A DNA stretch of 32,000 nucleotides from Faecousia sp. (GTDB taxonomy: Bacteria; Bacillota; Clostridia; Oscillospirales; Oscillospiraceae), in assembly GCA_045580365.1 (NCBI GenBank), contig JAZNNP010000010.1:14384-46383 (forward strand), read 5' to 3'. Positions 1 through 32,000 of this stretch are shown here, in pieces (the first letter of the stretch is position 1; the number at the start of each line of letters is the position of its first letter). Position numbers and translations under genes: made by a program. Under the pieces are notes generated by a model. The model searched no databases. It was given only the letters and a program-made list of their open reading frames with translations, and was not told where the DNA came from.

Positions 1-1236
1 GCCCAGACGGTACTGCTGGCGGTGGCGGTGGGAGACCGCGTCACCATTACCGACACCACCATCAACAGCAAGGGCGAGCTGGTGGTGACCTATTCCAACG
101 GCACCCAGGAAAATCTGGGCAAAGTGGTGGGCCAGGACGGCAGTGACGGCAAGGATGGCCTGGACGGCGTGGGTGGCAGCAGCACCGGCCCGGCGGCAGA
201 TCTGACCAAGACCGTTCGCAATGCGCTGAAAAGCTCTGTCAGCGTATTTTGTACCTTCACCAGCAACGAACTGGGCCGGCCTATGGAGTTTTCCACGGCC
301 GGATCCGGCGTGATCTATCGGCTGAACCGCTCGGAAGGGGATGCCTTCATCATCACCAACTACCATGTGGTGTACGACGAAAAAAGCATCACCAAAGACG
401 GCATTGCCCAGAAGATCGAAGTGTATCTGTACGGATCGGAATTTGCGGGCATGGAGATGGAGGCCACCTATGTGGGCGGCTCCATGTACTATGACATCGC
501 CATTTTGCGGATCGAGGACAATGACCGGCTGAAGAACGAAAATGTGACCGCGGTGAATGTGGCGGATTCCGACCTGCTCCAGGCCGGCAGTACGGCCATT
601 GCCATCGGCAATGCGGAAGCATCCGGCATTTCCACCTCCTTCGGCGTGGTCAGCGTGCCCTCGGAATATATCACCATGACCGGCGCCGACGGCAGGACCT
701 CCGTGGACTACCGGGTGATCCGGGTGGATGCGGCGGTGAATCACGGCAATTCCGGCGGTGGTTTGTTTGACGACAGCGGCCGGCTCATCGGCATCGTCAA
801 CGCCAAGACCGTGGATGACGGGGTAGAAAACATCGGCTACGCATTGCCTGCCAATGTGGTTCGGGCGGTGTCGGACAACATCATCGACTACTGCTTCGGT
901 ACGGATCGGACCTGCGTCATGCGGCCCATGATGGGCGTGACCATCACCACCACCGAATCCAAGGCCGAATACACGGAAAACGGCGTGTTTATCCGGGAGA
1001 CCATCGTGGTCTACGAAGTGACCCCGGGCCAGATCGGCAGTGTGTTCCAGGTGGATGATGTGCTGGTGTCCATGACCCTCAACGGCGTTACCAAGCAAAT
1101 CACCCAGCGGCATCATGTGATCGACACCATGGTCACCAGCCGTGTGGGAGATGTGGTGGATTTCGTGATCCTGCGCGATGGCAAGGAAATGACCGTGTCC
1201 GTTACGGTGACGGAAGGCTGTCTGACGGAGTATTAA
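1..1236 (+). CDS. Trypsin-like (S1C/HtrA-type) serine protease, 5' end outside window
   Basis: Reading frame is open from nt 1 (the listed 22..1236 ORF starts at an internal GTG). Catalytic contexts are visible: TNYHVV (His), YDIAIL (Asp), GNSGGGLF (Ser). A short collagen-like run GQDGSDGKDGLDG lies N-terminal of the protease domain. A terminator follows. Confidence 0.85.
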   Translation, partial: AQTVLLAVAVGDRVTITDTTINSKGELVVTYSNGTQENLGKVVGQDGSDGKDGLDGVGGSSTGPAADLTKTVRNALKSSVSVFCTFTSNELGRPMEFSTAGSGVIYRLNRSEGDAFIITNYHVVYDEKSITKDGIAQKIEVYLYGSEFAGMEMEATYVGGSMYYDIAILRIEDNDRLKNENVTAVNVADSDLLQAGSTAIAIGNAEASGISTSFGVVSVPSEYITMTGADGRTSVDYRVIRVDAAVNHGNSGGGLFDDSGRLIGIVNAKTVDDGVENIGYALPANVVRAVSDNIIDYCFGTDRTCVMRPMMGVTITTTESKAEYTENGVFIRETIVVYEVTPGQIGSVFQVDDVLVSMTLNGVTKQITQRHHVIDTMVTSRVGDVVDFVILRDGKEMTVSVTVTEGCLTEY

Positions 1237-1248
1237 GATCAGAAAGAA

Positions 1249-1277
1249 GGCGTGTCGCTTCGGTGACGCGCCTTTTT
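1249..1277 (+). terminator. Rho-independent terminator after protease gene
   Basis: ggcgtgtcgc-ttcg-gtgacgcgcc gives a 10-bp stem (two G-U pairs) with a UUCG loop, followed by ttttt. Confidence 0.7.
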
Positions 1278-1290
1278 GTGGGGTGTATAT

Positions 1291-1519
1291 GTTGTTATGT
1301 AAACTGCGAATGGATAACGGTTGACAGGCTTTGTTGTAGGACGGGGGTTTACTCCCGCCGTAGCAGTGGAGGTTAACGCACAATGCGGCGGGACCAAGGC
1401 CCCGCCCTACGATGTGAACGGAAGCGTTGGGGTGGTGTTGGCGGGCGGCCGCAAGGGTCGCCCCTACGCGGGAGGGGGAAGGCTTGGCGGGCGGCCGCAA
1501 GGGTCGCCCCTACGCGGGA
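1291..1519 (+). repeat. GC-rich modular hairpin repeat, copy A (leader + module 1 + module 2 + two tandem module-3 units)
   Basis: Aligns base-for-base at high identity with 6903..7081: gttatgtaaac leader, tgtagg(a/g)cgggggtttac(t/g)cccgcc, tgcggcggg(a/g)ccaaggc(c/t)ccgccctacg, then gggcg(g/a)ccgcaagggtcgcccctacgcggga. The last unit occurs twice, 46 nt apart (1440 and 1486). Confidence 0.85.
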
Positions 1520-1525
1520 GATCGT

Positions 1526-1558
1526 ATAAAAAAGGGGCCGATGGTGATCCATCGGCCC
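1526..1558 (-). terminator. Rho-independent terminator of the MFS-GDPD operon
   Basis: On the minus strand the hairpin gggccgatgg-atca-ccatcggccc is followed by ctttttttat, immediately 3' of the GDPD stop at 1565. Confidence 0.7.
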
Positions 1559-1564
1559 TGGGTT

Positions 1565-2371
1565 TTAAGGTTGGAAATTTTCAAATATCGGCAGGTTGCC
1601 TTCAGCCACGGCGGTGTCGTAATCAGCCTGGGAGCGGAGGGTCCAGCTTACATTTTGGCAGCCCCAGATTTTATGGCAGAGCCGGGGGGCAAGGCCCTTT
1701 CGGTCTGCAAAATTATAGGCGATGAAATCCGGCTGGGTGAGAAAATTGGTCAGCAGGTTCGTCAGCACCAGCCGCAGAGGCCAGGAAAGGGTGGAACTCT
1801 TGTCCGCCAGGAAATTCTGGGACAGCTGACCCCGGATCACCTCCGGGCGATTTTTCCGAAGCCACAGGATGCACCGGGGGTCAAAGGACTCGATGCAGTA
1901 AGGGCCGGCGTACTGATCCAGCAGATCGCAGGCGGCCCGGCAGAGGGCGGCGTGGTTGCCCCGCTCCGCTTTCAGCTCCACGATCATGGGGGCTTTGCCG
2001 GCGAAGAGTTCCAGCACCTGGGTGAACAGGGGGATGGTCTCCTCCGTGCCTTCCAGGCGGTAACCGGGCAGGTCTTCAGCGGTCAGATCTTCGATGAATA
2101 CCTCCGCGCCGGCGGTGCGCTTCAGGCTGGCATCATGGAGAACGGCCAGGCGGCCGTCGGCCATGAGGTGCAGATCCAGTTCGATGCCGTAGCCATGCTC
2201 CAGGGCCAGGCGGAAGGCGGCCATGGAATTTTCGGGCATGCCGTTGCCGTGAAGACCCCGGTGGGCATAGTTCCAGCCCCGGAGGGTGGGGAGATCTTGA
2301 TGACCCCTGCGGCACCGCAGTGCCAGCACATAGGCCGCCGCCAGCAGGAGCAGAATGATAAGAATCGGCAT
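1565..2371 (-). CDS. Membrane-anchored glycerophosphodiester phosphodiesterase (GDPD family)
   Basis: N-terminal hydrophobic helix MPILIILLLLAAAYVLAL, then the GDPD signature AHRGLHGNGMPENSMAAF...GIELDLHLMADGRLAVLHD. RBS aaggag sits 6 nt before the ATG, 9 nt after the MFS stop. Confidence 0.85.
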   Translation of the reverse strand: MPILIILLLLAAAYVLALRCRRGHQDLPTLRGWNYAHRGLHGNGMPENSMAAFRLALEHGYGIELDLHLMADGRLAVLHDASLKRTAGAEVFIEDLTAEDLPGYRLEGTEETIPLFTQVLELFAGKAPMIVELKAERGNHAALCRAACDLLDQYAGPYCIESFDPRCILWLRKNRPEVIRGQLSQNFLADKSSTLSWPLRLVLTNLLTNFLTQPDFIAYNFADRKGLAPRLCHKIWGCQNVSWTLRSQADYDTAVAEGNLPIFENFQP

Positions 2372-2380
2372 AGTTGCTCC

Positions 2381-3922
2381 TTAGTCGTCGTTATCGAAGG
2401 CTTCCAGGCCCTTTTTGGCCACCACCTTGCTGTCACCGTGGCGTACCATGGCCATGGTCACGAAGGCCAGGGCGACGAAAATGGTGCCGTAGGGGAACAG
2501 GACGGTCATACCCAGCTGGTCCATGAGGAAGCCGGAGACCATGGGGGTCAGGGTCTGGGCGGCCATGGAAGCGGTGTAGTAGAAGCCGGTGTACTTGCCC
2601 ACATCGGCGCCGGAGCACATCTCCACCACCATGGGGAAAGAGTTGACATTGATGGTGGCCCAGGCCACGCCGGCCAGGGCGAACAGGCAGTTGATCAGCA
2701 GCATGGGAGAGTCGGAACGGATGAAGGAGGCAGAGCCGAAGGCCACCGCCAGCATCACCACGCCGGCCATGATGGTCTTCTTGCGGCCGATCTTGGAGGC
2801 CACCATGCCCACGGGCACATAAGCCACCACCGCGGCGGCCTGGGCGATGATCATGGTGAAGTTATAGTCCTTGTCCAGCACATTGGCGGCGTAGACGGAA
2901 TATTTGGAAGTGATGGCGTTATAGCCGAAGAACCACAGCACAATGGAGGCCAGCAGGAACAGCAGGCTCCGCAGTTCGGCCTTGCTCAGGCCCCGCTTTT
3001 CGCCGGTGGGCTCTTCCTTTTCCTCAATGCCCAGGCGGATGGAGTCAGCTTCCATTTCGGCGGCCCACTTGGGCTCCCGGACGGTCAGCAGGAACACGGC
3101 CAGAGCCGCCAGCATGATGCCGCCCACCACACTGAAGAACACGGTGTAGGTCATCATGGCGTTTCGGATGGCGGTGGTGGAGAAGACCATGCCCAGTACC
3201 AGCACCACGATGCCGCCGGCCGTGCCCATCAGATTGATGATGGCGTTGGCCTTGGAGCGCAGGGGCTTGATGGTCACATCCGGCATCAGCGCCACGGCGG
3301 GGCTGCGGAAGGTGGCCATGGACACCAGGACGATGAGGAGCAATGCAATGAACAAGATCAAAGAAGAGGGGTCGCTTTCCGTCACCTGGGCGGCGTAAGC
3401 CTGCCGGACGGGAACCACGAAATTGGTGTAGTCGGGGTTGGTGGACTTGTCAGGCAGCTGCATCCGGATAGACAGGAAATCTTCCTTGGACAGTTTCTCG
3501 GAAAGGACGAACGCCTCACCCTCGGGGGTGTGGAGGGTCAGATCGGCTGCGTCGGAGTCGTAGAGGGTCTCCAGAGCGGCGGTGTCGTCAATGGCTGCCA
3601 CGGCGTCGATCTTCTGGAGCTGGGTGGCATCCACGAAGGACAAGCTTACGAAGGCGGCCACGGCGACGATGGTGCCGGTGACGATGAAGGGCGTGCGGCG
3701 GCCGTGACGGCTCTTGCACTTGTCGGAGAGTGTGCCGAACAGGGGCAGCATGAACAGGGCCAGGATATTATCGATGGCCATGATGACGCCGGACCAGGTT
3801 TGGCTCATGCCGAATTTGTTGGTCAGGATCAGGGGGATGATGCTGTCATAGGCCTGCCAGAAGGTGCAGATCAGAAAGAACGCAAAACCCACCAGGATCG
3901 TACGCTTGGTGTTGAGCTTCAT
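2381..3922 (-). CDS. MFS transporter, GPH/SLC45 (sucrose-transporter-like) type, with a large loop insertion
   Basis: Start chosen at MKLNTKR (ATG 3922) because gggagg lies 7 nt upstream. The loop 2-3 motif GTLSDKCKSRHGRRTPFI is typical of GPH/SUT-like MFS proteins, and about 12 hydrophobic segments are present. The listed ORF start at 3988 has no RBS. Confidence 0.8.
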   Translation of the reverse strand: MKLNTKRTILVGFAFFLICTFWQAYDSIIPLILTNKFGMSQTWSGVIMAIDNILALFMLPLFGTLSDKCKSRHGRRTPFIVTGTIVAVAAFVSLSFVDATQLQKIDAVAAIDDTAALETLYDSDAADLTLHTPEGEAFVLSEKLSKEDFLSIRMQLPDKSTNPDYTNFVVPVRQAYAAQVTESDPSSLILFIALLLIVLVSMATFRSPAVALMPDVTIKPLRSKANAIINLMGTAGGIVVLVLGMVFSTTAIRNAMMTYTVFFSVVGGIMLAALAVFLLTVREPKWAAEMEADSIRLGIEEKEEPTGEKRGLSKAELRSLLFLLASIVLWFFGYNAITSKYSVYAANVLDKDYNFTMIIAQAAAVVAYVPVGMVASKIGRKKTIMAGVVMLAVAFGSASFIRSDSPMLLINCLFALAGVAWATINVNSFPMVVEMCSGADVGKYTGFYYTASMAAQTLTPMVSGFLMDQLGMTVLFPYGTIFVALAFVTMAMVRHGDSKVVAKKGLEAFDNDD

Positions 3923-4007
3923 AGGGGTTGCCTCCCATTTTGGAATGTATGATATTATTATAGCGGAAAAAGGAAAAATGTCCAGCAAAATAAGCGGATG
4001 TTAAGAA

Positions 4008-4100
4008 GTGGGGGCGGTGTTGGTGGGCGACCGCAAGGGTCGCCCCTACGCGGGAAGGGGAAGGGGCTTGACGGGCGACCGCAAGGGTCGCCCCTACGCG
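4008..4100 (+). repeat. GC-rich hairpin repeat, copy B (two tandem module-3 units only)
   Basis: gtgttggtgggcgaccgcaagggtcgcccctacgcggga then ...cttgacgggcgaccgcaagggtcgcccctacgcg. It is co-linear with the 3' part of copy A, and the units are 48 nt apart (4022 and 4070). Confidence 0.8.
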
Positions 4101-4110
4101 AGTGGGAAAG

Positions 4111-4135
4111 GGCGTGCTGCATTTGCAGCACCCCC
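4111..4135 (-). terminator. Probable terminator of the folT-like gene
   Basis: gtgctgca/tgcagcac hairpin just 3' of the stop at 4144. The T-tract on the minus strand is poor (cctttccc). Confidence 0.4.
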
Positions 4136-4143
4136 TGAAAGGA

Positions 4144-5238
4144 TCACTTGGTATAAGAGATGGTCCAGCCGGTGATCTCGTCGGTGCTTTCGTTCTGGGT
4201 ATACTTCACAGAACCGACTTTCACCAGAGAGCCGTACTTGTCCTTGGAAGGACCGGACTTGGAATAGCCCCACAGGGTATCCAGGGTATACTTGGCATCG
4301 GCAGCCTGGCCTTTGGCAAAGGCTTCCTCGTCCAGCACATAGATGGAAACGGTGTAGTCCGTTTCTTTCTCAAAAAGACCACGGTAGGCACTGTCTACGA
4401 TGCAGATGAGGGTTGCATCGTCATAGGTGCTGTCCTGCGCTTCCACCAGAGCGGTGGCGGCCTTATTGGCTTCCACCCGTTCGGTATCGGAATAGTCGGC
4501 AGACCGGGAGGTGGTACCGTAGCGGTCGTTTAAGTAGAATACGGTGCCCGTCAGACCCACGGCGATGAGCAGCACCATGGCGATGACCTGCTTGGTATTG
4601 AACTGCAGGTCGGCATCGGGGCAGAAGGTGAGTTTGGCTCGCTGGGTCACCGGCAGCAGCACCTTCAAGAACAGGGTCAGCACCACGGTCTCGATGGGGA
4701 AGCAGACCAGATTCTTAAAGATCCGGGTGGTGGTCATAATGCCCATGATGGACTTGATGGCCGTTTCCGGCTGGCCCATATAGGCGTAGTACCAGGCGTA
4801 GATAAACTGCTGCAGCACCACATTGACCAGCAGGCAGATGCCAAACCGGGCCAGCATCACCCGGGTGGTATTGACATTACTGCGGTAAAGGAAGAGGGCA
4901 TAGATCACGGTGCCGGCGATCTCCGTGAGCATGAAGGGCAGGAAATAGTCGCCGGTGGGCCAAATGATAAAGCCGATGGTATCGGAAATAATGGCGGCGG
5001 GGATGGCGACCACCGGGCCGTAGATCATGGCGCCCAGGGCGGTGGCCAAAGTGGCGGTCTGGATGCTGAGGTTGGCGGCCAGGGGAATGGCCAGGGGCTT
5101 CAGGGCGATGCGCATGGCGGTGAGCAGAGCCGCGATGACCAGCATCCGGGTGCTTTTCAGCTCGGAAGCGGCATCGCGCCAATAGGCCCGGGAAAAGGGA
5201 TGGCGGTACAGTGCAGTGGAACGGGGTTGATTGGACAT
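4144..5238 (-). CDS. folT: Folate-family ECF transporter S component fused to an extra TM helix and a C-terminal soluble domain
   Basis: Start at MSNQPRS (ATG 5238) with aaaggagg 7 nt upstream. The core has S-component patterns (RMLVIAALLTAMRIAL, MIYGPVVAIPAAIISDTIGFIIWP) and is preceded by a THF riboswitch. Residues about 217-236 form an additional TM helix, and residues about 237-364 are a hydrophilic domain. Confidence 0.75.
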   Translation of the reverse strand: MSNQPRSTALYRHPFSRAYWRDAASELKSTRMLVIAALLTAMRIALKPLAIPLAANLSIQTATLATALGAMIYGPVVAIPAAIISDTIGFIIWPTGDYFLPFMLTEIAGTVIYALFLYRSNVNTTRVMLARFGICLLVNVVLQQFIYAWYYAYMGQPETAIKSIMGIMTTTRIFKNLVCFPIETVVLTLFLKVLLPVTQRAKLTFCPDADLQFNTKQVIAMVLLIAVGLTGTVFYLNDRYGTTSRSADYSDTERVEANKAATALVEAQDSTYDDATLICIVDSAYRGLFEKETDYTVSIYVLDEEAFAKGQAADAKYTLDTLWGYSKSGPSKDKYGSLVKVGSVKYTQNESTDEITGWTISYTK

Positions 5239-5271
5239 AAAAATTCCTCCTTTTTGATCGATCCGGACCAA

Positions 5272-5303
5272 TAAAAAAGCCCCTGCGTCCAATGACGCAA
5301 GGG
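5272..5303 (-). terminator. Intrinsic terminator acting as riboswitch expression platform (attenuator)
   Basis: Minus strand cccttgcgtc-attg-gacgcaggg is followed by gcttttttatt. It lies between the THF aptamer and the RBS of the folT-like gene. Confidence 0.7.
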
Positions 5304-5397
5304 AGTTTCCAGATCCGGTGTGGGCAGGACGACGAAACAGCCGGCATCCAAACCCGACCGAGTATCGTTGCTACATAAAGGAGAGAGTCCTGTATGC

Positions 5398-5493
5398 AAC
5401 AGCGGGTGCGGTGACAGCATCGTGGAATGATCCTTCGTCCTCCAGGCAACTCCCCGTCCTGATGGCACTTAACGCGCTGTCTCCTACTCTGTT
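5398..5493 (-). promoter_or_regulatory. THF (tetrahydrofolate) riboswitch aptamer
   Basis: The minus strand reads AACAGAGUAGGAGACAGCGCGUUAAGUGCC...GGACGGGGAGUUGCC...GGACGAAGG...CUGUCACCGCACCCGCUGUU. From memory it shares AGAGUAG, CGCGUUAAGUG, GGGA, ACGAAG and CCGCU blocks with the Eubacterium siraeum folT THF riboswitch. P1 (AACAG/CUGUU) and P2 (GACAG/CUGUC) pairings are present. Confidence 0.85.
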
Positions 5494-5500
5494 CGGAAAC

Positions 5501-5529
5501 ATTCTACACGATATTGGAAAAAATGTAAA
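5501..5529 (-). promoter_or_regulatory. Sigma-A type promoter for riboswitch-folT transcript
   Basis: Minus strand TTTACA (5529..5524), 17-nt spacer, TAGAAT (5506..5501), just upstream of the aptamer. Confidence 0.55.
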
Positions 5530-5572
5530 TAGTTTTTCAAAAAATGTGGGACAAATTTTGCCCTCTGCGGCC

Positions 5573-5601
5573 TTGTATGGCGGGGGGATATGGTGTATAA
5601 T
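5573..5601 (+). promoter_or_regulatory. Sigma-A type promoter for capA
   Basis: TTGTAT (5573..5578), 17-nt spacer, TATAAT (5596..5601). Confidence 0.5.
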
Positions 5602-5631
5602 GAGGAAAATGCAGGAGAAAGGAGGCCGGTT

Positions 5632-6846
5632 ATGGCCAGGCATTATCGGGCGCCGCGGATGCGGCGGTATATTCCCCGGCGGACCAAGATCGCCGTGGGC
5701 ATCACAGCGCTGGCGGTTATCGTCATTGGGTTGATCGTGACCGGCTTTCTGAAAGGCTGGATCTCGGTGCCCCGGTTCCCCTGGGAGGAAGAACCCACGG
5801 TGACCGTGCCGACCCAGCCGTCGCCGGATACGGTGATCCATCTGGTGGCCGGCGGTGATGTGAATATTACGGACCGGGTCATTGCCGGCGGCGGCAACGG
5901 CCGGGATTACAGCGGCACGCTGCTGGATGTGCTGCCGGTGCTGTCCGGCGCGGATCTGTCCATTCTGAATTTTGAGGGGAATGTATACGGCGGCGCCGAT
6001 TCCGCCTCTGCGCCGGAGCAGCTGCTGCGGGATTTGTACCGGGGCGGTGTGGATGTATTGCAGACTGCCAATTCCCATTCCATCACCAATGGACTTTTGG
6101 GCCTGGCGGCCACCAACAACGCCATCCGGGGCGCGGGGATGCAGCCCCTGGGTACATACGCCAGCGAGGCGGAATTTGAGCAGTACCGGGGCTATTTGAT
6201 CTATGAGATCCAGGGGATCAAGATCGCCCTGGTGGCCTTTACCAAGGGCATGGACGGCCGGAATCTGCCGGAGGGCAATGAGCATTGCGTGAATTTGCTG
6301 TACACCGATTACAGCAGTACTTATAAGAAAGTCAACGAAGACGGCATCACCGATGTGATCCGGCAGGCCCAGAAGGAAGAGCCGGACCTGGTGATCGCCC
6401 TGCTGCACTGGGGCGGCGAATACAACGACCAGATCAGTGGCACCCAAAAGCAGATCGTCAGGCTCATGAAAAAGCTGGGGGTGGACGCGCTGATTGGCAC
6501 CCATTCCCATCATGTGCAGCAGATGGGATTCCAGGATCAGGGCGAGATGTTCGTGGCCTATTCTCTGGGCGATTTCATGGGCGATGCGGAGACGGTGAAC
6601 ACCGGCTATGGCGTGCTGCTGGATCTGCAGATCACCAAGGACGGCCCCAGCGGGGCGGTGCGGATCAGCGGCTACGAATATATACCCATCTACCAGCATT
6701 ATCGGGAGGATGGGACATTGGAGCTGCTGCGAATCCGGGAGGCCATGGCGGCCTATGAGAACAATTACATCGGCCGGGTGTCCGAGGAAGTGTACAACGC
6801 CATGAAAACGGCGCTGGCGCGGATCGAATCCCGGGTCAAAGGATAA
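5632..6846 (+). CDS. CapA-family (PGA_cap metallophosphatase-like) membrane-anchored protein
   Basis: Start at MARHYRAPR (ATG 5632) with aggagg 7 nt upstream. It has an N-terminal TM helix (IAVGITALAVIVIGLIVTGF), then CapA-like blocks VAGGDVN, LNFEGN, ANSHS, LLHWGGEY, GTHSHHVQ. Confidence 0.8.
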   Translation: MARHYRAPRMRRYIPRRTKIAVGITALAVIVIGLIVTGFLKGWISVPRFPWEEEPTVTVPTQPSPDTVIHLVAGGDVNITDRVIAGGGNGRDYSGTLLDVLPVLSGADLSILNFEGNVYGGADSASAPEQLLRDLYRGGVDVLQTANSHSITNGLLGLAATNNAIRGAGMQPLGTYASEAEFEQYRGYLIYEIQGIKIALVAFTKGMDGRNLPEGNEHCVNLLYTDYSSTYKKVNEDGITDVIRQAQKEEPDLVIALLHWGGEYNDQISGTQKQIVRLMKKLGVDALIGTHSHHVQQMGFQDQGEMFVAYSLGDFMGDAETVNTGYGVLLDLQITKDGPSGAVRISGYEYIPIYQHYREDGTLELLRIREAMAAYENNYIGRVSEEVYNAMKTALARIESRVKG

Positions 6847-6852
6847 CAAGAA

Positions 6853-6892
6853 CCCCCGACGGACAGTTGTGGTCTGTTGGGGGTGTTATTTT
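6853..6892 (+). terminator. Rho-independent terminator after capA
   Basis: cccccgacggac...gtctgttggggg stem (with G-U pairs) followed by tgttatttt. Confidence 0.6.
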
Positions 6893-6902
6893 GGAAGCGC
6901 AT

Positions 6903-7081
6903 GGTGTTATGTAAACCATGGGCTGGAGGTAATTTGGTTTGTTGTAGGGCGGGGGTTTACGCCCGCCGTTGCCGCGGAGTTTTACCCGCAATGCGGCGGG
7001 GCCAAGGCTCCGCCCTACGGTGAGGACGGAAGCGTTGGGGTGTGGTTAGCGGGCGACCGCAAGGGTCGCCCCTACGCGGGA
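6903..7081 (+). repeat. GC-rich modular hairpin repeat, copy C (leader + modules 1, 2, 3)
   Basis: Co-linear with 1291..1472 at high identity (see copy A). The listed ORF 6869..7084 is simply its translation. Confidence 0.85.
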
Positions 7082-7092
7082 TGACGGGGAGC

Positions 7093-7123
7093 AAAAACCG
7101 CCCCCTCGGGAAGGAGGGGGCGG
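7093..7123 (-). terminator. Rho-independent terminator of holB-ricT operon
   Basis: Minus strand ccgccccctc-cttccc-gagggggcgg followed by tttttgc, directly 3' of the ricT stop (7137). Confidence 0.75.
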
Positions 7124-7136
7124 AGTGGGTATGGGA

Positions 7137-8345
7137 TCATTCGCCTTGTTTTGCCTTGGGGCGGCGGTGGCGGCGGTGATGGTAATTGGGCTTCTTGGGT
7201 TTGTCGCCGGCGGGGGCGTCGGCCTTGGGGGCAGGATCGACCTTTTGGACAGGCGCAGTATCGGCCGTGGGGGCAGGCTGCGTGTTGCCGCCTTTGCCCC
7301 GGCGGTTTCTGCGGCGGGACTTCTTGGGGGAATCCTCGGCCGGAGTCTCCTCCATGGGTTCTGCCGGCTCTTCCACCACTTCTTCCTCCCGATAGCGGAA
7401 GCGGATGGGCTCCAGCTTGGGCATGGGCTCGTCCGCCACCACCTTCCGGATCTTCTTGCCGCCGCCGGAAATGGGGGCAAGATCTGGGGGGATGGGCGGA
7501 TCGTTCTTTTTGGCCTTGCCGCTGCGGAGGATGGCGATATCCTCGTTGCGATAGACACCGATGGTCTCGGGGCTGTCCTCCATGCGGACCTTCACCCGGC
7601 TGCGCAGCAGGTCCACTTCCACCACTGTGCCACGGCCGTCGGGGGTATCCACGAAGGATTCCGCCTTGGGGGCGTGGCGCAGCAGGTCTTCGTAAGCCTC
7701 CTGCTCGTATTTCAGGCAGCACATCAGGCGGCCGCAGGTGCCGGAAATTTTGGTGGGATTCAGACTCAGATTCTGGGTCTTGGCCATCTTGATGGACACG
7801 GGCTGGAAATCATCCAGGAAGGTGGCGCAGCAGAAGGGCCGGCCGCAGATGCCCAGGCCGCCTACCATTTTGGCCTTGTCCCGGACGCCGATCTGCCGCA
7901 GTTCGATACGGGTGTGGAACACGGAGGCCAGGTTCTTCACCAGTTCCCGGAAGTCCACCCGCTCGTCGGCGGTGAAGAAGAACAGGACCTTGCTGCCGTC
8001 AAAGGCGCACTCGGCGGACACCAGCTGCATATCCAGGCCGTGCTCGGCGATCTTCTGCAGGCAGACATCGAAAGCCTTCTGCTCCTTGGCCCGGTTTTCG
8101 GCGATGACCTTCTCGTCCTGGGCGTTGGCCAGGCGCAGGACACAGCGCAGCGGCGTGACCACATCCTTTTCCGGGATCTTGTGATTGCCGCCGGTGCAGA
8201 TGCCGAATTCTGCGCCCCGGGCGGTGTCGATGATCACATGATCGCCCTGCTTCAGCTTCAGACCGTTGGGGTCGAAAAAGTAGATCTTCTGGCCGGGGCG
8301 GAACTGGATGTCCACCACTTCGACCATGGTTTTGATTTCTTCCAT
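7137..8345 (-). CDS. ricT: RicT/YaaT (PSP1 domain, stage 0 sporulation/RNase Y regulatory complex subunit) with a long basic C-terminal tail
   Basis: Strong YaaT-like blocks: VVDIQFRPGQKIYFFDP, FHTRIELRQIGVRDKAK, GLGICGRPFCCATFL, GTCGRLMCCLKYE. It shows the conserved holB-yaaT synteny. The last roughly 125 aa are P/K/A/R/E low-complexity sequence. Confidence 0.9.
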   Translation of the reverse strand: MEEIKTMVEVVDIQFRPGQKIYFFDPNGLKLKQGDHVIIDTARGAEFGICTGGNHKIPEKDVVTPLRCVLRLANAQDEKVIAENRAKEQKAFDVCLQKIAEHGLDMQLVSAECAFDGSKVLFFFTADERVDFRELVKNLASVFHTRIELRQIGVRDKAKMVGGLGICGRPFCCATFLDDFQPVSIKMAKTQNLSLNPTKISGTCGRLMCCLKYEQEAYEDLLRHAPKAESFVDTPDGRGTVVEVDLLRSRVKVRMEDSPETIGVYRNEDIAILRSGKAKKNDPPIPPDLAPISGGGKKIRKVVADEPMPKLEPIRFRYREEEVVEEPAEPMEETPAEDSPKKSRRRNRRGKGGNTQPAPTADTAPVQKVDPAPKADAPAGDKPKKPNYHHRRHRRPKAKQGE

Positions 8346-8367
8346 TATGGTTACTCCTTCAGAGATA

Positions 8368-9315
8368 TTAGCGTAATTCCCAGGTGAGCCAGCCGCAGAT
8401 GGCGCCGCAGGAGATATTGCCCTGGGCGTAGGCCACGGCCTTTTTCAGGGCAGTGATGGCGTTCATCAGATCCCGGGGGCTGCGCTGGGTCCCCAGATCC
8501 CGGGCGGCGGCGCTGACGGCGCTGATGCCGCTGCGGTAGGACAGGCCGCCTTCCAGCAGGGTGATCCAGCTTTCCAGCTCAGCGATCAACGGATCCCGTT
8601 TCCATTTTTCCATGCTGACCAGGGTTCGGGTCAAGCCCAAACTGTCCCGGGCGCCAAAGGCGGCCACAAAGTCCGCCGTCTGGGGCGACAGGGCATTGCC
8701 GCCTTCCAAAAGGGCTTTGGCCTGGCCCAAAAATCCGCCGCTGCGGATCATGGCGCCCCGGATGTCTTCGTCGGTTGTTTCGGGGAAGTCCTTCAGCAAG
8801 GCGGCGCGGAGGACACTGTCCTGCAAGGGCCGCAGGGACAGCTCCGTGCAGCGGGAGCGGACCGTGGGCAGCAATTTTTCGGGATTGTCGGTGAGGAGGA
8901 TGAACACGCCGTATTTGGGCGGTTCCTCCAGGATCTTCAGCAGGGCGTTTTGGCCTTCAATGCCCAGTTCCTGGGGCAGGAAATAGATCTTATGATCTGA
9001 TTCATTGGGCCGAATGAACACATCGTCCCGCATTTCACGGATCAATTTCACGGCCACATTTTTGTGTTCCGGGTCCTCCACGGTGATCAGATCCGGGTGG
9101 CCGTCGGAAAGGACTTTGCGGCAAGGGCCGCAGAGCAGGCAGGGACTATTTTTCTCCCGGCAGAGGATGGCGGCAGCCAGCAGCCGGGCCAGGGTATGGC
9201 GGCCGGAGCCGGCAGGGCCGGAAATGAGGTAAAAGTGGGAAATATGGCCGCTCTGGATGCTGCGGCGCAGATTTTCTTTCAGCTGTTCGTTGCCTAAAAG
9301 CTGTTCAAAGCCCAT
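8368..9315 (-). CDS. holB: DNA polymerase III subunit delta-prime
   Basis: Start at MGFEQLLGNE (ATG 9315) with ggaggtgg 5 nt upstream. Visible motifs are the AAA+ P-loop-like ISGPAGSGRHTLA, the zinc module CLLCGPCRKV, and the SRC-type box TVRSRC. Confidence 0.85.
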   Translation of the reverse strand: MGFEQLLGNEQLKENLRRSIQSGHISHFYLISGPAGSGRHTLARLLAAAILCREKNSPCLLCGPCRKVLSDGHPDLITVEDPEHKNVAVKLIREMRDDVFIRPNESDHKIYFLPQELGIEGQNALLKILEEPPKYGVFILLTDNPEKLLPTVRSRCTELSLRPLQDSVLRAALLKDFPETTDEDIRGAMIRSGGFLGQAKALLEGGNALSPQTADFVAAFGARDSLGLTRTLVSMEKWKRDPLIAELESWITLLEGGLSYRSGISAVSAAARDLGTQRSPRDLMNAITALKKAVAYAQGNISCGAICGWLTWELR

Positions 9316-9369
9316 ATTTCCACCTCCAAAAGTATAGTATAACACACATCTGCGTGTTTGTCACATTTT

Positions 9370-10371
9370 TTATTCCTGCAGGGTGATCTCCCCGGCCAGG
9401 GAGGTGTGGAACAGTTCCCGGATCTGGGCGGTATCCATACCCTGGCCCAACGCCCACATGAGTTTGGTCATGGCGGCTTCCGAGGTCATATCCCGACCCT
9501 GGAGGACACCCAGCTGCAGCAGTTTGTTGCCCACCTGGTAGACCTGCAGATTGGCGCTGTCGTACAGGCACTGGGTGGTGACCACCACGGTGATGCCCTG
9601 GTCCACGCAGCGGCGGATGGCCTGCAGGGCGTGGCTGAGGACATCGATGCCGCCCAGGCCGAAGGCCTCGATGACGATGCCCCGGTAGCCCATAGAGCGG
9701 AGCATATCGAAAATGGCGGGGTCCAGGCCGGGGGTCAGCTTCAGCAAAAATACATCCCGGCTGATGCCGGTCAGCAGGCGGGGCTCGCCGCTGGGTTTGG
9801 GCAGCATGGATTCATGGAGCACCAGGCCCTGGTTGCTGACTTTGCCCACATACCGGGCGTTGACGCTTTCAAAAGCGGAGAAACCGGAGGCACGGACCTT
9901 TACGGCCCGGCAGCCCCGGATGATCTTCCGGTCAAAGGCCAGGAAAATGCCGGGCTTGCCGGAGGCAGCCATGGCAAAGGCGGTACGCAGATTATCCGGG
10001 CCGTCGGAGAGGATGTCCGCCAGGGGCAGCTGGGAACCGGTGAATACCACCGGCCGGTCGATGCCCGGCAGCATGAATGTGACGGCGGAGGCGGAATAGG
10101 CCATGGTATCGGTGCCGTGGGACACCACGATGCCGTCGTAACCGGTGCGGTTTTCAAAAATACTGGTGGCGATGGTCTGCCACTGCTCCGGCTGGATATT
10201 GGAGGAATCCAGGCACATCACGTCCCGGACGGTGATCTCATAGTAGGTTCGCAGCTGGTTCAGCTCCCGCTCCATCACGTCGGAGCGGTGGGGCTCCAGC
10301 CCCTCGCCGCCGGGCATGGAGGCGATGGTGCCGCCGGTGGTCAGCAGCAGGATGTGTTTTTTATGTTCCAT
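9370..10371 (-). CDS. ansA: Type I L-asparaginase
   Basis: Start at MEHKKHILLL (ATG 10371) with gaggaggag upstream. Signatures are LLTTGGTIAS and VVSHGTDTMAYSA. The listed 654-aa ORF (to 11334) continues upstream only as an antisense read-through of galE. Confidence 0.85.
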   Translation of the reverse strand: MEHKKHILLLTTGGTIASMPGGEGLEPHRSDVMERELNQLRTYYEITVRDVMCLDSSNIQPEQWQTIATSIFENRTGYDGIVVSHGTDTMAYSASAVTFMLPGIDRPVVFTGSQLPLADILSDGPDNLRTAFAMAASGKPGIFLAFDRKIIRGCRAVKVRASGFSAFESVNARYVGKVSNQGLVLHESMLPKPSGEPRLLTGISRDVFLLKLTPGLDPAIFDMLRSMGYRGIVIEAFGLGGIDVLSHALQAIRRCVDQGITVVVTTQCLYDSANLQVYQVGNKLLQLGVLQGRDMTSEAAMTKLMWALGQGMDTAQIRELFHTSLAGEITLQE

Positions 10372-10417
10372 GGAGGCTCCTCCTCGGCGGTTGCTGCCGC
10401 AAATTTTCTCACATAAC

Positions 10418-10446
10418 ATTATAACGAATAATGGGGAAAATAGCAA
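10418..10446 (-). promoter_or_regulatory. Sigma-A type promoter for ansA
   Basis: Minus strand TTGCTA (10446..10441), 17-nt spacer, TATAAT (10423..10418). Confidence 0.45.
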
Positions 10447-10448
10447 GC

Positions 10449-10477
10449 TTGCATTTTTGCATGGCAGGGTGTATAAT
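10449..10477 (+). promoter_or_regulatory. Sigma-A type promoter for galE
   Basis: TTGCAT (10449..10454), 17-nt spacer, TATAAT (10472..10477). The -35 lies in the palindrome tagcaagcttgca shared with the ansA promoter. Confidence 0.5.
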
Positions 10478-10512
10478 AAAGACTCAAAAACGAATTTGAA
10501 GGAGACAGGGAT

Positions 10513-11529
10513 ATGAAGGTACTGGTCACCGGCGGAGCGGGCTATATCGGCTCCCATACCTGCCTGGAACTGCTGGAAAGCGGTCACCAGGTGGTGGTTA
10601 TCGACAATCTGTGCAATTCCAACCCGGAAAGCTTGAACCGGGTGCAGGAACTGACGGGCAAGAGCCTGGAATTCTATGAAGGCGATGTGCGGGATGAAGG
10701 TCTGCTGCGGAAGATCTTTGCAGAGCATGCGGTAGATTGCGTCATCCATTTTGCCGGTCTGAAGGCTGTGGGTGAGTCCGTGGCCATGCCCTGGGAATAC
10801 TATGACAACAACCTCAATTCCACCCTGGTGCTGACCAAGGTGATGAAAGAGATGGGCGTAAAGAAGCTGATCTTCTCCTCTTCGGCCACGGTGTACACTG
10901 CCGACAATGAGATGCCTCTGAAAGAAACCAGCCGCACCGGCAACTGCACCAATCCTTACGGCTGGACCAAGTTTATGACGGAGCAGATCCTGTCCGGCAT
11001 GGCCCATGCGGACAAGGAGTGGAGCATCGTGCTGCTGCGGTACTTTAACCCCATCGGTGCCCATGAATCCGGCCGCATCGGCGAAGATCCCCGGGGTATT
11101 CCCAACAATCTGATGCCCTACATCACCCAGGTGGCGGTGGGCCGCCGGGATCATTTGAGCGTCTTTGGCGACGATTACGATACCCCCGACGGCACCGGCG
11201 TTCGGGACTACATCCATGTGGTGGGTCTGGGCAAGGGCCATGTGGCCTCCGTTTCTTATGCGGTGGCCCACAGGGGCTGCGAGGTGTTCAACCTGGGCAC
11301 CGGCGTGGGTTACAGCGTGCTGGATATGGTCCACACCTTTATCGATGTGAACCGGGTGCCCGTGCCCTACGAGATCGTGGAGCGCCGGCCCGGCGATATT
11401 GCCACCTGCTATGCCGATCCGGCCAAGAGCGCGGAAAACCTGGGCTGGAAAGCGGAAAAATCCCTGGCGGATATGTGCCGGGATTCCTGGAACTGGCAGA
11501 GCAAGAACCCCATGGGTTACGGGGAATAA
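10513..11529 (+). CDS. galE: UDP-glucose 4-epimerase
   Basis: MKVLVTGGAGYIGSH Rossmann motif, YGWTK (YxxxK) catalytic motif, full-length GalE-like layout, and RBS aaggaga. Confidence 0.92.
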   Translation: MKVLVTGGAGYIGSHTCLELLESGHQVVVIDNLCNSNPESLNRVQELTGKSLEFYEGDVRDEGLLRKIFAEHAVDCVIHFAGLKAVGESVAMPWEYYDNNLNSTLVLTKVMKEMGVKKLIFSSSATVYTADNEMPLKETSRTGNCTNPYGWTKFMTEQILSGMAHADKEWSIVLLRYFNPIGAHESGRIGEDPRGIPNNLMPYITQVAVGRRDHLSVFGDDYDTPDGTGVRDYIHVVGLGKGHVASVSYAVAHRGCEVFNLGTGVGYSVLDMVHTFIDVNRVPVPYEIVERRPGDIATCYADPAKSAENLGWKAEKSLADMCRDSWNWQSKNPMGYGE

Positions 11530-11540
11530 GGAATTTTTTT

Positions 11541-11575
11541 CGGCAGAAGGGTACGCCCTTCTGCCGATTTTTTGT
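11541..11575. terminator. Bidirectional-looking intrinsic terminator after galE
   Basis: cggcagaaggg-tac-gcccttctgccg flanked by ttttttt (5') and attttttg (3'). Confidence 0.8.
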
Positions 11576-11604
11576 GCAGGGGGGGAAGGCTTCCCGGGCG
11601 GCTC

Positions 11605-11633
11605 TTGAAAAATGGACCGCTGTGTGGTATTTT
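11605..11633 (+). promoter_or_regulatory. Candidate promoter of the gtrA-RyR(-TIR) unit
   Basis: TTGAAA (11605..11610), 17-nt spacer, TGgTATTTT extended -10 (11625..11633). Confidence 0.4.
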
Positions 11634-11668
11634 TATGGTAGATTCCGGAAATAACAGGAGGTTATACG

Positions 11669-12082
11669 ATGAGCGAGAAGAAAAAGGAATTTCTGCGGAC
11701 GGTGAAATTTGTGCTGTTTTCCATCAGCGCCGGTGTGATCCAGGTGGTCAGTTTCACGCTGTTTGAGGAAGTGCTGGGTCTGGTTCACTGGCTGGGCTAT
11801 ATGCTGTCGCTGGTGCTGTCCGTGCTGTGGAATTTTACGCTGAACCGGAAGTTTACCTTCTGCTCTGCGGGAAATGTGCCCCTGGCCATGGCCCAGGTGG
11901 CGGGCTTCTATGTGGTGTTTACGCCCCTGTCCACCTGGTGGACGGCGGTACTGACCGGGGAAAGCGTGGGTTGGAATGAGTATTTGGTGCTGGTGCTGAC
12001 CATGGTGGTGAATTTCGCCACTGAGTATCTGTTCCAGCGGTTTGTGGTGTTCCGCAAGAGTCTGGACACCGCCAAGAAGTAA
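11669..12082 (+). CDS. GtrA-family small polytopic membrane protein
   Basis: 137 aa with four hydrophobic segments. GtrA-like motifs are WNFTLNRKFTF and NFATEYLFQRFVVFRK. RBS is acaggagg. Confidence 0.8.
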   Translation: MSEKKKEFLRTVKFVLFSISAGVIQVVSFTLFEEVLGLVHWLGYMLSLVLSVLWNFTLNRKFTFCSAGNVPLAMAQVAGFYVVFTPLSTWWTAVLTGESVGWNEYLVLVLTMVVNFATEYLFQRFVVFRKSLDTAKK

Positions 12083-12089
12083 AGGGGCG

Positions 12090-12383
12090 ATGGAAATGTA
12101 TGAACCGAAGCCGGTGGATACCACCGATGTGCAGCTGCCGGAAAGCCTGCAGCCGCTGACGGAATGCATTGCTAAAAATGTCCACGAAGTCTGGGCCGCG
12201 GCCCGGATCGCCGAAGGTTGGACCCTGGGGGCGGAGCGCAACACGGAGAAAAAGACCACCCCCTGCCTGGTGCCCTATGAGGACCTGCCGGAGATCGAAA
12301 AGGAGTATGACCGGAACACGGCGATGCAGACCCTGAAGCTCATCGTGAAGCTGGGGTATCGGATTTTGCCGCCGGAAGAATAA
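12090..12383 (+). CDS. Stand-alone RyR (ryanodine-receptor repeat) domain protein
   Basis: AKNVHEVWAAARIAEGWTLGAERNTEKKTTPCLVPYEDLPEIEKEYDRNTAMQTLKLIVKLGYRI matches the RyR domain pattern (HE.W...GW..G......hP.LVPY.EL...EK..DR). The start is ATG 12090 or ATG 12096, 7-13 nt after the gtrA stop. Confidence 0.75.
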   Translation: MEMYEPKPVDTTDVQLPESLQPLTECIAKNVHEVWAAARIAEGWTLGAERNTEKKTTPCLVPYEDLPEIEKEYDRNTAMQTLKLIVKLGYRILPPEE

Positions 12384-12387
12384 ACAG

Positions 12388-12423
12388 AGCCCCGGTATGC
12401 GAAAACCGGGGCTGTTTGCTGTT
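12388..12423 (+). terminator. Weak terminator/attenuator hairpin between the RyR and TIR genes
   Basis: agccccgg-tatgcgaaaa-ccggggct followed by gtttgctgtt. The loop is long and the U-tract interrupted, so read-through is plausible. Confidence 0.4.
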
Positions 12424-12447
12424 ATACATGGTACAGGAGGCGAGAAT

Positions 12448-14520
12448 ATGAATTCGAAAATGCGTTTTTACCCGGAAGGCGTGGTGCTGCGAAAGCAGCC
12501 GCTGATCTTCTTTGCCTGCCATGAAGGGGAATTTGCGGATTGCTTTGAGGCTGTGACCCAGGATCTGTTTGTTCCTGAAATCCGGGCACAAAGCGACTTT
12601 GTTTTGTGTTATTACCGCCCGGAGGAAGCGCCGGCGGAGGACCCGGAATACTGGGACGACTTAAGCCGGATGAAACTGATGGTGTTGGCGGTCACCGCAG
12701 AATTGCTGGACGGAAAGGATCACCGGGCGCTGCGGGTCTTGCGTTTTGCCCAGGAACGGGGCATCCCGGTGCTGCCGGTTCTGATGAAGGAAGAGCTGGA
12801 AAATCGGTTTGATGATGTCTGCGGCAAGCTCCACGCATTGAACCGGACGGCAGATCAATATGGGGAGAAACTGCGCAGATTTCTGGAAATGGTGCTGGTC
12901 AGCAGCGAGCTGGCGGAGCGGATCCGGAAGGAATTTGATGCCAGGATCTTCCTGAGCTACCGCAAAATGGACCGCAGGCAGGCGTTGGATCTGATGAAAT
13001 TGATCCACCAGCGGCCGGCCTGCCGGGATGTGGCCATCTGGTATGATGACTATCTGACCCCCGGTGAGAATTTTGATGAAAATATCCTGACCATGATCCG
13101 CGGCAGTGACCTGTTCGTGCTGACGGTAACCCCTTCCGTTTTGAAGCCCCGGCTGGACGAAAACGGCAAGGAAGTTGATAATTATGTGCAGGTGATCGAG
13201 TATCCCGAGGCACAAAAGTGCGGCAAGGTGCTGCCGGCGGTGATGGAGCCGACAGACAAGGAAAAGCTGAAAGAGAAATTCCCCGGCGTGGAGGATCGCT
13301 GCGTGGATGCCCATAACGAGGAAGAACTGACCGAGGCCCTCCATCAGAAACTGCCCAAGGTGGTGGCCCGGCTGAATGATCCTGATAATGACCAAGATCC
13401 TGACCATCTGTATCTCATCGGTCTGGCCTATCTGAACGGCGTGGATGTGGAAGTGGATGGCGACCGGGCGGCGGAGCTGCTGACGGCGGCATCCCAGGGC
13501 GGCTGTATCGCGGCTACGGAGAAACTGGCGCAGATGTATCGCATTGGATATGGCGTAAAGCAGGACAAGGATCAGGCGTTGGCTTGGGCGGAACGGTTGA
13601 TCACCCAACTGAAGCAGCAATACAAGGCTCAACGGGATGAGGAAAACCTGAATCTGCTGGTTCTGGCCATTGTGGAATGCGGTGATGCGTACAGATCGTG
13701 GAACAATTATGCCAGAGCCAAAATGAAATACAGCCAAGCTATGGATTGCCTGGAACGCGCGGGTCTGTGCAAGAGCAACGACCGCGCCCGGCACAATCTG
13801 GCACTTTGCTATGAGCGGATGGGTTACCTGTGTACATTGAACGGTCAGCAAGCAGAGGCGTACGTTTATAACAATAAAGCGATGGAATTGTCTTTGCAGG
13901 CGGCACTGGTGAAACCGGGGCTGAACAGCACTTATGATCTTGCAACCAGTTTGATGAACGCCGGCGATTCCTGTATGGCGGGAAATCAATATGATGAGGC
14001 GCTTGAGAAATATCAGAGAAGCCTTGATTTGTATGAGTGCCTGGTAGAAGAAATTGGGATGGAAGAAGCGGAGGTGGCGGCTTCCTCCTGCTTGGGAAGA
14101 ATCGGGAATGTGTATAAGGAACGCGGCAACCTGGATGAAGCCCGGCGGTACTACAAAATGTATATGGAGAAGGCGGAGCAGTTGAATGCAAAAGCCAGTT
14201 CTCATCAGATCCGTCACAATCTTGCGGTCAGCTACTTCAGAATGGCTTCCGTTGCAGGGACACCGACGGACAGAAGACATTATTATGAAAAATCTATGGT
14301 CGTTGCCGAGGCATTGGCGGAAGAAACGGGCGTTGCCGAACATATGGAGAGCTGGGGCATCAGCTGCATGATGTTGGGGCAGTTTGATTCCCGGCGGAGA
14401 AAAGTGTTGCTGACGCAAGCGAAAAAGGTCTTTATGCGCCTGGCGCAACGGCAGCCTGCGAATCCTCGCTGGCAGCAGTATTTACGGCTTGCAGACCAGC
14501 TTCTGCAGCAAAAGGTATAG
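12448..14520 (+). CDS. Multi-domain protein: degenerate TIR-like domain + canonical TIR domain + Sel1-like repeats + TPR-like solenoid
   Basis: Start at MNSKMRFYPEG (ATG 12448) with acaggagg upstream. The TIR-2 pattern spans aa 165-268 (ARIFLSYRKMD...VAIWYDDYLTPGENFDENILTMIRGSDLFVLTVTPSVL...NYVQVIEYPEA...VLPAVME). A weaker, similar layout spans aa 17-115 (PLIFFACHEGEF...MKLMVLAVTAELL...GIPVLPVLM). Sel1 repeats cover aa 318-385 (LIGLAYLNGVDVEVDGDRAAELL...LAQMYRIGYGVKQDKDQALAWAERL). TPR-like helical repeats run to the C-terminus. Confidence 0.7.
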   Translation: MNSKMRFYPEGVVLRKQPLIFFACHEGEFADCFEAVTQDLFVPEIRAQSDFVLCYYRPEEAPAEDPEYWDDLSRMKLMVLAVTAELLDGKDHRALRVLRFAQERGIPVLPVLMKEELENRFDDVCGKLHALNRTADQYGEKLRRFLEMVLVSSELAERIRKEFDARIFLSYRKMDRRQALDLMKLIHQRPACRDVAIWYDDYLTPGENFDENILTMIRGSDLFVLTVTPSVLKPRLDENGKEVDNYVQVIEYPEAQKCGKVLPAVMEPTDKEKLKEKFPGVEDRCVDAHNEEELTEALHQKLPKVVARLNDPDNDQDPDHLYLIGLAYLNGVDVEVDGDRAAELLTAASQGGCIAATEKLAQMYRIGYGVKQDKDQALAWAERLITQLKQQYKAQRDEENLNLLVLAIVECGDAYRSWNNYARAKMKYSQAMDCLERAGLCKSNDRARHNLALCYERMGYLCTLNGQQAEAYVYNNKAMELSLQAALVKPGLNSTYDLATSLMNAGDSCMAGNQYDEALEKYQRSLDLYECLVEEIGMEEAEVAASSCLGRIGNVYKERGNLDEARRYYKMYMEKAEQLNAKASSHQIRHNLAVSYFRMASVAGTPTDRRHYYEKSMVVAEALAEETGVAEHMESWGISCMMLGQFDSRRRKVLLTQAKKVFMRLAQRQPANPRWQQYLRLADQLLQQKV

Positions 14521-14555
14521 TTGCGGATATTGCCTGCAGTATAGAGAGAAACCAA

Positions 14556-14581
14556 GCCCGGCCTGGAGACCCAGGCCGGGC
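14556..14581. terminator. Hairpin between the convergent TIR gene and dagK-like gene
   Basis: gcccggcctgg-agac-ccaggccgggc gives a perfect 11-bp stem but has no clear U-tract on either side. Confidence 0.5.
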
Positions 14582-14588
14582 ATGGTCG

Positions 14589-15515
14589 TTATACGGTTGC
14601 GGGTTCTTTGGCGGCGAAGGTGAGGCCCTTGGGATAGAAGAAGCGGATCTTCTTGTCGGAGATGCGGAACTCGGCCTCCTTGGCAAAGCGGATCTCACCG
14701 TCCAGGTTGATGGCACTGGGCTTGTCGCAGATCACTTTCACCTTGTCGGTGCGGTAGTGCTTGGCCAGGTGAGAAAGTTCCTTGTAGCGGCCGTTTTTGT
14801 ATTTGCCGATGATGGCGGGCACCTGGAGCCGGCTGACCTTTTTCACCACCAGTACATCCATCAGCCCATCGGTGGGGTCGGCTTCCGGCACAGGGTTGAA
14901 ACCGCCGCCGTAGAACCGGCCGTTGCACATACACACGAAGGTCTGCTTGCCGTCGATGACTTCGCCGTTGATCTCTACCACATAATGCTCGGCAATGCCC
15001 CGGATCACATTGATCACCGTAGAGGCAGCATAGGCCCAGAAACCGTGGAGCAGGGGCAGCCGCTTATAGTTGGCCACATCGTTGCCGATGCGGGCATCCA
15101 GACCCACGCAGCAGATATTCAGCGCCAGATCGCCGTTGCATTCGATGAGGTCGAACTGGGTCTCGTCCGCGTCCAGAAGCCGCTCCAGTTGGAAAAAGGC
15201 CTTGGGATCGTCGAAGATCTTCACAAAATCATTGCCGCTGCCGCCGGAAAACACGGTGATGGCGGCATTTTCATGTCCTGCTGCGCCGGCCATGACTTCG
15301 TTCAGGGTGCCGTCGCCGCCGCAGGCATACAGCCGCACTTCCCGGCCGCTTTCGGCGGCTTCCCGGGCGAAGCGGGTGCATTCGCCGGGGGCGGTGGAGA
15401 CCCGGATATCGTAGTCCAGACCCCGTTCCCGGCACAGCCGGTGGATCACCTGGCTGTAATCGTCGGTGCGGTTGCGGCTGCCGGCCGCCGGATTGATGAT
15501 GAAAAGGTGGGTCAT
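14589..15515 (-). CDS. Diacylglycerol kinase family lipid kinase (DagK/YegS-like)
   Basis: Start at MTHLFIINPAAGS (ATG 15515) with gggagag upstream. GGDGT motif is present (LYACGGDGTLNEV). Confidence 0.85.
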   Translation of the reverse strand: MTHLFIINPAAGSRNRTDDYSQVIHRLCRERGLDYDIRVSTAPGECTRFAREAAESGREVRLYACGGDGTLNEVMAGAAGHENAAITVFSGGSGNDFVKIFDDPKAFFQLERLLDADETQFDLIECNGDLALNICCVGLDARIGNDVANYKRLPLLHGFWAYAASTVINVIRGIAEHYVVEINGEVIDGKQTFVCMCNGRFYGGGFNPVPEADPTDGLMDVLVVKKVSRLQVPAIIGKYKNGRYKELSHLAKHYRTDKVKVICDKPSAINLDGEIRFAKEAEFRISDKKIRFFYPKGLTFAAKEPATV

Positions 15516-15566
15516 ATGTGTCTCTCCCAATACTATACAAATTTCATTTTATCGTTACTTGGGTAG

Positions 15567-15628
15567 GGCGGCTTCCCTCAAGCCGCCGAAAGGATTTCTG
15601 ATGTCCAACGGGGGGCTGAGGGCAGCCC
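15567..15628. repeat. Two GC-rich intergenic hairpins of the same style as the REP-like family
   Basis: gtagggcggct-tccctca-agccgcc (15567..15587) and gggctg-aggg-cagccc (15613..15628). The gtagggcgg lead-in resembles module 1 of copies A and C. Confidence 0.45.
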
Positions 15629-15668
15629 GCTCTACCGCCGTGCGTTTGAATGGGCGATAAACCCCAAT

Positions 15669-16802
15669 TTACCGATTCTTTCGCTGGTCGCCCAGGTACA
15701 TATAGTAGTCGCACTTGATCATGCCGTTATAGAGCTTCCGCTTCTTATCGGCCCGGCGGCCAAAGTAATGTTCAAACTCCGGCTCGGAGGTGATGACATA
15801 CTTCTTCCAGCCGTCGGCGAATTTCAGATGGCGGCCCAAAGCCTGGTACAGCCGCTGGGCATCTTTCTGTTCGCCCATCCGCTGGCCGTAAGGAGGATTG
15901 CAGATGAGGATGCCGCTGTCGGTGGGCAGGCTCATTTTGGTGGCGTCCCCGTCACGGAATTCGATGATGTCGGCCACGCCGGCCTTCCGGGCGTTGGACA
16001 TGGACAGGCTGATGCACTTGGGATCGTTGTCCGAACCCAGGATGTGATAATTACCGCGGAATTCCTTGTCCATGGCTTCGCCCCGGGCGTTTTGCCAGAT
16101 CTTTTCATCCATCCAGGAGAACTGCTCTGCGGCAAACCGGCGGCGCAGGCCCGGAGCCCGGTTTTTGGCGATGAGGGCGGCTTCGATGGAGATGGTGCCG
16201 CTGCCGCAGAAAGGATCCCACAGATATTCCCGGCCCCGGTACTTGGTCAGCATCACCATAGCGGCGGCCAGAGTTTCCCGCAGGGGGGCATCATTGCCGA
16301 TGGCCCGGTAGCCCCGCTTGTGCAGGCCCACGCCGGAGGTGTCCAGGCACAGCTGGACCCGGTCATTCATGATGAAAAACTGGAGTTGGTACTTGGCGCC
16401 GCTTTCCGGCAGCCAGGTAACGCCGTATTTTTCGCCCAGCCGCTTGCTGGCAGCTTTTTTGATGATGGCCTGGCAATCGGGGATGCTCATGAGCTGGGAA
16501 TTGAGGCAGTGACCCTTCACGGGAAACTGGCCGTCGGCGGGGATCACCTGTTCCAGAGGGGTGCGGTACACGCCCTGGAACAGCTCCTCGAAAGTGCGGG
16601 CCTCAAAATCCGCCAGCACCAGCAGCACCCGTTCGCCGGTCCGCAGGCCGATATTGGCCCGGGCCAGGGCGGTTTCGTCGCCGGAAAACAGCACCCGGCC
16701 GTTTTCTACCCGGACATTTTCCATATTCAGCCGGCGCAGTTCATCGCCGGTGATGCCCTCCAGACCGAACAGGGTGGGGACAGAAAATTCAAAATTCGAC
16801 AT
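15669..16802 (-). CDS. THUMP-domain class I SAM-dependent RNA methyltransferase (YpsC/RlmL-like)
   Basis: N-terminal THUMP-like region, then a SAM-binding fold (DPFCGSGTI) and the NPPYG catalytic motif (LICNPPYGQRMG). Confidence 0.85.
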   Translation of the reverse strand: MSNFEFSVPTLFGLEGITGDELRRLNMENVRVENGRVLFSGDETALARANIGLRTGERVLLVLADFEARTFEELFQGVYRTPLEQVIPADGQFPVKGHCLNSQLMSIPDCQAIIKKAASKRLGEKYGVTWLPESGAKYQLQFFIMNDRVQLCLDTSGVGLHKRGYRAIGNDAPLRETLAAAMVMLTKYRGREYLWDPFCGSGTISIEAALIAKNRAPGLRRRFAAEQFSWMDEKIWQNARGEAMDKEFRGNYHILGSDNDPKCISLSMSNARKAGVADIIEFRDGDATKMSLPTDSGILICNPPYGQRMGEQKDAQRLYQALGRHLKFADGWKKYVITSEPEFEHYFGRRADKKRKLYNGMIKCDYYMYLGDQRKNR

Positions 16803-16843
16803 AATGCCTCCGTTATGATGACCTTCTCCCCAGGGGGAAGGTT

Positions 16844-17389
16844 TTAGGGAATGATCTTTTTCGGCTTCAGATACCGCTCCTGCTCGGAAAAGACGCAGCC
16901 GCAGTATTTCTGCATATAGAAGCCCTGCTGCCGGGCGAAATCCTGGCCGGCCCGGAAATAGGGGCGGAAATCCCGGTATTCGAACCGGACGCCGTATTCC
17001 GCCGCCGCCCGCTGGGCTACTTCCTGCATCAGTTCGTGATTTTGGTAAGGGCTGATGAACAGGGAGCTGGTGAAGCTGTCAAAGCCCCCTTCGGCGGCCT
17101 GCCGGGCGGTGTCGAACAGCCGCATTTCGTAGCACTTGACGCAGCGGCCGGAAATATCCTCCGCCACTTCCCGGACGAAGGGCCGCAGGCCGTAATCGTC
17201 CCGCTCGATCATGGGCAGGTCGATCCGGGCGGCGTATTCCCGCAGGCAGTTGCGCCGTTCCCGGTACTCGGTGAAGGGGTGGATGTTGGGATTATACCAG
17301 TAACCGGTGACCTCAAAGCCATCGGTGCGCAGCACCTCAATGCACTGGTTGGCGCAGGGGGCGCAGCAGATATGAAGCAATGTTTTCAT
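16844..17389 (-). CDS. queH: Epoxyqueuosine reductase QueH (DUF208)
   Basis: MKTLLHICCAPCANQC and CGCVFSEQE cysteine motifs, about 180 aa. The start overlaps the rluD stop by 4 nt (ATGA). Confidence 0.85.
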   Translation of the reverse strand: MKTLLHICCAPCANQCIEVLRTDGFEVTGYWYNPNIHPFTEYRERRNCLREYAARIDLPMIERDDYGLRPFVREVAEDISGRCVKCYEMRLFDTARQAAEGGFDSFTSSLFISPYQNHELMQEVAQRAAAEYGVRFEYRDFRPYFRAGQDFARQQGFYMQKYCGCVFSEQERYLKPKKIIP

Positions 17390-18291
17390 GTGATCTTTTC
17401 CAATTTCTCAAGAACTTTGGTGAAATATTCCGGCAGGGGCGCGAATACCATCACGGGATGGCCGTCCCGGGGGTGGGTGAAGCAGAGAGTGCCGGCGTGG
17501 AGACACTGGCTGTCCTGGCCCAGTTCCGGTTTTTTTCGGCCGTAGACCGTGTCGCCCAGGATGGGATGTCCGATGTAGGCCATGTGGACCCGGATCTGGT
17601 GGGTGCGGCCCGTTTCCAGGCGGCAGCGGATATGGGTATAACCCCGGTAACGCTTCACCACTTCCCAGTGGGTCACGGCGTCCTTGGCGTTGCGTTGGGT
17701 GACGCACATCTTCTTCCGGTCGCTGGGGTGGCGGCCGATGGAGGCGCAGACCGTGCCGCTGTCTTCTTTGAGATTACCGACCACGATGGCGTCGTACACC
17801 CGGTACATGGAGTGATCCTTCAGCTGGCTGGCCAGCCACACATGGGCCCGGTCGTTTTTGGCCACCGCCAGGAGTCCGGAGGTGTCCTTGTCGATGCGGT
17901 GGACGATGCCGGGGCGCAGTTCGCCGTTGATGCCGGACAGGTCATCGCCCAAAGCGAACAGCAAACCATTGACCAGGGTATCATCCTGGTGGCCGGCGGC
18001 AGGGTGGACCACCAAACCCTTGGGTTTGTTGACCACCAGCACATCCTCGTCCTCGTAGACGATGTCCAGAGCCATTTCCATGGGGCGGATGTCCACTTCT
18101 TTGGGTTCGGGGATGGTGAACGTGACGGCGTCGCCGATATTCAGTTTGTCATTTTTCTTTCCGGGCTTGCCGTTGCGCGTCACCGCCCCCTCCTCAATGA
18201 GGCGCTGGGCGGCGCTGCGGGTGAGCCCTTCGGCGGCGCGGGCCAGGAATGCATCCAGCCGCTCGCCGGCAATATCGGCGTAAAATGTCAT
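17386..18291 (-). CDS. rluD: RluA-family 23S rRNA pseudouridine synthase (RluD-like)
   Basis: N-terminal S4-like domain (RLDAFLA...SRSAAQRLIEEGAVTRNG) and catalytic motif HRIDKDTSGLLAVAKN. Shows the conserved lspA-rluD synteny with a 4-nt overlap. Confidence 0.9.
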   Translation of the reverse strand: MTFYADIAGERLDAFLARAAEGLTRSAAQRLIEEGAVTRNGKPGKKNDKLNIGDAVTFTIPEPKEVDIRPMEMALDIVYEDEDVLVVNKPKGLVVHPAAGHQDDTLVNGLLFALGDDLSGINGELRPGIVHRIDKDTSGLLAVAKNDRAHVWLASQLKDHSMYRVYDAIVVGNLKEDSGTVCASIGRHPSDRKKMCVTQRNAKDAVTHWEVVKRYRGYTHIRCRLETGRTHQIRVHMAYIGHPILGDTVYGRKKPELGQDSQCLHAGTLCFTHPRDGHPVMVFAPLPEYFTKVLEKLEKIT

Positions 18292-18764
18292 TTTTTCTCG
18301 TCTTTCCAGAAATCCTTATTGAAGAACAGCAGGCTGATGATCAGGGCGATGGTGCCGCAGGTGATGAAGCAATCCGCCACATTGAAGATGGCAAAATCTA
18401 TAAATTGCACCTGAATCATGTCGATGACATAGCCCAGGCATACCCGGTCGATCATATTACCCAGGCCGCCGGCGTAGATGGCCACCAGGCACCAGTTTTC
18501 AAAACGGTTGAAGGGCATGGGTTTCTTCCAAAACTGCCAGATCAGCACCGCAGTGAACACCAAAAAAACCAGCGCGAACAGCCACATCATGCCCTTGAAG
18601 CTGGAGAATGCGGCGCCGGTGTTCTGCACATAGGTAAAGCCCACAATGCCGGGGATAAAATCCACTGATCCGTGGAGCGGAATGTGGGTCACGGTGAGAT
18701 ATTTGGTGATCTGATCCGCCGCGGTGACCAGCACCACCAGCAGAACATAACCGAGATACAGCAT
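18288..18764 (-). CDS. lspA: Lipoprotein signal peptidase (signal peptidase II)
   Basis: 158 aa with four TM segments. Motifs are NTGAAFS, GNMIDR and FNVADCFI. RBS is caggagga. Confidence 0.9.
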   Translation of the reverse strand: MLYLGYVLLVVLVTAADQITKYLTVTHIPLHGSVDFIPGIVGFTYVQNTGAAFSSFKGMMWLFALVFLVFTAVLIWQFWKKPMPFNRFENWCLVAIYAGGLGNMIDRVCLGYVIDMIQVQFIDFAIFNVADCFITCGTIALIISLLFFNKDFWKDEKK

Positions 18765-18792
18765 GGCAAATTCCTCCTGTTTATTCTATTTT

Positions 18793-18821
18793 ATCATACC
18801 ATGCAATGCAGGGAATGTCAA
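18793..18821 (-). promoter_or_regulatory. Sigma-A type promoter of the lspA-rluD-queH string
   Basis: Minus strand TTGACA (18821..18816), 17-nt spacer, TGgTATGAT (-10 hexamer at 18798..18793). Confidence 0.55.
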
Positions 18822-18868
18822 ATGGCGGAAGGCTGCAAGCCGGGGCGTGGAAGAAAATTAAAAAAAGG

Positions 18869-18899
18869 TTTACAGATTTTTGGCGGGCGGTGCTATAAT
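18869..18899 (+). promoter_or_regulatory. Candidate promoter of lipoprotein gene
   Basis: TTTACA (18869..18874), 19-nt spacer (long), TGcTATAAT extended -10 (18891..18899). Confidence 0.4.
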
Positions 18900-18934
18900 G
18901 GTCCTATGCTAAAACACATATGGGGGACACCTTT

Positions 18935-20665
18935 ATGAAACGCGTACTTGTTTTGCTGTGTATCGCAGCGCTGCTGGCCGGCTGCACCCAACCCGGCGAC
19001 ACGCCGGCCACCGACCCCAATGCCACTGCCGCTACTGTGCCGCTGATCACCGAGGATGAAATGTTTACCGACCGGGACCGGGCCGGCACCTATGAGCAGG
19101 CCCGGGAAGTGACCTTGTCCGGCGGAGATTATACCGTCACCGAGGCGGGTACTTATTTGTTCCGGGGCACGCTGACGGAGGGCAGCATCATCGTCAAAGC
19201 GGGGGACACCGACAAGGTGCAGTTGGTTCTGGCCGGGGTGGAGATCTCCTGCAGCGCCACCGCCCCCATCTGCATTTTGAGCGGCGACAAAGTGTTCATC
19301 ACCCTGGCGGAAGGAACGACCAACACCCTGACCGGCCCGGCAGAAGCGGTGACGGTGGAGGAATACAATGTAAGCGCCGCCCTTTACAGCCGCAGCGATC
19401 TGACCATCAACGGCGCGGGCACGCTGACGGTTCACGCCCCCGGGGGACACGGCATTTCCTGCAAGGATGACCTGGTGATCACCGGCGGAACGGTCAACAT
19501 CACTTCCGCCGGGCATGGTCTGGATGCCAACGATTCCGTGCGGATCGGCGGCGGAACGGTGACCATAGATGCCGGCAAGGATGGCGTTCACGCAGAAAAT
19601 ACGGAAGATGCCGCCAAAGGCTTCGTGTACATCTCCGGCGGCACGCTGGATCTGGAAGCGGAGGGGGACGGCATCAGCGCCGGCGCCTGGCTGCAATACG
19701 GCAGCGGCACGCTGACGGTGCTGGCCGGCGGCGGATATGAAAACGGCACCAACGCCTCTTCCGACGGCTACGGCCAAATGGGTGGCATGCACGGCCCCGG
19801 TGGCCGTCCGCCCCACCAGCAGGAAGAGGAGGAGTCCACGGAAGACAGCCAGAGCATGAAAGGGTTGAAGGCGGCTGGGGAAATCCGCATCGGCGGCGGC
19901 ACGCTGAAACTGGACACGGCGGATGACGCCATCCATTCCGATACCAATGTGACCATTGGCGGCGGTATTTTCACCATTGCCTCCGGCGATGACGGCATCC
20001 ACGGAGAAGACACCCTGACCATTACTGCGTGCGAAATGACCATTTCGGAAGCCTATGAAGGTCTGGAAGCGCAGAAGATCTATATCCGGGGCGGCACCAT
20101 GTGGATGCACTGCTCCGATGACGGCTTGAACGCCGCCGGCGGCGCCGATGCCAGCGGTACGGAAGGCGGCCGGGACGGCATGTTTGGCGGCGGCCAGCGG
20201 CCCGGCGGTATGGGCGGCATGGGCGCTGATCCCGATGCTCTCATCGAAATTTCCGGCGGCAAGCTGACCATTTATTCCGGCGGCGACGCCGTGGACTCCA
20301 ACGGCAATATGACCATGACCGGCGGCTATGTTTATGCCACCAATCACCGCACCGGGGATGTGTCGGTGCTGGATTCCCAGAACCGCCCTGTCATCACCGG
20401 CGGCACCTATATCGGCCTGGGTATGTCCACCATGATGGCGGAGACCTTCTCGGAGGAATCCAGCCAGGGTGTCATTGCCTGCACCTGCGGCAATCAGCCG
20501 GCGGGTTCGGCGCTGACTATCAAGGACAGCAAGGACAACGTTTTGCTGGAACTGGAAAGTGAATACAACACCGCCATTATGATCATCAGCACGCCCCAGA
20601 TCGAAAAGGGGCAGAGCTACACCGTGTCCATCGGCGCGGTCAGCGGTACGGTGGAAGCAGATTGA
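18935..20665 (+). CDS. Lipoprotein with Cthe_2159-type carbohydrate-binding beta-helix repeats
   Basis: Start at MKRVLVLLCIAALLAGC (lipobox LAGC). It has recurring G-x-T-V/L-T-I...GDDGIH / DGLNA / GDAVDSNG repeats typical of the Cthe_2159-like carbohydrate-binding family, plus two Gly/Pro/Met low-complexity linkers. It is divergent from lspA. Confidence 0.7.
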   Translation: MKRVLVLLCIAALLAGCTQPGDTPATDPNATAATVPLITEDEMFTDRDRAGTYEQAREVTLSGGDYTVTEAGTYLFRGTLTEGSIIVKAGDTDKVQLVLAGVEISCSATAPICILSGDKVFITLAEGTTNTLTGPAEAVTVEEYNVSAALYSRSDLTINGAGTLTVHAPGGHGISCKDDLVITGGTVNITSAGHGLDANDSVRIGGGTVTIDAGKDGVHAENTEDAAKGFVYISGGTLDLEAEGDGISAGAWLQYGSGTLTVLAGGGYENGTNASSDGYGQMGGMHGPGGRPPHQQEEEESTEDSQSMKGLKAAGEIRIGGGTLKLDTADDAIHSDTNVTIGGGIFTIASGDDGIHGEDTLTITACEMTISEAYEGLEAQKIYIRGGTMWMHCSDDGLNAAGGADASGTEGGRDGMFGGGQRPGGMGGMGADPDALIEISGGKLTIYSGGDAVDSNGNMTMTGGYVYATNHRTGDVSVLDSQNRPVITGGTYIGLGMSTMMAETFSEESSQGVIACTCGNQPAGSALTIKDSKDNVLLELESEYNTAIMIISTPQIEKGQSYTVSIGAVSGTVEAD

Positions 20666-20702
20666 ACAGAAGATCGTTAAGAAGTCTGCTTTAGACAAAA
20701 AG

Positions 20703-20889
20703 GCTTCTCCTTGAGGAGAAGCTGTCACAAATCGGCACTTCGGAACCGGTTTGTGACTGATGTGGTATAGCCGCGAAGCGGCGTGAAATGTAACGAATTT
20801 GCCGGAAGCGTGGTGATAACGCAACATTCTGCCGCCCACCACATCCGCCCCAGTGTGCGCACTGGGGCACCTTCTCCTCCAGGAGAAGG
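20703..20889. repeat. Cluster of five GC-rich hairpins in the 330-bp lipoprotein-mtaB spacer
   Basis: The five hairpins are gcttctcc-ttga-ggagaagc (20703..20722), gtcacaaa...tttgtgac (20724..20757), gccgc-gaa-gcggc (20770..20782), ccccagtg-tgcg-cactgggg (20848..20867) and ccttctcc-tcca-ggagaagg (20870..20889). The first and last are near-identical hairpins. Confidence 0.6.
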
Positions 20890-20935
20890 CTTGGGTGCTG
20901 CCGCGCCAGAAGGTGTTTACCCCGAGGGTAGAGCA

Positions 20936-20964
20936 TTTACAAATCCCGCCCGATGGTGTATAAT
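20936..20964 (+). promoter_or_regulatory. Sigma-A type promoter for mtaB
   Basis: TTTACA (20936..20941), 17-nt spacer, TATAAT (20959..20964). Confidence 0.55.
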
Positions 20965-20994
20965 GATCCCAAATCTGAAACATGGAGAACCGGC

Positions 20995-22296
20995 ATGAAA
21001 TTCGCTTTTTACACCCTGGGGTGCAAAACAAATCAATATGAGACCCAGGCCATGGAGCGGCTGCTCACCGACCTGGGCCACAGCATCGGCCCTTTTGAAG
21101 AGCGGTGCGACGGCTATGTGATCAATACCTGCTCCGTGACCGCGGTGGCGGACAAGAAGAACCGGGCGGTCATCCGCCGCTGCCGGCGGGAAAATCCCAA
21201 TGCCATCATCGCCGTCTGCGGCTGCTATCCCCAGCACGCGGCGGAGGCAGTGCGGGCATTGGGGGTGGATGTGATCGGCGGCAGCGCCAATCGCCGGGAA
21301 TTTGTGGACCTGCTGCTGACCGCAGCGGCGGAAAAGCAGAAACTGGAATCGGTGGACGCGGCGTTGACGCGGAAAGAATTTGAGATCCTGCCTGCCGGCG
21401 GCCTGGAAGAGCGGACCCGGGCCATGCTGAAGGTCCAGGACGGCTGTGTAAATTTCTGCTCTTACTGCATCATCCCCTACACCAGAGGGCCCATCCGTTC
21501 GGCACCGTTGGAACTGGCGGTGGAGCAGGCGGAGGAACTGGCCCGGCGGGGCTATCGGGAGATCGTCCTGACCGGAATCGAGATCGCCGGCTGGGGCCGG
21601 GATCTGCCGGGGAAGCCCCCGCTGACGACGCTGATCACTGCGGTCTGCCATGCCGTGCCGGCGGTGCGGATCCGGCTGGGCAGCCTGGAACCCCGGATCG
21701 TCACCGAGGAATTCTGCCGGGCGCTGCAGGGCTGCGGCAATCTGTGCCCCCAGTTCCACCTGTCACTGCAATCCGGCTGCGACACGGTGCTGGAGCGGAT
21801 GAGGCGGAAATACGATACCGCCCGGTATCTGGAAAGCGTGACACTGCTGAACCGGTATTTCCCCGGCTGCGCCGTAACCACGGATATGATCGTGGCCTTC
21901 CCCGGCGAAACGGAGGAAGAATTTGCCGCAAGTCTGGCCTTTATTCGCCGCTGCGGCTTTGCGGATATGCACATTTTTCCCTATTCCCGGCGGCCGGGCA
22001 CACCGGCGGACAAAATGCCGGGGCAGCATGACAATGCCACCAAGGAAGAGCGGAGCCGGGCGGCCATCGCCGTTGCGGCGGATATGAGCCGGGCCTATCG
22101 GGAAAATCTGGTGGGTACGGCGCATGCGGTGCTTTTTGAGGAGGCAGAGGGGGAATACTATGTGGGCCACGCCCCCAATTATGTGAAATTCTATGTGCAT
22201 GGGCAGGATCTGCACAATCAGATCCGTCCGGTCCTGGTCACGGGTCTTTACCGGGACGGCGTGACCGGACGGCTGCCGGAGGAAGAAAATGGCTGA
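20995..22296 (+). CDS. mtaB: tRNA (t6A37) methylthiotransferase MtaB (radical SAM MTTase)
   Basis: Start at MKFAFYTLGCKTNQYE (ATG 20995, RBS ggagaa). The N-terminal MTTase cysteines are present, along with the radical-SAM CxxxCxxC motif (GCVNFCSYCIIP) and a C-terminal TRAM-like region. Confidence 0.88.
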   Translation: MKFAFYTLGCKTNQYETQAMERLLTDLGHSIGPFEERCDGYVINTCSVTAVADKKNRAVIRRCRRENPNAIIAVCGCYPQHAAEAVRALGVDVIGGSANRREFVDLLLTAAAEKQKLESVDAALTRKEFEILPAGGLEERTRAMLKVQDGCVNFCSYCIIPYTRGPIRSAPLELAVEQAEELARRGYREIVLTGIEIAGWGRDLPGKPPLTTLITAVCHAVPAVRIRLGSLEPRIVTEEFCRALQGCGNLCPQFHLSLQSGCDTVLERMRRKYDTARYLESVTLLNRYFPGCAVTTDMIVAFPGETEEEFAASLAFIRRCGFADMHIFPYSRRPGTPADKMPGQHDNATKEERSRAAIAVAADMSRAYRENLVGTAHAVLFEEAEGEYYVGHAPNYVKFYVHGQDLHNQIRPVLVTGLYRDGVTGRLPEEENG

Positions 22297-23143
22297 TTTT
22301 TCTGATGTATTGCTGACGGTGGATTATGACCGCACCCTGACCGCCCCGGATTCTTCCATCCCGGAGCGGAATATCCGGGCCATCCGGTATTTCATCGAAA
22401 ACGGCGGCGCCTTTACCATCAATACCGGCCGCAGCATCCCCATGGCCAAGGCATTTATCGGCAAAGTGCCCCTCAGCGCGCCGCTGCTGCTCTATAACGG
22501 CAGCGCCGCTTATGATGTGCAGACCGGCCGGTTCACCCGTGCGGATGAACTGGCTATGGACATCGAAACCTTTACCCGGGAGCTGCAGGAGCAGTTTCCC
22601 CACCTGCTGGTGGAGATCCAGGGACGGGACGCCCATTATTCCATGAAAAGGGATGAAGATTGGGAAAAACTTTCAGCCCATGGCGGCTGCGCCTGGGACT
22701 ACTGCCCGCCCAAGCAGATCCCCGGGCCCTTTATGAAAGTGTCGCTGTATGGCTCTTGCCACGGCCATTCGGTGGCGTCCATGTATGATGCCACGGCGGA
22801 GGAAATGGAGCAAATGCTGGAAGCCATCGCCCGGGTGCAGCGGCTGTACGGGGACTGGGTGGAAGTGTTCCACCCCTGCGCCAAGATCGTGGACATCCAT
22901 GCCAAAGGAGTCAGCAAGCTCCGCTCTGCCCGGCTGCTGCAGCAGGAACTGGGCAAAAAGTGGCTGCTGTGCGTGGGAGATGCGGAAAATGATGTGACCA
23001 TGCTGGAAGGGGCGGACTATGCCTGGTGTCCGGCCGACGGTGTGGTGGCGGACCGGTTTGAAAATGTGTGCTGCTGCGCCGATGGCGCGGTGGCGGATGT
23101 GATCGAAAACCGGATCCCGGCGTTTTTGAAAAATAATCCTTGA
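22289..23143 (+). CDS. Cof-type HAD-IIB family hydrolase
   Basis: DYDRTLT (DxD nucleophile motif) and GDAENDVTML motif. The start overlaps the mtaB stop by 8 nt. Confidence 0.8.
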   Translation: MADFSDVLLTVDYDRTLTAPDSSIPERNIRAIRYFIENGGAFTINTGRSIPMAKAFIGKVPLSAPLLLYNGSAAYDVQTGRFTRADELAMDIETFTRELQEQFPHLLVEIQGRDAHYSMKRDEDWEKLSAHGGCAWDYCPPKQIPGPFMKVSLYGSCHGHSVASMYDATAEEMEQMLEAIARVQRLYGDWVEVFHPCAKIVDIHAKGVSKLRSARLLQQELGKKWLLCVGDAENDVTMLEGADYAWCPADGVVADRFENVCCCADGAVADVIENRIPAFLKNNP

Positions 23144-23168
23144 CTTTTTGCTGTATCCGTGCTAGAAT
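23140..23168 (+). promoter_or_regulatory. Sigma-A type promoter of the tRNA operon
   Basis: TTGACT (23140..23145, overlapping the HAD stop codon), 17-nt spacer, TGcTAGAAT (-10 hexamer at 23163..23168). Confidence 0.55.
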
Positions 23169-23199
23169 TCTCTAGCTGAATAGCATGAGGTCAGGATTC

Positions 23200-23273
23200 G
23201 CGGGTGTAGTTCAATGGTAGAACACCAGCCTTCCAAGCTGGATACGCGGGTCCGATTCCCGTCACCCGCTCCA
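23200..23273 (+). tRNA. tRNA-Gly (anticodon UCC), CCA encoded
   Basis: Acceptor GCGGGTG/CACCCGC, anticodon arm CCAGC-CTTCCAA-GCTGG, T-loop GGTCCGATTCC, 3' TCCA. Confidence 0.92.
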
Positions 23274-23278
23274 TAGAT

Positions 23279-23355
23279 GCGCCAGTAGCTCAGCTGGATA
23301 GAGCAACTGCCTTCTAAGCAGTAGGTCGGGGGTTCGAGTCCCTCCTGGCGTGCCA
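23279..23355 (+). tRNA. tRNA-Arg (anticodon UCU), CCA encoded
   Basis: Acceptor GCGCCAG/CTGGCGT (G1-U72), anticodon arm ACTGC-CTTCTAA-GCAGT, T-loop GGTTCGAGTCC, 3' GCCA. Confidence 0.92.
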
Positions 23356-23373
23356 CTTCAGTAAAATGAATAT

Positions 23374-23451
23374 GGTGGATATAGCACAGTTGGTTAGCGC
23401 GTCAGATTGTGGCTCTGAAGGTCGTGGGTTCGAATCCCATTATCCACCCCA
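23374..23451 (+). tRNA. tRNA-His (anticodon GUG) with encoded G-1 and CCA
   Basis: An extra 5' G pairs with discriminator C. Acceptor GTGGATA/TATCCAC, anticodon arm TCAGA-TTGTGGC-TCTGA, T-loop GGTTCGAATCC. Confidence 0.92.
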
Positions 23452-23452
23452 G

Positions 23453-23490
23453 AAAAAGAGAGGATACCGCAAGGTATCCTCTCTTTTTCT
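23453..23490 (+). terminator. Strong intrinsic terminator of the tRNA operon
   Basis: aaaaagagaggatacc-gcaa-ggtatcctctcttttt gives a perfect 16-bp stem with a GCAA tetraloop and a U-tract. Confidence 0.85.
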
Positions 23491-23721
23491 GATAATGGGA
23501 TTCGAAAGGCCGTTAAGAAAAGTGTCCGGGGGACACTTTTTAGGCCGTGGGAGAATCCTTTGGTTCGGGGACGCGGTCCGCAGGATCGTGGACACGAATC
23601 AAATTGGCAAGAACCGTGCAAGGGCACATGAGGGGGGTATCCTCTCTTTTTCTGATAATGGGATTCGAAAGGCCGTTAAGAAAAGTGTCCGGGGGACACT
23701 TTTTAGGCCGTAGGGGAATCC
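23473..23721 (+). repeat. Tandem duplication, about 1.5 copies of a 163-bp unit
   Basis: 23473..23558 and 23636..23721 are 86 nt each and identical at 84/86 positions. Each carries the hairpin gtgtcc-ggg-ggacac plus ttttt. Copy 1 starts inside the 3' arm of the tRNA-operon terminator. Confidence 0.9.
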
Positions 23722-23726
23722 AGCTT

Positions 23727-23827
23727 GTCATCCCGACCAAGGCGCAGCCGCGTGGAGGGATCTTCCCACGGAATATCTGCACAGCAGGTGGGGAATGCGT
23801 AGATCCCTCGGCTACGCTCGGGATGAC
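23727..23827. repeat. 101-nt imperfect palindromic element
   Basis: The arms gtcatcccga...agccg...gagggatc and gatccctc-ggct-acgc-tcgggatgac pair as 10 + 5 + 8 bp around a central segment of about 39 nt. Confidence 0.6.
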
Positions 23828-23855
23828 AGGATTTACGGTAGGGCGTGAAAGAAAA

Positions 23856-23884
23856 TTGCCATATGGACGCAAGTGTGCTATAAT
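23856..23884 (+). promoter_or_regulatory. Sigma-A type promoter for alaX
   Basis: TTGCCA (23856..23861), 17-nt spacer, TGcTATAAT (-10 hexamer at 23879..23884). Confidence 0.55.
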
Positions 23885-23905
23885 CGTTCCAAAGGAGTGG
23901 TTCGT

Positions 23906-25036
23906 ATGCGGAAACTATATTATGAAGACAGCCATTTGACGGAATTTGAAGCCACGGTCTTAACCTGCGTCCCGGCAGAAGGCGGCTGGCACATCACCCT
24001 GGATGCCACCGCATTTTATCCCGAGGGCGGCGGACAGGCCTGCGACATGGGCGCCCTGGGGGGTGTGCAGGTGCTGGATGTGCAGGAAGAGGGGGACCGG
24101 ATCCTCCATCTGTGCGACGGCCCCCTGGAGGTCGGCCAGAAAGTGCAGGGCCGCATCGATTGGGACCGGCGGTTCGACCTGATGCAGCAGCACACCGGTG
24201 AGCATATCGTGTCCGGTTTGCTCCATGAAAAATTCGGCTACCACAATACGGGGTTTCATGTGGGCCAGGATGTGATGGAAGTGGACTTTGACGGGCCCAT
24301 CTCCCCCGAAGACCTGGCCGAGATCGAACGGCGGGCCAATGAAGCGGTGTGGGCGGATATTCCTCTGAAATACTGGATCCCCGACCCGGCAGAGTTGGAA
24401 ACGGTCACTTACCGCACCAAGCGGGCGTTGCCCTGGCCGGTGCGGATCGTCCAGGTGCCGGGATATGATTCCTGCGCTTGCTGCGGCATTCATGTGCAGC
24501 GCACCGGCGAGGTGGGCCTGATCAAGATTCTGTCCTGCGTCCGGCTTCGGGGCGGTGTGCGGCTGGGCATGGTCTGCGGCCGCAGAGCCTATGGCCACAT
24601 GGTAAAGATCTTTGAAGAAAACCGGGCGGTGAGCCAGACTTTTTCCGCCCATATGGAAGCCACCGGCGATGCCGCCCGGCGGATGAATGAAGCCCTGGCG
24701 GCGGAAAAGCAGAAAAACAGCGCCCTTCTGGGGCGGATCTTCCAGAATATTGCCGCCGGCTATGCCGGGCAGGAGGATGTGCTCCATTTTGAAGAAGGCC
24801 TGGAACCGGGGCAGGTGCGGCTGCTGGCGGATCAGATCGCCGGGGTCATCACCGGCCGGTGCGCCGTGTTTTCCGGGGGCAGTTATTGCCTGGCTGCCCG
24901 GCAGGGAGACCTGCGGCCGCTGAACAAGGCAATGACGGAAGCGCTGGACGGCCGGGGCGGCGGAAAGCCCAATTTCCAGCAGGGCAGCGTCCGGGCCACC
25001 CGGGAGCAGATCCAATCATTTTTCGCAGCATTGTGA
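23906..25036 (+). CDS. alaX: Alanyl-tRNA editing protein (AlaX-type; AlaRS N-terminal-like + editing domain)
   Basis: Start at MRKLYYEDSHLTEF (RBS aaaggag). Motifs are TAFYPEGGGQACDMG and the zinc motifs HTGEH and CCGIH. Confidence 0.8.
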   Translation: MRKLYYEDSHLTEFEATVLTCVPAEGGWHITLDATAFYPEGGGQACDMGALGGVQVLDVQEEGDRILHLCDGPLEVGQKVQGRIDWDRRFDLMQQHTGEHIVSGLLHEKFGYHNTGFHVGQDVMEVDFDGPISPEDLAEIERRANEAVWADIPLKYWIPDPAELETVTYRTKRALPWPVRIVQVPGYDSCACCGIHVQRTGEVGLIKILSCVRLRGGVRLGMVCGRRAYGHMVKIFEENRAVSQTFSAHMEATGDAARRMNEALAAEKQKNSALLGRIFQNIAAGYAGQEDVLHFEEGLEPGQVRLLADQIAGVITGRCAVFSGGSYCLAARQGDLRPLNKAMTEALDGRGGGKPNFQQGSVRATREQIQSFFAAL

Positions 25037-25109
25037 TGATGCGGGAGATTTTGTAGCATCTATGGAATAACTTTCGATAAAAAAGCACCTATTTATGCAA
25101 AAATCCCCC

Positions 25110-25138
25110 TTTACAATCAGAACCAATTATTGTATAAT
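25110..25138 (+). promoter_or_regulatory. Sigma-A type promoter for gap
   Basis: TTTACA (25110..25115), 17-nt spacer, TATAAT (25133..25138) preceded by TG. Confidence 0.6.
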
Positions 25139-25221
25139 GCTTTATGTATGGGGTTCAAAAAACCCATAAAAAACGTAACATATACTGCGAAAAGCAGTAA
25201 TTTGAAATGGAGGAAATTCCC

Positions 25222-26244
25222 ATGTCTGTTAAAGTTGCTATTAACGGTTTCGGTCGTATCGGCCGTCTGGCTTTCCGTCAGATGTTCGGTGCTGAGGGCT
25301 TCGAGGTTGTTGCCATCAACGACCTGACCTCTCCCAAGATGCTGGCTCACCTGCTGAAGTATGACTCCACTCAGGGCGCTTACGCTGCTCCCTTCGGCAC
25401 TCATACTGTCGAGGCTGGCGAGGATCACATCGTTGTCGACGGCAAGAAGATCACCATCTACGCCAAGGCTAACGCTGCGGAGCTGCCCTGGGGCGAGCTG
25501 GACGTGGACGTTGTCCTGGAGTGCACCGGCTTCTACACCAGCAAGGCTAAGGCTCAGGCGCACATCGACGCCGGCGCCAAGAAGGTCGTTATCTCCGCTC
25601 CTGCCGGCAACGACCTGCCCACCATCGTTTACAATGTCAACCACGAGACTCTGACTCGCGACGACCACATCATCTCCGCCGCTTCCTGCACCACCAACTG
25701 CCTGGCTCCCATGGCGAAGGCTCTGAATGACCTGGCTCCCATCGAGTCCGGCATTATGTGCACCATCCACGCTTACACCGGCGACCAGATGATCCTGGAC
25801 GGCCCCCAGAGAAAGGGCGACCTGCGCCGCTCCCGCGCCGGCGCGATCAACATCGTGCCCAACTCCACCGGCGCTGCCAAGGCTATCGGCCTGGTCATCC
25901 CCGAGCTGAACGGCAAGCTGATCGGCGCTGCTCAGCGTATCCCCACTCCCACCGGCTCCACCACCATCCTGAACGCTGTGGTTGCTAAGGAAGTCACCAA
26001 GGAAGAGATCAACGCTGCCATGAAGGCTGCTCAGACCGAGTCCTACGGCTACACCGAGGACGAGATCGTCTCCTCCGACATCGTCGGCATGACCTTCGGC
26101 TCCCTGTTCGATGCTACCCAGACCATGGTCAACAAGCTGCCCGGCGGCATGACCCAGGTCCAGGTCGTTTCCTGGTACGACAACGAGAACTCCTACGTTT
26201 CTCAGATGGTCCGCACCATCAAGCACTTCTCCACTCTGCTGTAA
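25222..26244 (+). CDS. gap: Type I glyceraldehyde-3-phosphate dehydrogenase
   Basis: Start at [15 protein letters not shown] (RBS ggagga). The active-site block [12 protein letters not shown] is present, and codon choice is strongly biased (GCT, TCC, CTG, GGC), typical of a highly expressed gene. Confidence 0.95.
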
Positions 26245-26268
26245 TTCAGTAAGATCAAGAAGCACTTC

Positions 26269-26302
26269 GCCCCTGCACCCAATCGGTGCAGGGGCGTTTT
26301 TT
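26269..26302 (+). terminator. Rho-independent terminator after gap
   Basis: cgcccctgcacc-caat-cggtgcaggggcg followed by tttttt. Confidence 0.85.
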
Positions 26303-26336
26303 GATCCTTGGCCTTTCCGGGCCGGGGCAGAGAACC

Positions 26337-26365
26337 TTGACCCGGGGCGGAAAGTATCGTATACT
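26337..26365 (+). promoter_or_regulatory. Sigma-A type promoter for PPTase-tatD
   Basis: TTGACC (26337..26342), 17-nt spacer, TATACT (26360..26365). Confidence 0.5.
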
Positions 26366-26387
26366 AGGGGCAAAGGGGGTGCAGGGG

Positions 26388-26828
26388 ATGAAAATGACTT
26401 GGGCCCGGCTGGATGGCCGGGACGGCCACATCGTGGGCCGGGAATTGCTCCGGGAATTGGTGGGCCGGTTGCCGCCCATCCTGGTGACGGCGCAAGGAAA
26501 ACCCTATTTCGGGGAAGGAAACCTGCATTTTTCCATTTCCCACACCGAAAACCATGCCTTTTGCTGCGTTTCGGAGAAAAATATCGGCATTGACGCAGAA
26601 GAAATGGATCGCTCCATCAGCCCCGCGCTGCGGCGGATGTGCAGCCCCGGGGAATTGACCCGCTGCCACACCGATCGGGACATCCTGCGGCTGTGGGTGC
26701 TGAAAGAAAGTTGGGCGAAGCTGACGGGCCGGGGCCTGGGCAACTATTTGAAGGACACAGATTTTTGCCCCGATGATCCCCGTATTTTGGAGATCGACGG
26801 CTGTTTCGTGGCCGTTATGGAGGAATGA
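26388..26828 (+). CDS. Sfp-type 4'-phosphopantetheinyl transferase
   Basis: Start at MKMTWARL (ATG 26388). Motifs are GKPYF, FSISHT, GIDAE and WVLKESWAKLTG. The listed start at 26286 lies inside the gap terminator. Confidence 0.75.
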   Translation: MKMTWARLDGRDGHIVGRELLRELVGRLPPILVTAQGKPYFGEGNLHFSISHTENHAFCCVSEKNIGIDAEEMDRSISPALRRMCSPGELTRCHTDRDILRLWVLKESWAKLTGRGLGNYLKDTDFCPDDPRILEIDGCFVAVMEE

Positions 26829-26830
26829 GG

Positions 26831-27598
26831 ATGCTTTTTGATACACACGCGCATATGGATGACCGTGCATTTGACCAGGACCGGGAGGAATTGCTGGCAA
26901 GACTGCCGCAGGAGGGCATCGGCCTGCTGATGAACCCGGGCTGCAACCTGGCTTCTTCCCGGAATGCGGTGGCGCTGGCCCGGCAGTATGACTATATTTA
27001 TGCCGCCGTGGGCGCCCACCCCGATTCTGCCGACGCGGTCAATGAGGAGACCCTGGAAGAATACAGAAAATTATGTAAACTAAATCCGGAAAAGGTAAAG
27101 GCCATCGGGGAGATCGGCCTGGATTATCATTATGAGGATATTCCCCGTCAGTTGCAGAAGAAGGCCTTCATCGCCCAAATGGAGCTGGCCCGGGAACTGG
27201 ATCTGCCGGTCATCGTCCATGAGCGGGATGCCCATGAGGACGGCCTGGCCATCGTCAAGGGGTTCCCGGAGGTCAAAGGCGTGTTCCACTGCTTCTCCGG
27301 TTCGGCAGAGCTGGCCCGGCAACTGACGGATCTGGGCTGGTATATCGGTTTCACCGGGGTGCTGACCTTCAAAAATGCCCGCCGGGCCATCGAGGCCGCC
27401 CAGGCCATCCCCCTGGAGCGGATCGTCATCGAAACGGATTGTCCCTATATGTCCCCCGAGCCTTTCCGGGGTCGGCGGAATGATCCGGGAAAGATTTACC
27501 GCATGGCGGAAAAATTGGCCGAGATCCGGGGCATTTCTCCGGAGGAAGCCCGCCGCATCACCATGGAAAACGGCAAGCGGCTGTACCGTATCCCCTGA
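26831..27598 (+). CDS. tatD: TatD-family metal-dependent hydrolase/DNase
   Basis: MLFDTHAHMDD, GEIGLDYHY, HERDAHED, HCFSGS and ETDCPYM motifs. ATG 26831 is preferred (ggagg 7 nt upstream); ATG 26825, overlapping the PPTase stop, is the alternative. Confidence 0.88.
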   Translation: MLFDTHAHMDDRAFDQDREELLARLPQEGIGLLMNPGCNLASSRNAVALARQYDYIYAAVGAHPDSADAVNEETLEEYRKLCKLNPEKVKAIGEIGLDYHYEDIPRQLQKKAFIAQMELARELDLPVIVHERDAHEDGLAIVKGFPEVKGVFHCFSGSAELARQLTDLGWYIGFTGVLTFKNARRAIEAAQAIPLERIVIETDCPYMSPEPFRGRRNDPGKIYRMAEKLAEIRGISPEEARRITMENGKRLYRIP

Positions 27599-27605
27599 AA
27601 CGTGC

Positions 27606-27633
27606 AAAGTCCGCAGCGTCTGCTGCGGACTTT
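27606..27633 (+). terminator. Terminator hairpin after tatD
   Basis: aaagtccgcagc-gtct-gctgcggacttt gives a 12-bp stem with a short U-tract. Confidence 0.6.
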
Positions 27634-27656
27634 ACACAAGAAAGAGGAGAGGAAAA

Positions 27657-27713
27657 ATGAAAAATGAAGAATTTGAATCGTTTGATATCATTGTAATTTT
27701 TATTTGTGAATAA
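27657..27713 (+). CDS. Possible 18-aa micro-ORF (MKNEEFESFDIIVIFICE)
   Basis: It has a strong RBS (agaggagagg, about 5 nt spacing to the ATG) and sits in an unusually AT-rich spacer. There is no homology evidence, so it may not be translated. Confidence 0.2.
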   Translation: MKNEEFESFDIIVIFICE

Positions 27714-27803
27714 AAAAAGTGAATATTTGTTAAGAAAGTTTGAAGTTGTGTGAAAAAAGAATGTTTTTCACCGGTGGACGGTTTCGCCGGGGAAAGAAAT
27801 TCC

Positions 27804-27832
27804 TTTACATTAAGCCCATTTTGGGGTAGAAT
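27804..27832 (+). promoter_or_regulatory. Sigma-A type promoter for the 112-aa gene and gluQ
   Basis: TTTACA (27804..27809), 17-nt spacer, TAGAAT (27827..27832). Confidence 0.55.
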
Positions 27833-27855
27833 GATGAAAAAGGAGGTGCGTCCGA

Positions 27856-28194
27856 ATGGATGACAAGCAGAAAGAATTGGATCGCATCCAGAAAGCCCTG
27901 CTGGCGGAGGAAGATGATCAGCCGCTGGAGGATATTTTGAATGACGAGGAACTCAATGCGTTGCTGAACGATGAGCCTGCCCCCGCTTTTGACGATCCGG
28001 AGGAGATCCGGGATCCCAAGCGCCAGGGGTATCAGAATTTTGCCAACAACTATGGCAATGATCCGAAAGAAGAAACAGAGGAAGACCGGAAGGCGCTGAA
28101 TGAAAAGGTGATCCTGGGTCTGATGATCACGGCCAGCGTGCTGTGCCTGGGCATTATCGGCGTGCTGGGTTACTGGCTGGGCGTGCTGCTGTGA
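27856..28194 (+). CDS. Hypothetical acidic, C-terminally membrane-anchored protein
   Basis: RBS aaaggagg. A highly acidic N-terminal region of about 85 aa (EEDDQPLEDILNDEELNALLNDEP...) precedes a single C-terminal TM helix (VILGLMITASVLCLGIIGVLGYWLGVLL). The stop overlaps the gluQ GTG start (GTGA). Confidence 0.6.
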   Translation: MDDKQKELDRIQKALLAEEDDQPLEDILNDEELNALLNDEPAPAFDDPEEIRDPKRQGYQNFANNYGNDPKEETEEDRKALNEKVILGLMITASVLCLGIIGVLGYWLGVLL

Positions 28195-29087
28195 GCGGCC
28201 CGGTCGGCCGGTTTGCGCCCACCCCTTCGGGGCGGATGCACCTGGGTAATGTATTTGCCGGGCTTGTGGCCTGGCTGTCCGTTCGCAGTGCCGGCGGCGA
28301 GATGGTGCTGCGGATGGAAGATCTGGACACCGCCCGCACCAGCGGCGAATTTGCCCAAATTTTGCGTGAGGATCTGACCTGGCTTGGCTTGGATTGGGAT
28401 CGGGAAACGCCGCCCCAATCGGCCCGGAGCCAGGTGTATGACCGCTATTTTGATATTCTGCGGCAGCAGGAACTGCTGTACCCCTGCTATTGCACCCGCA
28501 GCCAGCTCCACAGTGTCAATGCGCCCCACCTCTCCGACGGCACTTATGTCTATCCCGGCACTTGCCGGAATTTGCAGACGCCGCCGGTGGACCGGGCCCC
28601 GTCCTGGCGGGTAAAAGTGCCGGACCGGCTGTGGCAGGTGGAGGACCGGGTCCAGGGCCATTATGAAGAGAATCTGGCGGTGGATTGCGGCGATTTTGTG
28701 GTCCGCCGGGCCGACGGCGTGTATGTGTACCAGCTGGCGGTGACGGTGGATGACGGCGAAGCCGGCGTCACGGAAGTGGTGCGGGGCATGGATCTGCTGA
28801 GTTCTGCCCCCCGGCAGATGTATCTGCAGGAGCTGTTTGGTTTTCCCCATCCGGAATATGGCCATGTGCCCATGCTGATGGCGCCGGATGGCCGGCGGCT
28901 GAGCAAACGGGACCGGGATCTGGATCTGGGGCAGCTGCGGCTGCGGATGAAGCCGGAGGAATTGATCGGCATTTTGGCGTTCAGCAGCGGCCTTATCGAC
29001 AAAAACCAGGCCATTTCGGCCCGGGAGCTGGCGGGGGAATTTTCCTGGGCCAAGCTGAAAAAGGAAGATATTTACTTAACGATTTGA
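28191..29087 (+). CDS. gluQ: tRNA glutamyl-Q(34) synthetase (GluQRS, truncated GluRS paralogue)
   Basis: GRFAPTPSGRMHLGN (HIGH-like) and RLSKRD (KMSKS-like) motifs, plus a Cys cluster (YPCYCTRS...YPGTCR). It has no anticodon-binding domain. The start is taken as GTG 28191, overlapping the upstream stop; the listed start at 28143 would overlap the preceding TM segment. Confidence 0.82.
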   Translation: MSGPVGRFAPTPSGRMHLGNVFAGLVAWLSVRSAGGEMVLRMEDLDTARTSGEFAQILREDLTWLGLDWDRETPPQSARSQVYDRYFDILRQQELLYPCYCTRSQLHSVNAPHLSDGTYVYPGTCRNLQTPPVDRAPSWRVKVPDRLWQVEDRVQGHYEENLAVDCGDFVVRRADGVYVYQLAVTVDDGEAGVTEVVRGMDLLSSAPRQMYLQELFGFPHPEYGHVPMLMAPDGRRLSKRDRDLDLGQLRLRMKPEELIGILAFSSGLIDKNQAISARELAGEFSWAKLKKEDIYLTI

Positions 29088-29104
29088 TGGATTTTGGAGG
29101 AAGC

Positions 29105-30037
29105 ATGATGTCTAAGAAACCGGTATTGGTGGTCATGGCCGCCGGCATGGGCAGCCGCTACGGCGGTTTGAAGCAGATCGACCCCGTGGGCAGCCAGGGG
29201 GAAGCGATCCTGGATTTTTCCCTGTTCGATGCCCACGAAGCGGGCTTTGAAACGGCGGTGATCATCATTAAGGAAGCCATCCGGGCGGACTTTATGGCCA
29301 CCGTGGGCAAGCGGCTGGAAAACTGCCCCATGGAGATCCGCTATGCCTACCAGGAGCTGGATAAACTGCCGGAGGGCTATGCCGTTCCTGCGGAACGCAC
29401 CAAGCCCTGGGGTACTTGCCACGCGGTGATGTGCGCCGCGGAGGCCATTGACGGCGCGCCTTTTGCGGTGATCAATGCCGACGATTACTATGGAAAGTCC
29501 GCTTTCCGGACCATTTTTGACCATTTGACCCAGGCCTGCGATACGGACAAGTATGACTACTGCATGGTGGGCTATCGGCTGGATAAGACCGTTACGGACA
29601 ACGGCAGTGTGGCCCGGGGCGTGTGCCAAACGAATGAAGCCGGATTTCTGACCGCCATCGTGGAGCGCACCCAGATCGAAAAGTATCCCGGCGGCATCCA
29701 CTTTACGGAAGATGGCGGCGCGACCTGGACAGACCTGCCCGGAGATACCGTGGTGTCCATGAATATGTGGGGCTTCACCCCCGGCTTCCTGGAGGAGATC
29801 GAAAATCGTTTCCCCGCTTTCCTGGATCGGGCGCTGGCGGAAAATCCGGCCAAGGGCGAATTTTATCTGCCGCTGGCAGTGGAACAGTTGCTCAGCGAGG
29901 GCAAGGCCACGGTGCGGGTGCTGGCTTCCCAGGATCGGTGGTACGGCGTGACCTATGCCGCCGATAAGCCCCAGGTGGTGGCCGCCCTGCGGCAGATGAC
30001 CGCCGACGGCCTCTATCCCGACGGGTTGTGGGGATGA
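29105..30037 (+). CDS. Sugar-phosphate nucleotidyltransferase family protein
   Basis: Start ATG 29105 (RBS ggaggaagc). N-terminal signature VVMAAGMGSRYGGLKQ and NADDYYG. The substrate cannot be assigned from sequence alone. Confidence 0.7.
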   Translation: MMSKKPVLVVMAAGMGSRYGGLKQIDPVGSQGEAILDFSLFDAHEAGFETAVIIIKEAIRADFMATVGKRLENCPMEIRYAYQELDKLPEGYAVPAERTKPWGTCHAVMCAAEAIDGAPFAVINADDYYGKSAFRTIFDHLTQACDTDKYDYCMVGYRLDKTVTDNGSVARGVCQTNEAGFLTAIVERTQIEKYPGGIHFTEDGGATWTDLPGDTVVSMNMWGFTPGFLEEIENRFPAFLDRALAENPAKGEFYLPLAVEQLLSEGKATVRVLASQDRWYGVTYAADKPQVVAALRQMTADGLYPDGLWG

Positions 30038-30056
30038 GAAAACCGTAGGTGAATAA

Positions 30057-30092
30057 CCCCGGCGGATCTTTGGGTCTGCCGGGGTATTTCTT
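30057..30092 (+). terminator. Rho-independent terminator after nucleotidyltransferase gene
   Basis: ccccggcgga-tctttggg-tctgccgggg followed by tatttctt. Confidence 0.6.
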
Positions 30093-30096
30093 CCTC

Positions 30097-30125
30097 TTGA
30101 GAAACAGATCACGATGTGATATGAT
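30097..30125 (+). promoter_or_regulatory. Sigma-A type promoter for GH25 gene
   Basis: TTGAGA (30097..30102), 17-nt spacer, TGaTATGAT (-10 hexamer at 30120..30125). Confidence 0.5.
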
Positions 30126-30146
30126 GTCGAAAAAGGGGGGATGACC

Positions 30147-30953
30147 ATGTCTGCAAAAACAAAAGCCTTGCTGACCCGGCTGGGGATCGCCGCTGTTGCG
30201 CTGGCAGTGGTCGTGGCCCTGCTTTTGACCCTGGCAAAGCCCGATGGGCCGGAGCCTGCCCCCACCGATCCGCCTCCACCCACAGAACCGACCTTGCCGC
30301 CCAGCCTGTACGACAGCGGCGATTTTGCCCTGGATGGAGAATTTTTGACCTGCTCCGCCGCAGAAACGTTGCTGGGTATCGATGTGTCCCGATACCAGGA
30401 AGAGGTGGATTGGGCGAAAGTGAAGGCCGCAGGCATCGATTTTGTCATCGTCCGCCTGGGCTACCGGGGCTATGAAACGGGCCTTTTGAACGAGGATCCC
30501 TACGCCCGGCAGAATCTGCAGGGCGCCCGGGATGCAGGGCTTCTGGTGGGCGCGTATTTCTTCAGCCAGGCATTGACGGAGGAGGAAGCCCGGGAAGAGG
30601 CATTGTTCTGCCTGGAGATTTTGGAGGGATTCCCTCTGGATCTGCCTTTGACTTTTGATTGGGAAGTGCAAAAGCGGACGGAAAACGCCGACGGCGTCAC
30701 CGTCACCGCCTGCGCCCGGGCCTTCTGCGATGAAGTTTCGGCGGCAGGCCGCACCCCCATGATCTATTTCAACCCCCATCAGGCGGCAACCCTTTTTGAC
30801 CTGCACCAACTGACGGATCTTCCCTGGTGGCTGGCCATGTACGATGTGGGCCGGGAATTTCCCTGCCGGTTCGACCTTTGGCAGTATACCTGCACCGGCA
30901 AGGTGGACGGCATCAAGGGTAATGTGGATATCAATATTTTGATCAAGGAATGA
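30147..30953 (+). CDS. GH25-family muramidase (lysozyme) with N-terminal membrane anchor
   Basis: GIDVSRYQEEVDW, FVIVRLGYRG, GAYFF, DWE and LWQYT...GNVDIN blocks. N-terminal TM helix LGIAAVALAVVVALLLTLA, then a Pro-rich linker. ATG 30147 is preferred over 30141 on RBS spacing. Confidence 0.85.
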   Translation: MSAKTKALLTRLGIAAVALAVVVALLLTLAKPDGPEPAPTDPPPPTEPTLPPSLYDSGDFALDGEFLTCSAAETLLGIDVSRYQEEVDWAKVKAAGIDFVIVRLGYRGYETGLLNEDPYARQNLQGARDAGLLVGAYFFSQALTEEEAREEALFCLEILEGFPLDLPLTFDWEVQKRTENADGVTVTACARAFCDEVSAAGRTPMIYFNPHQAATLFDLHQLTDLPWWLAMYDVGREFPCRFDLWQYTCTGKVDGIKGNVDINILIKE

Positions 30954-30962
30954 AATCAAAAT

Positions 30963-30999
30963 AATCACCGCCGTACGGGTTCGTACGGCGGTGTGCGTT
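30963..30999. repeat. 37-bp direct repeat, copy 1 (contains a bidirectional terminator hairpin)
   Basis: aatcaccgccgtacgggttcgtacggcggtgtgcgtt is identical to 31476..31512. The hairpin caccgccgtacg-ggtt-cgtacggcggtg spans 30966..30993. Confidence 0.95.
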
Positions 31000-31147
31000 A
31001 TTCCTGTTCCAATTCTTCCAAATGCTTTTTCAGAACAATGTTGATGTACTGCGACAGAGACCGGTCGTCATAGTCCGCCAGTTCCCGGAGCTTTTCCAGG
31101 ATATCTCCGTCAATGGTTATGCTGATCTTTTCTTTCAACGGTCTCAT
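30998..31147 (-). CDS. Ribbon-helix-helix (CopG/Arc-like) small DNA-binding protein, 49 aa (not in the ORF track)
   Basis: Read by hand: MRPLKEKISITIDGDILEKLRELADYDDRSLSQYINIVLKKHLEELEQE. RBS gaggtg lies 7 nt before ATG 31147. The beta-strand (KISITID) plus two-helix pattern is typical of RHH antitoxins/repressors. Confidence 0.65.
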   Translation of the reverse strand: MRPLKEKISITIDGDILEKLRELADYDDRSLSQYINIVLKKHLEELEQE

Positions 31148-31192
31148 ATCGACTCACCTCGCGATAACTATACCACGATGTCCCACAAAATA

Positions 31193-31221
31193 TTGACAAG
31201 TAGCATAAAGTAGGATATACT
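31193..31221 (+). promoter_or_regulatory. Sigma-A type promoter for the XRE gene, with overlapping inverted repeat
   Basis: TTGACA (31193..31198), 17-nt spacer, TATACT (31216..31221). AGTAG-N6-CTACT and a second AGTAG copy overlap the spacer and -10. Confidence 0.55.
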
Positions 31222-31240
31222 ACTACCAAGAGGTGATCTG

Positions 31241-31474
31241 ATGAACGATTATTTGGAAGGCGAGCGGTTTGTACACAATTTGTGTTTTCTTCGCAAGAAG
31301 TATGGCGTGCCGCAAAAATCCTTGGCTGCGCTGGCCGGCATCAGCCTGCCGATCCTGCGGCTGACGGAACGGGGGCAAGTAGTGCCCCGGTTAACACAGG
31401 AGCAACTGACGCGGCTTTGTCAAATTTTCAATATTACACCGAACGCTCTTTTGCAAACCGATCTCACAAAATGA
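31241..31474 (+). CDS. XRE-family helix-turn-helix transcriptional regulator, 77 aa
   Basis: LRKKYGVPQKSLAALAGISLPILRLTERGQ...LTRLCQIFNITPNALL matches the HTH_3 pattern. RBS is aagaggtg. Confidence 0.7.
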   Translation: MNDYLEGERFVHNLCFLRKKYGVPQKSLAALAGISLPILRLTERGQVVPRLTQEQLTRLCQIFNITPNALLQTDLTK

Positions 31475-31475
31475 C

Positions 31476-31512
31476 AATCACCGCCGTACGGGTTCGTACG
31501 GCGGTGTGCGTT
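31476..31512. repeat. 37-bp direct repeat, copy 2 (terminator hairpin between XRE gene and plsC)
   Basis: Identical to 30963..30999. Its last bases contribute to the plsC stop codon, just as copy 1 contributes to the RHH stop codon. Confidence 0.95.
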
Positions 31513-32000
31513 TACAGGTGGGCATCCATACATTCCTGGATGCGGCCTTTCACCAGAGCGGCCAGATCCACGGTGGACAGATCCTTGAATTCCTCGTAGG
31601 GGATGGCAGGCAGGTAGTGCATCTGAGCCTTCAGCGGATGGCTGCCCTTGTGGTCCAGGGGCTGGAAACAGTCGATATAGCAGATGGGCACGATGGGGCA
31701 CTTGGCCTTCAGCGCGCAGCGGAAGCTGCCGCCGTGGAATTCGCCCATGATGTTGCCGTTTTTGCTCCGGGTGCCCTCGGGGAAAATGAGGAACCGGCGG
31801 CCATCCTTCACATCCTGGGTCACGGCCTGGATCACTTTCAGACTTTGGCGCACATCGCTGCGATCCATGGGATACGAGCCGGTGCAGCGCATGATCTGCT
31901 TCAGCAGGGGCACATCCTTCAGTTCCTGCTTCAGCACCGCGGCAATGGCGGTGGGGCAGGTGGCGGCGATAGCCACGATGTCAAACATACCCTGGTGGTT
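31512..32000 (-). CDS. plsC: 1-acyl-sn-glycerol-3-phosphate acyltransferase (PlsC family), 5' end outside window
   Basis: The frame stays open to nt 32000. The HX4D catalytic motif is readable at the window edge (NHQGMFD), and the FPEGTRS motif lies downstream. Confidence 0.85.
   Translation of the reverse strand, partial: NHQGMFDIVAIAATCPTAIAAVLKQELKDVPLLKQIMRCTGSYPMDRSDVRQSLKVIQAVTQDVKDGRRFLIFPEGTRSKNGNIMGEFHGGSFRCALKAKCPIVPICYIDCFQPLDHKGSHPLKAQMHYLPAIPYEEFKDLSTVDLAALVKGRIQECMDAHL

Follow-up and report, generated by a model that had tools for sequence, protein, structure and literature searches.

Among RyR-domain proteins associated with prokaryotes, only phage anti-Thoeris factors have been characterized. 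According to two preprints from 2026, cADPR isomers made by TIR enzymes are bound or cleaved by RyR-domain proteins of phages; the PF02026 anti-Thoeris proteins in question are RyDEP (mycobacteriophage DyoEdafos gp78) and RyR Tad (Pectobacterium phage CB1 gp68) (PMC13232231; bioRxiv 10.64898/2026.06.04.730250). RyR Tad binds 3'cADPR, 2'cADPR, and cADPR via an HxxW motif and K/H and K/D residues; H100 is among the residues required for cleavage by RyDEP, and other homologs act as nanomolar sponges. Thoeris itself (types I to VIII) combines ThsB, a TIR signal synthase, with a separate signal-activated effector. TIR signaling systems have been reported in ~8% of bacterial genomes, and RyR is absent from the ~30 effector types of a 2025 survey. 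In animals, R12/RY12 domains bind adenine nucleotides (ADP and AMP-PCP). A looser parallel is offered by the ring nucleases of type III CRISPR (Crn1-3) and viral AcrIII-1, where a small host protein removes or buffers a second messenger and viral homologs are used as antidefense.

We compared these systems with a locus in the window, the 32,000-nt stretch of DNA analyzed here, from the gut bacterium Faecousia sp. of the family Oscillospiraceae, in which open reading frames and Pfam matches delimit three same-strand genes between galE and a convergent DagK gene (Table 1). A preliminary description of this DNA had proposed the same three genes and domains, and Pfam agreed with it, including the Sel1 repeats and several TPR families. 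Its signals were also recovered: the strong galE terminator (73-nt segment 11528-11600, folding energy -34.8 kcal/mol, z -3.4), the weak hairpin ahead of the TIR gene (71-nt segment 12380-12450, -26.3 kcal/mol), which is possibly a partial terminator, and the convergent DagK gene, with which the TIR gene side shares a terminator (81-nt segment 14515-14595, -41.4 kcal/mol, z -6.9). The 7-nt gap that it gave between the GtrA and RyR genes is correct when measured to the first ATG of the RyR frame. Homologs begin at the second Met, which is better spaced after an AAGGGG ribosome-binding site, and the true start is likely at this codon, giving 95 aa. The absence of a STAND, SIR2, SAVED, or nuclease partner also held across the 32-kb window.

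Table 1. Features of the locus, in window coordinates
Feature	Position	Strand	Basis or remark
galE intrinsic terminator, left boundary of unit	11540..11575	+	12-bp stem (11540-11567), then T-run
Sigma-70-like promoter candidate ahead of GtrA	11605..11633	+	TTGAAA-17-TATTTT with TG; consensus match only
GtrA-family small membrane protein, 137 aa	11669..12082	+	Pfam GtrA_DPMS_TM, 2e-9
Stand-alone RyR (Repeat12-type) domain protein	12090..12383	+	Pfam RyR, 4.8e-35; likely true start 12096
RyR/TIR intergenic hairpin	12388..12413	+	9-bp stem, weak T tail
690-aa tandem-TIR + Sel1 + TPR protein	12448..14520	+	GGAGG ribosome-binding site upstream; AlphaFold2 model
N-terminal degenerate TIR-like domain, aa 23-111	12514..12780	+	Family-derived TIR profile; conserved Glu absent
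TIR domain, aa 167-291	12946..13320	+	Pfam TIR_2, 9.5e-9; E251 codon 13198-13200
Sel1/TPR alpha-solenoid, aa ~318-688	13399..14511	+	Pfam Sel1 and TPR families; model helices 318-687
Bidirectional terminator common to TIR gene side and convergent dagK, right boundary	14556..14581	.	Folding

The RyR-only protein belongs to the RyR domain family PF02026 (120.1 bits against a cutoff of 27.4) and matched both Bacteroides thetaiotaomicron 3NRT (1.6e-33) and the repeats of RyR1, with a single repeat (repeat 1) of mammalian RyR1 reaching an E value of 8e-18. Its candidate ligand or catalytic residues are H32 (12183-12185), W35 (12192-12194), and D74 (12309-12311); neither H32 nor D74 varies among 105 relatives. 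Aligned with RyDEP gp78, these three residues correspond to H75, W78, and D117, so that the HxxW motif and the Asp are equally spaced in the two proteins. The protein also shares with RyDEP and RyR Tad the Pfam domain (profile match, 96.8%) and a small, single-repeat build expected to dimerize. It differs from them in being host encoded, chromosomal, and vertically inherited and in adjoining a TIR gene instead of lying in a phage antidefense locus; it is only ~30% identical to RyDEP and falls in a B. thetaiotaomicron 3NRT-like clade, much closer to animal RyR repeats. Moreover, a Thr stands in place of the phosphate-binding His (H100/H154), with T57 occupying the RyDEP H100 position. The animal RY12 domain has the same ligand pocket residues but consists of two tandem repeats inside a 5000-aa Ca2+ channel, whereas the protein here is a single stand-alone repeat. 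The ring nucleases differ from it in fold, ligand, and system and serve as an analogy only.

In the 690-aa protein, Pfam TIR_2 matched the second TIR domain (36.2 bits against a cutoff of 28), and a family-derived TIR profile matched aa 167-264 (4e-23) as well as aa 23-111 (9e-11). The N-terminal domain had been described as degenerate and TIR-like; this profile match and the two alpha/beta domains in the AlphaFold2 model (pLDDT, 89.9) agree with that description. In the family alignment, no conserved Glu was found in the first domain, and the catalytic-type Glu occurs only in the second, where all 79 family members have E251. In a phmmer alignment with the TIR domain of SARM1, E251 faces the KE of WVHKEIV, a motif whose Glu we take to be the catalytic E642; both the fold and the conserved Glu of the TIR family are thus present. 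Foldseek retrieved TIR domains from two NADases, SARM1 and SPARTA, and from RPP1, a plant NLR (probability 1.0; target-normalized TM-score, 0.56 to 0.66). We propose that the second TIR domain is catalytically competent, and the Sel1/TPR solenoid is presumed to be a sensor or scaffold. The protein therefore resembles SARM1-type and bacterial TIR NADases (SPARTA TIR-APAZ and AbTir) in its TIR fold and in a Glu that is invariant and sits in the helix where one is expected but differs from them in joining a degenerate TIR and a TIR domain to Sel1 and TPR repeats, without a SAM/ARM, Argonaute, or STAND module. A STAND/NLR-like (Avs-like) sensor was considered and rejected because a central P-loop NTPase (NACHT or NB-ARC) is missing: Pfam detected no NTPase family in the protein, and in the model the helical repeats follow the two TIR domains directly.

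No named defense system matched the locus in PADLOC-DB v2.0.0 or in the NCBIfam (2026) models. PADLOC-DB gave no match for the GtrA or RyR protein, no Thoeris, and for the large protein only generic TPR and weak SAVED_TIR (1.3e-3) matches; the best match to an NCBIfam Thoeris model was ThcB4, at 23.5 bits against a cutoff of 220. The locus resembles Thoeris in that a TIR domain with a catalytic-type Glu adjoins a protein of a domain type that binds TIR-made cADPR isomers and in that related loci add effector-like proteins (membrane/TrkA_N/RyR-like and kinase/Card1-like nuclease). It differs from Thoeris in having no recognizable effector, since none of the effector domains known from Thoeris (SIR2-SLOG, Macro-TM, caspase-like, and others) was found in the three genes or the 32-kb window, and in its large tandem-TIR+Sel1+TPR protein, which is usually found alone. 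The view that RyR domains lack any known defense-related role has been overtaken on the phage side by RyDEP and RyR Tad, but we found no description on the host side.

Next, we looked into how RyR and TIR genes associate across genomes, using 80 genome loci with close homologs of the RyR-only protein (58 to 74% identity, from different phyla). One or more TIR proteins lay within 10 kb in 29 of these 80 loci and directly adjacent in 14. Of all genes within 1 kb of RyR, 9.3% were TIR genes, a share that dropped to 2.3% at 7.5 to 10 kb (<2.5 kb versus 5 to 10 kb, odds ratio = 3.6, P value = 3.5e-4). Furthermore, two single open reading frames, both Pfam confirmed, fuse the domains: L018:6260-9679(-) encodes TIR_2, a NACHT-like STAND, TPR, and RyR, and L057:28-1566 encodes RyR plus TIR_2. 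In two more loci (L133 and L159), a gene for a membrane protein with Rossmann and RyR-like domains abuts or overlaps the TIR-Sel1-TPR gene, and another (L103) reads TIR, TrkA_N/RyR-like membrane protein, RyR-only, TIR. The reverse test was less favorable: among 80 loci anchored on the TIR-Sel1-TPR family, any RyR or RyR-like gene occurred in 4 and was missing from 76, a count limited in either direction by the shortness of many of these contigs, and no conserved neighbor of any kind emerged. Members of the TIR-Sel1-TPR family are evidently able to work alone, the RyR link not being obligatory. In the majority of genomes, a large non-TIR protein (membrane TrkA_N/RyR-like, kinase/Card1-like, or AAA-M41) is encoded immediately ahead of the RyR-only gene; this protein may thus be the primary partner of RyR and is absent from the window. 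Because of the enrichment near RyR, the two fusions, and the published finding that RyR domains bind TIR products, the functional link between RyR and TIR nevertheless looks real.

On balance, we favor a reading, about which our belief and doubt are evenly matched, in which the RyR-only and TIR-Sel1-TPR genes are linked parts of an immune-type, TIR-based module of NAD-derived nucleotide signaling and GtrA is most likely a bystander. The Sel1/TPR solenoid would sense a trigger, and the second TIR domain (E251), probably upon oligomerization, would cleave or cyclize NAD+ to an ADP-ribose-type product. The RyR protein, presumably homodimeric like its ~70%-identical B. thetaiotaomicron homolog, would bind this product in the H32/W35/D74 pocket and then sequester or hydrolyze it, and would therefore be a buffer or off-switch encoded by the host, comparable to the ring nucleases. 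In fuller systems, RyR might act differently, as the second repeat of a two-repeat receptor whose other repeat is the RyR-like one of the upstream effector. This reading draws on domain identities, conserved residues, genomic association and fusions, purifying selection, and synteny, all of which were observed; the module may also confer a phage phenotype. The reverse test, the larger proteins that usually precede RyR, the hairpin and the difference in codon usage between the two genes, and T57 at the RyDEP H100 position weigh against it. Since RyR and TIR are colocated or fused and phage RyR domains bind TIR nucleotides, the pair is probably an undescribed host-side branch of TIR signaling, and we rate it a putative new variant with a host-encoded RyR partner. 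The new TIR-based architecture suggested in the preliminary description is thus favored for the RyR-TIR pair, which matches no named system, but not as a three-gene unit.

A broader version of this reading is more tentative, and we consider it possible but somewhat doubtful: RyR repeats would be native receptors or regulators for TIR-made ADP-ribose signals in bacterial immunity. The signal would be supplied by several kinds of TIR sensor (Sel1/TPR, STAND-TPR, LRR, and MORN), the TrkA_N/RyR-like and kinase/Card1-like proteins would be signal-gated effectors, and the single RyR-like repeat of such an effector would be completed by, or compete with, the stand-alone RyR encoded just downstream. 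If true, RyR repeats would be more than phage sponges, and these loci would form a new Thoeris-like superfamily and a prokaryotic ancestor of the animal axis in which TIR or CD38 enzymes signal via cADPR to the ryanodine receptor.

The history of the locus bears on the strongest alternative, which is that the two genes are adjacent by descent alone, with a self-contained TIR-Sel1-TPR sensor or NADase beside an RyR left over from a deleted kinase operon and no interaction between them. In two sister lineages, the operon is larger and comprises an unknown protein, a 1280-aa kinase protein, GtrA, RyR, and TIR, with RyR following the kinase protein and GtrA in overlapping or tightly spaced genes, and a kinase protein followed by RyR recurs in 13 genomes. 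This is the ancestral operon in the genus; the window species lost the first two genes, and its locus is a reduced version. The partnerless TIR-Sel1-TPR loci, the hairpin, and the differing composition of the two genes also fit this alternative. Against it, TIR genes are enriched beside RyR-only genes with a decay over distance, the two fusions exist, and kinase-type operons elsewhere (L031, L033, L077, and the L018 fusion) also precede TIR or TIR-like genes. Moreover, even with the kinase gene gone, purifying selection on RyR is still strong (dN/dS = 0.06 in comparison with the same-species contig L191). We consider mere adjacency unlikely, although it deserves serious weight.

All three genes are under purifying selection (dN/dS of 0.04 to 0.09 for GtrA, 0.06 to 0.18 for RyR, and 0.23 for TIR), and the dS of the locus equals that of flanking genes. 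Three lineages, with TIR proteins only 44 to 72% identical, share the order RyR then TIR, as do contigs L191 to L198, from the window's own species cluster in several metagenome samples; the locus is fixed in all sampled contigs of that cluster. This vertical inheritance amid housekeeping genes would suit a nonimmune physiology, in which RyR senses ADP, ATP, or ADPR, as proposed for animal RY12, and TIR regulates NAD turnover to tune metabolism or stress. The adenine nucleotide binding of R12/RY12 and the extreme conservation of RyR, across phyla and as far as RyR1, point the same way. However, the neighbors of RyR-only genes are typical conflict components (TIR-STAND, TIR-LRR, CARF-PD-(D/E)xK, SUKH_5, AAA-protease, and kinase/PP2C proteins), gut phages carry RyR homologs in phage-like gene strings, and the TIR gene has diverged several times faster than the genes flanking it (44 to 72% versus 90 to 94% identity), leaving this explanation quite improbable.

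The preliminary description had also called the interval a lower-GC island. Its three 60-nt G+C counts (24, 28, and 39) were exact on recount, and G+C is 0.543 in the interval against 0.587 elsewhere, but the dip is confined to the TIR gene (GC3 of 0.648 against a window mean of 0.763, standard deviation 0.046; lowest codon score in the window), the GtrA and RyR genes being native in composition (GC3 of 0.768 and 0.765). Several other 500-nt windows of the 32 kb are equally low or lower in G+C. No tRNA or integrase was found flanking the interval, and its neighbors are of housekeeping type, without a mobility-gene match. We thus rejected a recently acquired genomic island, given the single atypical gene, the lack of border tRNA or mobility genes, the dS, and the presence of the locus in L191 to L198. 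The same data make it very unlikely that the RyR-only gene is a domesticated or resident antidefense gene of the RyDEP/RyR Tad type, of mobile origin and serving a mobile element. The precedent of the phage factors and the homologs on IMG/VR phage-like contigs (48 to 67% identity, with PHROG matches as well) speak for such an origin. Yet the gene is chromosomal, with native codon usage, a syntenic position in three lineages, and no mobile-element context in the window, which places it outside the phage-encoded class; 15 viral loci compare with at least 541 in genomes, and isolate phage homologs reach at most 36% identity. Finally, a Tcp-like host-interaction factor was another preliminary suggestion. 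Bacterial Tcp proteins exist and the organism is a gut commensal, but a secreted TIR effector against animal TLR signaling, with GtrA and RyR unrelated, is barely credible for a protein with no signal peptide, membrane segment, or nearby secretion genes that has an invariant catalytic-type Glu, a SARM1-like fold, and a large family in gut commensals (>560 cytosolic-type members, frequently in multi-TIR clusters).

The GtrA protein is hydrophobic and belongs to its Pfam family (PF04138, 38.1 bits against a cutoff of 26.1). Because orthologs ~80% identical to it sit in unrelated contexts, without RyR or TIR neighbors, it is probably a passenger or housekeeping gene; its supposed role as a co-conserved partner does not extend beyond one genus. 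The suggestion of three unrelated accessory genes therefore probably applies to GtrA, whereas the evidence for the RyR-TIR link set out above speaks against it for the other two.

The GtrA, RyR and TIR genes between galE and a convergent kinase gene are best filed as a TIR-based signalling variant with a putative host-encoded RyR partner, here in a two-gene reduced form beside a passenger GtrA gene. The preliminary description had presented them as a lower-GC island and a candidate conflict module; its observations were largely correct, and its interpretation was supported in part. Gene calls and Pfam bore out the three-gene anatomy, and its three G+C spot counts were exact, but the lower G+C applied to the TIR gene only (GC3, 0.648 versus 0.763 [sd, 0.046] for the window on average, with the lowest codon score of the window). 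GC3 was 0.768 in GtrA and 0.765 in RyR, and the codon scores of both were ordinary. In the RyR gene, the second Met (12096, giving 95 aa) is the start used by homologs and is better spaced after the AAGGGG ribosome-binding site.

Features of the GtrA-RyR-TIR unit and its borders, in window positions
Feature	Position	Basis or remark
galE	10513-11529	Pfam and gene calls; ends in strong terminator
galE terminator and T-run	11540-11567	
Promoter-like site	11605-11633	
GtrA-family protein, 137 aa	11669-12082	Gene call and Pfam
Single-domain RyR protein	12090-12383	Pfam RyR, 4.8e-35
Hairpin between RyR and TIR genes	12388-12413	
690-aa TIR-Sel1-TPR protein	12448-14520	TIR_2 at aa 167-291, then Sel1 and TPR repeats
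Bidirectional terminator common to the convergent DagK/YegS kinase	14556-14581	

The borders of the interval held no tRNA, and the neighbours were of housekeeping type with no mobility-gene match. Elsewhere in the window, we noted a THF riboswitch (Rfam RF01831, 87 bits; 5398-5493, minus strand), a cluster of three tRNAs (Gly-tcc/Arg-tct/His-gtg; 23200-23451, plus strand) and three 500-nt windows (25001-25500, 27501-28000 and 31001-31500) with G+C of 0.46 to 0.48, below any part of the unit, which apparently overlap gaps between called genes.

Exact-sequence look-ups of the window RyR, DagK and GalE proteins gave no match, and genomic context was taken from near-identical homologs; genes in this high-GC DNA were called by codon score with a self-trained method, whose results agreed with the database gene calls. 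In contigs of the same species cluster from several metagenome samples (L191-L198), the order ansA, galE, GtrA, RyR, TIR, dagK was kept wherever the contigs reached. Relative to one of these contigs, dS was about equal for galE, GtrA, RyR, TIR and dagK (0.18 to 0.24), and dN/dS was 0.23 for TIR, 0.06 for RyR and 0.04 for GtrA. Because dS was about equal across the locus and its flanks and dN/dS was low, these results indicate that the genes are functional and were inherited vertically along with their flanks. The unit is thus not a recently acquired island, and we rejected a prophage or integrative-element origin on the grounds of composition, synteny and dS.

Two sister lineages (L001-L008 and L204) retain GtrA (90 to 93% identical to the window), RyR (85 to 86%), TIR and dagK. 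Their TIR proteins, of 695 and 900 aa, were 72% and 44% identical to that of the window, and the flanking dagK, rlmL, queH and rluD of L004 were 90 to 94% identical, with lspA at 78%; within the operon, it is the TIR gene that evolves fast. In both sister lineages, a 1,280-aa Pkinase-domain protein lies upstream of GtrA and overlaps it, and in L001-L008 this protein is preceded by a 719-aa protein with no assigned function. The simplest reading is that the ancestral operon comprised this unassigned protein, the kinase protein, GtrA, RyR and TIR and that the first two have since been lost in the window species. We also noted that the rlmL of one sister contig (L004:11652-13256) was called as 534 aa and also matched DUF559, compared with 377 aa and no DUF559 in the window ortholog.

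Three related lineages have the GtrA gene next to RyR, and in them it overlaps the kinase gene. More than 120 clusters share 77% identity or more with the window GtrA. In two other Oscillospiraceae, orthologs of about 80% identity sat in unrelated metabolic surroundings that had neither RyR nor TIR nearby, and only 1 of the 80 RyR-anchored loci held a GtrA-like gene, at a distance of about 7 kb. GtrA is thus most probably a passenger gene, and we rejected a general partnership in which it serves RyR as a membrane effector, although such a pairing may hold in this genus. In the genus of the window, GtrA begins within the last codons of the kinase protein gene, whose product (L004:3742-7584) lacks the C-terminal Card1-like endonuclease present in L031:5727-9917 and its relatives.

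We then characterized the 690-aa protein. Its AlphaFold2 model (79 homologs; pLDDT, 89.9) contains two alpha/beta domains, after which a helical solenoid spans about residues 318 to 687. The top Foldseek match of a model covering residues 1 to 310 was the tandem GTPase Der/EngA, which we rejected as a generic likeness between pairs of alpha/beta domains rather than homology; we therefore confined the evidence to single-domain TIR matches, among which SARM1, SPARTA and RPP1 each matched with a probability of 1.0 (target-normalised TM-score, 0.56 to 0.66). E251 (codon 13198-13200) is invariant across the family and was placed by phmmer opposite the KE of the SARM1 WVHKEIV motif, the Glu of which we take to be catalytic E642. 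Residues 23 to 111 were also matched by a family-derived TIR profile and contain no conserved Glu, so that the description of a degenerate TIR domain followed by a canonical one stands. Pfam identified no SIR2, SAVED, NTPase or nuclease domain in this protein. The best NCBIfam Thoeris model was ThcB4 (23.5 bits; cutoff, 220), and PADLOC gave generic TPR and weak TIR matches only; the family (at least 561 clusters, mostly about 35% identical) is named merely as TIR-domain proteins of Clostridia. It had been considered beforehand that the proteins might hit an already-named system; PADLOC, NCBIfam and PHROGs searches with the window proteins returned none, and the unit belongs to no named system.

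To locate TIR genes around stand-alone RyR (Repeat12, PF02026) genes, we scanned loci with a TIR profile checked on six proteins against Pfam. At least one TIR protein lay within 10 kb in 29 of 80 RyR loci, with up to four or five per locus, and a TIR gene was directly beside RyR in 14. TIR genes made up 9.3% of genes within 1 kb of RyR and 2.3% at 7.5 to 10 kb; for near versus far genes (under 2.5 kb versus 5 to 10 kb), the odds ratio was 3.6 (P value = 3.5e-4). The partners were varied (Sel1/TPR, STAND-TPR, NB-ARC-TPR, LRR and MORN), and two loci encoded fusions: a 512-aa protein joining RyR and TIR_2 (L057:28-1566, plus strand) and a 1,139-aa protein with TIR_2, a NACHT-like NTPase, TPR and RyR beside a kinase-type operon (L018:6260-9679, minus strand). 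In the reverse direction, the association was weak. The 80 metagenome loci anchored on the TIR-Sel1-TPR family revealed no conserved neighbour; one (L103) held a stand-alone RyR gene, in the order TIR, membrane RyR-like protein, RyR, TIR, another held a partial RyR gene, and in two (L133 and L159) a gene for a 470- to 504-aa membrane/Rossmann/RyR-like protein abutted or overlapped the TIR gene. Thus, RyR genes tend to be located with TIR genes, but the TIR-Sel1-TPR family mostly functions without RyR. The main rival to a functional link, which we regard as possible but unlikely, has a TIR protein sufficient on its own and an RyR gene left over from a lost kinase module.

The RyR-like genes of L133 (8507-9919) and L159 (8461-9975) lie directly 5' of the TIR-Sel1-TPR gene, with the overlap in L159, and encode proteins with membrane helices at the N terminus, a Rossmann-like central part and, at the C terminus, an RyR-like repeat (ELEHxRW...H...D). 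Two large TPR proteins 3' of stand-alone RyR genes, one directly after (L025:10366-12657) and one a gene further on (L019:10970-14326), cluster with the TIR-Sel1-TPR family and have no TIR match; by eye, their N termini (KIFLGSS...E..ER) form a putative DUF4062-type TIR-like domain.

Bacteria, plants and animals all use TIR-derived cADPR isomers as immune signals, and we know of no bacterial host enzyme or buffer that ends such signals. RyR Repeat12 has been tied to them only from 2026 and just for phage anti-defence proteins. Phage RyDEP, a homodimer of PF02026 type, hydrolyses the ribose-ribose bond in both 2'cADPR and 3'cADPR by means of an H75/D117 catalytic dyad and ligand-binding W78 and H100, and other phage homologs are nanomolar sponges (PMC13232231, May 2026 preprint); phage RyR Tad binds 3'cADPR (Kd, 43 nM), 2'cADPR and cADPR through H129/W132, K147/H154 and K170/D171 (10.64898/2026.06.04.730250, June 2026 preprint). 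Neither preprint describes host RyR proteins beside TIR genes, a December 2025 survey of TIR systems (about 30 effector types) includes no RyR-domain effector, and we found no description of a host-side RyR-TIR system in the literature. When RyDEP gp78 (from MN234187.1) was aligned with the window RyR protein, H75, W78 and D117 corresponded to H32, W35 and D74 with identical spacing, and H32 and D74 were invariant across 105 relatives. The position of H100 is Thr57 in the window (codon 12258-12260); it was Thr in 60, His in 23, Asn in 6 and Ser in 2 of 91 cellular sequences and His in 10, Thr in 2 and Asn in 2 of 14 sequences from viral contigs, a split that may reflect taxon or ligand specificity.

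The best-supported reading, to which we give about an even chance, is that the RyR and TIR genes are linked in function by a nucleotide of ADP-ribose type that the TIR protein makes. The TIR-Sel1-TPR protein would act as both sensor and enzyme making the nucleotide, and the RyR homodimer would bind or cleave it as a host buffer or off-switch. ADP or AMP-PCP can be bound by animal R12 domains, and a pair devoted to nonimmune nucleotide sensing is a less likely reading that we consider rather doubtful.

Isolate phages carried only distant RyR homologs (36% identical or less), and IMG/VR yielded 15 RyR loci at 48 to 67% identity, mostly in phage-typical strings of small same-strand genes, compared with at least 541 confirmed loci in the genome collection. 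With few viral and many cellular loci, the RyR clade is therefore mainly cellular, with some gut-phage capture, which is the pattern that would be expected had phages borrowed a host regulator. That RyR is instead a resident anti-defence gene is improbable, and that the TIR protein is a Tcp-like secreted factor is hardly credible. If the proposed RyR-TIR link is true, TIR immunity would gain a regulatory or receptor layer from a host RyR partner that is widespread among gut Firmicutes and Bacteroidota, phage RyR domains would be explained by capture from the host, and the connection of cADPR to the ryanodine receptor, long debated, would become directly testable with a 95-aa bacterial protein, a close homolog of which has already been crystallised (Bacteroides thetaiotaomicron "putative ryanodine receptor," PDB 3NRT; 1.6e-33).

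The stand-alone RyR family is very conserved over about 95 aa (6,328 matches, of which the best 120 clusters were at least 67% identical), and the protein also matched single repeats of mammalian RyR1 (8e-18). Members at 58 to 74% identity came from Clostridia, Bacteroidales, Erysipelotrichaceae and MAGs labelled actinobacterium and Planctomycetaceae. Across 80 genome loci, the RyR gene was nearly always last, straight after a gene for a large protein. In 29 loci, the upstream product was a membrane protein whose profile matched only RyR domains in PDB (2e-10), with an invariant Glu-His-x-x-Trp motif and second His and a TrkA_N match in 7 of 28; in 13, it was a protein of about 1,400 aa carrying a Pkinase domain, a weak match to RyR and an endonuclease domain of Card1 type; a PP2C phosphatase and an unassigned protein usually come before it. 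A Bacteroidales membrane protein also recurred upstream, as did a double-AAA plus M41 protease, the latter with CARF-PD-(D/E)xK and YbjN-like proteins. In such fuller systems, RyR may instead form a pair with the RyR-like repeat that the upstream effector carries.

The operon at the 13 loci (L031:1-9917, L033, L052, L063, L077 and others) runs from a protein of about 600 aa through PP2C and the Pkinase/Card1-like PD-(D/E)xK protein to RyR; TIR genes often follow, and PADLOC found no complete system, only partial PD-T4-6 kinase and CARF_PDDEXK matches. In several Bacteroidales loci holding multiple TIR genes (L075:9305-10441 and similar in L061, L064, L078 and L089), RyR forms the C terminus of a protein of about 375 aa with a weakly Peptidase_C39_2-like N terminus. 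A second operon (L044, L047, L055, L062, L074, L024, L053 and L067, with RyR at about 10001) consists of YbjN-like, CARF4-PD-(D/E)xK (Card1-like), double-AAA plus Peptidase_M41 (about 1,160 aa), membrane TrkA_N/RyR-like and stand-alone RyR genes and looks like an undescribed conflict system.
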